A stretch of DNA of 64,000 bases from an uncultured delta proteobacterium (GTDB lineage: Bacteria > Desulfobacterota > Desulfomonilia > UBA1062): positions 320,001 to 384,000 of the forward strand of contig CAWCTR010000007.1 of NCBI GenBank assembly GCA_963798485.1, given 5' to 3'. The position numbers and the translations under genes were made by a program. Shown piece by piece: positions 1-64,000 of this stretch (position 1 is the first letter of the stretch; every line of letters starts with the position of its first letter). The notes under the pieces were generated by a model that saw nothing but the letters and a program-made list of their open reading frames with translations, ran no database searches and had not been told where the DNA came from.

Positions 1-1
1 A

Positions 2-406
2 AGGGTGAATGTGCTCCCTATCTCGCTGATACTTGCCCAGGCGGCTATTGAGTCGGGATGGGGGACCTCCAGGTTCTGCATCGAGGGAAACAACATCTTC
101 GGGCTGAGGACCCCTTCAGGGTATGGTATTCTTCCGAAGGGGCGCAGTAGTGAAGAGGGGGTCACCTTATCGGTGTTCAACGACCTTCAATCATGCGTTG
201 ATTACTACATGTGGAACATTAACACCAACCCGCTGTATAAAGAACTGAGATACATACGTTCCCTGAGCCAGCCGCCGTATGATTCTTTTGCACTGGCGCA
301 GGGACTGCGCAACTATTCCGAGATGGGGACAGAGTATGTACGCAAGGTGGAGCTGCTTATCAGCTATAATGCATTGAAGGGTTATGACGACTACCGGCTC
401 CAGTAG
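2..406 (+). CDS. Bax-like glucosaminidase (GH73-type) domain protein, 5' end outside window
   Basis: LAQAAIESGWGTSRF..EGNNIFG and NTNPLY..LR..R/YSE.G..Y motifs; frame is open to the window edge. Confidence 0.85.
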   Translation, partial: RVNVLPISLILAQAAIESGWGTSRFCIEGNNIFGLRTPSGYGILPKGRSSEEGVTLSVFNDLQSCVDYYMWNINTNPLYKELRYIRSLSQPPYDSFALAQGLRNYSEMGTEYVRKVELLISYNALKGYDDYRLQ

Positions 407-419
407 GGTTTTTGAAGGC

Positions 420-1508
420 ATGTTGCTGCATGCCGTGCAGCGAAGGCTTACCAGAAACAGCTTTTGTTCTCCGCTGATACTTTTTTTTCTGGCCTTCTTT
501 TTCATCATAGGTCTTGCAGCACCGGCATCTGCATACATCTCCGTGCTCCTTTACCACCGTTTTGACGAAAACTCCTTCCCCACCACCACGACGTCGAGCG
601 CCCAGTTCGAGCAGCAGATGGCATATCTGAAGTCGCACGGGTACACAGTGCTCACCATGGACCAGCTTGCCGACTGTGTGGAGGGAAGGCGGTCCATCCC
701 TGAAAAAGGTGTTGTCATCACCATCGATGACGGTTTTATCTCAGAGTATAATAAGGCTGTGCCGATTTTGCGGAAATATGGCTATCCATTTTGCATCTTT
801 GTTTTCACCCATGCCATTGGTTTAAAGAACTACATGAGCTGGGGGCAGCTCAAGCAGCTGGAGTCCTGGGGAGGAGGGGTTGGTTGCCATACCTACTCAC
901 ATCCGCGGCTGATTAACCTCCCTGAGAAGAGTATTGAACAGGAGATCATGGGTCCCAAGCATTCCATGGAGGAGAATCTGGGCCACAAGGTGAAGTACTT
1001 CGCATATCCCTACGGACTCTATGACGATACTGTCAGGGCCGTTGCAAAACGCGCGGGCTTCCGCCTCATGCTGACATCCGATCCGGGCAGTGTCGGCACA
1101 GGTATTGAATTCGACCGTGTACCCCGCCAGGCAGTTGTGGGTGCCGAGATGAGCCTTCATGATTTTGCCCAAAAACTCATGAATCCTCCTCTCATAGTGA
1201 CTAGGCGCATCCCTGAGAGCGGTACACTTTCCTGTGATACAATCCCTGAGATATCGATCACACTGAAGGATCCTGATCTCTATGATCCAAGCCAGATCAA
1301 TCTGTTCCTTTCAGAAAAGAAGAGGCTGGCAGCCCATTTCGATCCCAAGACGGGGGTTGTTAGCTGCAACGGTCCTTTCCACCTCACCAGGAAGACGAAC
1401 CGCATCATCGTTTCTGCCAGGAGAAAGAGCGACAGTCTCTTTGCCCTGGATTCCTGGCTGATTGTGCTCCCGGGTTCATGGGACGGGATGAAGTATACAA
1501 TGCGTTGA
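420..1508 (+). CDS. Exported polysaccharide deacetylase (NodB/CE4, IcaB/PgaB-like) with C-terminal extension
   Basis: VLLYHRF, ITIDDG, HTYSH and FAYPYG motifs; hydrophobic signal ending ASA; start at ATG 420 inferred. Confidence 0.85.
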   Translation: MLLHAVQRRLTRNSFCSPLILFFLAFFFIIGLAAPASAYISVLLYHRFDENSFPTTTTSSAQFEQQMAYLKSHGYTVLTMDQLADCVEGRRSIPEKGVVITIDDGFISEYNKAVPILRKYGYPFCIFVFTHAIGLKNYMSWGQLKQLESWGGGVGCHTYSHPRLINLPEKSIEQEIMGPKHSMEENLGHKVKYFAYPYGLYDDTVRAVAKRAGFRLMLTSDPGSVGTGIEFDRVPRQAVVGAEMSLHDFAQKLMNPPLIVTRRIPESGTLSCDTIPEISITLKDPDLYDPSQINLFLSEKKRLAAHFDPKTGVVSCNGPFHLTRKTNRIIVSARRKSDSLFALDSWLIVLPGSWDGMKYTMR

Positions 1509-1567
1509 ACAGCGGGTAACGACTGGGTTTATAAATCCAGAGTTTGAGTTTAAGGGGCGGAAGACCG

Positions 1568-1589
1568 GTAGGAGCGGCTTCAGCCGCGA
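1568..1589 (+). repeat. Solitary GTAG-family REP element
   Basis: GTAGGAGCGGCTTCAGCCGCGA: GTAG tetramer plus GCGGCT-TC-AGCCGC hairpin, the canonical GTAG-REP layout. Confidence 0.75.
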
Positions 1590-1621
1590 TCCAGGCCTTT
1601 TATTTATTTCTAGTTGTTAAG

Positions 1622-1990
1622 ATGATTTTGGGCAACAGCCCTTTAATATATAAAAATGACATAGTCAATTCCTATACGCTGAAGTATTTCTTTTTCCTGG
1701 ACGACAAATTCAAGGACTCGAAAAACATTGAAGAGCTCCTTCAAAAAGTGCGTGACTACCTTTACAAGGGCATGTCGTCCTACGATGAGGCCGATAAACT
1801 TTTCGCGGTCTACAAGACATACGCCTATTACCAGCATACGCTTTATGATGAGACAAAGTCATGGGGCACGCCTTCCACACCGGAGGAAGCGATCGAGTAT
1901 CTTCATAAAATTCAGGAATATCGGCGGGAAGTGTTCGGGAGCGAGGCGGAAGCTTTCCGCAGAAGGCTGGTCATTGAAAATGCGCGTTAA
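1622..1990 (+). pseudogene. Internal fragment of lipase secretion chaperone (Lif/foldase)-like protein
   Basis: Helical pattern (VRDYL...EADKLFAVYKTY..Y...IEYLHKIQEYRREVFGSEAEAF) resembles foldase core; no N-terminal anchor, abrupt end; the ORF-track N-terminus is REP-derived (VGAASAA). Confidence 0.5.
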
Positions 1991-2013
1991 CAGCCCAAGA
2001 AGTGAAGACCCCA

Positions 2014-2964
2014 TCACTGAGATGACAGAGAACCCTTGTGCTTGTTCAAAAAGGATGCATAATACCCTGCTGTCTCCTGTGGCCTTTCCAACATGGGTAT
2101 ATGACCACAATCCTTCATAACGACTATCTCTGAATTCGGCAAAGAACGTTTCAGTACCTCTGTGGTGGAGACATGGAGTATCCTGTCTTTGTCGCCCCAA
2201 ATGACTAATACGGGCATGTGGAGCTCGGACAGCAAAGGATAAATATCTGTTGATTGAGTGGTGAATTCATGCCACATCTTCTTGTTGAAGGCATATGATG
2301 CAATAGCCCTATCGGCAAGTACGGAAGTTATGGGCCATGGTATGAAGGGTTGCTTGTAGAAAGCATATTTCAACAATTCATCAAAATCTTTTTTTGAGGC
2401 GGGTGTTAATGGGCTCTGCCCCTTGAGCAGCGCAAGCTGAAGATCGCTCGGCTTTGGAGTAACGGACTGGAGACCGGCATTATCCACGAGGCATACGGTG
2501 ATAACCTTCTGAGGGTTTCGGGTGGCATAGAGTATGGTGATCCACCCACCCATGGAATTTCCTGCAAGATGGAACTTGGAGATCCCCAAGGTGTTTACAG
2601 CCTGATCAAGGCTTGAGGCCATATAGTCTATGGTATAGATCTTGTCTCCGGCCTTATCACTATCTCCATGACCGGGCATATCGATGGCGATCACACGATA
2701 TTCTTTAGGGAGGTATCGAACGAAACGGGTCCAGTTATCCTTGTTTGCCCCGAATCCATGGATAAGCACAATGGTCTCACCTTTACCTGGCCGTTCCAGA
2801 TAGGACATGGTTTGTCCATTGACGATTACAGAGGATTGCTTGAGACCGGACATTGATCGATCAACAGAGATCATGAAATCATACGTGCCTTGCTTGAAGG
2901 ATGTGCAGCCAAAAATCAGACAGGTTATCAGCAGAGCCGGTAAAGTTTTAAAGAGCTTCTTCAT
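2014..2964 (-). CDS. Alpha/beta-hydrolase lipase/esterase, probable lipoprotein
   Basis: HGFG, GNSMGG nucleophile elbow, WGDKD and GH; lipobox-like LIFGC. Confidence 0.9.
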   Translation of the reverse strand: MKKLFKTLPALLITCLIFGCTSFKQGTYDFMISVDRSMSGLKQSSVIVNGQTMSYLERPGKGETIVLIHGFGANKDNWTRFVRYLPKEYRVIAIDMPGHGDSDKAGDKIYTIDYMASSLDQAVNTLGISKFHLAGNSMGGWITILYATRNPQKVITVCLVDNAGLQSVTPKPSDLQLALLKGQSPLTPASKKDFDELLKYAFYKQPFIPWPITSVLADRAIASYAFNKKMWHEFTTQSTDIYPLLSELHMPVLVIWGDKDRILHVSTTEVLKRSLPNSEIVVMKDCGHIPMLERPQETAGYYASFLNKHKGSLSSQ

Positions 2965-3055
2965 ATTACCTCCTCAAGCTTGAGTTTATATTGCTGACAA
3001 AACATGGATGTCTTTGAATCACTATTAGCTTACCTTTTCTTATGAAGAGTTCTGA

Positions 3056-3592
3056 TTATATATTCGCTGCCATTGTAGCTGTCGAGGGAATATCGCTTAT
3101 GTGTTCCCCATAATGAGCGAACTTAATGGTTTTATCAGGCGCTACAATAAAAACAGCTGGAAGCTGCGTCTCATGTCCTTCAAATTTACCGTGCTTATAG
3201 CCTTGTAGAGTTGCCTTGACAGCTGTAATCAGACCTGCAGGATGCATGTATTTGAAGATACTGCCGGGTTCCACATGATACAGCTTAAAAAGATCAGCCT
3301 TTGGGTCACATATAATGGTGAAAGGCCAATCTTCTTTCTTTGTAGCGGAAGCCACAGTTGCAGGAGAGCTTTGCAGGATAACAAAAAGCACTGCCCCTTT
3401 TTGTTCTATGAGGCCTATCTCGCGCTTCAGATTGGCCATATCGATCTGACAGATCGGGCAACCGAGATAGCGTAGAAAGACCAGAACCGCCGGTTTACCA
3501 TCTGCAGCTTTAAAAAAGCTTTTTCCTCCCTCCCAGGGTGCCTCGAATTGAAAGTCGGGAGCATTGTCGCCAACCCTAAGCTTTACATCCAT
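3056..3592 (-). CDS. Peroxiredoxin-like AhpC/TSA family (thioredoxin fold) protein
   Basis: VGDNAPDF, FLRYLGCPIC, QLPAVFIV. Confidence 0.85.
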   Translation of the reverse strand: MDVKLRVGDNAPDFQFEAPWEGGKSFFKAADGKPAVLVFLRYLGCPICQIDMANLKREIGLIEQKGAVLFVILQSSPATVASATKKEDWPFTIICDPKADLFKLYHVEPGSIFKYMHPAGLITAVKATLQGYKHGKFEGHETQLPAVFIVAPDKTIKFAHYGEHISDIPSTATMAANI

Positions 3593-3689
3593 CTTCCCTT
3601 TACCTCCTGTTCTATGCTCTCCATATGACGGGTTTTATAGATCTGTTTCTTCCTTGTTGAAGGAAGTTGAAGCTGGAATACGTCTGGTA

Positions 3690-4985
3690 CTATCTTTGTG
3701 ATAAGCGGTTATCGATGACGCGGACGGCCTTGCCCTGGGCCACCGGTATCCCGCCCGGCTCGCACAGGATGACATCGGGCGTAATAAGGATTTCGTCTCT
3801 CAGCTCCCTGGTGATTCTCTTCCTGAGCGAGTCCAGTGTCTTGTAGTCATTAATGGACAGATTGGAGTCGATCTCCGCCTTCACAATCATATGGTCATTG
3901 TGCCCTTTGGATTCAAGGGTGATCTGGTAGTTCCTGCCTACTCCGGTTATGCCGATGAGCACCGCCTCGATCTGCATGGGGAAGATGTTGACCCCCTTGA
4001 GGATAAGCATGTCGTCGCTCCTGCCCGTTATCCTCGTTATCCTGGAGTGGGTCCTTCCGCAGGCGCACGGGCTTCCGATGATAGAGGTGAGGTCCTTGGT
4101 GCGGTAGCGGATGATAGGCATGGCCTCCCTCTGTAACGTCGTGATCACCAGTTCGCCCATTTCACCCGGGGCAACACCCTCAAGCGTATCGGGGTTTATG
4201 ATCTCCACCAGATAGGCATCCTCCCAGATGTGCTGGCCGTGTTTTTCCGGGCATTCAAAGGCGACACCCGGGCCGTTCATCTCTGACAGGCCGTATGAAT
4301 TGAAGGCATCGATGCCGAAGAATGCCTCCACCTTTTTCCTGGTTGCCTCGGTGTGGGGCTCTGCGCCCAGGAAGGCGTATTTCAATGCAGGGAATTCCTT
4401 TTTAGGATCTATCCCCATGGCCTCGATCTCGTCGGAGAGATGCAGTGCATAGCTCGGGATCACATGGATGGCGCTCGTGCCGAAGTCCTTCATGAATTTG
4501 AGCTGGCGTTTGGTGTTGCCGGGCCCTGTGGGGATGGTGAGACACCCGATACGCTCTGCGCCGTAATGCAGGCCCAGGCCGCCCGTAAACAGCCCGTAAC
4601 CGATCATGTTCTGGAATACATCGTGCTTTCTCAGCCCGGCCATTGTGAGGCAACGCGCTACAAGCTCGGCCCAGCTCTCGATGTCCTTCATGGAGTGATA
4701 GACAACAGTCGGGGTCCCTGTTGTGCCTGATGACGAGTGGAGCCGGACCACCTTATCCAAAGAGGTGCAGATCATGCCATAGGGATATGCAGAGCGCAAA
4801 TCGTCCTTGGTGGTGAAGGGAAGCTTCCTGATATCCGACAGGCCGGATATCTTAAAGTCCTTGAGCCCAAGTGCCTTGTAGAAGGGCGCATTCGATGCGC
4901 TCTTCACGGTCTTTTTCAACTGTTTGAGCTGGAGTTCCTGGAGCCTTTCCCGCGAGATACATTCAATGTCTTGATCCCGGTACAT
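3690..4985 (-). CDS. paaK: Phenylacetate-CoA ligase
   Basis: LPFTTKDDLR, HSSSGTTG, YGLSE, RYRTKD, GRSDDM..KGVN. Confidence 0.92.
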   Translation of the reverse strand: MYRDQDIECISRERLQELQLKQLKKTVKSASNAPFYKALGLKDFKISGLSDIRKLPFTTKDDLRSAYPYGMICTSLDKVVRLHSSSGTTGTPTVVYHSMKDIESWAELVARCLTMAGLRKHDVFQNMIGYGLFTGGLGLHYGAERIGCLTIPTGPGNTKRQLKFMKDFGTSAIHVIPSYALHLSDEIEAMGIDPKKEFPALKYAFLGAEPHTEATRKKVEAFFGIDAFNSYGLSEMNGPGVAFECPEKHGQHIWEDAYLVEIINPDTLEGVAPGEMGELVITTLQREAMPIIRYRTKDLTSIIGSPCACGRTHSRITRITGRSDDMLILKGVNIFPMQIEAVLIGITGVGRNYQITLESKGHNDHMIVKAEIDSNLSINDYKTLDSLRKRITRELRDEILITPDVILCEPGGIPVAQGKAVRVIDNRLSQR

Positions 4986-5088
4986 GCTGTCTCTCTCCCT
5001 TTAAGGGTTATCTCACAACGAAACAAGAGCTACCATTTATAATACTCCATATTAGGAGCGGATCTTGAAAGACGGCAGCGTTTATGTG

Positions 5089-5475
5089 CTATTTGGCAGC
5101 CGGTGCAGGCGCCTGGGGTTGGGCAGGTGCTACAGGGATCACCATATTGTTGGATGGCGCCTTTGAAGCAGGCTGGGCTCCCGGCGCAACAGGCATTGTC
5201 TGGCCGACAGGGGCAGGCCTGGAGTTCATGACGCTCTTGGCGGGTCTATGGAGCGCGAAAAACCCTAAGGTGAACGAGGTGAGCATGAATACCACAACCA
5301 TGACGCGTGTGGCCTTATTCAGGAAGTCTACAGGTCCTGAGCTGCCGAATAAGGCCTGGCCTCCGGCGCCTCCGAAAACCGCGCCGATGTCGGCGCCTTT
5401 GCCGGCCTGAAGAAGCACGGCCACTATCAGACAGATACATGCGAAAACGTGGATTGTTATAAGAAGCGCATACAT
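5089..5475 (-). CDS. secG: Preprotein translocase subunit SecG
   Basis: VLLQAGKGADIGAVFGG, two TM segments, follows tpiA. Confidence 0.95.
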   Translation of the reverse strand: MYALLITIHVFACICLIVAVLLQAGKGADIGAVFGGAGGQALFGSSGPVDFLNKATRVMVVVFMLTSFTLGFFALHRPAKSVMNSRPAPVGQTMPVAPGAQPASKAPSNNMVIPVAPAQPQAPAPAAK

Positions 5476-5479
5476 TTTT

Positions 5480-6235
5480 TTATCCTCTATATCGAATTAT
5501 TCTCTCGAACGATGCCACTTCGAGGCTTGCGCCCCCGACGAGTGCCCCGTCGATATCTTCTTGAGCCATAAGTACATCAATGTTGTCCGGTTTCACGCTC
5601 CCACCGTACAAAATACGTATTGCACCGGCAATTTCAGGGCCGAACAGGTCTTTCACCTGCGAACGAATGAATCCATGGACCTCCTGGGCGATCTCGGGTG
5701 TGGCGGTCTTTCCGGTGCCAATAGCCCAGACCGGCTCATAGGCGATCACCAGGTGTGCTGCATGTGTCTTTGAGATATCTTTAAGTCCTTGAGTCATTTG
5801 GTTGCGGATCACGTCCAGGGTCTTGCCGGCCTCTCGTTCGGCAAAAGTCTCACCCACGCAGACAACAGGCGTGATTCCTGCCTTGAAGCAGGCGTTCAGG
5901 CGCTTGTTCACGGTCTCGTCCGTCTCTGAGAAATACTGCCTGCGTTCGGAATGACCGATAATGGCGAAACGTGCGCCTGTACTCTTGACCATGGGGGCGC
6001 TCACCTCGCCGGTAAAGGCGCCCTGATCCTCCCAGAATACGTTTTGCGCCCCCACAGACACGCTCGAATCCGAAAGTGCCTGGATAAGCGGATAGATGTA
6101 CAGGTCAGGAGGGCAGACAAGGATCTCCCTGTCCAAAACGTCCTTAACCCGTAGCGCCAGCTCTTCTGCGAAAAGAACCGCCTCTGTGAGCGTCTTGAAC
6201 ATCTTCCAGTTACCTGCAATGAGGGCTTTTCTCAT
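5480..6235 (-). CDS. tpiA: Triosephosphate isomerase
   Basis: AGNWKM, IIGHSERR, AYEPVWAIGTG, LVGGASL. Confidence 0.98.
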   Translation of the reverse strand: MRKALIAGNWKMFKTLTEAVLFAEELALRVKDVLDREILVCPPDLYIYPLIQALSDSSVSVGAQNVFWEDQGAFTGEVSAPMVKSTGARFAIIGHSERRQYFSETDETVNKRLNACFKAGITPVVCVGETFAEREAGKTLDVIRNQMTQGLKDISKTHAAHLVIAYEPVWAIGTGKTATPEIAQEVHGFIRSQVKDLFGPEIAGAIRILYGGSVKPDNIDVLMAQEDIDGALVGGASLEVASFERIIRYRG

Positions 6236-6243
6236 ACCTTTTC

Positions 6244-7428
6244 CTACTTATCCAGAACAGCCACACCGGGGAGCACCCTGCCGCCGAGCATCTCGAGGAA
6301 GGCGCCGCCTGCCGTGGACACAAAGCTTACCTTGTCCGTGAGCGCGCTCTTGTGGAGTGCAGCATCTGTATCACCACCGCCCACAATGGTCAAGCCCTTG
6401 GATAAGGCCATGTCCTTCGCGATAGCCAGCGTCCCTGCCTCAAATGCATTGATCTCGAACACACCCATGGGCCCGTTCCAGACTATTGTTCCGCACCCGT
6501 TAAGGGCCTCGGAGAAAAGGGCTATGCTTGCAGGCCCGAGGTCAAGCCCCATGAGGTTCTCCGGCATCTCCTGGATGGTCGCAACCGAGGTTGCCTGGCC
6601 TTCCTTGGGCTCGGCAGCGCAAAGCGCGTCCACCGGCAGGTAGAGTTTTACGCCCTTGGCCTTGGCCTTTTCCAAAATGGACCGGGCCGTATCCAGGAGA
6701 TCCTCTTCCACCAGCGACTTGCCGATCCCCTGGCCCAGTGCCTTCACAAAGGTGAAGGCCATGCCGCCGCCGATAAGGATTTTATCCGCCTTGCCGAGGA
6801 GGTTTTCCACCAGTTCGAGCTTGTCCGAGACCTTGGAACCGCCCAACACAGCTGCAAATGGCCGCTCCGGGGACAAAAGGGCCTTGTTGATATAGTCCAC
6901 CTCTTTCATAAGAAGGAAGCCGGCAGCCGTGTCTTTGATATATGCGCATACGCCCACGTTGGATGCATGTGCACGGTGGGCCGTAGCAAAGGCGTCATTT
7001 ACAAAACAATCACCTAAGGAGGCCAGTTCCTTGGCGAACTCGGGGTTGTTCTTTTCCTCTTCCAGATGGAAGCGCAGGTTTTCCAGCAGGAGGACCTCAC
7101 CGGGCTTCAGCGCGTTCACCATGGCCTTTACCGTCTCGCCGATACAGTCAGGCGCCATGTTCACGCTGGTGCCGAGCAGTACGGATAGTCTCCTGGCCAC
7201 AGGGATGAGACTTTTTCTCTTGTCCACCTTGCCCTTGGGCCTGCCCAGGTGTGACATGAGTATGACCTTCGCCCCCTGGCTGATGGCATACCGGATGGTG
7301 GAAAGGGCCCCCTTGATGCGGGCATCATCGGTGATGTCCAAGTTTTCGTCGAGAGGAACATTAAAATCAACCCTGATCAACACCCGTCTCTGTTTCAGGT
7401 CTAGGTCTTTCATGGACTTTATACTCAT
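6244..7428 (-). CDS. pgk: Phosphoglycerate kinase
   Basis: RVDFNVP, SHLGRP, LLENLRF, GGSKVSDK, WNGPMG, GGGD. Confidence 0.98.
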   Translation of the reverse strand: MSIKSMKDLDLKQRRVLIRVDFNVPLDENLDITDDARIKGALSTIRYAISQGAKVILMSHLGRPKGKVDKRKSLIPVARRLSVLLGTSVNMAPDCIGETVKAMVNALKPGEVLLLENLRFHLEEEKNNPEFAKELASLGDCFVNDAFATAHRAHASNVGVCAYIKDTAAGFLLMKEVDYINKALLSPERPFAAVLGGSKVSDKLELVENLLGKADKILIGGGMAFTFVKALGQGIGKSLVEEDLLDTARSILEKAKAKGVKLYLPVDALCAAEPKEGQATSVATIQEMPENLMGLDLGPASIALFSEALNGCGTIVWNGPMGVFEINAFEAGTLAIAKDMALSKGLTIVGGGDTDAALHKSALTDKVSFVSTAGGAFLEMLGGRVLPGVAVLDK

Positions 7429-7595
7429 TTTGCTTCCTCCTTATAGTATATGGCCTGTGCCTTGGCGGCGCTTGATTGCATGAAAAAGAAAGGATCCTTT
7501 ATGGGGAAAATAACAGTATGACAAGAATGACCCCTTTACAAACTATTGAACATCCCATTACATACCATAAGAAGGCGATTTTGTCATGAACGAAC

Positions 7596-8300
7596 ATGAA
7601 CAATTCCCGTCAGGTATCCATGATGAGTACAATGATTCAAAATGACACGGAAATTTTAAGCGCCATCAGTGGCCGCTTCAGGAGGCTCATCACAGAGCTC
7701 CTGAAGGGCAATATCAAACGTGCCCGAGCGCTTGCTGAGCAGGCCAGGCAGGAAATACCTGCAGACGGCGAACACATCGCCCTTCAGAATCTCATTGAGG
7801 ATCTGGCCCAGGGCCAGGCGGTGCGCAACGCCTTCATCAACCTCCCATCGGCCGTCCCGGGTATCGGCACTATTATTTCGTGGGCACTCATCAGCCTGGA
7901 GGATTTCTTTGTCCTGGACCAGAGCGTTACCCTTATCATGGCCCTTTGCATACTTCATGGGTTGGAGCCGGAAGTTTATGAAGGCATGGAGGAATTTGCC
8001 ATCAGCGTAATAGGCCAGGCATATGGTATTGAAACATCAGGCCCGGGAAGTGATTCAAAGGCCTATGTTAAGAGATTCATAATTAAACTATTACCAGCAC
8101 GATATGTGAACTTCGGGCTGGCCAGGTGGGTCAAGGTTTTCATTAAAAGGCTGCTTCCCTTCAGGAGAAAATCGCGGCTCATGCCCATCGGGTTTGGTAT
8201 CGTCATGTCTGCATGGGACGCCTATGACACCATTGTGAAGGTGGGCCGTTTCGCCTTGCGCGAACTCCCAGGCAAGAGGCGTAAGGGGGAATTTGAATAG
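7596..8300 (+). CDS. Hypothetical protein, weakly EcsC-like
   Basis: 234-aa ORF with PSAVPGIGT and ...PIGFGIV..AWDAY..VG pattern; start uncertain. Confidence 0.55.
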   Translation: MNNSRQVSMMSTMIQNDTEILSAISGRFRRLITELLKGNIKRARALAEQARQEIPADGEHIALQNLIEDLAQGQAVRNAFINLPSAVPGIGTIISWALISLEDFFVLDQSVTLIMALCILHGLEPEVYEGMEEFAISVIGQAYGIETSGPGSDSKAYVKRFIIKLLPARYVNFGLARWVKVFIKRLLPFRRKSRLMPIGFGIVMSAWDAYDTIVKVGRFALRELPGKRRKGEFE

Positions 8301-8319
8301 CCTTCCTAAGGGGATAACC

Positions 8320-8748
8320 TTACAGCCGGTAAACCTCCTTATCCCAGAGCTTGACCCAGTTTCTCTTGAGCACCTCGGTGGCAACCTTGATGTTGTCCAC
8401 CTCCAGGATCATGATAGGGTTACTTGCCCTGCCGATATAGGGGTACATGGCTATGGCATTTATCTTGGCATCGCGCAGCGGTTTGAGAACGGCGTTCATG
8501 CCGCCGGGATGATCCGGCATCTCCACGGCCATTACATCGGATTCCGAAAATTCAATAGCCTCTGATGCGAAGGCGTTTTTTGCCTTTTTAGGGTCATCCA
8601 CCACGATACAGATGGATGATACCTCTTTGGATTCCAGTCCCACCGAGATGGCCCGGATATTCACGCCGTGTTTGGCCAGGACATCAGAGAGGTAAGAGAG
8701 TTTTCCCGATACATTTGCAGTCTGGAGCCGAAACTGTTTGACAGGCAT
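8320..8748 (-). CDS. Tandem ACT-domain protein
   Basis: VNIRAIS and AVEMPDHPGGM..VL motifs; last gene of the oxidoreductase operon. Confidence 0.85.
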   Translation of the reverse strand: MPVKQFRLQTANVSGKLSYLSDVLAKHGVNIRAISVGLESKEVSSICIVVDDPKKAKNAFASEAIEFSESDVMAVEMPDHPGGMNAVLKPLRDAKINAIAMYPYIGRASNPIMILEVDNIKVATEVLKRNWVKLWDKEVYRL

Positions 8749-8751
8749 GAC

Positions 8752-9297
8752 CTACTTCTCCTTTAGAAAATATTCATACCCGACCTTCAGGGCCTCGATA
8801 TTCTTATCCTTGAACTTGATCTTCGATTTGCCAAGTATGATGTCCATTTTATCTATCATGGTGGAGAATTTCACCTGGTGTGTCCTGTTCACAAAGGCGC
8901 CCAGCATGATCATATTGCCATACTGCTCACCCACGGTTGATCGGGCAAGGTCGTTGACCGGGATCTCTATAAGCTCGATATCTCCCCTGCCCGGTCTTTC
9001 TGTGACGATGCTGGAGTTAATAAAGATTTCTCCGCCTGATGCGCCCTGATTCTGGAGCCTAAGCAGCGACTCGTTGTCCATAATGACCAGATAATCGGGA
9101 GATGACGCTACCGGGGAGGCGATCTCTTCATCCGAGATGGCAATGGTGCACGAGGCAATGCCGCCACGCATCTCAGCGCCGTAAGAGGGAAGGTAGGTCA
9201 CATGATGATCCTCAAGCATGGCCGTCCAGGCAAGGCACAGGCCGGAAAACAATATTCCCTGCCCGCCTATGCCGCTCATGATGGTCTTCTGGAGCAT
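8752..9297 (-). CDS. 2-oxoacid:ferredoxin oxidoreductase gamma subunit
   Basis: GIGGQG, PSYGAEMRGG, NMIMLGA. Confidence 0.92.
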   Translation of the reverse strand: MLQKTIMSGIGGQGILFSGLCLAWTAMLEDHHVTYLPSYGAEMRGGIASCTIAISDEEIASPVASSPDYLVIMDNESLLRLQNQGASGGEIFINSSIVTERPGRGDIELIEIPVNDLARSTVGEQYGNMIMLGAFVNRTHQVKFSTMIDKMDIILGKSKIKFKDKNIEALKVGYEYFLKEK

Positions 9298-9298
9298 A

Positions 9299-10051
9299 TC
9301 AGAGCTCCTTCTTCTTGGTAATGTCCTTGAATATGCTTAAGGGGTATTCCTTTTCCATGACCTCTTCCAGATATATGAAGGCTTCCTTGGGCGACACCTT
9401 CCAATTGGTGGGGCAGGGGGACAACACCTCGACCAGGGTATACCCCAAGCCCTCTATCTGTATCTCAAATGCCCTTTTCAATGCCTTTTTCGTGGCCATG
9501 ACCTTGGCCGGCGTGGCTACCGATGTCCGCACCACATATGCAGCGCCTTCAAGCTGTGCAATGAGGTCCGTAATCTTTAAGGGAAAGCCCTCCACCTTTG
9601 ACCGCCTGCCATAAGGTGATGTACTGGTCTTCTGGCCGAGCATGGTGGTCGGCGCCATCTGACCGCCTGTCATTCCGTAGACTGCATTGTTCACGAAAAT
9701 GCTGGTGATGACCTCGCCCCGGTTGGCGGCATGTATTGTCTCTGCAGTGCCGATGGCGGCCATGTCGCCGTCACCCTGGTAGGTGAAGACGATACGGTCG
9801 GGCAGCGCCCTCTTGAACCCTGTTGCAATGGCGCAGCCCCTGCCGTGGGCCGACTCGCAGGTGTCGATGTCGAAATAGTTGTATGCCAGCACCGCGCACC
9901 CAGCGGGCGGGATGCATATGGTCTTGCCGCCGATGTCCATCTCGTCGATGATCTCGGCCACGAGCCTATGGATTATGGAATGTCCGCACCCCGGGCAGTA
10001 ATGGAAGGGGGTGGGTTTCAGGCTTTTGGGTCTGGTGAAAACCTTTTTCAT
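9299..10051 (-). CDS. 2-oxoacid:ferredoxin oxidoreductase beta (TPP-binding) subunit
   Basis: YCPGCGH, QGDGD..., NNAVYGMTGGQ, SPCPTNW; start at TAATG overlap with alpha subunit. Confidence 0.92.
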   Translation of the reverse strand: MKKVFTRPKSLKPTPFHYCPGCGHSIIHRLVAEIIDEMDIGGKTICIPPAGCAVLAYNYFDIDTCESAHGRGCAIATGFKRALPDRIVFTYQGDGDMAAIGTAETIHAANRGEVITSIFVNNAVYGMTGGQMAPTTMLGQKTSTSPYGRRSKVEGFPLKITDLIAQLEGAAYVVRTSVATPAKVMATKKALKRAFEIQIEGLGYTLVEVLSPCPTNWKVSPKEAFIYLEEVMEKEYPLSIFKDITKKKEL

Positions 10052-11121
10052 TACAGCTCCCTCTGCAGCCAGTGCCTCTCTATGATCCGTGAGATCTCCT
10101 GTGGTGCCGCTACGACGCCGCCGGGCCTGCCGTAAAATTCGCAATCCACCTTGCCCTGGGTGGCAAGGCGCACATCGTCGATCATCTGGCCGGTGCTCAT
10201 TTCAAAGACCAGGAAAAGCTTGGCCTGCTTGGCGAGGCTGGCAAAGGCCTCATCCGGGAAGGGCCACAGCGTAATAGGTCTGATGAGCCCCACCTTCAGA
10301 CCATTGTCCCTGACGCGCTTTACCGCCCCTTTGGCGATCCTGGCAGCCGTGCCATAGGCAACGACGATGAGCTTGGCGTCTTCTATCATGAACTCCTCAT
10401 ACTGGGGGAGGTCCCTTCTCATGAGGTCGTATTTGCGTTTGAGCTTCCAGTTGTGCTCCTCCATGGCCCTCGCATCCAGGATCAGCGATTTAACGATGCG
10501 TGAGGGTCTTCCTGAGGCGCCGTCTAGGATGTAATCCTTGGGAGGAAGCTCGATGTCTTCCCTTTTGTGCATGAGGATGGGCTCCATGATCTGGCCCATC
10601 ATGCCGTCGCCTAAGATCATGACCGGGGAACGGTACATGTCGGCGATGTCAAAGGACTTCATCGTGATGTCATAGAGCTCCTGGACCGTTCCCGGCGCAT
10701 ATACCGGCATGCGGTAGTCGCCGTGTCCGCCTCCCCTTGTGGCCTGGTAGTAGTCACCCTGGCTGGGTGCTATGTTGCCAAGACCAGGACCGCCGCGGTT
10801 GATGTTGACGATGACCGCAGGCAATTCCATGGCCGCAAGGAAGGAGAGCCCCTCCTGTTTGAGGCTGATGCCTGGCGACGACGAACTGGTCATTGCACGT
10901 GCGCCGCTTGCCACTGCACCGAGCACCATGTAGATGGATGCGATCTCGCTTTCTCCCTGGAGAAATACACCGCCCACCTCTTCCATACGCCTGGACATAT
11001 ACTCCGGGATCTCGTTCTGCGGGGTTATGGGGTAGCCGAAGTAACACGAGCATCCTGCCTGGATCGCAGCCTCGGCAAGGGCATCCGTGCCCTTCATCAA
11101 TACCTTTTGGGGATTATCCAC
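10051..11121 (-). CDS. vorB: 2-oxoacid:ferredoxin oxidoreductase alpha subunit (2-ketoisovalerate/VorB-type)
   Basis: GYPITPQNE, ESEIA, SSSPGISLKQEG, RGGPGLGNI. Confidence 0.88.
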   Translation of the reverse strand: MDNPQKVLMKGTDALAEAAIQAGCSCYFGYPITPQNEIPEYMSRRMEEVGGVFLQGESEIASIYMVLGAVASGARAMTSSSSPGISLKQEGLSFLAAMELPAVIVNINRGGPGLGNIAPSQGDYYQATRGGGHGDYRMPVYAPGTVQELYDITMKSFDIADMYRSPVMILGDGMMGQIMEPILMHKREDIELPPKDYILDGASGRPSRIVKSLILDARAMEEHNWKLKRKYDLMRRDLPQYEEFMIEDAKLIVVAYGTAARIAKGAVKRVRDNGLKVGLIRPITLWPFPDEAFASLAKQAKLFLVFEMSTGQMIDDVRLATQGKVDCEFYGRPGGVVAAPQEISRIIERHWLQREL

Positions 11122-11326
11122 GGTACACCTCGATAGCGACTTCCGGGCACATCACGGCGCACAGAGAGCATCCCTTGCAGGTTTCAACAATGAACTCTGC
11201 AGGATGGTAGCCTCTGTGATTGAAGACTTCAGCTATGCGGATTGCCTTTTCAGGACATACGGTGATGCACAGCTCACAACTCTTACAGAGTCCCTGGTCA
11301 ATGGTAATTTTTCCCTTTGCTGCCAT
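11114..11326 (-). CDS. 2[4Fe-4S] ferredoxin-like delta subunit
   Basis: Two CxxCxxCxxxCP motifs. Confidence 0.92.
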   Translation of the reverse strand: MAAKGKITIDQGLCKSCELCITVCPEKAIRIAEVFNHRGYHPAEFIVETCKGCSLCAVMCPEVAIEVYRG

Positions 11327-11417
11327 AGCCTTTCTAATACTCTTCTTTTCGGGATTCGAGATTATTAACATCAAAAAGCTGCGGTGTACAGTAAAGATTT
11401 TCTTGCCTTAATTTCAC

Positions 11418-13157
11418 TCAATTCTGTGCGGCATGAGGTACGAAGGTACTCTGCGGGATCGGGTATGGCGTGCTCCTGGCCTTCGCCAGGGCTTCCAATT
11501 TCAGTGCCTTGGCATTTTTTTCATAATATATCTTCGGCTCATAGGTCCAGCCGTCAGCGAGTCTTCGTTGTTCTCTCTTGATGGAGGTATGTGCAAATAT
11601 CCCTAACAACGGGGCAATGATCCTGGTCTTCCATCCGAACTCTTTGTAGATATCACTCAATAGGGAACCGATCATGTCATGCATGCGCCCATCACCCCTG
11701 TACCATTTTTTCATGGCCCATACTGCTGCGGCATAGGTGGTCTTCAGATACTTTATCTCCCATGCCAGGCGCTTGCGTATGTATGGGTCAGGATGGTTCT
11801 TATGCCTTTTCCAGCCGTTAAGCATGGTGCGTATCATCCTAAAAAGGCTGGGGCCGTTCACCTCGAAGTCGCGGGAAAACGCGCTGCGCAGATATCCGGT
11901 TTCCTTGCCGTCCTTGATATGTTCATGACGGTAATTAAAGCGGTACTGCCCATGATTGTCCGCAGCCGGACGATCGTCTTCACCCAGAATGGTCCCATCA
12001 TTTTTATGCTGATCGTATAAAGGTGTGCCTGGAACGGGCGTGTAGAGCATGAACTGGTGGAAGACCGTATCATGGCTTATGGCATAATCAATAACACTCT
12101 CAATATTTTCAGGGGTATGATTCTCCAGGCCGATAATGGTTGATCCCAGCACGCGGATGCCATGGGACTGCAGCTCCTGCACTAATTCTCTCGTTTCGAC
12201 CCCGCTGAGTTTTGCATAGGTGCTGTCTTCACCTTCCAGGCCCATCCAGGCCCACGAGATGCCCAGGCGGATCAATTGCTCCATGGTGTATGATTTGAGC
12301 ACCCTGGCGGAAGAAAATACGAACAGAGCCCATGACTTGTTTTTTTCCTTCATAAGTTCTAGGAGTTTGAGTGTCCTTTGCCGGTGAAGAAGGAAGTTCT
12401 CATCCATCACGAAAAAGGCGCTTACCTTGAGTTTTGCCTCGATGTCGCACATGACCCTGAAGAGCTCATCCCCGGTTTCATAGAAATTAACGGACTTGCC
12501 TTTGCCTCCAAAAAGGGCGGAGGTGGAACAGAAATTACACCCAATGGGGCATCCTACTGAAGGTATGAGCATCGCTGCGGTGTTTACCGGTTTGTCGGGT
12601 GTGCTGATGCCGAGGATCCGGGTGCCATAGCCGGAAAATACATAGGGGTGCTTTATTGGGGCGTTCTCATCGGCGCCCAGGAATTTTCTGAACCAGCGAA
12701 CCCCTTCACCCTTGCAGATATGGTCGACATCAATAGTATTTTTAAGATCCGGCAGGTTGGCAATATGCCCACCCACGACAATGGTTGCCTTGGGCAGGTA
12801 TGTCCGGATCAGCTCGCACATCTTCTTAACCTTGCCGACATTGGGTATGATGGCGCTGATGCCGACTATGTCGTACGAAGTATCCCTGAGTTCGTCTGTA
12901 AAGCGCTCCAGGCTCGGAAAGTCAAGGAGCGTGCACGGTGCGTCGATATTTTCCTTCAGGAGCATCAAACCGAAAGAACGGTGAAACATGCGTAGCGAAA
13001 AAGGCCCCTGTTCGCGCGTGACCTGGTTATGATAGAGCTCCATGGGGTTGATCTTCCGGCTTCCATACTCATCGTCCCTGGCATAAGGGCCAAAAACGCT
13101 TGCTAACAATATGTTGGCTCGCGAACCGAGCGGATGCACCGGGCTTATTGTTTCCAT
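11418..13157 (-). CDS. Cobalamin-binding radical SAM protein
   Basis: B12-binding domain (DIVGIS...IVVGGH) plus GCPIGCNFC, DENF; RBS before METIS. Confidence 0.88.
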   Translation of the reverse strand: METISPVHPLGSRANILLASVFGPYARDDEYGSRKINPMELYHNQVTREQGPFSLRMFHRSFGLMLLKENIDAPCTLLDFPSLERFTDELRDTSYDIVGISAIIPNVGKVKKMCELIRTYLPKATIVVGGHIANLPDLKNTIDVDHICKGEGVRWFRKFLGADENAPIKHPYVFSGYGTRILGISTPDKPVNTAAMLIPSVGCPIGCNFCSTSALFGGKGKSVNFYETGDELFRVMCDIEAKLKVSAFFVMDENFLLHRQRTLKLLELMKEKNKSWALFVFSSARVLKSYTMEQLIRLGISWAWMGLEGEDSTYAKLSGVETRELVQELQSHGIRVLGSTIIGLENHTPENIESVIDYAISHDTVFHQFMLYTPVPGTPLYDQHKNDGTILGEDDRPAADNHGQYRFNYRHEHIKDGKETGYLRSAFSRDFEVNGPSLFRMIRTMLNGWKRHKNHPDPYIRKRLAWEIKYLKTTYAAAVWAMKKWYRGDGRMHDMIGSLLSDIYKEFGWKTRIIAPLLGIFAHTSIKREQRRLADGWTYEPKIYYEKNAKALKLEALAKARSTPYPIPQSTFVPHAAQN

Positions 13158-13296
13158 TATTGTTCTCCCTTGAGGCATTATGTTAGGGGGTATATCGTCC
13201 AGATCAAGGATATTAACAATCTAATTATGTGATTTCACATTTGAATTACATTTACTTTGCAAATGATTTACAGAACACCCATCGTGGATTCTTTTA

Positions 13297-14013
13297 TCAG
13301 CTGTTTTCGTTGGTGTTGAGGCATGATCCCAGCTTGATACTGTAAGCCCCGCCCCTTGTGACGATGAGGTGGTCGTGCAGGCTGATGCCCACCTGCGAAC
13401 AGATCTCCGTGAGCGCTCGGGTAAGGCGCATGTCCTGTTCGGAGGCATGAAGGGTGCCTGATGGATGGTTATGCACCAGGATCAGGGCAGTGGCGTTGTG
13501 TTTGATGGCCTCCTTGAGGACCTCCCTCGGGTAGACATGCGCCGCATCCACCGTGCCCTCGGCCATGACCTGGGAATGCACAAGCCTGCCTGCTGCATTC
13601 AGGCACAGCAGCATGAACCGTTCTTTTGTGCCGCCCCCGATCTCGGCCCTCACATATGCAGCAACATCCTCAGGTCCGGTGATAACAGGGGAATCATCTT
13701 TTGAGGGTTCCATATAGCGTTTCATGCAGGCCCTAAAAAGCCCGAAGAGTGTTGATGCATGCTCGCCTATGCCATGGATCTCTTCCAGGGTTTCATAAGG
13801 GGCGTCGAGCACGGCCTGGAAGGTGCCGAACCTTTTAAGCAGATACTTGGCAAGGGGCTTGGTGTCTTTCCGTGGCAGTGCATAGCCCAGCAGCAGCTCC
13901 AGGAGCTCATGGTCCAAGAAGGCCTTTCTTCCAGACTTCCTCAGGCGCCCTTTCAGCCGGAGCCTGTGTCCGGCATTAAGGTCACTTTGGTCTTCCCTTC
14001 CTTTAGCGGGCAT
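13297..14013 (-). CDS. radC: RadC family JAB/MPN domain protein
   Basis: GHRLRL, ELLELLL, HNHPSG...SEQD, LHDHLIV. Confidence 0.93.
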   Translation of the reverse strand: MPAKGREDQSDLNAGHRLRLKGRLRKSGRKAFLDHELLELLLGYALPRKDTKPLAKYLLKRFGTFQAVLDAPYETLEEIHGIGEHASTLFGLFRACMKRYMEPSKDDSPVITGPEDVAAYVRAEIGGGTKERFMLLCLNAAGRLVHSQVMAEGTVDAAHVYPREVLKEAIKHNATALILVHNHPSGTLHASEQDMRLTRALTEICSQVGISLHDHLIVTRGGAYSIKLGSCLNTNENS

Positions 14014-15559
14014 ACGTATTCTCCCTGCTGCACTGTGTAGCGTAAAAGGACCACGGCAGGATCTCGCCCTCATCCCTTTGTCTCAGTGCATAGTAATCAG
14101 GGTTGAGGTGCCATTGCTTCAAGAGGCGCTGCCAGGTGGCCTGTTCCTGTTTTGCCATTTCCTCTATGAGCCCCAGGAGCCTCCTGTCACCCCGGGCGAA
14201 AAGCGCCTGCAGAAAGGCCCATTTAGGCCCTTCAAAGGCAACCGTGATGTTGCTTTCACCCTTGAGACCCTTTGCTATCCTCTTGATGCGGCCCTTGGCA
14301 TTGTCTTGCTCAACCATGGGCTCCCGCTCAAAGGGCGTGTGGGGCTTGGGTACAAAGGTATTGATGCTGACACTCACCGTGCCGATTTTCTTATTGCCCC
14401 TTGAGACGTGGATGAAGATCTGGCGGATGCGCTTGATGAGGTCAATGGTCTCATCGAGGTGGGCAAGGGTTTCTCCCGGCAATCCCACCATGAAGTAGAG
14501 CTTGATATCCCGTATTCCCGATGCCACCAGTGACCTGACATCCTCGAAGATGATGGCGTTGGTGATACGCTTACCCATGGCGGACCGTAGTTCCTCAGAA
14601 CCTGTCTCCGGAGCCAAGGTCACACCTTTGACTTCTGAAACGGCCAGGGCCTCTACGAGATCATTGTTGATCATGCCCGGCCTGAGTGAGGGCGGGGCCA
14701 CCTTGAGCCCCCGCTTGTGCGCCTCTTTAAAGATTTCAGCGGCTGCGGGGTGGTTGTTGAGCGAGGTGCTTATCAGTCCGAGTTTATTACGGTGTCTCGC
14801 GGCCTCGTCGAAGATGGGGACCAGCCTTTCGATAGGCGCTGGGCGGTAGGGGGTATAGATTTCACGGGCGCTGCAGAACTTGCAGGAAAAGGGGCACCCC
14901 CGTGCAATCTCCACAAGATACATGTCGCCGAATGCCGTATCCTTTGTGATGATACTGGTGCAGGCGGGTTTATCCAACATGACCGTCAAGGAGAGTTGCG
15001 GCCTTTGGCCAACGAACCCTGCAATGGCCTGCCCTTCATAGAAAGGCCGGGTTCGCGACGGGATATACACACCCTGCACAAGGTTCAATCGATCAAGAAA
15101 TTCGTCATATCCGGCGCTTGCGATATAGGCTTCCTGAAGGAGAGCAGGAAGGGGCTCGCCGTCACCCAGGAAACAGATATCAAAGGCATCCGCTATGGGC
15201 TCGGGATTTGAGGTTATGGCCGCACCACCTGCCATTACGATGGGCTTGCCTCTCCGGTCCCCAGCAGCCACAGGGACGTTGTTCTCCTGAAGGATCTTTA
15301 TGGCCTCGATGTAATCAAGCTCATAGGAGATGGAAAAGGCGATGATATGAAAATCCGTCAGCGGCCTTTCCGATTCAACCGAGCGCTCCCTGTCCGTAAA
15401 GAAACGCTCGCAGAGAATTCCTGGCTGATCATTGAGCAGGCGGTACATGTGCTGAAGTCCGAGGTTCGACATGCCGACCCAGTACGTGTTCGGGTAGACA
15501 AAGGCGATATTAAGCTTGCCCCCCGGGTCTTTGCGTACTGATCCTGTCTCATTCCACAT
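14003..15559 (-). CDS. Radical SAM protein (YgiQ/TIGR03960-like)
   Basis: YPNTY.VGMSNLG, EIARGCPFSCKFC, TLAPETG, KLYFMVGLP, FVPKPHTPF. Confidence 0.88.
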   Translation of the reverse strand: MWNETGSVRKDPGGKLNIAFVYPNTYWVGMSNLGLQHMYRLLNDQPGILCERFFTDRERSVESERPLTDFHIIAFSISYELDYIEAIKILQENNVPVAAGDRRGKPIVMAGGAAITSNPEPIADAFDICFLGDGEPLPALLQEAYIASAGYDEFLDRLNLVQGVYIPSRTRPFYEGQAIAGFVGQRPQLSLTVMLDKPACTSIITKDTAFGDMYLVEIARGCPFSCKFCSAREIYTPYRPAPIERLVPIFDEAARHRNKLGLISTSLNNHPAAAEIFKEAHKRGLKVAPPSLRPGMINNDLVEALAVSEVKGVTLAPETGSEELRSAMGKRITNAIIFEDVRSLVASGIRDIKLYFMVGLPGETLAHLDETIDLIKRIRQIFIHVSRGNKKIGTVSVSINTFVPKPHTPFEREPMVEQDNAKGRIKRIAKGLKGESNITVAFEGPKWAFLQALFARGDRRLLGLIEEMAKQEQATWQRLLKQWHLNPDYYALRQRDEGEILPWSFYATQCSRENTYAR

Positions 15560-16898
15560 CGATACTTAGACTCTTGATCTTCCTGTGCAGATTGCTCCGC
15601 TCAACGCCGATCAAATCGGCGGTCTTGGATATGTTGTTCCCGCATTGTATAAGCTTGCGTTCGATGAAGATCTTCTCGAACTCGGAGCGTGCATCTTTGA
15701 GCTCTACCATATCAAAGATCTTGTCCAATTCGGAAGTTGGTTTAGAGCCGAGCGGCATGATGTCATCGGCCGTTATGGTGTTACCAGGCGTCATGATGAC
15801 AAGGCGCTCGACTATGTTCTTGAGTTCGCGCACATTGCCCGGCCAGTCATGCTGCATGAGTTTCCTGACAGCGCCCTCGGTCATGTTCTTCTTACCCCCC
15901 TTCAATGGAGAGAAGACTTTGAGAAAATGATCAACCAGTTCCGGGATGTCATCCCTGCGGTCAATGAGGCGCGGCACGTTGATGGGGATTACATTGAGCC
16001 GGTAATAAAGGTCCTGCCGGAAGCGGCCCTCCGTGATCTCTTGCTCCAGGTTCTTGTTGGTGGCAGTGAGCACGCGCACATCCACCTGGATGGTCTGGGC
16101 GCCACCGACCCGTTCGAAACGTTGCTCCTGGAGGATGCGTAAAATCTTGGCCTGCGTGGCCAGGCTCATATCGCCGATCTCATCCAGGAAGAGTGTGCCG
16201 TTGTGGGCCAGGTCGAACTTGCCGCGCTTTCGCTCGGCAGCCCCGGTAAAGGCCCCCTTCTCATGGCCGAAGAGCTCGCTTTCGATGAGCTCTTCAGGGA
16301 TGGCGGCGCAGTTCACCTCAACAAAGGGATAGCTTGACCTTTTAGAGTTCTTGTGGACCCTGCGCGCCACCAGCTCTTTCCCCGTTCCGTTCTCTCCAAG
16401 GATGAGGACCCAGGCATCCGTGGGGGAACAGCGGTCGATCTGGTTCTTGAGCTTCATGATGGCAGGAGACGAGCCGATGATCTCATCATCCTTCTCGGTC
16501 TTCTTCTTCAAGAGGGCGTTTTCTTCCTCCAATGCCCGCAAATGGATGGTGTTGTTCAGTGTGATGATGATCTTGTTGAGGTCGAGCGGTTTCTCTATGA
16601 AATCCAGCGCGCCGAGCCGTGTGGCCCGGATGGCGGTCTCGATGGAACCATGGCCTGTCATGATGATGACCGGGATGCTGAATCCGGCATTCTTCATCTC
16701 CTCCAATATCTGGAGCCCGTCCTTGCCGGGCATCCAGATGTCCAACAGAATGAGGTCCACGTCCTGTTTCTCGATAATCTTAAGGGCCTCTTCGCCGGAT
16801 GATGCAAGAAGCGTGTTGTATCCTTCGTCTTCCAGCCCGCCCTTGAGCGAGAGCCTGATGTTGTCTTCATCATCTACAATAAGTATGGTGTTTTTCAT
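15549..16898 (-). CDS. ntrX: Sigma54-dependent response regulator NtrX
   Basis: Receiver LDIWMP, GENGTGKE, GAFTGA, Fis HTH ERSNLHRK; coupled to ntrY. Confidence 0.9.
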   Translation of the reverse strand: MKNTILIVDDEDNIRLSLKGGLEDEGYNTLLASSGEEALKIIEKQDVDLILLDIWMPGKDGLQILEEMKNAGFSIPVIIMTGHGSIETAIRATRLGALDFIEKPLDLNKIIITLNNTIHLRALEEENALLKKKTEKDDEIIGSSPAIMKLKNQIDRCSPTDAWVLILGENGTGKELVARRVHKNSKRSSYPFVEVNCAAIPEELIESELFGHEKGAFTGAAERKRGKFDLAHNGTLFLDEIGDMSLATQAKILRILQEQRFERVGGAQTIQVDVRVLTATNKNLEQEITEGRFRQDLYYRLNVIPINVPRLIDRRDDIPELVDHFLKVFSPLKGGKKNMTEGAVRKLMQHDWPGNVRELKNIVERLVIMTPGNTITADDIMPLGSKPTSELDKIFDMVELKDARSEFEKIFIERKLIQCGNNISKTADLIGVERSNLHRKIKSLSIDVE

Positions 16899-16901
16899 TC
16901 G

Positions 16902-19079
16902 TTACCCCTTAACCGGCAGCTCTATGCTGAAGATGGTGCCTTTCGGCTCGTTGTCTTTGACTCGAATAAATCCGTTATGGTCCGAGATGATCCTGTTCAC
17001 GATCACCAGGCCCAGTCCCGTGCCGCCCTTCTTGGTGGAGAAGTACGGCTCAAACATCCGCTCCTTTACGTTCTTGGGGATACCGGGGCCCGTATCAATA
17101 ATATCCAGCTTTGCAATGTGCACATCCGCGTCATAACTGGTCCTGATGGTAATCTTCTTCACAGGGCTGTTGCTCTCCAGGATGGCAGTAGTAGAATTTT
17201 CCAGAAGATTTGTGACGGCCCTGTTCATCTGGGAGCTGTCGATGTCCACTTTCGGTATCCCCTCATCCAGATCGAGGACATATTCCAAGCTCTGGTGGGC
17301 CTGCCGGTACAGCGCTACGGCATCGGCGACCACCTTGTTTAAGTCCTCTGGTCTCGGCATGGATGTGGGCATCTTTGCAAAGGCGGAAAATTCGTTTACC
17401 AGCCGCTTCATCACATCCACCTCGTTGATGATGACCCTTGTGCACTCGTCAAAGACCCCCGAATCGTCCCCGAGCTTGTCCAGGTATCTGCGCCTGAGCC
17501 TCTGGGCAGAGAGCTGTATGGGGGTGAGCGGGTTTTTCACCTCGTGGGCGATCCTGCGGGCCACCTCGCGCCATGCGGCCATGCGCTGCATGCGTTGGAG
17601 CTGGGTAAGATCATCGAAAAAAAGCACCATGCCGATGCGCTCGAAATTATCGCCATGAAGAACAGAGGCCTGACCGAGCAGCGTAAGCCACTTTCCGTCC
17701 AAGGAAAGGGTAAGCTGTTTCTGGATAGAGGATGTCCTGGTCTTATTAAGCCCTGATATCAGCTCGGTGTAGATGGGCAGATATTCACCCGAGAGAACCT
17801 CATCAACCCCTTTGCCCATGGTCTTTTCCGAAGAGAGTCCGAGCATGGATTCCGCCGAGGGATTGATCCATACAATCTGGTCATCTTTATTGATGTTGAT
17901 CACCCCTGCAGAGATGGTATTGAGGACCGCCAAGATATAGCGGGTTCTCATGGAGATTTCATTGTATGCGCTCTCAAGGTTTCTGCGTGAGTCTTTGAGG
18001 TCATCCACCATGATATTGAAGTCGTCCACCAGTATCCCCAGTTCATCGTTAGCCTTCATCTCGATCTTGAACCCCAGATCGCCCTTGGAGATTTTTTGGG
18101 TGCCTTCCACGAGCTTCTCGATGGGGTTGAGAAGGCCCTTGGCGATATTCAATGCGAACCAGACCGCAGAGAAGATCACCAGCAGGGTCACCGATGTCAG
18201 CAGGATGATGTAATTCGTCTTGAGGGGACCTTTAAGCCTAAGACTCTGGGAATAGTCCTTAAATGAACCCTTGATGAGACTGAGCCTTGCCGAGAGACTC
18301 TCCGGGACATAGTAATCCGCTACAAGGACACCCACGATGTCCTTCGGATTGAAGGACGACTGGATGGGCACGATCCCCTCTATGATGTCCGCCTTGCCCT
18401 TACGCACAACCTGGGACATACCCGTGCCCTGCATGGCGGACCTGACAATGCCGGATTCGGGGCTCGGCATGGCCTCGGCCTGGATGGAAGGCGAGATGAT
18501 CTTCACCAGCTCTTCTCCCTGGGCCGAAAAGACCACCACGGAAGACAGCCGGAACAGGATCATCTTCTCTTCCAGCAATGCCTTGAGAATTTTAAGGTTG
18601 TCTTCCTTCAGTAACCTGCGCTCGGTGATCTCCTTGGAAATAGAGGTGGCATAATGGATGGAATCCACAGAGGCTTCATTATAATAGATGTTTGCCACGT
18701 TCATGGATTCCTCAATAGCGGTTTCCACCTCGGTAGAAAGCCATCCTTCCATGCTCCGGTTCAGGAAGACCACACTGGCAAAGAACAGCAAGGCAGTGGG
18801 TATGGTGGTCAGGGTTACAAAGGCCACCACAAGCTTGGTCCTCAGTCTGGTGCCAAGGACCCCCCTCCTGCGTTCGAGCATGAGCTTTACGACATTGCGG
18901 ATTACCAGGAAGACCACCAGGATGAGCAGAACTACATTGAGGCTGATCACGGTAAATACAACTGCATTGGAAGATGGTACGAGCCCTAGGGTGCTCATGT
19001 TTGTCTTTACAATACTCATGAGGATCATCACGATGATGATGCCCCCTACAATGATCATCTCCTTGGTCTTCTTAGACAT
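16902..19079 (-). CDS. ntrY: Sensor histidine kinase NtrY (HAMP-PAS-HisKA-HATPase)
   Basis: GTRLRTKLV, AWREVARRIAHEVKNPLTPIQLSAQRL, GTGLGL. Confidence 0.92.
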   Translation of the reverse strand: MSKKTKEMIIVGGIIIVMILMSIVKTNMSTLGLVPSSNAVVFTVISLNVVLLILVVFLVIRNVVKLMLERRRGVLGTRLRTKLVVAFVTLTTIPTALLFFASVVFLNRSMEGWLSTEVETAIEESMNVANIYYNEASVDSIHYATSISKEITERRLLKEDNLKILKALLEEKMILFRLSSVVVFSAQGEELVKIISPSIQAEAMPSPESGIVRSAMQGTGMSQVVRKGKADIIEGIVPIQSSFNPKDIVGVLVADYYVPESLSARLSLIKGSFKDYSQSLRLKGPLKTNYIILLTSVTLLVIFSAVWFALNIAKGLLNPIEKLVEGTQKISKGDLGFKIEMKANDELGILVDDFNIMVDDLKDSRRNLESAYNEISMRTRYILAVLNTISAGVININKDDQIVWINPSAESMLGLSSEKTMGKGVDEVLSGEYLPIYTELISGLNKTRTSSIQKQLTLSLDGKWLTLLGQASVLHGDNFERIGMVLFFDDLTQLQRMQRMAAWREVARRIAHEVKNPLTPIQLSAQRLRRRYLDKLGDDSGVFDECTRVIINEVDVMKRLVNEFSAFAKMPTSMPRPEDLNKVVADAVALYRQAHQSLEYVLDLDEGIPKVDIDSSQMNRAVTNLLENSTTAILESNSPVKKITIRTSYDADVHIAKLDIIDTGPGIPKNVKERMFEPYFSTKKGGTGLGLVIVNRIISDHNGFIRVKDNEPKGTIFSIELPVKG

Positions 19080-19083
19080 GTCT

Positions 19084-19902
19084 TTATTCCTGCCCCTGTT
19101 GGCATAGGCCTAAGTAGACCTGTTTCGCAAGACGAATGTGCAAGGTATGGTTTGCCTTTACCGCAATGATTCGAGCTTCAAGCGGCGCACCTAGGGTCCA
19201 CAGATCCCCCAGTATGTCCAGGACCTTGTGGCGGACGAATTCATCGGGAAAACGCAGGCCTTCAAGATTGATGATGCGGTCATGGTCCACCAATACGGCG
19301 TTGTGAAGTCCGCCACCCAGCGCAAGCCCTGCGGCACGCATCATCTCTACGTCCTGTAGCCTTCCGAATGTTCGGGCAGGGGCGATCTGATTTGCATAAT
19401 CCTCACCTCTGTAACTGAACCGCTGAAGCCCTATGGCAGGGTCGGGAAAGTCGATCTCATAGGACAGGCTGAACGGCCCCGGTATGGCCTCGATCCATGC
19501 ATCTCCATCTTCTAAACGTATCGGTGAAGCAAGCACAATGGGGCCTTGCAAAGGGCCTAATGATTCAATACCTGCCTCCTCCAGGAGCCGGACAAAGGGC
19601 AGGGCAGAACCATCCATGGCAGGCATCTCATCGCCTGTCACGTAGATAGCGCAGTCGGTGATAAAAAGACCGGACATGGCGGACATGAGGTGCTCTATGG
19701 TGGATATGGACACAAAATCATCACCAAGGGTGGTGTTCGACCTGGTGTTGATGACATTCATGGGTGTGGCGGGAATCCGTCTCCCGTCTTTGAAGAACAC
19801 AATCCCATCTGAATTCGGCTTCAATCTTAAAGTGATAGCAGCCCCCTTGTGGAGGCCTGTACCCTCGATTATCAGCTCTTTACGAATAGTCCTTCGCTCC
19901 AT
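19084..19902 (-). CDS. lpxC: UDP-3-O-acyl-GlcNAc deacetylase
   Basis: GTGLHKG, TIEHLMSA, MDGSA, IAPARTF, RHKVLD..GDL. Confidence 0.95.
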   Translation of the reverse strand: MERRTIRKELIIEGTGLHKGAAITLRLKPNSDGIVFFKDGRRIPATPMNVINTRSNTTLGDDFVSISTIEHLMSAMSGLFITDCAIYVTGDEMPAMDGSALPFVRLLEEAGIESLGPLQGPIVLASPIRLEDGDAWIEAIPGPFSLSYEIDFPDPAIGLQRFSYRGEDYANQIAPARTFGRLQDVEMMRAAGLALGGGLHNAVLVDHDRIINLEGLRFPDEFVRHKVLDILGDLWTLGAPLEARIIAVKANHTLHIRLAKQVYLGLCQQGQE

Positions 19903-20040
19903 GGCACAACCTAGATTATGTAAGGTGCCCCCATTAGTCAAATCCTATTGTTCCGCTCACGACGAGGTATGCTTACCAAGAGTATGATCCTGATGTGTGC
20001 ATTTGACATGGCTTTATAAAATGCTTTATAGAGCTATACC

Positions 20041-20328
20041 ATGTTCGAACTCAGCCTCCCTCACATACTCATTCTCCTTGCCATTGCCTTGCTCGTCATC
20101 GGGCCGAAGAACCTGCCCGATATTGCAAAGACCCTGGGCAGGATGTTCGGTGAATTCCAGAGGGCTGTAGACGATCTCAAACACGAGATAAAGACCGCAT
20201 CCGACATCAAGCCGGCCAACGAAAGCGAGCAGAAGCCCCCGGAAGAGAAGACCCCTGAGCCTGCAGCAAGCACCGAGAAGGACGCCGCGGCCCCGGACAC
20301 AAAGACCCCGCCCGAGAAGAATTCTTAA
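20041..20328 (+). CDS. tatB: Twin-arginine translocase TatA/TatB subunit
   Basis: N-terminal TM plus GPKNLP, amphipathic helix, adjacent to tatC. Confidence 0.8.
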   Translation: MFELSLPHILILLAIALLVIGPKNLPDIAKTLGRMFGEFQRAVDDLKHEIKTASDIKPANESEQKPPEEKTPEPAASTEKDAAAPDTKTPPEKNS

Positions 20329-20335
20329 AGTATCT

Positions 20336-21070
20336 TTGAACGAGGAACCACACGTGGAAGATGAGAAACTGCCGGTAACCGACCATCTTGAAGAGCTCAG
20401 AGGCAGGATCATCAAGTGCTTCATTGCGGTTATTGTGGGGTTTCTCCTTTCCTATACGTTCTCCCGGCAGCTCTTTGATTTTCTGACCTCTCCCCTTCTC
20501 AAGGCCATGCCCCATGGGGGAAAGCTTATTTACACCTCGCTGCAGGAGGCCTTTGTCACCTACATGAAGATCTCGTTTTTTGCAGGGCTCTTCATGGCGG
20601 CACCGGTGATCTTCTACCAGATCTGGAAATTCGTGATTCCGGGCCTGTATGAGAAGGAGCGCACCTATGTAGTGCCCTTTGTAATCATGGCATGCGTCTT
20701 CTTTATCATAGGGGCGTCCTTTGCCTTTTTTGTGGCCTTCCCCTTTGCATTCAGGTTCTTCCTCAGTTTCACGAATGATCGTATCCAGGCCCTGCCCTCC
20801 ATGAAGGAATACCTGAGCCTTTGCATGAGCCTGATCATAGCCTTCGGCATCACCTTCGAGCTGCCGGTGATCATGTTCTTCCTTGCCAGGATGGGGCTCG
20901 TGAACCATACCAAGCTGAAGAAATACCGGAAATACGCGGTCCTCATCATTGCCTGCGCTGCGGCCTTCCTTACCCCACCAGATATTTTAAGCATGATATT
21001 GCTTATCATCCCTTTGTATTTCCTCTATGAGCTTAGTATCCTGGTAGTCTACTTCACCAGCAAAAAGTAG
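20336..21070 (+). CDS. tatC: Twin-arginine translocase TatC
   Basis: HLEELRGR, PGLYEKE, FELPV, LTPPD; TTG start. Confidence 0.95.
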   Translation: MNEEPHVEDEKLPVTDHLEELRGRIIKCFIAVIVGFLLSYTFSRQLFDFLTSPLLKAMPHGGKLIYTSLQEAFVTYMKISFFAGLFMAAPVIFYQIWKFVIPGLYEKERTYVVPFVIMACVFFIIGASFAFFVAFPFAFRFFLSFTNDRIQALPSMKEYLSLCMSLIIAFGITFELPVIMFFLARMGLVNHTKLKKYRKYAVLIIACAAAFLTPPDILSMILLIIPLYFLYELSILVVYFTSKK

Positions 21071-21079
21071 GATGCACAT

Positions 21080-21943
21080 ATGAAAAGCGCGGTTACCTAT
21101 GGGCTTTCCTCTTTTATTATCGTTGTTTTTTCTTTTCTCTTTATCATCATACCGTCATCTTCCTACGGCCAGGACCGGGCGCCCTTGAGGATCGTGTCGC
21201 TGGCGCCAAATATCACCAGGGAGATCTATGACCTGGGTGCTGAGAGCCTGCTTATCGGCGTGACAAGCTACTCGCCGGTAAGGGCCGGCTCCGGCAAACA
21301 GATGGTGGGATCGCCTGTGCGCATCAATATCGAGAAGACCTATTCGTTAAGGCCACAGCTCGTGCTGGCAAGCACGGACTGCAATAGCAAGTCGGATGTT
21401 GAGACGCTGAAAAAGCTAGGATGCAAGGTCCATGTCTTCAACGGGTGCGAGAGCTTCGCATGTATGTGTATGGCCTTTAAAGAGCTCGGCGTCATGCTGG
21501 GGAGGTCTCAGCGGGCCGAGGGTATCATTGGAGAGGTTAGGGCGCAGATGGACATCATCCAGGCGAAGATCCATGGCCGGAAAAGTCTGAAGGTGTTCTG
21601 GCAGCTTGGCGAGAACCCTCTTGTGACTGCAAGCGACGCTACCTTTTCAGGCGAGCTTCTGTGCAGGGCAGGGTGCGTCAATATCTTTGGGGATGCCCCC
21701 ATGCACTATCCACGGGTAAATGCGGAAGAGGTCATCAAGCGCAACCCCGATGTCATTGTGGTGGTAAGCCAGATGGGATCGGGTTCCACCGGGTCTGTAT
21801 GGGGCCGGTTCGGCACTATCAATGCGGTAAGCAAGAAACGGGTCTATGATCTCTCGGCGGACATAGTCTGCCAGCCCACTCCACTCATGTACCTCAAGGG
21901 ATATAAAGCGGTATTGGCCATGCTTTACCCTGGTATTTTATGA
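21080..21943 (+). CDS. Cobalamin/iron-siderophore ABC substrate-binding protein (BtuF-like)
   Basis: RIVSLAPNITR, EEVIKRNPDVI. Confidence 0.85.
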   Translation: MKSAVTYGLSSFIIVVFSFLFIIIPSSSYGQDRAPLRIVSLAPNITREIYDLGAESLLIGVTSYSPVRAGSGKQMVGSPVRINIEKTYSLRPQLVLASTDCNSKSDVETLKKLGCKVHVFNGCESFACMCMAFKELGVMLGRSQRAEGIIGEVRAQMDIIQAKIHGRKSLKVFWQLGENPLVTASDATFSGELLCRAGCVNIFGDAPMHYPRVNAEEVIKRNPDVIVVVSQMGSGSTGSVWGRFGTINAVSKKRVYDLSADIVCQPTPLMYLKGYKAVLAMLYPGIL

Positions 21944-22926
21944 ACAGGATTCCCACCTTTCTCATCTTAGGTTTTCTGCTGGTATGTGCGCTTATCCTGG
22001 CCGTTTTTATGGGAGGGGCGGAACTACCCGCAGCAACCGTCATCGATGCGCTGATCCACCCGAGGTCGAGTGGCATAGCGCATACCCTCATCTGGGAACT
22101 GCGCCTCCCGCGGGTCATAAGGGCCGTAGTGGTAGGCGCAGGCCTTGCAGGATGCGGGGTGGCATTCCAGGCTGTGCTGAGAAATCCGTTGGCTGAGCCC
22201 TTCACATTGGGGGTCTCTGCCGGCGGGGCCCTCGGGGCCACCATTGCCATAACCCTGGGGCTTTCAGGCCTGTCCATGGTGGGGCTTTGCTTTGCAGGGT
22301 GCCTCATGAGTATTACCGCGGTGATCTTAATGTCCACCCTGAAGGATTTTTCCACCACGACCATCATCCTCAGCGGTGTGGTCTTGAGCTTCCTATTGTC
22401 CTCGGTGGTAATGTTCATCTTCACCATAGCCACATCCCGTGAGGTCCATACATCCATCCTCTGGATCATGGGCAGCCTCAGCTCCACCGATACCCTGTCA
22501 ACGCCCGTGATCATCATGATAGTGTTTCCCCTTATCCTGCTGCTCAGCTTGTTGACGCGGGACATGAACCTCATCTCACTTGGAGACGAAAAAGCCCACC
22601 TCCTCGGCTTTTCTCCAGGCATGCTCAAGACAGTACTGCTCGGGCTCGCTTCGTTGATCACGGGGGTCTGTGTGGCCATCTCCGGCATCATAGGTTTCGT
22701 GGGGCTCATCATCCCCCATGCCATGCGGCGGGTAGTAGGTGCGGACCATCAGGTGCTCCTGGCGGCATCCATGCTCGCAGGGGGCACCTTCCTGTTGTTG
22801 TGTGATACGCTCTCCCAGGTCATTATCAGGCCCTATGAATTGCCGGTTGGGGTAATCACCGGTATCGCAGGCGGTGTCTTCTTTCTGGCATACCTTCTCA
22901 GGGCCTCTCCCCCGGAGGTTATCTAA
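21940..22926 (+). CDS. FecCD/BtuC-family ABC permease
   Basis: LRLPR, RNPLAEPFTLG, GIIGFVGLIIPH, ELPVG. Confidence 0.92.
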   Translation: MNRIPTFLILGFLLVCALILAVFMGGAELPAATVIDALIHPRSSGIAHTLIWELRLPRVIRAVVVGAGLAGCGVAFQAVLRNPLAEPFTLGVSAGGALGATIAITLGLSGLSMVGLCFAGCLMSITAVILMSTLKDFSTTTIILSGVVLSFLLSSVVMFIFTIATSREVHTSILWIMGSLSSTDTLSTPVIIMIVFPLILLLSLLTRDMNLISLGDEKAHLLGFSPGMLKTVLLGLASLITGVCVAISGIIGFVGLIIPHAMRRVVGADHQVLLAASMLAGGTFLLLCDTLSQVIIRPYELPVGVITGIAGGVFFLAYLLRASPPEVI

Positions 22927-23712
22927 ATGACAGGGCTCAGGGTGGAAAACCTGACTGCCGGGTATCAGAACCACCCGGTGGTAGACAGGGTATCCTTTGA
23001 TGTTAACCCAGGGGGCATTTTCGGGCTTATCGGGCCCAACGGAAGCGGCAAGACCACCCTGTTCAAGTGCATATGCGCCCTCATGGAACCCTGGGGAGGG
23101 AAGGTATTCCTGGGAGATGAAGACATCTCGGCAATGCCCAGGAAGAAGCTTGCCCGCAAGGCCGCCTTCATCCCCCAGATCCATTCAGTATCCTTCCCAT
23201 ATACGGTGGAGGAATACGTGTTTATGGGAAGGTATCCCCATCGCGGCAGGATGATGCCCTTTACGCCCTCAGACCAGCGGATCGTTGAGGAGACCATGTC
23301 AATGCTCGACCTCACTGAGGTCAGGGCACAGCGGATCCAGCGGCTCTCGGGTGGAGAGATGCAGCGGGTGTTCCTTGCATGCGGGCTTGCCCAGAAGCCC
23401 GAGATCCTCCTCATGGATGAACCCACCACGCACCTGGACATCGGCCACCAAATGAGTCTGCTGGACCTGGTAAAAGGGCTCTCCGGCAACTGCGGGCTCA
23501 CCGTGCTGGTAACCATGCACGACCTCAACCTGGCCAGCCTCTACTGTACATCCATCGCACTCATGGACCATGGCCGCATCCACGCACAAGGGAGTCCGGA
23601 AGAGGTTCTCACTGCACAGAATATCGAACATGTGTACCGGGCCCGGGTGGAAGTAGGGAAAGACCCGGTATTGTTAAAACCGCATATATTCTTCGTGCCG
23701 GGGCGGAAATAG
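22927..23712 (+). CDS. FecE/BtuD-family ABC ATPase
   Basis: GPNGSGKT, LSGGE, DEPTTHLD, HDLNLA. Confidence 0.93.
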   Translation: MTGLRVENLTAGYQNHPVVDRVSFDVNPGGIFGLIGPNGSGKTTLFKCICALMEPWGGKVFLGDEDISAMPRKKLARKAAFIPQIHSVSFPYTVEEYVFMGRYPHRGRMMPFTPSDQRIVEETMSMLDLTEVRAQRIQRLSGGEMQRVFLACGLAQKPEILLMDEPTTHLDIGHQMSLLDLVKGLSGNCGLTVLVTMHDLNLASLYCTSIALMDHGRIHAQGSPEEVLTAQNIEHVYRARVEVGKDPVLLKPHIFFVPGRK

Positions 23713-23881
23713 GATGCCTCCACGCATCACCCATCTCACATTTCATTCAATGCCATTAAACATTCTTTTCAATGGATCCTGGGTTTCTCAGGTCCGGTCC
23801 GTATCATACTTGAGCGGCAATTCAGTTAATCGTAAGCAATATTGTTGGGTTAACAGGCATCATTCATTCTGTCCGCGCAAT

Positions 23882-23897
23882 TGGCATGGTTAGTGCT
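23882..23897 (+). promoter_or_regulatory. Sigma54 (-24/-12) promoter
   Basis: TGGCATGGTTAGTGCT: GG-N10-GC with TGGCA core, about 40 nt upstream of a small ORF. Confidence 0.65.
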
Positions 23898-23939
23898 CAT
23901 TACATAAGCATCAAGCAATTATGAAGGGGGTCAATGACA

Positions 23940-24215
23940 ATGAAAAAGATAATCCAGACAATAATCGTAGCAATGTTCGTGGTCATGATTACCGGTACGT
24001 TTGCCTTTGCCGCAGCAGCAACGTCAGGTGGCAACAGCTTCCCCTACTTCCACCTTGGCTGTCTGATCATGGGCGGGCTCACCATCATCTCTTTGAAGTA
24101 TCGCTATGAGAGGATGTACCTCAGCGAGGCAGTGGGATCTTTCGCGCTGTATGCAGTGCTCGTTGCCCTGTTCACCGCACCGGTCATCGAGGCGGTAAAG
24201 GGCCTGGTAAGCTGA
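23940..24215 (+). CDS. Small membrane protein with signal peptide and two hydrophobic segments
   Basis: MKK...AFA signal, G-rich RBS, downstream of sigma54 motif. Confidence 0.7.
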   Translation: MKKIIQTIIVAMFVVMITGTFAFAAAATSGGNSFPYFHLGCLIMGGLTIISLKYRYERMYLSEAVGSFALYAVLVALFTAPVIEAVKGLVS

Positions 24216-24301
24216 GAAGGTCATATATAGGTGAGGTTATCAAGCCCTGAGAGTCGAAGTGCCGGGAACGGGAGGGTAAAGAAGGAGAGGAGGTAACAGC
24301 C

Positions 24302-24565
24302 ATGAAAAGGGTTAAAAAAGACAAACTCAATAACAAGAATCTCAACCATATCATCCTCATGAGTGCGTGGAGCTTCACCCTGGTTATCTCCTCCTTCCTG
24401 TTCATGTTTGTCGGACGGTGGATCGATATGCGGTTCAATACCGAGCCCGCATTTATGCTTGGATTGTTTGTATTGGCAATATCGTTGTGCATCGGGAGAA
24501 TATATATGGATTTCACCAAGACACGAGAGAAGGTTGATTCAAGGGTAAGGCATCATCAGGTGTAG
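24302..24565 (+). CDS. AtpZ/AtpI (ATPase gene 1)-family small membrane protein
   Basis: GRWIDMRFNTEP.FMLG hairpin motif; strong GGAGG RBS. Confidence 0.75.
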   Translation: MKRVKKDKLNNKNLNHIILMSAWSFTLVISSFLFMFVGRWIDMRFNTEPAFMLGLFVLAISLCIGRIYMDFTKTREKVDSRVRHHQV

Positions 24566-24616
24566 GTAATTGATTGTTAAATGGATAGGGGGTTTAGCTG
24601 GATCCGTAAAGACTTT

Positions 24617-24991
24617 TTACCGGTCTGCCTCCAGGAGGCTCTGCACCTTGAAAAGGATGATGTGTGCAGGTGAAGGCTTGACGAGATAGAGGTTTGCCCC
24701 TGAATCGTAGGCGAGCTTCTTGTTTTCGACAGTGGCATCGGTGGTGAGCATGATAATGGGGAGATCTTTGTACAGGGGGTCCTGCCTTACTGAGGTGATG
24801 AATTCGATGCCGTCCATGTTGGGCATGTTCAGGTCTGAGATGATGAGCTTTATCTCTGGGTTCTGTGAGAGTTTCTCCAGTGCGTCGAAACCGTCCGAGG
24901 CCTCGATACATCGTAGATTCTTTGTCTTCAGGGTATATGCGAGAAATTTCCTCACCGTACTTGAGTCATCAACAACCAGGATCGTTTCCAT
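24617..24991 (-). CDS. Single-domain response regulator (CheY-like)
   Basis: VVDDS, SDLNMP, LTT, KP; RBS before METIL. Confidence 0.9.
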   Translation of the reverse strand: METILVVDDSSTVRKFLAYTLKTKNLRCIEASDGFDALEKLSQNPEIKLIISDLNMPNMDGIEFITSVRQDPLYKDLPIIMLTTDATVENKKLAYDSGANLYLVKPSPAHIILFKVQSLLEADR

Positions 24992-25007
24992 GAATAAGAA
25001 CCTCCCC

Positions 25008-25868
25008 CTATTCCTTTTTATACCCCAGAGCCCCAGGAAAATGTACAAGCTTGAAAGCCCTTGAAATATTGTGCAAAGATTCGGAGTGGCCGATGAAGAG
25101 ATAACCGCCGTGGTTCAGGCTGTCATAGAGCTGAGAAACAAACCTTTTTCTGGCTGAGTCATCGAAATAGATGAGCACGTTTCTGCAAAAAACGACGTCA
25201 AACCCCTTCATGATCTGCACACGTTTGACATCATTGAGGTTGAGGTACTGGAGGTCCACCAGGTTGTGGACATCATCAATGATACGATATGAGCTTCCGT
25301 CCGGAATGAAAAATGACTGCTTCACCTCAGGCGGTACGGAGCGCAGGGCGTAGTCGCTGTATATGGCGGCCTTGGCTGAGCGTAGCGCCTTTTCACTGAT
25401 GTCGCTGGCAACGATTTTTATGTCCCAGTTAGGGCACTTCTCATTCAAGACCTCTTTGATCACGATGCCTATGGTATATGGTTCTTCACCCGTGGAACAT
25501 CCGGCAGACCAGAGGCGGAGCTGGGGGTCTTGTTGCTTATCTTTGCGGGTTATGATATCGGGGAGTACCTTTTCCTGGAACGCCTGGATCTGCGGCGGGC
25601 TCCGGTAGAAGCTGGTCTCGTTGGTGGTCACCGAGTCAAACAACGCACTCAGTTCCCGTGCCGCCTGGGGATCATATCTGAGCAGGTAATAGTATTTATC
25701 ATAATCGGTAAGGTTATTGGCCTTCAATCGCATGGAGAGCCTGGTCTCAAGCTGGCCCTTTTTGGTATCGGCAAAGTAGATGCCGGACTGTTCATAGATA
25801 AAGTCGCGCAACAGGATAAAGGTCTCATCAGTCATTTGTGGGCAGGTGCTGCCTGAGCTCTCAGCCAT
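25008..25868 (-). CDS. cheR: Chemotaxis protein methyltransferase CheR
   Basis: TNETSFYR, WSAGCSTGEEPY, FCRNVLIYFD, GHSESL. Confidence 0.95.
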   Translation of the reverse strand: MAESSGSTCPQMTDETFILLRDFIYEQSGIYFADTKKGQLETRLSMRLKANNLTDYDKYYYLLRYDPQAARELSALFDSVTTNETSFYRSPPQIQAFQEKVLPDIITRKDKQQDPQLRLWSAGCSTGEEPYTIGIVIKEVLNEKCPNWDIKIVASDISEKALRSAKAAIYSDYALRSVPPEVKQSFFIPDGSSYRIIDDVHNLVDLQYLNLNDVKRVQIMKGFDVVFCRNVLIYFDDSARKRFVSQLYDSLNHGGYLFIGHSESLHNISRAFKLVHFPGALGYKKE

Positions 25869-26763
25869 TGGCCTTCTCCGCCGTTGTGGGATCCATGACC
25901 GTATCGATATAGCCCTTCACCTGGTCGCCGATTGACTCCATCTCAAAGGTAATACGCTCTATGTCAAGGTCATCAAGGTCATAACCTCTTTCTTTGAGGA
26001 CATTCCAGGCTTCTTCATCCGAGAGGATAAAGGACATCCTGTCGCCCCCGCACGATAGCTCCTTGGCCTTTGCCAGGAGGTTCGACATGGAGACGAGTGC
26101 AACCATATCCCGGTGCGTTGCCTGGGACGGCTGATGGTGCCAGAGGATGACATCCCCGAGGTAGGCAGGCAGGTTCCATTTCTGGGCCAGGTAATAACCG
26201 ACCTCCATATGGTTTGTCCCGCATAACTCCATCTCCGTCTCATACATTGGCCGGTCCTTATCAATGGACATGGTGTAGGCTGCAAGGAATTCGTCATGGA
26301 AGTACTGGTCGAGGATGATCTTGCCGATATCGTGCAGAAGCCCTGCTACGAACTCCCTACCCATAGATCTCATACCGAGCTTTTTGTCTATATATCTTGC
26401 AATAAGACCGGCGGCGACACTGTGATCCCAGAAACTCTCCCTGATGGAGACCTCCTTTGCCCTGCGGGATTTGAGTGCGGAAAAGACCGAAAGCGAGGTG
26501 GTGATGTTGATGATCTCGGCAAGTCCCAGAAAGATAATGGCATGGTGCAGGGTCTCGACCTTCCGGTCCCCCCTGCGGTAGAACGTAGAATTGGCCATCC
26601 TCAGCACCTTTGCGGCCAGAGGGGGGTCTTTGTGGATGGACTCGGCGATGATTTGGATTGACACGTCGCTCTGGTGTGCCAGGCTCAAGACCTCGAGCGC
26701 TACAGAGGGTAAAGTAGGGAGATCGTCTATGTTCCGGATTCGCTCGAGCACATGGGCCTGCAT
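25861..26763 (-). CDS. HDOD domain protein
   Basis: LPTLP, DPPLAAKVLRMANS, FWDHS, GLLHDIGK. Confidence 0.92.
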   Translation of the reverse strand: MQAHVLERIRNIDDLPTLPSVALEVLSLAHQSDVSIQIIAESIHKDPPLAAKVLRMANSTFYRRGDRKVETLHHAIIFLGLAEIINITTSLSVFSALKSRRAKEVSIRESFWDHSVAAGLIARYIDKKLGMRSMGREFVAGLLHDIGKIILDQYFHDEFLAAYTMSIDKDRPMYETEMELCGTNHMEVGYYLAQKWNLPAYLGDVILWHHQPSQATHRDMVALVSMSNLLAKAKELSCGGDRMSFILSDEEAWNVLKERGYDLDDLDIERITFEMESIGDQVKGYIDTVMDPTTAEKANG

Positions 26764-26765
26764 CT

Positions 26766-28673
26766 TTAGAAGCTCACCCCCTGAAGCCTGTCAATGGCAT
26801 CAACGATGGCGCGGGCCACGTCCGGATTCGGATCGTCGATATACTCTTCCAACTCTGCAGCAAGCGCCTCTTCCTCCCACCCGGCAATGGTCTTTATTGC
26901 GGAGATCTTCAGGAAGTCCGACCCGCAGGTTAAGAGATCGAGGAGTTTCGCCTTGGCAGAATCGTCTTTGAAACTCCCCAGGGCCTCAATGGCATGGGAT
27001 GCGGCCCACATGTCATCACTGTCAATGGCGGCATGAAGGTTTTCTTTGAGCGCTTCGACCTTTTTCATGCCTATGATATCGAGTGCAGCATACCTTATCT
27101 GCTCATGCGTATCGGCGAGCAGGGATTTGAGCATATTCGTAGTGATAGGCAGGTCCTTATCCCTGATGACCTTTACCGCCTCTGCCCTCGCCTCCCAGTT
27201 CTCATCTTTCAACAGTCTTTCGGCAGCCTGGTGGAGACAGGGACTTTCCATGTGTTCAAGACCCCTTAATCCCATGATACGCTTGCCCTGATCAGGATCC
27301 GAGGCCATATGCGAGAACACCTCTTCGGCTTGCTCAGTCCCGATCATGACGACGGAAATCAGTGCCGTTTCACGCACATCCGGATATTTATGACTTAAGT
27401 ATGGCTCCATTATCCTGACGTCATCAGGATCTCCGTTTTTTGCAAGCGCAAGGAGTGATGATGAGATGACATGGCCGTCCGTATCTGTGAGGAGCCGGCG
27501 GAACGTATCGCATAAAGATGCACCCCCGATAGATGCCAAGGCATCGGTCATGGCGCGTTTTACATAGCCCTGGGCCGTAAAGACCCTCTCGCATATCCGT
27601 GCCGCACCCTCGTCCTTACCAATTCCGGCCAGGACATTCGCAGCGAGGATTTTAAGTTTGTCTTCGGCATCGAGTAGTTTCACCATGGCCTGGGCGTCGC
27701 CGATCCGGCACAGGGCATCAGTGACTACCCCGAACTTCTCAGGGTGGGTGTCAGGGTCTGTGCTGCGGGCGAGCTCGATCATGGCCTGTACGCTGGCCTT
27801 GTCGCCGATGCGCGGGAGCACCATGAGCATATCGCCAAGCAGCCCTTCTTCAACATCGTTCAGATGCATATCAATAATGGTCTTGATGATGTGTGCGTCT
27901 TTATCCGGCAGTGAGGCGATCTCGTCAGGGGATAGGATCTTCAGCAAGGCCTTGACGATCTCGGTCTCAATATATGCATTTGCGGTTTCGAGCATGGCAA
28001 TCAGGGTATTCACGCACTGTTTGGGTTTGATCTTGCCGATTGTTTCCAGCAGTGCGGATACGGTGAGTTCGTCGAAAGACCACCTCTCGAGCTGTTCAAG
28101 GAGAAAACCAGCGGTATTCTCATGGGGAATCTGAGAGAGGGTCTCAATGGCGGAGAAACGGATCCATTCTTCGTCTTCAATCAATGGTTTGATATATTCA
28201 AAGGCCTTGGGGTCTCCAAGGAGACCAAGAGATACTATTGCTGCATTGCGTATATTGAGATTCGGGTCGGTGAGCCCGCCGATGAGCACGTCCACGCTCT
28301 CGGGGTTGCCGATGGTGCCTAAAATGTCGAGCACAAAGAGCCTGATATCAGGATTTTCATCAACTGCAAGCCTGTGCATGACATCAATACCGTCATCACC
28401 GACCTTCCTGAGGATGTCGATAGCGGCATTACGCAAGCCCGGATCAATAATGCCGACCAATGGGGCCACCTTCTCAACCGTGTTTCGGCCGCCCAGGAAC
28501 ATGAGCGCACTTTGTGAGGCGTCCCTGACGCCTCCATTTGTATCCTTCAGTAACTCTACGAGGCGATCGATGGTAGCAGGTTCATCCCCGGACTCACCAA
28601 GCATGGTGGCTGCCATGCGACGGTCAGAGGAGTCATCCGACCTCATCAGTGCGTCTATTGTGGAATAATTCAT
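26766..28673 (-). CDS. HEAT/PBS-lyase repeat protein
   Basis: Many LxD.d..VR..A..aLg repeats across 635 aa. Confidence 0.9.
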   Translation of the reverse strand: MNYSTIDALMRSDDSSDRRMAATMLGESGDEPATIDRLVELLKDTNGGVRDASQSALMFLGGRNTVEKVAPLVGIIDPGLRNAAIDILRKVGDDGIDVMHRLAVDENPDIRLFVLDILGTIGNPESVDVLIGGLTDPNLNIRNAAIVSLGLLGDPKAFEYIKPLIEDEEWIRFSAIETLSQIPHENTAGFLLEQLERWSFDELTVSALLETIGKIKPKQCVNTLIAMLETANAYIETEIVKALLKILSPDEIASLPDKDAHIIKTIIDMHLNDVEEGLLGDMLMVLPRIGDKASVQAMIELARSTDPDTHPEKFGVVTDALCRIGDAQAMVKLLDAEDKLKILAANVLAGIGKDEGAARICERVFTAQGYVKRAMTDALASIGGASLCDTFRRLLTDTDGHVISSSLLALAKNGDPDDVRIMEPYLSHKYPDVRETALISVVMIGTEQAEEVFSHMASDPDQGKRIMGLRGLEHMESPCLHQAAERLLKDENWEARAEAVKVIRDKDLPITTNMLKSLLADTHEQIRYAALDIIGMKKVEALKENLHAAIDSDDMWAASHAIEALGSFKDDSAKAKLLDLLTCGSDFLKISAIKTIAGWEEEALAAELEEYIDDPNPDVARAIVDAIDRLQGVSF

Positions 28674-28738
28674 AATGCCCGCATCATCCTAAAAGAATTG
28701 ATTGAATCCTGTTATCAATTCAGATGATAGGTATTCAT

Positions 28739-29341
28739 TCATTTTGCGCTGTACTGGACAAATGCCACTTCTTGTATCGGATAATCCATAAGATCATCTG
28801 AGAGCATCAAGGTAATCTCGGTCTGTGAATAGACACTCGCCGCTGCCAAAAGCCTCTTGTAGATAATGCCCCTAATCTCGAAGAGTTTGCTCTGAATAGA
28901 GGTAATCATGGAGGGGTCCACCTTGAGGCTCACCTGTGCAACGAGCACACCGGATTTCTTGGGTATGTCCGTTGAATAGAAGACCATAAAGGGGTCAAGG
29001 ACTATTCCATCAGGTCCCAAAGGGGATATCTTTTGAGGCTGGACTACTTTTGCAATATTCTTTGAAACTTCATGGTGCCCATGGAATAAGAAGAACCCTA
29101 TAACGCTCAGAAGCACCAGAAGTGCAGCAGCGCCCGCCCCGGCCATCAGGATCAGGCGTTTCTTTGAAGCCGGTTTCTTTTCAGGCTCCTGGTCGGACTT
29201 TGGCTCTTGCGCGTCGGCATGCGCCTGAGCCTCTTCGGTATCCAGAGGAATGCCTTCTTTGTCAAGTTCAGCCTTGCCGGTATCCTGCAACAGGATTCCT
29301 TCTTTATCGAGGTCTGCCTTTTTCCCAGGCTGATTTTCCAT
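28739..29341 (-). CDS. FliL-like flagellar membrane protein
   Basis: Acidic N-terminus, KKR+TM, LDPFMV, EIRGII; flagellar context. Confidence 0.6.
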   Translation of the reverse strand: MENQPGKKADLDKEGILLQDTGKAELDKEGIPLDTEEAQAHADAQEPKSDQEPEKKPASKKRLILMAGAGAAALLVLLSVIGFFLFHGHHEVSKNIAKVVQPQKISPLGPDGIVLDPFMVFYSTDIPKKSGVLVAQVSLKVDPSMITSIQSKLFEIRGIIYKRLLAAASVYSQTEITLMLSDDLMDYPIQEVAFVQYSAK

Positions 29342-29348
29342 GTTTCAC

Positions 29349-29732
29349 CTACTTGTTGAATATCTGATTGATCTTCTGGCTCAGGGTCTCAGCGGTGAAG
29401 GGTTTGACAATATAATTGCTCACACCGGATTTCACGGCCTCGATGATGTTCTCTTGTTGAGACTCTGCGGTGACCATCAAGAAAGGGATGTGCTTCAGCG
29501 CGTCATCGGATCGGACCGCCTTGAGCAATTCCAGACCGGTCATCTTCGGCATGTTCCAGTCCGAGACCACCAGATCGATCTTCTCCCGCTGGAGCGCCTC
29601 AAGGGCGGTTGACCCGTCGTCGGCTTCTGCAATATTTACAAAATTAAGTTGCTTCAGGATGTTCTTCACAATCCTGCGCATGGTGGAAAAATCGTCAACG
29701 ATGAGGATCCTCATGCTCTTATCTGTTGTCAT
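29349..29732 (-). CDS. cheY: Chemotaxis response regulator CheY
   Basis: VDDFSTMRRIVKN, SDWNMP, YIVKPF. Confidence 0.96.
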   Translation of the reverse strand: MTTDKSMRILIVDDFSTMRRIVKNILKQLNFVNIAEADDGSTALEALQREKIDLVVSDWNMPKMTGLELLKAVRSDDALKHIPFLMVTAESQQENIIEAVKSGVSNYIVKPFTAETLSQKINQIFNK

Positions 29733-29789
29733 AGATACCTCCGGTACAAGTACCGTTTAAGTTCTCATCGAATATTCCGCTATAAACCT

Positions 29790-30560
29790 TTACACATTGA
29801 TCTCTTTAAGGATCTTTTGCATCTTTGAGCGCAGCCTCAGGATTGCCTTAGTATGTATCTGGGAAACCCGAGACTCGGTAAATTTGAGGACATGCCCTAT
29901 CTCCTTCATGGTCAGCTCGTCGTAGTAATACAGTGAGATCACCATGCGTTCTTTTTCCGGCAGCGACTGGATGGCCTTTGCTACCATGGTGCTGACCTCG
30001 GCATAGCGGATTTTATGTGAGGGCCAGTCTTTGTCGTCCTGGATAATAAATTCAAGCAGGTTCCGCTTGGACAGGTCGGTATCGTCCTCGCCAAGGTCGT
30101 CCAGGCTGAGCAGGGATACGGATGCAGTCTCGGACAGGAGCCGGTGGAAGGTATCAATGTCGACATTCATCTCTTGAGCGACTTCGTCATCGCTGGCCGG
30201 CCTGCCAAGGTTGTATTCGAGTCTTGCATAGGCGTCTTCCACCTTGCGGGCCTTCTGCCTCACAGACCTTGGGACCCAGTCCATAGAGCGGAGCTCATCA
30301 AGGATGGCGCCCCTGATCCTGAATTCCGCATAGGTCTTGAACTTGATCTGCTTGCTGGCGTCAAATTTTTCGATGGCATCGATCAATCCTATGACACCTG
30401 CATTTATAAGATCGTTCAGGTCGATGTGGGGAGGCAACCGTATGGCAATACGGCTTGCAATGTACTTAATCAACGGGGCGAACTCGTTGATTATCTTACC
30501 CCGCACCTTCGGGTTGAGCTTCTGTTCCTCAGTAAGTTCCGTGTAGACGATATCCTGCAT
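29790..30560 (-). CDS. fliA: Flagellar sigma factor FliA (sigma28)
   Basis: FKTYAEFRIRGAILDELR.MDW, TESRVSQIH. Confidence 0.95.
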   Translation of the reverse strand: MQDIVYTELTEEQKLNPKVRGKIINEFAPLIKYIASRIAIRLPPHIDLNDLINAGVIGLIDAIEKFDASKQIKFKTYAEFRIRGAILDELRSMDWVPRSVRQKARKVEDAYARLEYNLGRPASDDEVAQEMNVDIDTFHRLLSETASVSLLSLDDLGEDDTDLSKRNLLEFIIQDDKDWPSHKIRYAEVSTMVAKAIQSLPEKERMVISLYYYDELTMKEIGHVLKFTESRVSQIHTKAILRLRSKMQKILKEINV

Positions 30561-31428
30561 GGCCTGTTCCTTTCGCTTGATTCAAGAGCATTTTTCTAAA
30601 GAAGAACTGAAGGTTTCCGCTGGTGTTTGAAAGCGTGGTCTCCTCAAGCCTGCCCGCGATTCGGGAAAGTCTCTTGGTTGCCTCGCTTTGTGGGTGGAGG
30701 CCCACAAAAGCCTTCTGCGCCTTGATGCATTCAGGAATGTTTTTGTCATGCGGGATGGAGCCTAAGATCTCCAAGGCTACATCCCCTAAGAACCTCTCAC
30801 ATACCAAAGACAATTTTTCCGACACTTGATCCCCCTCGGACTTTGAGTTCACATTGTTCACTATAAGGTCGAATCTCTTGATGCCGTATTGCCTGCGCAA
30901 TACCTTGATAAGGGCATAAGCATCCGTTATTGACGTGGGTTCCGGGGTCGCCACCACAATAATCCTCTGCGAGGCTGCGTTGAAGTACATGACGTTCTTG
31001 GATATCCCTGCCCCGGTATCTACGATCATATAGTCAAGGGCGCCTTCAAAATGGTCCAGTGAATCCATGATACTCATCTGCTGTTCGGTATTCAGCTCAG
31101 AGAGTTCCTGGATTCCCGACGATGCCGGAATGATCTTGATCCCGCCAGGGCCATCCATCACGATTTCATCAAGAGAGCACTGTCCGTCCAAGACATTCTT
31201 AATGGTGAGTTTAGGGGCAAGTCCCAGCATTACATCCACATTGGCAAGGCCCAGATCGGCATCCAGGACAAGCACCTTTTTCCCACGCGCAGCGAGCAGG
31301 ATGGCCATGTTCACCACGATGCTCGTCTTTCCGACCCCACCTTTACCCGATGTTACGGACAGGACGGTGGGGGAGATAGCTGGTGCTTCTTTGAAGATTC
31401 TCCGTAAGGTCTGGGCTTGATCCTTCAT
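30529..31428 (-). CDS. flhG: MinD-like flagellar number regulator FlhG/FleN
   Basis: DQAQTLR, SGKGGVGKT, DADLGLAN, PEPTSITDAYA. Confidence 0.93.
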   Translation of the reverse strand: MKDQAQTLRRIFKEAPAISPTVLSVTSGKGGVGKTSIVVNMAILLAARGKKVLVLDADLGLANVDVMLGLAPKLTIKNVLDGQCSLDEIVMDGPGGIKIIPASSGIQELSELNTEQQMSIMDSLDHFEGALDYMIVDTGAGISKNVMYFNAASQRIIVVATPEPTSITDAYALIKVLRRQYGIKRFDLIVNNVNSKSEGDQVSEKLSLVCERFLGDVALEILGSIPHDKNIPECIKAQKAFVGLHPQSEATKRLSRIAGRLEETTLSNTSGNLQFFFRKMLLNQAKGTGHAGYRLHGTY

Positions 31429-32492
31429 TATGCATCTCCAAGCGTGCATGCTATTATCTTGTTTGTGCTGGCCGGCTCGATGTCCTCGGGGACCCGCTGC
31501 CCGGTGGTTATATGGGAGATAGGCAAACGGTGGATCAGATTGTGTGAAAGTACGCTCCCTTTTAAGTGCGCCTCATCGAATTTAGTGAAGATCATACGGT
31601 CCACCTTCAGGGGGGAGAATGTCTTGGTGATGGTGTCCATCTCCTGGTCGCGGGTAGCTACCGGCATGAGGAGAAACCTGCAGGCCTTGATATTGTCAAA
31701 ATATCCTACTAACTGGTGTGCATACTCGTTACAAAAGGGCGAACGGCCGACGGTGTCAACGAGGATGAGGTCGGTGGAGTCAAGCTGATTCAGTGCGATC
31801 TTGAGTTCGGAAGGGGTCGTTACGGAAAAGAATGGGATATTCAAAATTTTGGCATAAATGCGGCTCTGATCTATGGCGCCTATCCTATAACTGTCCAGTG
31901 TGATGAGCGCCACCCGTTTGGCCTCGGAAAATACGGCCCTGGCGGCAATTTTGGCAATGGTCGTGGTCTTTCCCACGCCGGTGGTGCCAAGGAATATCCA
32001 GATACGATCATCCGTAGGCCTTTCTACGCGGAGAAGCTTTGAAAGGAGGTCCTTGACCGCATCTTCGGTGGTCTCAGACCCAAGCTTTGTGATGATGAGG
32101 TCTGCAAGGTTCTCGCGAACGCCCTTTTTCATGAGCTTCTCCCGCATGGGGCTCTCTGGGACTACATTGCTCTGGTTCATGAGCTGCTTGAGCATTTTTT
32201 TCAGCTCAATAATCTCGTCGCCCATATGATTCGGGGTCTGCATAATGGGTGAGGTGTGGTTAGGCGCAACAGGTTTTCCCGGGTGAGCCTTATAGGTCTG
32301 CACTTTATTAATAAGGGTGTCCCCATCATAGTCAACTGCGGCAACCACCTCGATCAATGGTTTGCTCATAAGGCCATAACCGCTCTCTTTGATCTCGCGG
32401 GTTGAGATAATGACCGCATTGGAGCCAAGTTCAGTCTTGATCTGCGAGAGCGCATCCTTCATGGAGGCTGCCATATAGGTTTTAATTTGCAT
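31428..32492 (-). CDS. flhF: SRP-type GTPase FlhF
   Basis: GVGKTTTIAKIA, DSYRIGA, DTVG, TKFDE, GQRVPED. Confidence 0.93.
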   Translation of the reverse strand: MQIKTYMAASMKDALSQIKTELGSNAVIISTREIKESGYGLMSKPLIEVVAAVDYDGDTLINKVQTYKAHPGKPVAPNHTSPIMQTPNHMGDEIIELKKMLKQLMNQSNVVPESPMREKLMKKGVRENLADLIITKLGSETTEDAVKDLLSKLLRVERPTDDRIWIFLGTTGVGKTTTIAKIAARAVFSEAKRVALITLDSYRIGAIDQSRIYAKILNIPFFSVTTPSELKIALNQLDSTDLILVDTVGRSPFCNEYAHQLVGYFDNIKACRFLLMPVATRDQEMDTITKTFSPLKVDRMIFTKFDEAHLKGSVLSHNLIHRLPISHITTGQRVPEDIEPASTNKIIACTLGDA

Positions 32493-34554
32493 CGATCCTC
32501 ACCAATCCGAGATTCTTAATGGTCACATCGGGAGGTATCTCATTGTGGGAGAGCACAACCAGGTCAGGCATGTACCGTTCTGAAAGCCGCTTCACATACG
32601 CCCTGCTGATGGGAGATGTAAGCAGGATCGGTACGAGCCCCTGTTTACCCACATTGTTTACCTCCTTGTTCAACGTCATCAGTATCTTCTGCGATTTCTC
32701 CGGATCTAATGCAAGATACGAACCATGTTCCGTGTGCTGGATGGAGCTTGAGATCATCCCGTCTATATTGGGGTCCAGAGCCAGTACGCTGATGGTATTG
32801 CCCAGGATGTAGGGAACGCTGATAGTCCGCATGAGGGCTTGTCTGACATACTCTGTCAAAATATCGGGGTCCTTGGATATATGTCCAAAGTCTGCCAATG
32901 TCTCCAGGATAGTCAGGATATTCTTTACAGAGACCTTCTCTTTGAGGAGGTTACGAAGCACCCTAAGAACGATTCCGGCGGGCATCGTGCCTGGGATGAG
33001 GTCCTCGATCACCTTGGGGTGGGTCCTCGATATCGAATCCAGGATAGACTGCAACTCCTGCCTTCCTAATAGGTCATGGGCATTGCCCTTGATGGCCTCG
33101 GTCAGATGGGTGGCCACAACCGTGGCTGCATCGACTACCGTGAGCCCGGCCACCTGGGCGCGTTCACTGTCGGCCTTTTTAATCCAGAGGCCGGGCAGCC
33201 CGAAGGCAGGTTCTTTGACGGGGATGCCTGGGATGTCGATATCCACTTTTTCGGGATTCAGGACCATAAGCCTGTCGGAAATGGCCTCAGCCCGGGCGAT
33301 CTCAATGCCCTTGAGCAGCAGCCTGTATTCGTTGGGTTTGAGCTCGAGATTGTCCCGCACATGGATGGGGGGGACCACGACACCAAGCTCGCCTGCAACG
33401 GTCTTGCGCATGGCCTTAATACGCGCAAGCAGCTCCCCGCCCTGGGAGGTATCCACCAGGGGTACAAGGCCATATCCCACCTCGAACTCGATGAGGTCCA
33501 AGGGAAGCAGAGCCTCGGCCGAGGCCTCTTCGCCTTGAGGCGGGGGAAGTTCTCCTTTTTCCTTTTCTTCAGTCTTAAACCTAAGGCTTACCCATCCGAT
33601 CCCGCCCATAACCGAGGCCATGGTAAGGAAGGCCAAGTGGGGCATGCCCGGGACCAGCCCGAAGATGAAGATGATTCCTGCAGAAGTAAGGAGTGCCATT
33701 GGCTGGAAGGCTAGCTGCTCGGAGAGCTGTTTGCCGACCGATTTGTCTGCTCCGGATTGTGTTACCACGATACCGGCGGCCGATGAGATGATGAGCGCCG
33801 GGATCTGGGCAACCAGTCCGTCGCCGATCGTAAGAAGAGTATAGGTCTTGAGAGCATCCTGGAATGGCATGCCGTTTTGCAGCATTCCTATGATAATGCC
33901 GCCTAAAATATTGATGAATGTAATGACAATGCCTGCAATAGCGTCGCCGCGGACAAACTTGGTGGCACCGTCCATGGCCCCGTAAAATTCGGCTTCCCTG
34001 GCAATGCGTTCCCTCCGGCGCCGGGCCTCGTTCTCGGTGATCATCCCTGCATTCAGGTCAGCGTCAATGGCCATCTGCTTGCCGGGCATGGCATCCAAGG
34101 TGAACCGTGCCGTGACTTCGCCGATGCGGGTTGCGCCCTTGGTGATGACCACGAAATTTATAAGGACGAAGATAGAAAAGACTACGATTCCCACAACGTA
34201 GCTGCCACCCACCACGAACTGGCCGAAGGTATGGATAACGCGGCCTGCGGCCAGGTCACCCTCAGAGCCATGCAGGAGGATGATTCGGGTGGATGCGATG
34301 TTCAGCGCCAGCCTGTAGAGTGTCACGATAAGCAACATTGAGGGGAACACGGAAAAATTCAGCGGGCTTGTGGTGTACATGCTCACCATGAGAATGATGA
34401 TGCCCAGCGTTATGCTGAAGGTGAGCAGGATATCCAGTATGAAGGTAGGCAATGGCATCAAGACGATTGCGAGAATGATAAGGACACCGACTGCCATGAA
34501 AATGTCGCTGGTAATCTTTTCCGGGAACTTGATGGGAAGACTCTCTGCTGCCAT
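32482..34554 (-). CDS. flhA: Flagellar export protein FlhA
   Basis: ARFTLDAMPGKQMAIDADLNAG, FYGAMDGA.KFVRGDA. Confidence 0.97.
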   Translation of the reverse strand: MAAESLPIKFPEKITSDIFMAVGVLIILAIVLMPLPTFILDILLTFSITLGIIILMVSMYTTSPLNFSVFPSMLLIVTLYRLALNIASTRIILLHGSEGDLAAGRVIHTFGQFVVGGSYVVGIVVFSIFVLINFVVITKGATRIGEVTARFTLDAMPGKQMAIDADLNAGMITENEARRRRERIAREAEFYGAMDGATKFVRGDAIAGIVITFINILGGIIIGMLQNGMPFQDALKTYTLLTIGDGLVAQIPALIISSAAGIVVTQSGADKSVGKQLSEQLAFQPMALLTSAGIIFIFGLVPGMPHLAFLTMASVMGGIGWVSLRFKTEEKEKGELPPPQGEEASAEALLPLDLIEFEVGYGLVPLVDTSQGGELLARIKAMRKTVAGELGVVVPPIHVRDNLELKPNEYRLLLKGIEIARAEAISDRLMVLNPEKVDIDIPGIPVKEPAFGLPGLWIKKADSERAQVAGLTVVDAATVVATHLTEAIKGNAHDLLGRQELQSILDSISRTHPKVIEDLIPGTMPAGIVLRVLRNLLKEKVSVKNILTILETLADFGHISKDPDILTEYVRQALMRTISVPYILGNTISVLALDPNIDGMISSSIQHTEHGSYLALDPEKSQKILMTLNKEVNNVGKQGLVPILLTSPISRAYVKRLSERYMPDLVVLSHNEIPPDVTIKNLGLVRIDAN

Positions 34555-35631
34555 TTATCTAACCCCTGCCTTCAGGCGGTAAACATATGCCAGGATCTCG
34601 GCCACCGCCTTGTAGAGTGTTTCCGGGATGGTTTCCCCGATATCCACTGACTTATTGAGCGCCTGGGCCAGCGGCTTGTTTTCAATAATGGGAACCGATG
34701 CCTTTCTCGCCACTTCCCTGATCTTTTCCGCCACGATTCCTGCCCCTTTGGCAATCACCGTGGGTGCTATCATCTTACCGCGATCATATTGCAAGGCTAT
34801 TGCCAAGTGCGTGGGGTTGGTAATGACCACATCCGCCTTGGGCACGTCCCGCATCATCCGTCTCCTGGCCATATGGATCTGTATGGAGCGTATCCTGCTC
34901 TTGATGATTGGATTTCCATCCGACTGCTTGAATTCATCCTTGACCTCCTGCTTGGTCATCATAAGATCCTGGGTGTGCTGCCATTTCTGGAATCCGTAAT
35001 CAAAAGCCGCGATAATAATGAAGATCCACAGGACATCCCACAGGAGGCGTATTGATGAGTGGTAAAACGTCAATACAATGACACTTACATCGGCCTCAAT
35101 AAGAGGCGGGTAGACCGGGAGTTCACGCATGATGGACCGATATGAAACCCAGATGATGATTCCCATGATTGCCAGTGTCTTGACAAGCAGCTCGAGGCTC
35201 CTCATGGACATGAATTTGTTCTTGAATCCGGTTATAGGATTGATCTTGGAGAGCTTTGGGGTGATGGTCTCGGAGCTGAAGAGGAAGCCGACCTGCATGA
35301 TATTTGACGCTAATCCGATAGCGAGGAAGAGCAAAAGCAGGGGCATTACTACCATAGCGAGTTCAAAGACGCCGTGTCTTACGATGGCAATAATGCTTAT
35401 GTTTGATCCATCCCACATGGAAAGGTCAGAGATGTATGCTCTGACGATTGTCATGAGCTTAGATGCAATAGTCGGAATATAAAAATAAAATGCTAATATT
35501 GTTGCAAGAAAGAGCATTGATGTGGATACCTCAACGCTCTTGCATACCTGTCCCTTCTCGCGGGACTCATCTATACGCTTACTGGAAGGTTGCTCGGTTC
35601 GCTCTTGACCGTTATCGTTTTCTTTGGCCAT
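34555..35631 (-). CDS. flhB: Flagellar export switch protein FlhB
   Basis: ERTEQPS, MTKQEVKDE, TNPTH autocleavage site. Confidence 0.96.
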   Translation of the reverse strand: MAKENDNGQERTEQPSSKRIDESREKGQVCKSVEVSTSMLFLATILAFYFYIPTIASKLMTIVRAYISDLSMWDGSNISIIAIVRHGVFELAMVVMPLLLLFLAIGLASNIMQVGFLFSSETITPKLSKINPITGFKNKFMSMRSLELLVKTLAIMGIIIWVSYRSIMRELPVYPPLIEADVSVIVLTFYHSSIRLLWDVLWIFIIIAAFDYGFQKWQHTQDLMMTKQEVKDEFKQSDGNPIIKSRIRSIQIHMARRRMMRDVPKADVVITNPTHLAIALQYDRGKMIAPTVIAKGAGIVAEKIREVARKASVPIIENKPLAQALNKSVDIGETIPETLYKAVAEILAYVYRLKAGVR

Positions 35632-35755
35632 ACGATGGTGGAATGCGAAAAACATACCAGGTTAGGAATTCTGTCGGATATTGGTTTTGAGTGTTCCCCT
35701 AATTCTATGGTATTCTTGATTTGTGTAGTGCTATGCGATAGTGTGGTATAGAGCA

Positions 35756-35770
35756 GCAATGCGGCGCCCA
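35756..35770 (-). promoter_or_regulatory. Possible sigma54 promoter of the flhB operon
   Basis: Minus strand TGGGCGCCGCATTGC = GG-N10-GC with TTGC; -24 box is imperfect. Confidence 0.35.
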
Positions 35771-35846
35771 TTCTTTTGTGCTTTTAAAACAGGCTATTCA
35801 CCCCGAAAAGCGGAGCATTGTTTAATTTGCAGGAGATTATTTATAT

Positions 35847-37004
35847 ATGCAATTCATTGACCTGAATTACCAGCAGAAGTTGATCCATGGGAAGATCATG
35901 GAGAACATCACGACTGTTCTCACACATGGACAGTACATCATGGGACCGGAGATCAGAGCGCTTGAAAAAAAACTCAGCGAATTTGTGGGGACAAAGCATG
36001 CCGTTGCATGTGCTTCGGGTACGGATGCCCTTCTGATGGCCCTTATGGCGTATGGTGTCGGGCCCGGTGATGCCGTTTTCACAACGCCGTTCACCTTTGT
36101 TGCAACGGCAGAGGTCATTTCTCTGCTGGGGGCAACACCCGTATTCGTGGATATCCAGCCGGATACCTTCAATATCGATCCTGAAAGGCTTGAAGAAGCA
36201 ATATCAGCCCTTGAGGGGCGCAACCCCAAGAGACATCCATTGCCTAATGGGTATGAAAAGCTTGATCCAAAAGGGATCATTGCAGTGGACCTTTTTGGTC
36301 AGAGCGCAGACTACAAACGCATCAATGGCATAGCCAAAAACAAAGGCATGTTTGTCATTGAGGATGCGGCGCAGTCTTTTGGAGCTGAATATAATGGCGC
36401 CAAGGCATGCTCCTTGGCTGATATTGCCGCCACTTCATTTTTTCCGGCAAAACCCCTGGGATGCTATGGAGACGGTGGAATGGTCTTCACCGGTAATGAC
36501 GAACTCGCATCAAAGCTTGATTCCATTCGAGTTCATGGCAAGGGATCTGACAAGTATGATAACATCCGTATAGGGATCAATGGCAGGTGTGACACCCTAC
36601 AGGCAGCTATCCTGCTGGCGAAGTTCGAGATCTTCGAGGAGGAGATCGAACTCAGACAGAAGGTGGCGTGGCAGTATAACCTGTTGCTCGGCGTTTCTGA
36701 TAAGCTCACGTGCCCAACTGTCAAACCGGGTCATAAGAGCGTATGGGCACAGTATTCCGTGCTCTGTAACAACAGGGAGGTCATCCTGGATGAACTCAGG
36801 GACGCTAAGATCCCGAGCGCCATCTACTACCCGAAACCTCTCCATGTACAGACCGCCTATGCCTACCTCGGGTACGAACCCGGCGCCTTTCCTGTCTCGG
36901 AAAAGGCTGCTGAAACGATCTTCTCCCTGCCCATGCACCCTTATCTTACAGCGCAGGACCAGGAACAGATCTCGCAGGTGATAATCAAGACGTTAGAAAT
37001 TTAG
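35847..37004 (+). CDS. DegT/DnrJ/EryC1/StrS aminotransferase, WbpE/WlbC-type
   Basis: SGTDAL, EDAAQSFGA, SFFPAKPLGCYGDGG; next to WbpB/WbpD-like fusion. Confidence 0.9.
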   Translation: MQFIDLNYQQKLIHGKIMENITTVLTHGQYIMGPEIRALEKKLSEFVGTKHAVACASGTDALLMALMAYGVGPGDAVFTTPFTFVATAEVISLLGATPVFVDIQPDTFNIDPERLEEAISALEGRNPKRHPLPNGYEKLDPKGIIAVDLFGQSADYKRINGIAKNKGMFVIEDAAQSFGAEYNGAKACSLADIAATSFFPAKPLGCYGDGGMVFTGNDELASKLDSIRVHGKGSDKYDNIRIGINGRCDTLQAAILLAKFEIFEEEIELRQKVAWQYNLLLGVSDKLTCPTVKPGHKSVWAQYSVLCNNREVILDELRDAKIPSAIYYPKPLHVQTAYAYLGYEPGAFPVSEKAAETIFSLPMHPYLTAQDQEQISQVIIKTLEI

Positions 37005-37010
37005 TTTAAT

Positions 37011-37033
37011 AGTTTAAAGTGTTAAGTTTTAAG
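37011..37033 (+). repeat. Left heptamer array (GTTTAAA-GTGTTAA-GTTTTAA), inverted partner of 37422-37444
   Basis: AGTTTAAAGTGTTAAGTTTTAAG matches the reverse complement of 37422-37444 at 20/23 positions. Confidence 0.75.
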
Positions 37034-37044
37034 AAAACTTAATA

Positions 37045-37440
37045 ATGGCATACCATTCTTTTGAAGATTTGGAGGTATGGAAAAGAAGTTGCAGGCTGAC
37101 TGTGAAAGTATATGAGTTGTTCAAGAACTCAAAAGAATATGTACTACGGGATCAGATGACCCGCTCTGCCCTCTCGATTCCTAGCAATATTGCAGAGGGT
37201 GCTGAGAGGAGCTCATCTCTGGAGTTTATTCGTTTTCTAAACATTGCAAAAGGTTCTGCCGCTGAATTGAGAACACAATTGTATATAGCATCAGAAGTTG
37301 GAGCTATTCCTGGTTCTAAGAGAGATGAACTGAAAAAAGAGCTCATTGAGATCTCTTCCATGTTGCAATCACTCATAAGATCCTTAAAGAGCAGCACCAG
37401 CGGGAGACCAAAGACTTCAAACTTAAAACCTAAAACTTAA
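37045..37440 (+). CDS. Four-helix-bundle protein (23S rRNA IVS-encoded/TIGR02436, Avd-related family)
   Basis: SFEDLEVWK, LRDQM.RSALSIPSNIAEG.ER, FL.IAKGSAAELRTQL. Confidence 0.93.
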   Translation: MAYHSFEDLEVWKRSCRLTVKVYELFKNSKEYVLRDQMTRSALSIPSNIAEGAERSSSLEFIRFLNIAKGSAAELRTQLYIASEVGAIPGSKRDELKKELIEISSMLQSLIRSLKSSTSGRPKTSNLKPKT

Positions 37441-37444
37441 AACT
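37409..37444 (+). repeat. Right heptamer array (CAAAGAC-TTCAAAC-TTAAAAC-CTAAAAC-TTAAAAC) spanning the stop codon
   Basis: Five consecutive 7-mers read directly; encode the tail KTSNLKPKT-stop. Confidence 0.8.
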
Positions 37445-37449
37445 GTATA

Positions 37450-39042
37450 ATGAACAAGGAGATTCAATTGAAGAGCACAGATGTAAAAGTTGCAGTCATC
37501 GGTTCAGGATACTGGGGTAAGAATCTGGTGAGAAACTATGCCGAGCTTGGAGCTCTCTATGGTGTCTGTGACAGCAGCGATTCTGCCCTCGATTCATTCA
37601 GACAGAAGTATCCAATGATGAAATTCACCACAAATTACTTAGATCTTCTCAATGATGATGCCTTGAAGGGCATCGTTATTGCCACACCGGCAGAAACACA
37701 CTTTACCCTTGCGCGGGAAGCGCTTCTATCAGGCAAGGATGTCTTTGTGGAGAAGCCCTTATCGCTCAATGTAGATGAGGCGGGGGAGCTTAAAGAGATC
37801 GCTGAGAAGAATTCACTGATCCTTATGGTTGGCCATCTGCTTCAGTATCACAGCGCCTTCATCAAGTTGAAGGAACTTACAAGGGATGGCCAGCTTGGAA
37901 GGATTCATTACATCTATTCCAACCGACTCAGCTTCGGCAAGATCCGCAGGGAAGAGGATATTCTGTGGAGCTTTGCACCGCACGATATCTCCATGATACT
38001 CACCTTAGCCCAGGAAGAGCCGGAATATGTAATGGCAACCGGCGGCAATTACCTTCACAAGAAGATTGCCGATGTTACCACCACCCATCTAGAATTCGCC
38101 AGCGGGCTCAAGGCACATGTATTCGTATCATGGCTCCATCCCTTCAAGGAACAGATGCTCGTTGTTGTTGGAGAGAAGAACATGGCAGTATTCAGGGACA
38201 CTGTCCCATGGGGTGATAAGCTGCTCCTGTACCCGCATAATATCCAATGGCACGACGGCATCCCCATCCCTGACAAGAAAGACGAGATAAAGATACCCGT
38301 TGAACAGAGCGAGCCGCTGAAGGCAGAGTGCCTCCACTTCATTGAATGTATCAGTCAAAGGAAGGCCCCGGTAACCGATGCCCGGGAAGGTATCAAGGTA
38401 CTTAAAATCCTCAAGGCAAGCCAGGATTCGTTAAACAACAATGGCAGGAAGATCATGCTGAAGGAAGACCTCAAGAAGCCGCATGAGTATTCCGTGCATG
38501 AATCAAGCTATGTAGATGATGGTGTTGTTATTGGGGCAGGGACTAAGATCTGGCATTTCAGCCATATCCTGAAAGGGTCACGCATCGGCAACGGGTGCAG
38601 TATCGGCCAGAATGTGGTCATCGGGCCTGATGTGAATATCGGGAACGGTTGCAAGATTCAGAACAACGTCTCTATCTACAAGGGCGTCAACCTTGAAGAC
38701 AATGTCTTCTGTGGGCCATCCATGGTCTTCACCAATGTCTTCAACCCCAGGGCCCATATCCCCAGGATGGACGAGCTGAGGCCCACCCTGGTGAAGAAGG
38801 GTGCCACCATCGGCGCGAATGCCACCATTGTGTGCGGTTATACCATCGGTGAGTATGCATTCATCGGCGCAGGTGCTACGGTAGCCCGCGGTGCCCCTGA
38901 CCATGCCCTCATGGTGGGCAACCCTGCCAAACAAATAGGGTGGATGTGCGAGTGCGGTAATAGGCTTGATGATAATTTAGAATGTTCCCACTGCGCAAAG
39001 GCATATCAGCGAAGGGAAAAGGGATTGACATTGAGGGGGTAG
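37450..39042 (+). CDS. Gfo/Idh/MocA oxidoreductase fused to hexapeptide N-acetyltransferase (WbpB-WbpD/WlbA-WlbB-like)
   Basis: [17 protein letters not shown]; then [37 protein letters not shown]. Confidence 0.9.
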
Positions 39043-39111
39043 ATGTTTTTTAAGTTATCTTACTATTATTCCCGTAGTATAATCATTTGAATATAAGTTA
39101 AGGAAAATATA

Positions 39112-40275
39112 ATGAATGAAAGACAAGATAAAGAAATTTATAATGATGAGATAGATCTAAGAGAGTTTTTTTTAACTCTCTGGCGCTCCAAGTGGCCCAT
39201 CATGGGGATAACTTTTTCATTCATACTTATAGCTGCGCTCTATTCTTTTTATGCCCCTAAAGTTTATAGAGTATTTATGGTTGTCGAACCGGGAATCATC
39301 GATGTAACTGCTGATGGAAAGTACATTTATCTGGATACTCCTGATAATATCAAAGGTAAGATAGAAAGTGATGCCTACCTTCCCCGAATCTTGAAGTCAT
39401 TGCACATGCACCCTGATGGAATGGATTTAGATTTCAAGGTAACTGTACCAAGAAACGCCAACGTCCTCATCGTTTCTACTGAGTTTCCTAAAAATAAGAC
39501 AAATTTTGGGATGCAGATTCTCAGACAACTCCTTGTGGAGATGCAAAGTGATTATGCCCAGGAATTGCGGAAAAAAAAGGATGAGTATCAGAAACAGATC
39601 CTGATGAAACAAAATCAATTCAACGATATTGAAACACTGCGAAAAGATCTGGATCAACAGATCGGTATCAAGCAAGGTCTTGTGAAAGAGAAGAGGGGGC
39701 AGATCAAGTTATTAAGTTCTATGATTTCAATCGGTAAGCAAAGGGAAGCCGATCTCCTCAGTGATCTGAAAGATGTTAAGGGCAACACACAGAGAATGGC
39801 CGTGCAGCGCGATCAGATGTTAAGGCAGGGAGTTGCTAATAAAGAGAGTGGGATGACAGACCTACTATATTCAACAACCATTCAACAGAATGTGGTCTTT
39901 TTCAATGAATTGAAAAATCAGGTCAATCAAACCAGGATAGAAAGAGAAACCCATGAATCAGATATCAAAAAGTTGGAGGATGAGTTAAATGAAAATGAGC
40001 GGGAGATTGAGCGCCTGAGGTTGAAACAAAAGGAAGAACTCAAGTCAAAGGGCGATGCCCTTGGTATTGAGATTGCTGATTTCCAGAACAAGATCACCCA
40101 GATTCAAAATATTAAAACCATCAGTGAACCTACCGTATCCCATCGTCCTATTAAACCAAGACCTGTTCGTAATGTGGGCATTGCCCTCATCAGCGGTTTG
40201 TTTATCGGGCTAATTGTTGCATTTGTGTTGGAATATATTTCTTCTGGCAGCAGACAAGTGGACCAACGCACCTGA
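39112..40275 (+). CDS. wzz: Wzz-type polysaccharide chain-length determinant with long coiled coil
   Basis: DEIDLRE..LW, TM1, long coiled coil, Pro-rich PIKPRP plus Gly-rich TM2. Confidence 0.85.
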   Translation: MNERQDKEIYNDEIDLREFFLTLWRSKWPIMGITFSFILIAALYSFYAPKVYRVFMVVEPGIIDVTADGKYIYLDTPDNIKGKIESDAYLPRILKSLHMHPDGMDLDFKVTVPRNANVLIVSTEFPKNKTNFGMQILRQLLVEMQSDYAQELRKKKDEYQKQILMKQNQFNDIETLRKDLDQQIGIKQGLVKEKRGQIKLLSSMISIGKQREADLLSDLKDVKGNTQRMAVQRDQMLRQGVANKESGMTDLLYSTTIQQNVVFFNELKNQVNQTRIERETHESDIKKLEDELNENEREIERLRLKQKEELKSKGDALGIEIADFQNKITQIQNIKTISEPTVSHRPIKPRPVRNVGIALISGLFIGLIVAFVLEYISSGSRQVDQRT

Positions 40276-40290
40276 TGGAGGGGTTTTTTA

Positions 40291-40494
40291 TTGATCCAAG
40301 CTTCCTCTACTCCTTGGTCAATTAGGCGTAAGATCGGCTCTGTAAGTGTTATTGCGTTCTAGATCAAGAGATCATACCTGGGGGGGGGGGCAGGAAGACG
40401 GTTCCTGTTCCAGCTACCTAAGGATAGGTATGTCTGGAGCATGGGAACTGCCATAAGGCAGAGGAGTAATGGGGAAGATCAAGCGTCAGATTAG
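40291..40494 (+). pseudogene. Probable glycosyltransferase (GT4-like) N-terminal remnant containing a G11 tract
   Basis: RBS plus TTG, in-frame ...SVIAF*IKRSYLGGGAGRR..., premature TAG; G11 at 40380-40390. Confidence 0.35.
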
Positions 40495-40579
40495 GTGTGC
40501 CTATCCATTGGTTTTGAATGAAAAATAAACAGAAAAGAATTGATTCAACCCTAAATGTTGAATATGTAAAGGTCTCTTT

Positions 40580-41707
40580 ATGCGGATTCTTCTTGTATCC
40601 ATAGCGTATCTTACACACGTAAACCAAAGAAAGTTGGAGATGTTGGCTGCAATGCCGGATGTTGAATTACAGGTAATTGTCCCAACGGTGTGGCATGAAA
40701 CGCTCCATCCCATACTGACAGCTCAGATTCCACCTAACCCCCGTTATTCATTTTTGCCAACACCTACATTCTTCACCGGACGAGCAGGGCGGTATTTCTA
40801 TCTAACGTTGGATCTTACGATGCGACAATTTCGCCCGGATATTATAGAGATAGAAGATGGATGGAGAAGTCTCCCAACCTTTCAAGCTGCTTTGTACAAG
40901 CGTATATGGGCACCTCATGCTCGGTTCGTCATATTTTCATGGGAGAACCTTGTTCGTCCTTTACCTATGCATAGATTTGTATTTCAAAGGTTCAATCTCA
41001 AACATACCGATTGTGTGATTTGTGGAAATCGAGATGGTGTGACAAGTGTCAAATCTACTGGTTATAAAGGGCCTGTAGTAGTAGTCCCACAACTCGGAGT
41101 CGATACAGAGGTGTTTCATAAGCTTGATAGTAATGAAATACGTCGTCAGTTGAACATTTTTCCCGAGACATTTGTGATCGGTTTTGCAGCACGTCTTGTT
41201 CCGGAAAAAGGCCTCTTATATCTCTTAGAAGCTGCAGCTCAATTACAGGGTGATTGGACGCTTCTTCTTATCGGCGATGGGCCCGATCGTGATAGGGCAT
41301 TAAAGCGCGCCCAAGAGCTTGGCATTGTACCTCGTATACGAATGATCGGGTCAGTACCACACTTTGATCTCGCCAAGTATTACAATGCAATGGATGTCTT
41401 AGTTTCTCCGTCGGTTTCCACCCCTGTATGGAAAGAACAGTATGGTTTGGTAGTGCTTCAAGTGATGAATTCTCAAGTACCAGTGGTGGGCTCAACATGT
41501 GGAGAAACCCCCCACGTGATAGGGGATGCTGGATTAATCTTTAAAGAAGGCGATGTGACAAAACTTGTTGAACATCTGCGTCTCTTGCAGTCCAATCCGG
41601 TTTTGCGAGTAGATCTGGGCAAGCGGGGATATGAGCGGGTTCAAAAACATTTCACATTCCATAGCATTGCACAACAAACATATAAGGTCTGGGAAGGGTT
41701 AATGTAA
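40580..41707 (+). CDS. Glycosyltransferase family 4
   Basis: GVD..F, ARLVPEKG, WKEQYGLV, IGDAGL.F. Confidence 0.9.
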   Translation: MRILLVSIAYLTHVNQRKLEMLAAMPDVELQVIVPTVWHETLHPILTAQIPPNPRYSFLPTPTFFTGRAGRYFYLTLDLTMRQFRPDIIEIEDGWRSLPTFQAALYKRIWAPHARFVIFSWENLVRPLPMHRFVFQRFNLKHTDCVICGNRDGVTSVKSTGYKGPVVVVPQLGVDTEVFHKLDSNEIRRQLNIFPETFVIGFAARLVPEKGLLYLLEAAAQLQGDWTLLLIGDGPDRDRALKRAQELGIVPRIRMIGSVPHFDLAKYYNAMDVLVSPSVSTPVWKEQYGLVVLQVMNSQVPVVGSTCGETPHVIGDAGLIFKEGDVTKLVEHLRLLQSNPVLRVDLGKRGYERVQKHFTFHSIAQQTYKVWEGLM

Positions 41708-42633
41708 TGATAGGGGAAAAGATTCTGATTCTTGGTGGAACGGGCCTTTTGGGGAAAGCCATTATGGAGTCTTGTCCTAAAGGTATCAAGCTTTTTACAA
41801 CACATTTGCGAGATCTGCCCACAGGGCTTCAATGCAATGGTTTAAGACAGTTGGATGTTTCTAATAGGGAAGAAACACAAAAGTTATTACAAGAGATCCA
41901 ACCCTATGCCGTGGTACATATGGCGGGGCTAGGTAGTGTTGATTTTGCAGAGAAAAACCAGCATGAGGCTTGGGTTATCAATGTTCAGGGCACTCAAAAT
42001 GTAATTGATGCTTGCCGCAGTTTAAGCACAAAATTGATTTATATATCTTCTAATGCGGTTTTTGATGGCAATCACCCTCCTTATCACGAAAACTCAGTGA
42101 GGCAACCAGTGAATTACTATGGTCAACTGAAAGTTGAATCCGAAGATAAAGTGCAGTCGAGTGGTTTGGAACATGCTATAGTCCGTCCCATTCTCATGTA
42201 TGGTTGGCATTATTTGCATGCTAGAGAAAATCCTGTCACTATGTGGCTTCGCTTGCTCGGTGAGGGGAAACCACTGAAAGTAGTTAATGATAGGTATTGG
42301 CAGCCGCTTTATGTGGAAGATTGTGCAGATCTGATTTGGACAATCTTAGAGAAGGGAAAAACAGGATTATTCAACATTTCTGGCCCGGATAGGATAAGCT
42401 TATATGAGTTTGCTCTTAAGGCCTCGAAAGCATTTGGACTTGATTCAACTTTAATCGAACCTGTTTCAAGCAGTTTTTTCCCAACCATTGCCCCACGACC
42501 GTTTGACACATCCTTCATATTAGACAAGATCCAGACAGAATTAGGGATGAAGCCTGTAAGTGTAGATGTTGGTTTAAAAAGGATGAAATTAGCCAGGACA
42601 TGGAAAGGAGTGGTTTCCGATGAAGCCCATTGA
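41707..42633 (+). CDS. rmlD: dTDP-4-dehydrorhamnose reductase-like SDR
   Basis: GGTGLLG, ISSNAVFDG, PVNYYGQLK. Confidence 0.82.
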   Translation: MIGEKILILGGTGLLGKAIMESCPKGIKLFTTHLRDLPTGLQCNGLRQLDVSNREETQKLLQEIQPYAVVHMAGLGSVDFAEKNQHEAWVINVQGTQNVIDACRSLSTKLIYISSNAVFDGNHPPYHENSVRQPVNYYGQLKVESEDKVQSSGLEHAIVRPILMYGWHYLHARENPVTMWLRLLGEGKPLKVVNDRYWQPLYVEDCADLIWTILEKGKTGLFNISGPDRISLYEFALKASKAFGLDSTLIEPVSSSFFPTIAPRPFDTSFILDKIQTELGMKPVSVDVGLKRMKLARTWKGVVSDEAH

Positions 42634-43081
42634 TGGTGTCAGAACTAAGCAGCTAAGGGTTATTCCTGATGAGCGTGGTTTCTTAATGGAAATGTTAAGA
42701 TGTGATGATGATCTGTTTCAAAAATTTGGACAAGTATACCTCACTGTTGTTTATCCAGGTGTTGTAAAAGGTTGGCATTATCATAAGAAGCAAGATGATA
42801 TCTTTGTTGCGATTAAGGGTATGCTTAAATTAGTATTATACGACAAACGTGATGACTCATCGACTTCAGGAATGGTCAACGAGTTTTTTGTCGGAGAGAA
42901 AAATCCTATGCTAGTGACCATACCGGCCGGTGTTGTCCATGGTTTCAAGGGCACTGGTGTTGAACCGGCGTATGTAGTGAATGTTCCAACAGAAGCTTAT
43001 AATTACAATGATCCAGATGAATTCCGGATTCCACCATATGATCCCTCTATTCCATATGATTGGGATCTCAAAGAAGGCTGA
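42620..43081 (+). CDS. rmlC: dTDP-4-dehydrorhamnose 3,5-epimerase family (cupin)
   Basis: DERG.LME, VKGWHYH, IPAGVVHGF. Confidence 0.85.
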   Translation: MKPIDGVRTKQLRVIPDERGFLMEMLRCDDDLFQKFGQVYLTVVYPGVVKGWHYHKKQDDIFVAIKGMLKLVLYDKRDDSSTSGMVNEFFVGEKNPMLVTIPAGVVHGFKGTGVEPAYVVNVPTEAYNYNDPDEFRIPPYDPSIPYDWDLKEG

Positions 43082-43251
43082 AGAGAAACCAGCTTAAAGG
43101 TAAGAATTGGATTACTGGACCTTGCACGAATAGTTACTGGCTGGGCAGTTGTAAACTCGCCAAGCGGTTATCATATAATCCAATTCCTGAGCCACCTGTA
43201 TCCCAGCCTATCTTGGTGCACAAAAGTCCTATAATATAAAGGTAATAATGC

Positions 43252-44556
43252 ATGAGGACACCATTTATTCGTTCTCTATTACATCGTATTAGCGATGGTA
43301 TCCCGAACACGCTCCTTATGAACGGTGTGATTGCATGCGCCGGTCTTTGCTCAGGAGTAGTCTTAGCACGGTCACTAGGCCCTGGAGGAAGAGGTGAATT
43401 TGCAACAATACTGCTTTGGACAATGGCCTTACTGACCTTTGGTGATCTTGGGCTCGGATTCGCATTTTCTTATTACATTGGCAAAGAGAGAGCATCGCTG
43501 GATGGAGTATGGACCATGTCATGGCTGGCAAGCCTTGTTTGGGGTTTTTTCATAGCCACGGTTGGAGCCTTAGTGATACCTTGGGCTTTACATTTGACTC
43601 CTAATCACCGCGTATTGATGTGTTTAGGGATTTCGAGTGTCCCCTTCGGCCTTATGACTGGATACCAGTCATATCTCCTGTTAGGTGGCGGCTTCATAAA
43701 ACAGAGCAACATCGTGCGGACACTCGGTACCCTGAGTTATGCTGCTGGAGTATGCAGCTTTGCTGTTCTCGGGTTAAGTAGTATTAAAAATTATATACTT
43801 GCCTATGTTGCATCCCAGATTATTGTATCCATAGTAGGTGTGGGATTGGTAAAAAAATATCTCAGACCGCAATGGCATTTCCAGTTAAGTCTGATAAAAC
43901 CTGTTATGTTATATGGATTGAAGTCCTATATCAGTACTCTCATGGCCCCTGCTAATTTGCACCTTGATCAGATAATAATGACAGTATGGGTATCAAAGGA
44001 ACAGTTGGGGATATATGTAGTTGCGGTAAGCATCTCTGCAATGGTGAATCCACTCTATGGGGCATTGGCTGTTGTTGTCCTTCCCCGTGTTACCCTTGCA
44101 AAGGATCTTGTCTCAGCAGGAAGACAGGCTTTGCGCCATATGAGAATTGCTCTTATTGCGGGTATCCCTTTGAGCGTGCTTGTAATTATTGCAATGCCAA
44201 CCATCCTACCTCTACTTTTTAGTCATCGATTTGTCCAATCTGTTCCTGCTGCACAGATCCTCATGATTGCGGCAGTAAGCCAAGGTGCAGTCATTATACT
44301 AGGGAACAGCCTGCGAGGTCTTGGACATCCTGGTAAAACTGCGCTTTCAGAAGGATCTGGCTTGATCTTGACGGTTGCTCTTCTAGCGGCTCTTTTGCCT
44401 GCATATGGCTCCTTGGGTGCAGCTGTTTCCTGTTTGTGTTCTTCTTCCCTGGTCATGATACTACAGGTGGTTTTTATTATGTGTATATCAAACCTGTCCT
44501 GGAAAGAATTGTTCTGCCAGGAATGCAGCAGTTGTTCTTTTAACGAGACCTCCTGA
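43252..44556 (+). CDS. wzx: Wzx-type oligosaccharide flippase
   Basis: LARSLGP.GRG, many TM segments, LDQ....LGIY.VA. Confidence 0.85.
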   Translation: MRTPFIRSLLHRISDGIPNTLLMNGVIACAGLCSGVVLARSLGPGGRGEFATILLWTMALLTFGDLGLGFAFSYYIGKERASLDGVWTMSWLASLVWGFFIATVGALVIPWALHLTPNHRVLMCLGISSVPFGLMTGYQSYLLLGGGFIKQSNIVRTLGTLSYAAGVCSFAVLGLSSIKNYILAYVASQIIVSIVGVGLVKKYLRPQWHFQLSLIKPVMLYGLKSYISTLMAPANLHLDQIIMTVWVSKEQLGIYVVAVSISAMVNPLYGALAVVVLPRVTLAKDLVSAGRQALRHMRIALIAGIPLSVLVIIAMPTILPLLFSHRFVQSVPAAQILMIAAVSQGAVIILGNSLRGLGHPGKTALSEGSGLILTVALLAALLPAYGSLGAAVSCLCSSSLVMILQVVFIMCISNLSWKELFCQECSSCSFNETS

Positions 44557-44592
44557 AAATGTTAGTACGGGAGATATTATTATCAATTATAT

Positions 44593-46029
44593 ATGCTTAG
44601 AATTAAAGGTTATCGTCTAAGATTTAAGAAAACCGATTATCTATTTATTGGATTGCTGTGTTATCTTTCGTATCCTCTCCTGTGTGAACTTTTCTTTGTC
44701 AATACCACCACAGATATGTTTTTCTGTAGCATCATCCATGCATTTGCTGCATCGATCGTCATGTATCTTGTTGTATCAAGGTCGTTGATTAAGAATAGTT
44801 GCGGGGCCAATATGGCTGTCATATTTATCCTTATCAACCTGCTCTATTTCGGTGCCAGCTGTGTTAAATATTTCGAGCCTGAGTTATACCCGGGATTCAT
44901 CAACGGTAATTATCTTCGTTTGATTTATTCCTTATTGGGTCTGTTCGTGCTCTGGGTGTCATTTGAAATCGTTTCAAGGGTGGGGCCAAGGTATGTAATC
45001 ACAGAGTTTATGATTAGTCATGAATATCTCCTCCGATTATTGATCATACTCTTGTTGGGTATTATTTGTTTCAGTGTATTCGACCTTTATCAGAAAGGAT
45101 TCGGCTACAATTACTTCAGTGACATAAATCCTGTTGAGGCTGCAATTGAACGTACCAATCTGCCCACAATTCAGAAGATCTACTTATGGCTGATCAGTTC
45201 GATCGAAGCCTTTCTTGTATTATTGCTTTCAATTGAATTTATGAGAAAAAGGAAGTGGACATTATTGATTGTCCCCTTTGTTTTGGTAGCTATGGAATCA
45301 ATGTTTTCAGGATCGCGGGTAATTCTCTTCTACTTCTTCTTGGGCATGATTTATTCATTGGTCCGTCTCTACAACATTGGCAGGGCGATTTTTGTAAAGA
45401 TATTCTTGGCAGCCCCTTTGGTGATTTGCATTGGGTCGATCATCATTCTATCCTTCTCAGGAAGGATTGATAATAGTTTTGAAGAACTGAGATATCATCT
45501 CACCTATCGCTTTGACCTCACGGATTATGCCGCAACAATAATCCAGGGAAACAGTCCTGTTATGTTCAATCCACAAATCATAAAAGACGCTATATACTAC
45601 TCGGTGCCCAAGATACTCTATGAGGATAAATATTATAGAGATACTAAGTATGTGCAGAGATTATTGTCTAATGCCGGTCTTGATCCCAACACCGATTACA
45701 CTGACACCTTTTTCAGCATTGGCGCACAGATCGGAGGACTCATCGGATTTGTTGCCATACCAATGATTATGGTACTATTCCTTCATACTCTTGAATGGCT
45801 ACTCTATGCCCTTTTCAGGAATTCAGCCAATATCATTGTAGTAGCGATGTACCCATTATATCTCATGGTGGAAACGGATCTGAACGGACTCATTGCGGCT
45901 TGGCGTATGATGCCAATCTATGCCTTGATAGGGTTGGCTGCATATAATTTGTTTATTAAACAGAAGCAGAAAAATACGGTTATCACGGACAAAGCCAAGG
46001 TCTTTAGTAATGAAGTAATGATGGAATAG
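44593..46029 (+). CDS. wzy: Polytopic membrane protein, probable O-antigen polymerase Wzy
   Basis: About 10-12 TM segments, SGSR motif, periplasmic loop; locus context. Confidence 0.6.
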   Translation: MLRIKGYRLRFKKTDYLFIGLLCYLSYPLLCELFFVNTTTDMFFCSIIHAFAASIVMYLVVSRSLIKNSCGANMAVIFILINLLYFGASCVKYFEPELYPGFINGNYLRLIYSLLGLFVLWVSFEIVSRVGPRYVITEFMISHEYLLRLLIILLLGIICFSVFDLYQKGFGYNYFSDINPVEAAIERTNLPTIQKIYLWLISSIEAFLVLLLSIEFMRKRKWTLLIVPFVLVAMESMFSGSRVILFYFFLGMIYSLVRLYNIGRAIFVKIFLAAPLVICIGSIIILSFSGRIDNSFEELRYHLTYRFDLTDYAATIIQGNSPVMFNPQIIKDAIYYSVPKILYEDKYYRDTKYVQRLLSNAGLDPNTDYTDTFFSIGAQIGGLIGFVAIPMIMVLFLHTLEWLLYALFRNSANIIVVAMYPLYLMVETDLNGLIAAWRMMPIYALIGLAAYNLFIKQKQKNTVITDKAKVFSNEVMME

Positions 46030-46038
46030 AAGTGCGTC

Positions 46039-46167
46039 GTGATATTCTGCCTGATATGTGACCATAACTTTTCTTTAAGATTGTATCAAAGGCCAGAGTT
46101 AAGCATTGTTGAATGTTCCTCTTGTGGATTTATCGGTGCCGACTTGGATGAATGGGAATATCCCTAA
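46039..46167 (+). pseudogene. N-terminal Zn-finger remnant of a class I SAM methyltransferase
   Basis: VIFCLICDH...IVECSSCGF..., stops after 42 codons. Confidence 0.5.
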
Positions 46168-46259
46168 AGGTATATGGTGGCGTGACCTTGTGCGTTACAT
46201 GGATAGTATATTCGGTCTAAACGATGTCGGTATGATTTGTTGGCTTAAGATGAACTCAA

Positions 46260-47372
46260 ATGGTTAGTTATAATAGGGTATTAGTATATCAGATTGGTAC
46301 ATTGGGCGATACGGTAATCACTGTCCCGGCGCTCAAGGCTGTACGCCGATATTTTGGTTCTCGGGCACATATCGTACTCATGCACGATAAACCTCAAGAA
46401 GGGATCAATAGTGCTCCGGTAGATGTGTTGGAGGGGCTTGGCTTAGTTGATGACTACATGTCATACGAGATACCCAAAAGACATTTTCTTAGCCTCTTCT
46501 CAACGATTGTTCTCGCAATTAAGATACGATCAGGGCAATTCCAAAAGGTAATCTATCTTGCTCCAAGCGAGCGTTCCAAGGCTAGGGTAAAGCGAGATGC
46601 CCTATTTTTTCACCTTTGCGGCATTCATAAGCTGATCGGCTTCCATACCTTCCCTGATGACTCGCTCTATCCGGTTGATGAGCAGGGCTTGCCGGCCTGT
46701 GTCCAGCATGAGGCGATGTTCCGTCTGGAGCGGATACGTCTTGATGGTATCGATGGTTCTCTTGAGAGTAATTTGAGTAAACCATTTCTCACATTACCTA
46801 TGAGTGCTATTGGAGAGGCTAAAGAATGGTTGAATCATAATCAAATTGACCCGGGGGAACCCCTCGTGGCTCTCTGCCCAGGATGCAAGCAACCTGCAAA
46901 CGCCTGGCCGACTGATCGTTTTATTGAAATAGGACAACGCCTCATCCAACAAGGAAAGTCCGAGGTCTTGATTGTGGGTGGGCCTGCAGAATATGAAGTT
47001 GGAGAACAGATGGTAAAGACCTGGGGCACAGGAATGAATGCAGCAGGGAAGTTTTCTGTGCTCATCTCTTCCGCCCTTCTTTCTCAATGCAAGTTTATTG
47101 TTGGTCTTGATACAGGGACTACTCATCTCGCTGCGGCACAGGGTGTACCCTGTGTGGCATTATATGGCTGCCGGGAAGAGCCGGGCCGCTTTTATCCACT
47201 TGGTGGAAGGCATATTGTATTGCGCAATCCCGTGCCTTGCGCTGGCTGCAGATTAATAGGAAGACCTTGTCAAGAAATTGGCCATCCTTGTATGACAGGC
47301 ATTACTGTTGACAAGGTTTGGGAGGCTATCCAAAGGATGCAGGCCGATTTGAGCAATACTGTCAATTTATGA
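46260..47372 (+). CDS. Glycosyltransferase family 9 (heptosyltransferase-like)
   Basis: GTLGD, CPG....NAWP, DTGTTHLAAA, C..C...C...HPCM. Confidence 0.9.
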   Translation: MVSYNRVLVYQIGTLGDTVITVPALKAVRRYFGSRAHIVLMHDKPQEGINSAPVDVLEGLGLVDDYMSYEIPKRHFLSLFSTIVLAIKIRSGQFQKVIYLAPSERSKARVKRDALFFHLCGIHKLIGFHTFPDDSLYPVDEQGLPACVQHEAMFRLERIRLDGIDGSLESNLSKPFLTLPMSAIGEAKEWLNHNQIDPGEPLVALCPGCKQPANAWPTDRFIEIGQRLIQQGKSEVLIVGGPAEYEVGEQMVKTWGTGMNAAGKFSVLISSALLSQCKFIVGLDTGTTHLAAAQGVPCVALYGCREEPGRFYPLGGRHIVLRNPVPCAGCRLIGRPCQEIGHPCMTGITVDKVWEAIQRMQADLSNTVNL

Positions 47373-48325
47373 GAAGGCCATTTTTCGAAAGTGTATTTTT
47401 TGAGCCATGGGGAATGGGGGATGCTTTAATAGCTGCATCAATACTCAGAGAACAGCCAGAAAGAAGGGCAATAGCCTGTTCTACCCGATGGCATCCAATC
47501 CTCTTATCTTTATTTGGAGATCCAATTATACCTTATTTAATCCCGGTCGATCTTCAATACACTCAAAAGTCTAAGAAGCACCCATTTGATGGATTGTTGG
47601 TTAAAAAAAAGTTGTCTGTAAAAGCTGAAAAGGTACTAAGTATAAGGGGCGACTTACGAGATTATTTTGTTGCAAGACAATTGTTTCCACATTCTCAAGT
47701 TAGTATGTCCGGCTGGTTGCCGTTCTTTGCTGGTCATTCGTCATTACTTAATTTGCCCTACAAATCAAAATACTTACCAATAAAGAATAGATACCAGTCG
47801 TGGTGTAAAATGGCAGGTATTCCTTATTCTCAGGTTATAACCTCATATAAAAAAAACATGACCAACCCTCTAAATAAGAACTGTGTAGCAATCCACATAG
47901 GAGCATACTGGAAATCAAGACAATACCCATTTGTCATAGAGCTTAAAACGAAGTTGATTAAACTCGGTTATGAGGTTAGTATCCTATCAGGTCCATTTGA
48001 TGCTCTTCCACGTGGGCTCAACGAAAAGGACGTATCGCGTATATCAGATATGGAGATTGTGAAAGAATTTAGAAAAGCAGAATTTGCTGTTACAAATGAC
48101 TCAGGGCCGATGCATTTGGCTGCAATAATTGGGTGTAAAACAATTGCTATTGCAAGAATATCTGATATAAACCAATGGTTACCACCAGAAGGCAGAGCCG
48201 TTGTAAGCCCAAAGATGCCCTATGGATTCTGTCCTGATCCCGACTATGCATCGGATGTAGTTCTTGATGATTGGCCCATACCAGATAATGTAATTGAAGT
48301 GTTGATTGAGTGGAAAGTGAACTAA
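47369..48325 (+). CDS. Second GT9-like glycosyltransferase
   Basis: WGMGDA, IHIGA, NDSGPMHLAA; ATGA overlap with the upstream gene. Confidence 0.8.
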   Translation: MRRPFFESVFFEPWGMGDALIAASILREQPERRAIACSTRWHPILLSLFGDPIIPYLIPVDLQYTQKSKKHPFDGLLVKKKLSVKAEKVLSIRGDLRDYFVARQLFPHSQVSMSGWLPFFAGHSSLLNLPYKSKYLPIKNRYQSWCKMAGIPYSQVITSYKKNMTNPLNKNCVAIHIGAYWKSRQYPFVIELKTKLIKLGYEVSILSGPFDALPRGLNEKDVSRISDMEIVKEFRKAEFAVTNDSGPMHLAAIIGCKTIAIARISDINQWLPPEGRAVVSPKMPYGFCPDPDYASDVVLDDWPIPDNVIEVLIEWKVN

Positions 48326-48340
48326 TACCCAAACAATTTC

Positions 48341-49099
48341 TTGAAAGTCTCTATTATCACAGTAGTTTTAAATAATGTTGAATATATTGATGCCTGTATT
48401 CAGAGTGTTATCAACCAGGACTACGAGAACATTGAATACATTGTAATTGATGGGGGATCAACGGACGGCACGGTCGATCTCATTAAGAAATATGAAGATA
48501 AAATTAACGTATGGATCAGCGAACCAGATGAGGGAATGTATGATGCTATAAACAAAGGTATCGGTATGTCAAGCGGTGACATTATTGGAATCTTACATTC
48601 TGATGATCTATATATTGATGAACATGTTATAGGTAACGTTGTTCAAGCGTTTCGCAATAATATTGATTCGGTTTATGCTGACTTGGTATATGTAGAAAGA
48701 AACAACCTGAAAAATGTTGTCAGGTACTATGATTCTTCTGTCTTCCAGATTTCAAAATTTGCCTATGGCTGGATGCCGGCTCATCCGGCATGTTTTATAA
48801 AAAAAAATGTTTATGAAAAATATGGTTTGTATAAGACTGACTATATCATTGCCGCTGATTACGAATTGCTTGTACGATTCTATGCAAAGCACAGGGTAAG
48901 CTATAGTTATTTGCCAAAAGTTATTGTTAAAATGCGGAGTGGTGGTTTAAGTACCAGGAATTTCAAAAGCAATGTTATTCTAAATAGTGAGATTGTGCGT
49001 GCCTGCAGAGAGAATGGCATAGAAACAAATATATTCAAAGTTTACTTGAAATATTTTGTAAAATTATCTCAATTGCGCAAAAGACCTCACCAAATTTAA
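48341..49099 (+). CDS. Glycosyltransferase family 2 (WcaE-like)
   Basis: SIITV, DGGSTDGT, EPDEGMYDAINKG, HSDD, HPA, ADYE. Confidence 0.92.
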   Translation: MKVSIITVVLNNVEYIDACIQSVINQDYENIEYIVIDGGSTDGTVDLIKKYEDKINVWISEPDEGMYDAINKGIGMSSGDIIGILHSDDLYIDEHVIGNVVQAFRNNIDSVYADLVYVERNNLKNVVRYYDSSVFQISKFAYGWMPAHPACFIKKNVYEKYGLYKTDYIIAADYELLVRFYAKHRVSYSYLPKVIVKMRSGGLSTRNFKSNVILNSEIVRACRENGIETNIFKVYLKYFVKLSQLRKRPHQI

Positions 49100-49103
49100 C
49101 CCC

Positions 49104-50112
49104 ATGTCTCATATAGCCGACTTAAACAAACCACTTGTTCTTATTACAGGCGCCACTGGAGCCATTGGTCCGCGTGTTGTTCACGCTCTGCATCAAGCAA
49201 GTTATCAGATTCGCGCCTTTTCGGTTGACGCTCCCACGGCGTCCATGTTCCCTGAGCAGGTAGAGGTTGTTATCGGCGATATCACGGATAAGGTGGCTGT
49301 CCAATCTGCGATGCAAGATGTGGATGCAGTCGTTCATCTGGCGGCTCTCCTGCACATTGTCAATCCCCCGCCTGAGATGCGGGAAAAATACGAGCGCGTC
49401 AATATTGGCGGTACATCGACGGTAGTTGAGGTTGCAATTAAGGCGGGTGTGAAGCGCGTTGTCTTGTTCAGTACGATTGCGGTGTACGGGCCTTCAGATG
49501 GTTGCGTGCTCAATGAGATATCGCCAACTCATCCTGATACTTTTTATGCTCAGACCAAACGTGCTGCCGAACATATTGTCTTGAATGCGAAGGGTGCCGA
49601 CGGGCAGTCTTTGGGCACCGTATTACGTTTGGGTGCGGTTTATGGTTCCCGCATCAAGGGAAACTACGAACGGCTGACACATGCCCTGGCACGCAATCGC
49701 TTTATCCCCATCGGAAATGGTCTCAATCGACGGACACTGGTTTATGATAAGGACGTTGGTAGTGCGGTGGTTTTGGCTGTTTCTCATCCCGCTGCGCTCA
49801 GGTCGGATATTCAACATAACTGATGGTGGGTTTCATACCTTGAATGAAATTATTGAATCCATTTGCGCTGCCCTCGGTCGTAAGCCGCCGCGGTTGTCAC
49901 TGCCCGTGGGTCTAACGCGGACATTGGTTAGTATAGTTGCAAATGGAAGCCGGTCCATTGGTTTAAGGCCACCAGTTACACGGGAGATGATTGATAAATA
50001 TACCGAGGATATTGCCGTTGACGGCAGCCTCATTCAGAAAGAACTCGGTTTTGTGCCTCAATATGATCTCAAGGCCGGTTGGGAAGAGACGATCCGAGAG
50101 ATGTTGCTATGA
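49104..50112 (+). pseudogene. NAD-dependent epimerase/dehydratase split by a frameshift near 49797
   Basis: GATGAIG and YAQTK in the first frame; GRIFNITDG...ELGF.P continues in the next frame after ...HPAA. Confidence 0.8.
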
Positions 50113-50669
50113 AAAGAATGTTTGATTTATTTTTTTCTCTTTGTTTGTTTCCGGTCCTGGTGTTTCCCATACTGGTTATTGCTGCGCTGGTCAAAGTTAC
50201 TTCCAAAGGGCCTGTGTTGTACTGGTCCGATCGTATCGGTGTGAACAATACGATTTTCAAAATGCCCAAGTTCAGAACCATGAGTTTGGATACCCCCCCT
50301 GTTGCAACCCATCTCTTGGAAAATCCTGAAAAATACCTCACCTCCATCGGTCCTTTTCTGCGCAAGCTGAGCCTGGATGAACTCCCGCAGCTCTGGAGCG
50401 TCCTCAAGGGTGACATGAGTTTTGTCGGGCCGCGGCCTGCACTTTTCAACCAGTATGATCTTATTGAATTGCGAACTCTGAAGGGTGTTCATAAGCTTAT
50501 CCCTGGGATTACAGGATGTGCCCAGATTAAAGGAAGGGATGATATTCCAATCCCCATTAAGGTAGAGTACGATGAATATTATCTTAAGAACAAATCCCTT
50601 ATGCTTGATCTTAAGATTCTGTTCATAACGGTCTTTAAGGTGTTAAGGAGTGAAGGGGTAGATCATTAA
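50109..50669 (+). CDS. Bacterial sugar transferase (monotopic phosphoglycosyl transferase, PglC/WbpL-context)
   Basis: MKRMFD, KFRTM, SLDELPQL..VLKGDMSFVGPRP, PGITG.AQ. Confidence 0.92.
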   Translation: MKRMFDLFFSLCLFPVLVFPILVIAALVKVTSKGPVLYWSDRIGVNNTIFKMPKFRTMSLDTPPVATHLLENPEKYLTSIGPFLRKLSLDELPQLWSVLKGDMSFVGPRPALFNQYDLIELRTLKGVHKLIPGITGCAQIKGRDDIPIPIKVEYDEYYLKNKSLMLDLKILFITVFKVLRSEGVDH

Positions 50670-50955
50670 GACCCACAATATGCCATTAGGATGCACATGT
50701 TCTATCCTTAAGCCATAGTCTCCCCTCTTTGTGAATCAGCCGCCACCAAGGAAGAGATGCATGAGATAACCCCGCAGCAACCTGTTGAAAATCATCTGAT
50801 AAAAGCCTCGACCTTAACTTGCGATATTGCATAAGAAGGAGCAAGCAAAACTCATAGTGGAAACAAGGGTGAAGTATGATAGAATGCACTCGTTGCAATG
50901 TGATGCGTTACCATGCACAAATGAGCATATTGAAAAATTGCTAGGTTGGATCATA

Positions 50956-52902
50956 ATGCCATTGTTTTTGAGAAAAAACTTATGGGTAATTCTCATTGCA
51001 GATATAGTTCTCCTTGTCTTTTGCTATATCTGCGCCTATTGCCTCCGATTTGAAGGAAGTATCCCACCAGACTATCAATATCAGATTTTAACTACGCTCC
51101 TGCCGCTGCTGTCCTTGAAGATCTGCTCTTTTTTTGCTTTTGATCTTTATAGAGGAATGTGGAGGTATGCAGGTATTCGTGACCTGATAAATGTTATAAA
51201 AGCTTCACTTTCAGGGGCCTTGCTATTTATTATTTATCTGGCGATGTTTCACCATTTCGAAGCTGTTTCCCGAGGGGTCATAATAATTGATTTTCTCTTG
51301 ACAATCATAAGCATCGGTGGATTGCGTCTGATGATTCGTCTTTACTACCAGAGAGATAGCGCATTTGTCGATGATCTAGTGTTTTGGAGAAAATCAATGA
51401 GAAACAGAAAGAAAATCCTGATTGTAGGTACAGGCCAACGAGCGGAAAAGCTGATGAGAGAAATTCATGAGAACAGCAAGATCAATTTCCAGGTGATCGG
51501 ATTCGTTGATGTGGCTAATGCGCATAAGGGAATGAAAATTCATGGTGTTCCCATTCTCGGGGCCGTTATGGATCTCCCTCGCCTGATTTCTTATTATGGA
51601 ATTGAAAATATTCTCATCGCAGATTCTGATCTGAAGGCAAAAGATATCGCTACTATTGTGGAGATGTGCGGAGATTGCGGAGTGCAGTTCAAGGTTATCC
51701 CTTCCCTCTCGGAGAGGATGAGCAAAGGGAAAACCGACACCCTCCGGGATATTAAACTCGAAGACCTCATGGAAAGGGAGCCTATTCAGCTTGATATGGA
51801 GATCATGAGGGCTGAGATTGAGGGAAAAACAGTCTTCGTTACGGGTGCGGGTGGCTCTATAGGATCTGAGCTTTCCAGGCAGATAATCAGATACAATCCC
51901 CGGAGACTTGTCCTCATTGATAATGCCGAAACACCACTTTATCAGATTGATATGGAACTGAAATCTCTGAACACACCTGATTCCAACACAGAAATTATTC
52001 CCTGTATCGGTGATGTGCGGAGCAGAAAGAGTCTTGAAAGAATATTCCGTAAGTACAAACCGGAGTATGTATATCATGCAGCAGCGTACAAGCATGTACC
52101 CATGATGGAGCTATCACCTATTGATGCCATTAATAATAATATTATAGGGACATTCAAGCTCGCTACCCTGTCCTGTAAATATCATGTGAATAAATTTGTC
52201 ATGATTTCAACTGACAAGGCTGTTCGCCCTACCTCTATCATGGGTGCCACCAAGAGGGTTGCAGAGCTTGTGGTGCAGTCGATCAACGGAAACAGCACCA
52301 AATTCGTTGTGGTACGGTTCGGCAATGTCCTGGGAAGCAATGGGAGCGTTGTCCCTCTGTTTCAAAAGCAGATAGCGTCCGGTGGTCCGGTGACGGTTAC
52401 TCATCCTGAGGTCACCCGCTATTTCATGACAATCCCTGAGGCAGTCATGCTGGTCCTCCAGGCAGGTGCCATTGGGAAAGGTGGGGAGTTGTTCTTGTTG
52501 GATATGGGCAGGCCAGTGAAGATTGATGATTTGGCAAGGAACATGATTCGCCTTTCAGGACTTGTGCCGGATAGAGATATCAAGGTGGAATATATCGGAC
52601 TCAGGCCCGGAGAGAAGCTCTACGAAGAACTTCTCATTGATGGAGAAGGCATCATCGATACTTCCTATGAAAAGATCAAGGTGTGCAATACCTGCAGCAG
52701 GATTGATGAGAGGGATCTCTTCGGGGGGATCGAGCATTTCAGTCTGCTCGTGAAGAACTCAGGTGATTCAAAGACCGCACTGAAAATCCTTGAAAGACTC
52801 ATACCGGACTTCAAGAGAGAAAATATTCCAAATTCAAGGACATCTTCAAACAAACCATATTCTCCTGAAGATAAAGATACGACCTCATTCAGAGAAATCT
52901 AA
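50956..52902 (+). CDS. Membrane-anchored UDP-GlcNAc 4,6-dehydratase (WbpM/CapD/PglF family)
   Basis: TM N-terminus, GAGGSIGSE, HAAAYKHVP, STDKAVRP, RFGNVLGS.GSV, RPGEKLYEEL. Confidence 0.93.
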   Translation: MPLFLRKNLWVILIADIVLLVFCYICAYCLRFEGSIPPDYQYQILTTLLPLLSLKICSFFAFDLYRGMWRYAGIRDLINVIKASLSGALLFIIYLAMFHHFEAVSRGVIIIDFLLTIISIGGLRLMIRLYYQRDSAFVDDLVFWRKSMRNRKKILIVGTGQRAEKLMREIHENSKINFQVIGFVDVANAHKGMKIHGVPILGAVMDLPRLISYYGIENILIADSDLKAKDIATIVEMCGDCGVQFKVIPSLSERMSKGKTDTLRDIKLEDLMEREPIQLDMEIMRAEIEGKTVFVTGAGGSIGSELSRQIIRYNPRRLVLIDNAETPLYQIDMELKSLNTPDSNTEIIPCIGDVRSRKSLERIFRKYKPEYVYHAAAYKHVPMMELSPIDAINNNIIGTFKLATLSCKYHVNKFVMISTDKAVRPTSIMGATKRVAELVVQSINGNSTKFVVVRFGNVLGSNGSVVPLFQKQIASGGPVTVTHPEVTRYFMTIPEAVMLVLQAGAIGKGGELFLLDMGRPVKIDDLARNMIRLSGLVPDRDIKVEYIGLRPGEKLYEELLIDGEGIIDTSYEKIKVCNTCSRIDERDLFGGIEHFSLLVKNSGDSKTALKILERLIPDFKRENIPNSRTSSNKPYSPEDKDTTSFREI

Positions 52903-53035
52903 GCTGGTCTTTCAGGTAGTAAATTCCCCGGACGTGCATAGAACCTATGCAGAATATACCACCTAGCATATGTTATCGAGATTATTGCATTCAGCATCTC
53001 CCAAACCCTTGACGAATAAGGTTAGAGGATGATAC

Positions 53036-53485
53036 ATGCTTGATCTTGATGATTGCTCTTTGATGAAGATGGCATTGGAAGAGGCACGAAAGGCTGACGA
53101 GATCGGAGAAGTGCCGGTCGGCGCAGTGCTTGTGGTCAATGATCATTTGGTCAGAGGCCACAATAGGATGATCATAGATAATGATCCTACGTCGCATGCC
53201 GAGATAGTGGTTATCCGTGAAGCTGCACGGCTGGTTAATAATTACAGGCTCGCGCATTCGAGGCTCTATGTCACTGTTGAGCCGTGCATTATGTGTGTGG
53301 GCGCGATTATCCTGGCACGCATTGAATGCCTCTTTTATGGTGCGAGAGATAGACGGTATGGAGCCGTGGAATCCATGATCGAAGGATTCAGGCTTGGTGT
53401 AAACCACAAACCTGTTATTCATGCCGGTCTAATGGAGGATCAGGCGGGCTCTTTGATGAAGGCCTTTTTCAAGGCAAAAAGGTAA
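53036..53485 (+). CDS. tadA: tRNA adenosine(34) deaminase
   Basis: EVPVGA, DPTSHAE, EPCIMC, FFK..R. Confidence 0.93.
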   Translation: MLDLDDCSLMKMALEEARKADEIGEVPVGAVLVVNDHLVRGHNRMIIDNDPTSHAEIVVIREAARLVNNYRLAHSRLYVTVEPCIMCVGAIILARIECLFYGARDRRYGAVESMIEGFRLGVNHKPVIHAGLMEDQAGSLMKAFFKAKR

Positions 53486-53576
53486 GGAGAGGTACCGAAG
53501 TGGTCATAACGGGGCCGACTCGAAATCGGCTGTCCTTTTTCAAGGACCGGGGGTTCGAATCCCTCCCTCTCCGCCA
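53486..53576 (+). tRNA. tRNA-Ser(CGA)
   Basis: Cloverleaf with GCCGA-CT-CGA-AA-TCGGC, long variable arm, GGTTCGAATCC, GCCA end. Confidence 0.95.
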
Positions 53577-53597
53577 ACACGAATACGTCACGCATGA

Positions 53598-53690
53598 GGA
53601 GAGATGCCCGAGAGGCCGAAGGGGCACGATTGGAAATCGTGTGTGCCGCTAATAACGGTACCGAGGGTTCGAATCCCTCTCTCTCCGCCA
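53598..53690 (+). tRNA. tRNA-Ser(GGA)
   Basis: CACGA-TT-GGA-AA-TCGTG anticodon arm, long variable arm, T-loop, GCCA end. Confidence 0.95.
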
Positions 53691-53697
53691 TATGAAC

Positions 53698-53821
53698 AAG
53701 GCCTTGCAGGAGGCCGGGTCTCATACAATACAGCACTGCGAACCCCGTCAGGCCCGGAAGGGAGCAGCGGTAAGCAAGATGCTGTGTGTGTATGGTAAGG
53801 CCCGGTCTCTTGCAAGGCCTT
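53698..53821 (+). ncRNA. ffs: Signal recognition particle RNA (4.5S/small SRP)
   Basis: Conserved TCAGGCCCGGAAGGGAGCAGC helix-8 motif within a long hairpin (AAGGCCTTGC...GCAAGGCCTT); upstream of dnaX. Confidence 0.93.
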
Positions 53822-53887
53822 AGTGTTCTTCGTAAATGCTTCATTAGTCCACTTGAATAATCTTGGTTTCAATACTAGGATAATTTT

Positions 53888-55435
53888 ATGTATCAGGTTA
53901 TTGCCCGTAAGTTCAGACCCCAGAGGTTCGAAGATGTTGTGGGGCAGGAGCATGTGACGAGAGTGCTCTGTAATGCCATAGAGCTAAACAGGCTTCCCCA
54001 TGCATTTATCTTTTCCGGTCCTCGAGGGGTGGGTAAGACTTCTGTAGCCCGGATTCTTGCCAAGGCGATTAATTGCGAGAAGGGCCTATCCTGCAATCCA
54101 TGTAATACATGCCCCTTATGTATGGATATTACTGCATCGCGTGCAGTCGATGTGTTTGAGATAGATGCAGCCACCCATACCCAGGTGGAAAAGATTCGCG
54201 ACCTCATTGAAAATTCCAGGTACACACCCACGGTTGCACGATATAAGACCTTTATCATCGATGAAGTACATATGCTTTCCCGGAGCGCCTTTAATGCCCT
54301 TCTGAAGACATTAGAGGAGCCACCCCCGCATGTGATATTTATTCTCGCCACAACTGAGCTTGCAAAAGTCCCTGTTACCGTGCTCTCCCGCTGCCAGCGT
54401 TACGACTTCAGGCGAATCCCGGTGGATGATATTGTGCGTCGTCTCGCGACAGTAGCCCAAAAGGAGCAGATTGCCATCACTGATGATGCCCTGGTCGTAA
54501 TAGCGCTCCAGGCCGATGGCAGTATGAGGGATGCACAGGGCATGCTTGAACATATTTCTGCCACAGGCAAGGACCTTATTGAAGTTGATGCCGTAGAAGA
54601 TGCGTTAGGGCTTGTCGGTAGATCGACCATGCGCGATTTGGTCTCGGCAATTGTGAAAAAGGATGCGCCTAGCACCCTCGATGTAGTGGAAAGGGTTTAC
54701 CGATACGGGCAGGATTTAAATCTGCTCTATCGGTCGCTCCTCGAACAGTTCAGGAATATGATGGTTCTCAAGGCCGGTTATATGAATGTAATGTTGCCGG
54801 AAGAAGAGATGACCTTCCTGAAAGATCTTATGTCTGAAATATCCTTAGAAGAGATCCATAGGTATTTGAGCGTCCTCATTCGTTCTGAAGAGGACATGAA
54901 GTTTTCCAGCGTTACCAGGATAACCCTTGAGACGATCCTTCTCCGAATCATATCAGCCCCACGTATATTAGATCTGCAGAACCTCATACAAGCAGTTTCC
55001 TCCAGGGCGGGTGTATTACCGTCAGGTCATACTCAGCAGATTTCATCTGTAGAAATATACAAAAGGCCTCCTTCTTCGCTGCCGCTTTCATGGGAAGGCT
55101 TCCTTTCATATCTAAAGGATCATGACCAGCCTCTCTATGCTATTGTATCGAGCGTTGCGGTTGAGCAAGATAATGGCGATCAGGTTGTACTGTCTTGTGC
55201 GAACCAATTTCTCTCAGAGCAACTCAAAAAAGCACTTCCGGATTTAACAGCCAGGGCCAAGGCCTTTCTTCAGAAGGATATCGTGTTGATTGTTGAAGGA
55301 AGAGATACGAACACGATCGAGAATAAGAAACTAAAACCCTCTGAGATAAGGACTCAGGCGCTCAAATCACCGCTGGTAAAAGATATCATGGCTGAATTTA
55401 ATGGCGTTGTAAAGAATGTCAAACCTAAAGAATAA
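53888..55435 (+). CDS. dnaX: DNA polymerase III subunit gamma/tau
   Basis: ARKFRPQ.F, GPRGVGKT, Zn motif, IIDEVHML, NALLKTLEEPP, SRC. Confidence 0.97.
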   Translation: MYQVIARKFRPQRFEDVVGQEHVTRVLCNAIELNRLPHAFIFSGPRGVGKTSVARILAKAINCEKGLSCNPCNTCPLCMDITASRAVDVFEIDAATHTQVEKIRDLIENSRYTPTVARYKTFIIDEVHMLSRSAFNALLKTLEEPPPHVIFILATTELAKVPVTVLSRCQRYDFRRIPVDDIVRRLATVAQKEQIAITDDALVVIALQADGSMRDAQGMLEHISATGKDLIEVDAVEDALGLVGRSTMRDLVSAIVKKDAPSTLDVVERVYRYGQDLNLLYRSLLEQFRNMMVLKAGYMNVMLPEEEMTFLKDLMSEISLEEIHRYLSVLIRSEEDMKFSSVTRITLETILLRIISAPRILDLQNLIQAVSSRAGVLPSGHTQQISSVEIYKRPPSSLPLSWEGFLSYLKDHDQPLYAIVSSVAVEQDNGDQVVLSCANQFLSEQLKKALPDLTARAKAFLQKDIVLIVEGRDTNTIENKKLKPSEIRTQALKSPLVKDIMAEFNGVVKNVKPKE

Positions 55436-56384
55436 TACAATTACTGCAATTGATGGCGTGCGCGTCGGTCATTGCTCTGATCTTGTGGGAGGCACCGGAG
55501 TTACGGTAATCCTGTTTGATAAGCCGGCGCTCGGTGCTGTTGATATTACAGGAATGGCGACATCCACCAGACAAATCGATTCCCTCGATATGTTACATCC
55601 CGGCAATGCACTTCACGGTCTCTGCCTGGCCGGAGGTTCTGCCTTTGGCCTCGACGCCGCATCTGGTGTCGTGAGCTATCTTAGTGAGCAAGGCATAGGG
55701 CTTGATCTTGTTGTAGCAAAAGTTCCCGTTGTTCCAACGGCTGTCATATTCGATCTGTCCTTTATGGATGCTCATGCCAAGCCGACACCTTCCATGGCAT
55801 ATGAGGCATGCCGGGCAGCGTCATCCTCTCCGGTTGAACAGGGATGCATCGGTGCAGGCACAGGGGCAACCTGTGGCAAGCTCAGGGGCGTGGTTCATGG
55901 TACAAAGGCCGGGCTCGGCTCCAGCATGGTCCAAGGCACTGATGGAGTCCTCATGGGCGCCTTGGTCGTTGCAAACCCTTTCGGGGATATAATTGATGAG
56001 CAGGGCAGGATCATTGCAGGCTCGCGTGATGATCACGGATTTCTCAACATGCAGGAGGCCATTACGCAAGGTGAGGTTAGAGAGCGTTTCGGTGCACCCG
56101 GCAACACAACGCTCTGTGTCCTTGTGACAGATGCCAATATGGACAAAATCATGGCAATGCAGGTGGCACGCATGGCAGGCCAGGGTCTTGCCAGACATAT
56201 CTCTCCCTTCAACACCCCCTTTGATGGTGATATGGTCTTCTGTCTTTCCGTGGGTGACAAACAGGCGCATCCTCTCCATCTCGGCGTCATAGCTGCCCAG
56301 AGCGCGAGCAAGGCCTTGTTGAATGCCGTACGGCATGCCCGGGGCATGGGCGGGGTTCCTGCCTCAAATGATATCATGAGCTGA
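55416..56384 (+). CDS. P1/S58 family (DmpA-like) peptidase
   Basis: GVRVGH, GGSAFGL, GAGTGA, GN|TT processing site, FDGD. Confidence 0.88.
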   Translation: MSNLKNNTITAIDGVRVGHCSDLVGGTGVTVILFDKPALGAVDITGMATSTRQIDSLDMLHPGNALHGLCLAGGSAFGLDAASGVVSYLSEQGIGLDLVVAKVPVVPTAVIFDLSFMDAHAKPTPSMAYEACRAASSSPVEQGCIGAGTGATCGKLRGVVHGTKAGLGSSMVQGTDGVLMGALVVANPFGDIIDEQGRIIAGSRDDHGFLNMQEAITQGEVRERFGAPGNTTLCVLVTDANMDKIMAMQVARMAGQGLARHISPFNTPFDGDMVFCLSVGDKQAHPLHLGVIAAQSASKALLNAVRHARGMGGVPASNDIMS

Positions 56385-56472
56385 TATTCATTGATTCTAG
56401 AGCCTCCGAAGAGTTTCCGGTCCCGCGAGGAGAAACCGTGGTCATGTGCGGGTTCATGGGGGTGCAAAACCG

Positions 56473-56501
56473 TTGACAAAGCCAGGGCAGTTGGGTAGAA
56501 G
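56473..56501 (+). promoter_or_regulatory. Sigma70 promoter of tRNA-Met
   Basis: TTGACA-N17-TAGAAG, 9 nt before the tRNA. Confidence 0.65.
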
Positions 56502-56510
56502 TGTTGCCGT

Positions 56511-56587
56511 GGCGGAGTAGCTCAGGTGGTCAGAGCATGCGGCTCATATCCGCAGTGTCGGGGGTTCAAATCCCTCCTCCGCTACCA
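56511..56587 (+). tRNA. tRNA-Met(CAT), elongator-type; island integration site
   Basis: TGCGG-CT-CAT-AT-CCGCA; G1:U72, no GGG/CCC initiator stem; CCA end. Confidence 0.92.
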
Positions 56588-56665
56588 TTATCTATTGATA
56601 TTATTGTTAATTTTGCCACAAAGACAGCAAAAACTTGGTAGCGGATTGGTAGCGCCGAACATTGG

Positions 56666-57847
56666 TCATTCAGCCTTGCGAATGAGCGGTATTACCTCGC
56701 CCATCTTACGCTTCCTGATCTCAGTCACAACCTCGAAAGCATCATTGTTTTCCACCTGACAGTACCGTTCAAATGCCTTGTTTGTCAGGCCGGATGCATT
56801 CAAGGCTCTTTCCGATCCGAGCATCTTTGCCGTCTCTGTAGCAGTGGTGTGCTTGGTGCCGGGGTAAAGCGGAACTCCTTCAAGTCCGATCTCCTTGCAA
56901 GCCTTCTTCCACCAGAGATAAAGCATATTTTCCCCGAATACGATATTTTCCTTGGTGGTCCCCCTAACCTTTCCGTGATGCCGGAAGAATGGCATATCGG
57001 GCATGGCGGGGAAAGTTCGCTGAAGCTCTCGCCATTGGTCAAGGTGGTCCTGGTGCAGTCTGATGGTCTTGAAGTTGTTCTTCTTCTTTGTGGGGTTGTG
57101 AATCACCAGCCATCCGCTATCATCCAGACTATTTTCCTTCACCCGTCTGAGGTCATCGGGCCTCAGTGCCGTATAGGTTGCAAGGAGGTCACACCCAAAA
57201 CATATCTTGGGATTGATGTGGTGCGATATTTCCTTGAGCTTCGATAATACCTGCCCCTGCATTTCCCAATCAATAATCTTGCGGTACTTCAATTCATATT
57301 CGACCTTGGGGAATGTCGGGAATTCGGCCAAGGTTATGATACCACCACGGGAAAGGCACCACTTCCAGAAGTCATGAAGTTGGGCGCAATGGTTCGCCCT
57401 CGTCTTCTCACTCTTGCATGGCAGAAGGTAGATGTAGTCGTCTATCATCCCACCAGTGATATCCCTGATGTTCGTGTGACCGAAGTACCTCTCTGCGGTG
57501 TTGATGTAGTAGGAAATCTTTGTAAGGCTCTTCTTCCCCTGTTGTTTCTTGCGCTCAAGATATTTCGGTGCAAGGGCTGTAAAGGAGTTGGGCCGAAGAC
57601 TACGGTAATCATTGGGATCAAAACCGCCCTTTCGGACACCCTTCTCATAGCGCAGGTAATTCAGGCGTTGCGTGGCAGCATCGTAAGACTGATATCTCTG
57701 GTAGATGCCTCCAGGAAACTTCACAGCAAAGCTGTGCGCCCTAACATCTGGATGATCTGGGCAGAAGCATCCTTTACGCCCTCCATCATGCTTCAATGCC
57801 TTTCCGCAAATATAACACTTCTCCCGTGTGTATATCCCACCATCCAT
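56666..57847 (-). CDS. Tyrosine recombinase/integrase with N-terminal Zn-ribbon and non-canonical catalytic motifs
   Basis: CYICG...CFCPDH; core-binding KT..N....LHDFWKW; TALRPDDL, PTKKK, LYPGTKH, GLTNKAFERY; alternative start 57967. Confidence 0.85.
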   Translation of the reverse strand: MDGGIYTREKCYICGKALKHDGGRKGCFCPDHPDVRAHSFAVKFPGGIYQRYQSYDAATQRLNYLRYEKGVRKGGFDPNDYRSLRPNSFTALAPKYLERKKQQGKKSLTKISYYINTAERYFGHTNIRDITGGMIDDYIYLLPCKSEKTRANHCAQLHDFWKWCLSRGGIITLAEFPTFPKVEYELKYRKIIDWEMQGQVLSKLKEISHHINPKICFGCDLLATYTALRPDDLRRVKENSLDDSGWLVIHNPTKKKNNFKTIRLHQDHLDQWRELQRTFPAMPDMPFFRHHGKVRGTTKENIVFGENMLYLWWKKACKEIGLEGVPLYPGTKHTTATETAKMLGSERALNASGLTNKAFERYCQVENNDAFEVVTEIRKRKMGEVIPLIRKAE

Positions 57848-58039
57848 ACAAACCTCCTCACGTGTATTGGCGGGAAGGGTACACTTTACCTGCGGATACA
57901 TCAACGCTGGTATAGCATCGATGTACCTAAACGCAGGTATAGTGCTGGTCTGTATGGCTGTTTCCATTTTTCTCCTAGAGGGAAGTAAAGCCTTATGGGA
58001 CCATCACAAGGATAGTCCCGATCACAGTAAATGGAGTTT

Positions 58040-58681
58040 CTATGAAGCTGTTACGGCCTGATGGCCTACAGAATGACTTGAAGCCAGACTACTGACACAT
58101 TCCATCTGCTGATAAACTTCCTGTTGTGGCGTGAAGCTATTCCTCAACACGGAGGTCTTATCCGCATAATCGTAGATGATCGGTGTTTCTTTTCCTGCAC
58201 CCATCCCAGTATCTATCATCTGCTTAGCCCAAGATGATTGACGAATGGGTGTTAACAGGAATATTTTGTTAAACCCTCTTACGCTGAAGTTTTGAGGTAT
58301 TGTACTTCCATTGATAACCAGTACGAGGAATTCCCCGTCCTCAAATTCCTTCAATGTTCTCTTCATATCTTCATAAGGGGTAGAGATTGCAATCAATCTA
58401 GCGCTAATCCCCCATCGTCGGATTTCGTCGAATAAGAAACAGCAACTATTTTCATCTTCATGAACAAACACAATTCCATCGTTCACACTGGGCAAAATGT
58501 CTTCGACGACCTTTGTTAGCCACGGCTTACTTGATAATTTTTTAAGCAGCTTGAGATATTCCTTTATCTCTGCCGGTCTGTCGCAGGAATCTTTATGTGA
58601 AAGCAACTGCCACTCAAGCAGCCTAGGTTCATGCTTCGCCTTTGCAGCAGTTTTGTCTTTGCTTGCAAAATATTTATCCAT
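58040..58681 (-). CDS. Degenerate SF2 helicase C-terminal-like protein
   Basis: ...LKEFEDGEFLVLV...GFNKIFLLTPI....KQM....GKETPIIYDYAD; no Walker motifs, motif VI decayed. Confidence 0.45.
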   Translation of the reverse strand: MDKYFASKDKTAAKAKHEPRLLEWQLLSHKDSCDRPAEIKEYLKLLKKLSSKPWLTKVVEDILPSVNDGIVFVHEDENSCCFLFDEIRRWGISARLIAISTPYEDMKRTLKEFEDGEFLVLVINGSTIPQNFSVRGFNKIFLLTPIRQSSWAKQMIDTGMGAGKETPIIYDYADKTSVLRNSFTPQQEVYQQMECVSSLASSHSVGHQAVTAS

Positions 58682-58765
58682 CGATCTTCCTTTCATAATT
58701 GAGTTTAGGTTGTGTTGATCATTATGCCTGCACCCCCCTTGCTGACTGTTGAAAGAGCAGGACTT

Positions 58766-58993
58766 CGGGCCGCACCAAGACGGCCCGGAGCTACCTGATC
58801 TATGCCAGCAGTGGGAGGAGGGATAGCCTTTCTGTATACGAGCAGTCATGATCGACGCAGATCAGGGCTAGAGCCATACCAACATTCTACCAACGATTTA
58901 CCAACTTTTCCCAACCCTGCTGCCCTATAGATCTCGTGATACAACGGGCCGCAACCAAACGGCCCGGCAGTGAATAATGTATTGCAGCAGTGG
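58766..58993. repeat. Two copies (period 179 bp) of CGGGCCG-N8-CGGCCCGG hairpin plus CAGCAGTGG
   Basis: 58766-58788/58806-58814 and 58945-58967/58985-58993, read directly. Confidence 0.8.
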
Positions 58994-59095
58994 AGAACGG
59001 TGATGCCAGTTACAGATTCCGTGAGTAGCCATTTTTGGCTAGCTAGGTATATTCTATGTATATTCTTTTGTTGTTTAAAGATTATAACTAGGTAG

Positions 59096-59695
59096 TCATC
59101 CTTGGCTACCACTATGGCCATCTATGGCCACCCAACTTTTATAGTCATTGCTCATCATATACAACGACCAGCGACCATTTTCACGTAACTGGCTACCTTC
59201 TCGTACCTTCTTGATGAATCCCTTCTCTTCCAGTTCATCCATTCCCCTGCTGTAGGATCTGTCACTAATTCCGAGGACGATGTTAGCCTTGGCCATGGGA
59301 AGCGCATAGGGGCCATCCTTGTAAATTCTATTACCATCTTCATAATAAAACTCTCTCTCTTTTAGAAAATGGATAAGCAGCTTCACGGCAGTAAAGGTCA
59401 GTGATATGAACGCAACTGAGTAGAGTAATTCGGCTTCTAAAACGGCATATCGATTAGTCATCCACTTCGGATCTATGTTGCTTGATTCTGCACCAATTGC
59501 CTCCCCCCCTGCTGCCCCGAGGGTCTCCATTGACACAGGTGGAACTGTCTCCACTGCTGTAGTAGAGATACAAGACTCCTCTGGTGCTTTGCCGTAAACC
59601 TGCTTGATGGCAGATGATATTTGCTCATCAGTGCAGGGTCTCAGGGTTTCCCCTTTCCATTTGGGATAGAAAGATCTCCCCATGCTCTGTACCAT
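59096..59695 (-). CDS. Winged-helix replication-type protein, N-terminally disrupted
   Basis: LGISDRSYSRGMDELEEKGFI wHTH; open frame extends upstream with PriCT-like FRLC.QLKENG.SEDEA. Confidence 0.5.
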   Translation of the reverse strand: MVQSMGRSFYPKWKGETLRPCTDEQISSAIKQVYGKAPEESCISTTAVETVPPVSMETLGAAGGEAIGAESSNIDPKWMTNRYAVLEAELLYSVAFISLTFTAVKLLIHFLKEREFYYEDGNRIYKDGPYALPMAKANIVLGISDRSYSRGMDELEEKGFIKKVREGSQLRENGRWSLYMMSNDYKSWVAIDGHSGSQG

Positions 59696-60066
59696 GTACT
59701 GCTTTGCCTCATCTTCGGAGCACCCATTTTCCTTAAGCTGGCATGTGCATAATCTGAAGTGCTGGATCTTTCTGGGCTTGTGTCTTCATTCTTCATTATT
59801 TCCCCTCCATTTGATGTAACAGTTCATCAAGTTTCGCTTCGATCTCTTCTGGCATTGGTCGTGTTGCCTCCGCTCATGAGGTAGTCATCTACAATCGTGA
59901 GAGCGATTCTTCTTCTGGCAGCATCATTGCTCTTCCTTGCTACGACTATCTCAAGCCTGTTCTTTGACTCATGAACCCGTGATAAAAACTCTTCGATTCT
60001 CACTCATGTCCCCCTTGGCTTGTAGGTAACATTTTAAATATATGTTACCGTTAAGAATAAAAAAAA

Positions 60067-60773
60067 TCACTCTCCCTTTTTTCTCGTTAAGTTAATGAAG
60101 TTCTTCATTGTCCTTATCGCATAGCTGATCACCTCCTTATCAAGATCTCCCAATGAGATCTTCTTCATCCTTTCTTGGCTTACATCAATCATGAACTCCA
60201 CATATTCCTTGGTAAGGCGTTGGGGATCTCTCAATAGATTTCCCAAAGAGCAGCTTATCAAGAGCAAGTATAAGCTCTTCTCTTTGCTGTCTCGTTGTTC
60301 CGAGTCATCTGATCTATTGCCCAGATCATGAGCATTCCCCTGACCTTCATTCCTATGCCGTTGAAGTCCTGTATGATGAAGTTATCAACTAAGCGTTTAA
60401 CAAGGGCTGGGCCAACAACTTCTTCGTAATTATCTTCATTAACATTCGGATCACGATTCCTTGATTCCTCCACAATGAACTTTACCAAGTCCATCCTGAA
60501 ATCATCTATCCTCTTCATGAAGTTCTGATCTACTCGCCATTTCCGAATCACCTTGTAAGAATTCTCTGTGATCTCAGCAATTGTCATCAGATCCAGATCA
60601 GTGACCATCAGAAGGTTCGCCCTTTGCTTCTTGAACGGGTAACCAATAGGATCTCCCCTCGTAACCCCTTTACGCTCCGGTTCTACAAACGTATCCGAGT
60701 TGATGGTGAAGAACTCTTTAAGCAATGGGCCAATCAGATAGCCAGGTTCTACATCTGGTTTTAATTGTTTCAT
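60067..60773 (-). CDS. HTH-containing hypothetical protein, probably split by a frameshift near 60260
   Basis: RANLLMV..L.L.TIAE..ENSYKVIRKWR.D..F HTH-like; overlapping downstream ORF 60067-60267 has no own RBS. Confidence 0.45.
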
Positions 60774-61076
60774 CTTTAGTCACCTCATAAGTAACATATA
60801 TCATATTGCTACCCAGATGATATGCAAGACATGTGCCAAGTGATCTAGCCTAGTAATATTGGTAGGTTATAAAATGAAAGATGAAGAATCTGGAAAAAAA
60901 CGTACATGTATGATTACGAAATCATACACCTCATATCATTATGTGCAGAAAGAATAACTACCTCTACCTCAAGATATTTACATTTGGGGCTTGGATGTTA
61001 GAACAAAATAAAGAGCAGGGGCCTTAGCCCCCATTCTTTTCAAGCTGAACTGATCTGCCTGTGCTTAAATAAAAAC

Positions 61077-61235
61077 TCAGTTGATGCCCTTCAGGATGTG
61101 ATCAATCAAGGTGACAAGGTTCGTGTATCTCTCTGTCCCCTCACAGCACTGCATCTCCATGTCATCCTTATGGTCTTGAAGAAGATCCAATAAGACTTCA
61201 ACCTGCTTGCCCATAAATGTAATACCGTTTCCCAT
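61077..61235 (-). CDS. Small 52-aa hypothetical protein
   Basis: AGGAG RBS plus MGNGITFMGKQVEVLLDLLQDHK...KGIN; GC hairpin downstream at about 61018-61031. Confidence 0.35.
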   Translation of the reverse strand: MGNGITFMGKQVEVLLDLLQDHKDDMEMQCCEGTERYTNLVTLIDHILKGIN

Positions 61236-61255
61236 AGCATTTCTCCTTGTGTGTT

Positions 61256-62268
61256 TTAATCCAGCAGGGTTGCTGCTGGGTTGTGTACTACTGATCCGCT
61301 ATTGGTAATACCCAAGACAGACCCGAACGGTCTTGTGACCACTTAGGGCCATGGTGTCACCCAAGGATTTGCCTTGTCTTCCTGCTTCAGTGACAAAGCC
61401 ACTTCTCAGGGAATGCGCTGCAAACATAGAGGCATCAAGCCCTGCCAGTTCAGCAGCGCCTCTTGACAATCCGTGTAACTGTCATATCAGTAAGGCTCGT
61501 TCCTATCTTGTGGCCTTTTGTGATACTCCTGAATATGTAGCCCTCAGAGATGCCACTTGCCTTGAGCCATGCTTCAAGGGCGAACCCTGCACGGCCAAGA
61601 ACTAGGCAAGTCAACTATCCCTGGCCTTCTTGGTCAGATCTTCGAATATGGCAAGATGATATACGTAAGCCGCCATCAATGCTGGTGAGATGTTCAAGCC
61701 TTGCCATGTGCTACTTCGGATCGTCTTCTACCACCAGAGCCGAAGGCAAATAAGATGAAGAGCTTTATCCCGAATGTCTATCAAGGATCTGGTCTGCATG
61801 GGAACAATGGCTTCCAGGAGATCACGTGTAAGAGCCTTTACCTTGCGGGGCATCTGTCCTCTCTTCACTGCTGCCTTACGAGCTTTTGACAGCAGGGTGG
61901 ATATTTCCTTCTCCCTGCAAGGATTGTGTACCTTCATGGCTTCATGAGCTGCGGAAAGAGCAAGCGATACGCCTACAGATAGTATTAAGGCTGTGCGTTC
62001 CAGTCTTCGCTTTGATGCCGATAGATACAAGGTGCCCGTCAAGGGCATCACTCATGCCATACAGATGGTCTGTGATGAAGCGTACGAGAAGGCCAAGAGG
62101 TACAGGGTATTCCATATCGAACCCTGCTGCAATCTTTGACCACGCTTTAAAGTATTCAATGTCAGACCTGTAAGCCTTGCGGGTGTTATCTGCGGTACCT
62201 TCGTCCAGGATGGTCTTCACCCTTGATGCAACTTCAATGGAGATTGTTGTTCTCTGCATGGTGCTCAA
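61256..62268 (-). pseudogene. Multiply frameshifted TnpS/Cre-like tyrosine recombinase
   Basis: ADNTRKAYRSD, NPC, DIRDKAL, then AHSLRSGFVTEAGRQG...LSGHKT...GYY and NPAA.LL across different frames. Confidence 0.8.
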
Positions 62269-62316
62269 TCAGCATGTTTTCAGTCATGTTGTACCCTCTC
62301 TTTTTACGTTCGATAA

Positions 62317-62336
62317 TGTGATCGTTAACGATCACA
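62317..62336. promoter_or_regulatory. Perfect 20-bp palindrome, candidate recombinase binding/res site
   Basis: TGTGATCGTTAACGATCACA upstream of the TnpS-like pseudogene. Confidence 0.55.
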
Positions 62337-63170
62337 ATAATCTAATTTACGAAGATATAGCAGTAACGTAATGACATGATATGTCAATGCGAAGATCTTG
62401 ACTAACAGATGGATCATCATTATATTGAGAGGTATGGAAAGGAGACTGAAGATAGATCTATTGCCTAAGTCATGAACGGGGATGCTAGGGGAGATTTTGA
62501 GAGGCTCTGTAGATAACCATGCATGGTGAGGATGATAAGCATGGCATGAACGAGATCGTATGAAGTACCAAGCTGGACAGAACTTCTTAAGAGATTGAAG
62601 AACTTGACTGTAGACGTATATCAGAAGCTTGATGATATGATCGATGATGCTTTGCTGAGATTATCTTAAGAAGCACGAACCTCATGCAAAGAAGTGATCA
62701 TGTATGTAGCTTGATAGAGCGATGATAATGAGTTGAGATGATGTCCTTGGTGAGGGTAGGGAGTGCAGCGAAGGCTTACCATCGAGCTATTAACGAGCTG
62801 GAATATGTGTTGTAAGGACTGTGATGTTCCTTCGGAGTGAACTTGATGAACTTCTTACCAGCAGGGGAGGAGCATCCCGGACAACCAGGGAGAAAAGGAC
62901 GATTCTCTGACACTATGGCCTATTAGATCAGTACCCCCCCCCATGACCGTCGCAGAAAGGGGGGTAATGCATGAGTCTCCTATTATGTATCCCTATGCAC
63001 ACGCTCGCCTGTCTGAGATCAATCCAAAAAAAATTTCAATCCCTATCGCATTTAAAACCCTGTCAGTGCTGTAATGATACCGTAGCTCTAGTTTTCAAAG
63101 CTATGAATGGGCTTCCGAAATAGGGACGGTTAACACCCGTGATGAGTCGCAGCGGTTTTCGGAAGGGCTT

Positions 63171-63401
63171 CTATCTCTCGATGGACAACGGGCATAGCTC
63201 AGCCACACCTACAGTTATTGCCGCTTCGCTGCCAGCGCAGTTGTAATAACAGATCTTGTTCATGCCCGATATCTGCTCTCCGGTTTTAAAGCAAAGAATG
63301 CCCGTGGGCCTATCGTTGGAATCCAACCGATTAAGGCTCGCAGGTGAGCTAAGGACAGTAAACATTATGAGTGCTACCAAAACCATTCTGATGATTTTCA
63401 T
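63171..63401 (-). CDS. Small secreted 4-Cys protein
   Basis: GGAGG RBS, signal peptide, CFKTGEQISGMNKICYYNC...LCPLSI. Confidence 0.7.
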   Translation of the reverse strand: MKIIRMVLVALIMFTVLSSPASLNRLDSNDRPTGILCFKTGEQISGMNKICYYNCAGSEAAITVGVAELCPLSIER

Positions 63402-63441
63402 TTGTCCTCCTCTATTGACCTATATGCAAGATGTTCATGAA

Positions 63442-63954
63442 TTAAATTGAATCCTTGTGCTTGATTGTCACAGTGAGCATACGAACTTCTATATTCATAT
63501 CCATTTCTAATAACTTGTTTCCTATGATTTTTTGCTCTTTCTGTCCTGTTGAAGTCACACGTTTAAAAGCATTTGTAAACCAATCTGAATCTGAATCATC
63601 CTCCAATTCAGGTGCAACATTCTTAACAAACCTCATCATCTTAGCTAAGTTTTCAAGTCTAACATGAGCATCATCTGGAAGACCGATGGCAAGTGATGCT
63701 CTTGAAACATTATCCCTATTCCCTGTTATTTCCAACCTCGCATGATCACCTGGTGCATTTCCACCGTAACAAGGCAGACCACGAACATCATCCAATTTAA
63801 CCATGGGGAAATCCTGGCCGATATATCTCATTATCTGATCATATGAAATTCCAATGGGTAATAATTTTTTTGTTTGAGCATTGGCATTTGAAGATGTCAA
63901 TGCTGTGAGCAAAAAGCAAGTTATTCCAAATATCAAAATGACTCTATTCCGCAC
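63442..63954 (-). CDS. Secreted hypothetical protein
   Basis: AAGGAG RBS, GTG start, signal ending ANA-Q, intact 170-aa ORF. Confidence 0.65.
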   Translation of the reverse strand: MRNRVILIFGITCFLLTALTSSNANAQTKKLLPIGISYDQIMRYIGQDFPMVKLDDVRGLPCYGGNAPGDHARLEITGNRDNVSRASLAIGLPDDAHVRLENLAKMMRFVKNVAPELEDDSDSDWFTNAFKRVTSTGQKEQKIIGNKLLEMDMNIEVRMLTVTIKHKDSI

Positions 63955-64000
63955 GACAGACTCTCCTTACATAACTTATTTGTGTTTACATTTAACACAT

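Follow-up and report, generated by a model that had tools for sequence, protein, structure and literature searches.

A PF05635 gene enclosed by inverted heptamer arrays in an operon spacer of an uncultured deltaproteobacterium

A small gene of the PF05635 family lies between two inverted arrays of 7-nt repeats in the window, the 64,000-nucleotide stretch of DNA that was analysed. On balance, the locus is best explained as an intact, horizontally spread cassette of the intervening sequence (IVS) type, in which a promoter-less PF05635 gene sits inside two inverted 7-nt arrays that would form a stem and to which its protein would be cognate. The cassette is a discrete insertion into an operon spacer, and the gene-in-hairpin design is the rule for the PF05635 family. 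This class of cassettes takes in the ORF-bearing intervening sequences of 23S rRNA. The family is normally packaged in a cognate 7-nt hairpin, in operon spacers as well as in rRNA; a literature search found no paper describing the design outside rRNA.

Results and Discussion

Cassette organization

The cassette is positioned exactly between the stop codon of the upstream gene and the Shine-Dalgarno (SD) sequence of the downstream gene, in the spacer of a sugar-nucleotide operon (Table 1). The initial annotation had described a gene with inverted heptamer flanks between an aminotransferase and an oxidoreductase gene, and this arrangement is present. The G+C content is 0.37-0.41 in the cassette region versus 0.49-0.56 in the aminotransferase gene.

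Table 1. Features of the cassette and its host genes (window coordinates).
Feature	Coordinates	Strand	Evidence
Whole cassette, ~448 nt (left heptamer array, ORF, right heptamer array)	37005..37452	+	
Left (5') heptamer array; units TTTAAAG / TGTTAAG / TTTTAAG	37002..37033	+	TRF, pairing
Four-helix-bundle ORF, 131 aa, 23S rRNA IVS protein / S23p family, intact	37045..37440	+	PF05635, TIGR02436, NF008912
Right (3') heptamer array; units CTTCAAA / CTTAAAA / CCTAAAA / CTTAAAA	37414..37444	+	TRF, pairing
Upstream host gene, DegT/DnrJ/EryC1-type sugar aminotransferase	35847..37004	+	PF01041 (E-value: 2.2e-105)
Downstream host gene, GFO/IDH/MocA oxidoreductase fused to hexapeptide acyltransferase, including SD	37456..39042	+	PF01408, PF00132, PF22725

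A genome-wide profile search gives a single PF05635 match, the cassette ORF. The genome thus holds no second copy detectable by this search, which counts against the mobility assumed in the favoured explanation. Nor does inspection of the junctions, filled sites against empty ones, reveal a target-site duplication by eye. The locus (L001) has no Rfam match to rRNA, whereas the comparison locus L131 does, and the insertion site lies between two protein-coding genes. No intrinsic-terminator-like site is found in 36700-37700; the loop of the cassette is 388 nt long. A candidate outward promoter (TTAAAA-17-TATAAT at 37423-37451, 10/12 positions) was rejected, as promoter-like sites number 2 versus 1.4 +/- 1.1 in shuffles.

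The four-helix-bundle protein

The cassette ORF product has the conserved domain PF05635 (E-value: 2.2e-35; 121.5 bits, cut-off 33.8; positions 1-105 of 106) and also matches TIGR02436 (123.3 bits, cut-off 24) and NF008912 (154 bits, cut-off 124). PF05635 is the only domain matched in the 131-aa protein, and no catalytic domain is recognizable. Its solved relatives by sequence are PDB 2gsc (XCC0516, 5 chains; E-value: 1e-17) and 2rld (E-value: 7.4e-8). A family relative forms a homopentamer ring, as cited in passages of PMC4990558 and PMC10053308, and from the solved relatives we infer that the cassette protein may be a pentameric ring as well. No match to anti-phage defence was found (0 PADLOC families at E-values up to 0.01). 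The genome encodes an RNase III (match of 227 bits).

An SD-like motif precedes the ORF in 90 of 144 cassette relatives. In the window no SD-like 4-mer stands before the ATG of the cassette ORF, and its translation may therefore be poor.

Inverted heptamer arrays

Positions 37011-37033 and 37422-37444 form an inverted repeat of 23 nt with 20/23 (87%) complementary positions, 388 nt apart. Two more registers of the arms, each shifted by 7 nt, also pair (83% and 88%). TRF finds a period of 7 in both arms, with 3.3 copies at 37011-37033 and 4.4 copies at 37414-37444. By eye, the left array extends into the upstream stop codon (TAG, 37002-37004). The right array encodes the last nine codons of the ORF and its stop codon, and so is indeed translated as the protein tail, as had been noticed at the outset.

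The initial annotation had allowed that the match between the arms might be no better than in shuffled A+T-rich sequence. The match score of 14 was reached in 0 of 200 dinucleotide-preserving shuffles of the flanks (mean 7.3, maximum 12) and in 0 of 100 shuffles in a second run, so that the arms surpass every shuffled control. As was anticipated, the arms are also paired when 36990-37470 is folded, in the MFE structure as well as in the centroid structure. The fold energy of these 481 nt taken together is unremarkable, however (z -1.42), and 7 of 100 shuffles equal it.

An RNA stem selected on the sense strand is normally expected to show a preference for G.U over A.C mismatches. The arm mismatches show no such excess, with 64 G.U versus 54 A.C in 80 cassettes and 82 versus 89 in 142 cassettes (p 0.65). 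Because this preference is missing, the complementarity may be maintained at the DNA level. A search for sequencing runs listed 20 metagenome runs of the DNA type, none of which has the locus as RNA. The left and right arms do not differ in array length or in unit uniformity (lag-7 self-match 0.789 versus 0.795, p 0.56), and for this reason the two are indistinguishable as to which is "read".

The insertion site in related genomes

In seven genomes of the same genus (G006, G007, G008, G009, G011, G012 at two places, and G014) the matches to the two flanks are just 40-103 nt apart, and the host genes are adjacent without an insert. The empty spacers of G007 (36 nt) and G008 (28 nt) were inspected, and each has an SD sequence. 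G007 is the closest genome by its flanks (83.9 and 90.2% identity), yet its spacer is empty.

G002 and G003 carry the cassette in an ORF-deleted form. Their flanks are 75-85% identical to the window, and the right 130 nt of the cassette is 92.3 and 90.5% identical, respectively; the cassette is more conserved than both flanks (Fisher tests, p = 1e-4 and 0.013). In G003, G002 and G024 the arms are kept and the ORF is deleted in three different ways. The ORF thus decays while the arms persist.

The same spacer is filled in G023 by a member of a different subfamily with different heptamers. In G010 it holds an MntA/HepT toxin-antitoxin pair and so looks like a permissive landing site. Of the 13 other genomes of the genus, one has a family member of any kind. 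Relatives show the cassette spacer in an empty, a filled or an ORF-deleted state, which upholds the earlier view of an IVS-like cassette of ORF and arms in an mRNA spacer.

Start of the downstream gene

The SD sequence of the downstream gene (AAGGAG, 37456-37461) lies 6 nt before an in-frame TTG at 37468. This TTG is the likely start, although the ORF finder begins instead at the ATG at 37450; a TTG start behind an SD sequence is also found in the orthologues of G008, G010 and G024. The idea that the cassette supplies the downstream start (BLAST homology to G007 resumes only at 37481) was rejected, since the TTG and the SD sequence are shared with the cassette-free G008 and G010. The initial annotation had seen no SD sequence before either ATG, which is correct for the cassette ORF but not for the downstream gene.

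With the stem closed, ~17 unpaired nt would separate the upstream stop codon from the SD sequence, and ~29 nt would separate it from the TTG start. Counted by hand, the distance from stop to SD is 15 nt in the empty site of G008 and 23 nt in that of G007. The closed cassette would thus come near the empty-site spacing, which suggests that the insertion is tolerated. The proposal that the stem re-couples translation of the neighbouring genes is plausible in its geometry, but the ATG at 37450 was the wrong reference and the count has to be made to the TTG and its SD sequence. The upstream stop codons next to 98 cassettes (TAG 31, TGA 31, TAA 36) point to no clear target codon.

Distribution of the design

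Among loci of the phylum, 81 of the 103 that could be tested have flanking inverted repeats unmatched in 100 shuffles; both the window's own locus and a duplicate pair are among those counted. The loci come from 10 of 41 related genomes and from 153 of the 301 genomes sampled in the phylum, and were selected for the best HMM score. Such arms are also found at 63 of 77 loci of the closest relatives, which belong to many phyla. As a control, 150 random ORFs (100-180 aa, same genome) were searched, and only one has such arms. The arms do not exceed the shuffles at 22 of the 103 phylum loci and 14 of the 77 closest-relative loci. Homologues of the window gene therefore generally have the inverted flanks that were first noticed here. 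Self-match reaches 0.71 at lag 7, whereas no other lag exceeds 0.36; of 69 left arms, 57 have their best lag at 7. The mode across cassettes is four units per arm.

The same design is found inside an LSU rRNA gene at two loci of G088, a genome of this phylum (L131 and L132; RF02541, 1044 bits), and the sole identical pair of cassettes that was met lies in two rRNA operons. A scan of 89 proteins encoded next to cassettes gave mostly unrelated operons (chemotaxis, ABC transport, sucCD, purA, hsdMS, T6SS, BREX), with sugar-transferase and DegT genes recurring. Given this diversity, a regulatory role specific to surface-glycan expression, as initially proposed, is not supported.

Heptamer type and protein lineage

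Nearly all of the closest relatives have units like those of the window, of the GTTTTAA / GTGTTAA / GTTTTCA type. Among protein pairs of 55-65% identity, a fraction of 0.33 have heptamers that agree at 6 or all 7 positions, and among pairs above 65% identity the fraction is 0.59; a composition-preserving null gives 0.045 and 0.067 (maxima over 200 nulls 0.069 and 0.110). The pairs are phylogenetically non-independent. In the same pairs, four-fold sites are 0.28-0.33 identical, which is near saturation. Across phyla, the repeat type thus moves together with the protein lineage and diverges along with it. Because the heptamers track the lineage although synonymous sites are saturated, the repeats appear to be cognate to the protein, and judging from this co-divergence the protein probably reads its own repeats. 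G020, a single genome, has cassettes whose heptamers are of several kinds, so it is not the host that sets the specificity. A phase pattern, nAGKgnT in the 5' arm, is shared between heptamers (3.97 bits versus 3.35 +/- 0.11 in the null, maximum 3.59 of 40), and in its AG core A is found in 47 and G in 43 of 57 aligned heptamers. For the earlier suggestion that the protein acts on its own heptamers to control glycans, the part concerning the heptamers gains indirect support, as their type follows the lineage, and the part concerning glycans does not.

Solo heptamer hairpins

Heptamer hairpins also occur without an ORF. G000, the genome of the window, has them at C2:20027-20125, C9:5325-5395, C10:41665-41726 and C17:286897-286962; two of the G000 hairpins have the GTTTTAA unit of the cassette and a T run after the stem. 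Solo hairpins with the cassette's unit are found in G000, G002, G003, G004 and G007, and several of those in G000 recur at orthologous positions in G002, G003 and G007, so the hairpin itself may have a function for the host. The loops of 12 such hairpins were searched for ORF remnants; the blastn-short matches were all repeat-like and 9-17 nt long, and no hmmsearch match had an E-value under 1.5. As these loops hold no ORF traces, the view that solo hairpins may be cassette fossils is based on the ORF-deleted intermediates.

Comparison with known systems

ORF-bearing intervening sequences of 23S rRNA are described for helix 45 in Coxiella burnetii and for Leptospira (PMC4990558, in passages that cite Ralph and McClelland 1993). 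According to the same passages, RNase III cuts rRNA intervening sequences in mid-stem, heptameric repeats are noted, and in Coxiella the heptamers precede the ORF and vary in number between strains, with decay of the ORF reported. The cassette resembles these elements in its protein family and in that its terminal inverted repeats would form a stem with the ORF in the loop. It is like the Coxiella element, as there described, in its tandem heptamers before the ORF, its length (~430-450 nt) and the decay of the ORF while the element persists. It differs in its host, which is an operon mRNA spacer and not helix 25 or 45 of 23S rRNA; cleavage in such a spacer would split the message, unlike in rRNA, whose pieces are held together by the ribosome. 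In the passages of PMC4990558 drawn on here, moreover, the heptamers are regarded as peculiar to a single species and are not presented as family-wide, paired and cognate arrays.

The STRR of cyanobacteria are one example of dispersed heptamer repeats. Others are GGGAATC of Xanthomonas (70-75 convergent pairs) and GGGGA(C/T)T of Nostoc, described in passages of PMC4692102, and TAACTGA of Beggiatoaceae, described in passages of PMC4679880. Like the solo hairpins, these are tandem 7-nt repeats that are mostly intergenic and often paired in inverted orientation; one of their strands is rich in G, and they are stable from one related species to another. The arrays found here differ in that they enclose a gene and follow its lineage in sequence, and neither of the two papers mentions the PF05635 family ("S23", "four helix" and "23S" are absent).

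The Avd protein of diversity-generating retroelements is a homologous four-helix bundle, a pentamer and a nucleic-acid-associated accessory protein (passages of PMC10053308). Unlike Avd, the cassette is accompanied by no reverse transcriptase in the 64-kb window, and the eight RVT_1 matches of the genome lie elsewhere, the nearest ~90 kb away. We know of no Avd gene that is enclosed by heptamer arms.

MITEs and REP/REPIN sequences are short intergenic elements with inverted repeats that are mobilized in trans, have ORF-less copies and are patchily distributed. The cassette is like them in its terminal inverted repeats, ORF-less forms and patchy distribution, and unlike them in that its arms are 7-nt arrays instead of unique ends, its protein has no known transposase fold and no target-site duplication is seen. 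TRAP is a ring-shaped homo-oligomer that binds (G/U)AG repeats in the trp leader RNA. It offers a functional analogy only: a ring combined with short tandem units that have an AG core, so that each subunit could take up one unit and binding could compete with an RNA stem. The fold of TRAP is unrelated, and the units here are spaced by 7 nt and modally four per arm, with heptamer binding proposed from sequence comparison.

Proposed model and alternatives

The model that we favour is as follows. The arms would pair on the operon transcript into a stem of ~23-30 bp, with the ORF looped out. By analogy with the rRNA-borne relatives, for which this has been demonstrated, the stem may be a substrate for host RNase III. 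The ring-forming protein would recognize its own heptamers through the nAGKgnT pattern of the 5' arm, and protein and repeats would be a cognate pair serving the upkeep or spread of the cassette rather than glycan synthesis.

A broader reading, which is possible but held only tentatively, joins these points: a ring-shaped repeat reader and its arrays would make up a new minimal autonomous element that decays to bare heptamer hairpins. Each subunit would bind one 7-nt unit, sequence-specifically and by the conserved AG core. The element would insert behind a stop codon and ahead of the following ribosome-binding site, or in hairpin loops of rRNA. It would neutralize the polar effect of its insertion because it folds out of the transcript, and it would have spread across phyla; its decay products could be a large part of the 7-nt repeats that bacterial genomes contain in unexplained excess.

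A mobile element acting at the DNA level is rather unlikely, yet it is the likeliest of the rivals. The arrays would be terminal binding sites, comparable to the sub-terminal repeats of some transposons, and the protein would recognize these ends and bring in replication or repair enzymes of the host. The RNA stem would be a by-product, as would any cleavage by RNase III, and the solo hairpins would be ORF-less, MITE-like derivatives or fossils. This agrees with the lack of a G.U excess (82 versus 89) and with the co-divergence of repeat type and protein, which is also seen for transposases and their ends. It also agrees with the patchy distribution within the genus (1 of 13 genomes), the spread of the closest relatives over many phyla, a cassette better conserved than its flanks next to an empty nearest relative, the different subfamily and heptamers in the spacer of G023, and the solo hairpins with the same unit in five genomes. 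Against it, the 131-aa protein has only the PF05635 domain and no recognizable catalytic domain, the site in the window has no target-site duplication, and recent multi-copy bursts are lacking, with one genomic copy and the sole identical pair in two rRNA operons. The solo hairpins that were compared are, moreover, orthologous across species and hence old, and their genomes have no intact cognate gene.

It is improbable that the hairpin came first, as a host terminator or an mRNA-stabilizing, REP-like stem, and that the gene landed in its loop by itself. The four ORF-less hairpins listed for G000, the T run behind the GTTTTAA unit in two of them and the conservation of several hairpins at orthologous sites in G002, G003 and G007 would fit such an origin. 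However, the heptamer type accompanies the protein subfamily in many phyla and co-diverges with it, so the arms travel with the gene; the empty orthologous spacers inspected (G007 and G008) hold no hairpin, ORF-deleted intermediates with full arms exist, and the cassette has no terminator-like site.

Just as improbable is a host regulatory device, in which stem-loop and protein would have been recruited to control the polysaccharide operon, whether through attenuation, through processing or as a switch of the downstream gene that depends on the protein. The location exactly between two operon genes, the recurrence of sugar-transferase and DegT neighbours, and arms that outlast the ORF in G002, G003 and G024, as if the hairpin mattered to the operon, are what such a device would lead one to expect. 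Most genomes of the genus, however, run the same operon without the cassette, identical designs are found in unrelated operons and in rRNA, and the MntA/HepT pair of G010 marks the spacer as an apparently permissive landing site.

Chance complementarity between two A+T-rich, low-complexity stretches, to which the base composition of the region and the simple-repeat arms might point, is already refuted by the controls, namely the 0 of 200 and 0 of 100 shuffles and the single control ORF with arms beside 81 of 103 and 63 of 77 relatives.

Significance

The PF05635/TIGR02436 family is very large and has solved structures but no known function; it is present in 153 of the 301 phylum genomes sampled. 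With the IVS-type cassette as the preferred reading, the question of its function becomes experimentally simple (repeat binding, RNase III dependence, arm swaps), and the locus is a good test case, since its relatives provide the site without an insert, the cassette in its intact state and three forms in which the ORF was independently deleted. For annotation, such small genes with their arms are to be treated as insertions that are able to supply stops, and sometimes starts, to neighbouring genes. The cassette design joins the nature of rRNA intervening sequences, the role of the PF05635 family and the origin of dispersed heptamer repeats.

Cassette structure and host operon

The cassette ORF product matches TIGR02436 as well as PF05635, scores above the cut-off of the subfamily model NF008912 and is the only PF05635 copy detected by profile search of the window genome. 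Its gene lies between that of a DegT-type aminotransferase and a gene encoding a fused GFO/IDH/MocA oxidoreductase and hexapeptide acyltransferase. Both flanking arms have a period of 7 (TRF; 3.3 copies left, 4.4 right), and two further registers, offset by one unit, also pair in the repeat search. When the flanks were shuffled 200 times with dinucleotides preserved, no shuffle equalled the arm match. On the profile matches, the period and these shuffles, the bracketing of the ORF by inverted heptamer arms proposed in the initial annotation is real, and the match is better than that of shuffled controls. MFE and centroid folding both recovered the predicted pairing; the fold energy of the whole cassette stretch, however, is ordinary (z = -1.42). 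The left array begins at the stop codon of the upstream gene (judged by eye), and the right array encodes the last nine codons and the stop codon of the ORF.

The downstream gene had been described as lacking a Shine-Dalgarno (SD) sequence. This was wrong: AAGGAG (37456-61) precedes an in-frame TTG at 37468, and orthologues in three related genomes (G008, G010 and G024) also have a TTG start behind an SD. A sigma-70-like sequence (TTAAAA-17-TATAAT, 37423-37451; 10/12 positions) lies within the right arm, directed towards the downstream gene, but the number of such sites in the region does not exceed that in shuffles. The Wzz-like chain-length gene 3' of the oxidoreductase (window 39000-40300) has a low G+C content (0.33-0.43), like the cassette, and the two sugar genes are well above it (0.49-0.60).

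Coordinates of the cassette, its host gene and related features (G000, window genome; G088, another genome; C, contig)
Feature	Location	Strand	Remarks
Cassette ORF	window 37045-37440	+	131 aa; ORF finding; PF05635 E-value 2.2e-35
Upstream aminotransferase gene (DegT-type)	window 35847-37004		
Inverted-repeat arms	window 37011-37033 / 37422-37444		23 nt; 87% complementary; 388 nt apart; repeat search
Cassettes L131 / L132 in LSU rRNA gene	G088:C1:557094-558808 / 3945751-3947465		identical over 1715 nt
ORF-less inverted heptamer pairs, G000	C2:20027-20125; C9:5325-5395; C10:41665-41726; C17:286897-286962		loops 0-44 nt
Reverse-transcriptase matches, G000	C10:124322; C18:2012; C7:263981; C7:266011; C7:636395; C2:83629; C17:74951; C18:3891		

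Empty, filled and decayed alleles

Window 36300-38200 served as query to find the same spacer across the taxonomic family (52 genomes). Among 13 other genomes of the genus, just one encodes a PF05635 family member. In seven same-genus genomes the host-gene matches are just 40-103 nt apart, so that aminotransferase and oxidoreductase are directly adjacent, as expected of empty sites. The two of these spacers that were read, of 28 nt in G008 and 36 nt in G007, contain an SD and no repeat, with 15 and 23 nt, respectively, from stop codon to SD (manual count). With the stem closed, the window locus has about 17 unpaired nt from the upstream stop to the SD and about 29 to the TTG. The cassette is an insertion between two host genes.

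Decayed copies occupy the spacer in other relatives. G003 and G002 keep both arms and have lost most of the ORF through two different internal deletions. G002 carries an additional MITE-like insert of about 135 nt (L033:1330-1465), positioned after the left heptamer arm and before the ATG of the ORF remnant; the insert has a terminal inverted repeat of its own and encloses a G+C-rich hairpin. In G024, of another genus, a cassette of the window's type in the same spacer has a third deletion that removes approximately the first 55 codons. It is located at a contig break (L020 end / L015 start, i.e. C47 end / C40 start), where the contig ends overlap with a few differences, suggesting strain variants or a repeat-caused assembly break. 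The spacer of G023 holds a different PF05635 subfamily (34% protein identity) with different heptamers. Because G010 has a nucleotidyltransferase and HepT-like (MntA/HepT-type) toxin-antitoxin pair there in place of a cassette (L037:805-1466), this appears to be a permissive landing site.

The nearest relative by flanks, G007 (83.9 and 90.2% identity), has an empty site. The right 130 nt of the cassette are 92.3 and 90.5% identical to those of G002 and G003, whereas the flanks of both are just 75-85% identical (Fisher p = 1e-4 and 0.013, against both flanks); this comparison, over just 130 nt, suggests that the cassette is younger than its flanks.

Distribution of heptamer-armed cassettes

PF05635 proteins are encoded in 153 of the 301 genomes of a phylum sample. 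Loci were chosen by best HMM score from this sample and from relatives, and 103 of 119 were testable (excluding 9 partial matches, 1 short flank and 6 without a family ORF), a number that includes the window locus itself and a duplicated pair. As anticipated for PF05635/TIGR02436 genes in general, inverted repeats beyond all 100 shuffles flank the ORF in 81 of the 103 loci (88 at ≤5/100), compared with 1 (3 at ≤5/100) of 150 random 100-180-aa ORFs of the window genome run through the same pipeline. Arm self-match is 0.71 at lag 7 and at most 0.36 at other lags; lag 7 is best in 57 of 69 left arms, and arms most often contain four units.

When this sample is pooled with that of the closest relatives (142 distinct cassettes), a co-directional upstream ORF ends -25 to +30 nt from the left arm in 98 (median gap 4 nt), often with its stop codon inside the left array. 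Two co-directional neighbours are present at 49 of 77 loci. A specific role in surface-glycan expression is unlikely, as the neighbours of other cassettes (89 proteins scanned out of 154 candidates) are diverse: chemotaxis, liv-type ABC transport, sucCD, purA, hsdM/S, T6SS, BREX and several sugar genes.

Two cassettes with CTAGAGA-type heptamers, L131 and L132, are bona fide 23S rRNA intervening sequences (IVSs) from the same phylum as the window. Their position inside the LSU rRNA gene makes the rRNA IVS one habitat of the same cassette. According to a Coxiella study, the IVS of that organism has a 28-bp terminal stem cut mid-stem by RNase III, a variable number of tandem GACAGAT heptamers 5' of the ORF, and a decaying ORF whose protein is probably not produced (PMC4990558). 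Bacterial heptamer repeats, including inverted pairs, are described in two further papers, the available portions of which do not mention the PF05635 family (PMC4692102, PMC4679880). No paper was found that treats such cassettes as a class beyond rRNA, most subscription journals lying outside the scope of the search.

Repeat sequence and protein lineage

The closest-relative set comprises 79 loci (49-73% protein identity) from named records of many phyla; 63 of the 77 testable loci have arms at 0/100 shuffles. Their units are nearly all of the window's GTTTTAA, GTGTTAA, GTTTTCA or GTTTTAG type, and more distant proteins of the phylum sample have quite different units. Comparison of 115 cassettes gives a heptamer match no better than chance (3.5-3.7 of 7) for proteins below 45% identity; it climbs to 4.98 in the 55-65% range and to 5.62 beyond 65%, values that none of 200 composition-kept shuffles reached. 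At four-fold degenerate sites these pairs are close to saturation (identity 0.25-0.33 throughout), and several different units occur among the cassettes of a single genome, G020. Judging from these comparisons, of pairs that are phylogenetically non-independent, the unit sequence is itself conserved beyond complementarity and tracks the cassette protein, not the host. The protein presumably binds its own repeats.

A phase pattern, nAGKgnT, is common across unit types (A 47, G 43 and T 39 of 57 aligned heptamers; 3.97 bits, null maximum 3.59). In 130 cassettes the G-rich arm lies on the 5' side, in 8 on the 3' side. On the sense strand the arrays contain more stop triplets than expected (115 cassettes, L001-L218), with 0.45 per unit in right arms of the diverse sample against a null of 0.24. 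All three frames contain stops in 24/59 left and 16/59 right arms (nulls 16.3 and 8.7); owing to the 7-nt period, a repeated stop falls in every frame within three units.

Solo heptamer hairpins

Of the ORF-less hairpins of the window genome, those on C9 and C17 consist of the cassette's GTTTTAA unit with a run of T past the stem. The C2 hairpin lies between two co-directional ORFs, its right arm ending 3 nt 5' of the next ATG. GTTTTAA-type solo hairpins are found at many sites in the sister species G002, G003, G004 and G007 (L219-L235), none of which has an intact family gene. Several sites are orthologous: one next to a tRNA is shared by four species, and at the C17 site the loop measures 8 nt in the window genome but 44 nt in both G002 and G003. 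No ORF remnants are detectable in the solo-hairpin loops.

Level of action and classification

Arm positions are Watson-Crick paired in 3738 of 4122 cases (90.7%). Mismatches show no wobble excess on the sense RNA (82 G.U vs 89 A.C; 64 vs 54 in the first sample), which counts against a stem kept purely at the RNA level. On mRNA, the arms would form a stem that could be processed by RNase III, which the host genome encodes, and the protein would read the repeats. A sequencing-run search for the locus turned up no RNA data set among those listed.

The family is linked to Avd, the accessory protein of diversity-generating retroelements, in one paper (PMC10053308). A role as such an accessory protein was rejected, as none of the eight reverse-transcriptase matches of the genome lies in the window. 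Two pairs of these matches have equal scores on different contigs, which would fit either repeated retroelements or contig duplication; contamination of the assembly is rated at 6.96%.

The initial proposal of an IVS-like cassette in an mRNA spacer is borne out by an insertion with empty, filled and decayed alleles and by the same design within an LSU rRNA gene. The locus belongs, as an intact copy, to a class of IVS-type cassettes with heptamer arms, and stands out for how completely its relatives represent the empty, filled and decayed states of the site.
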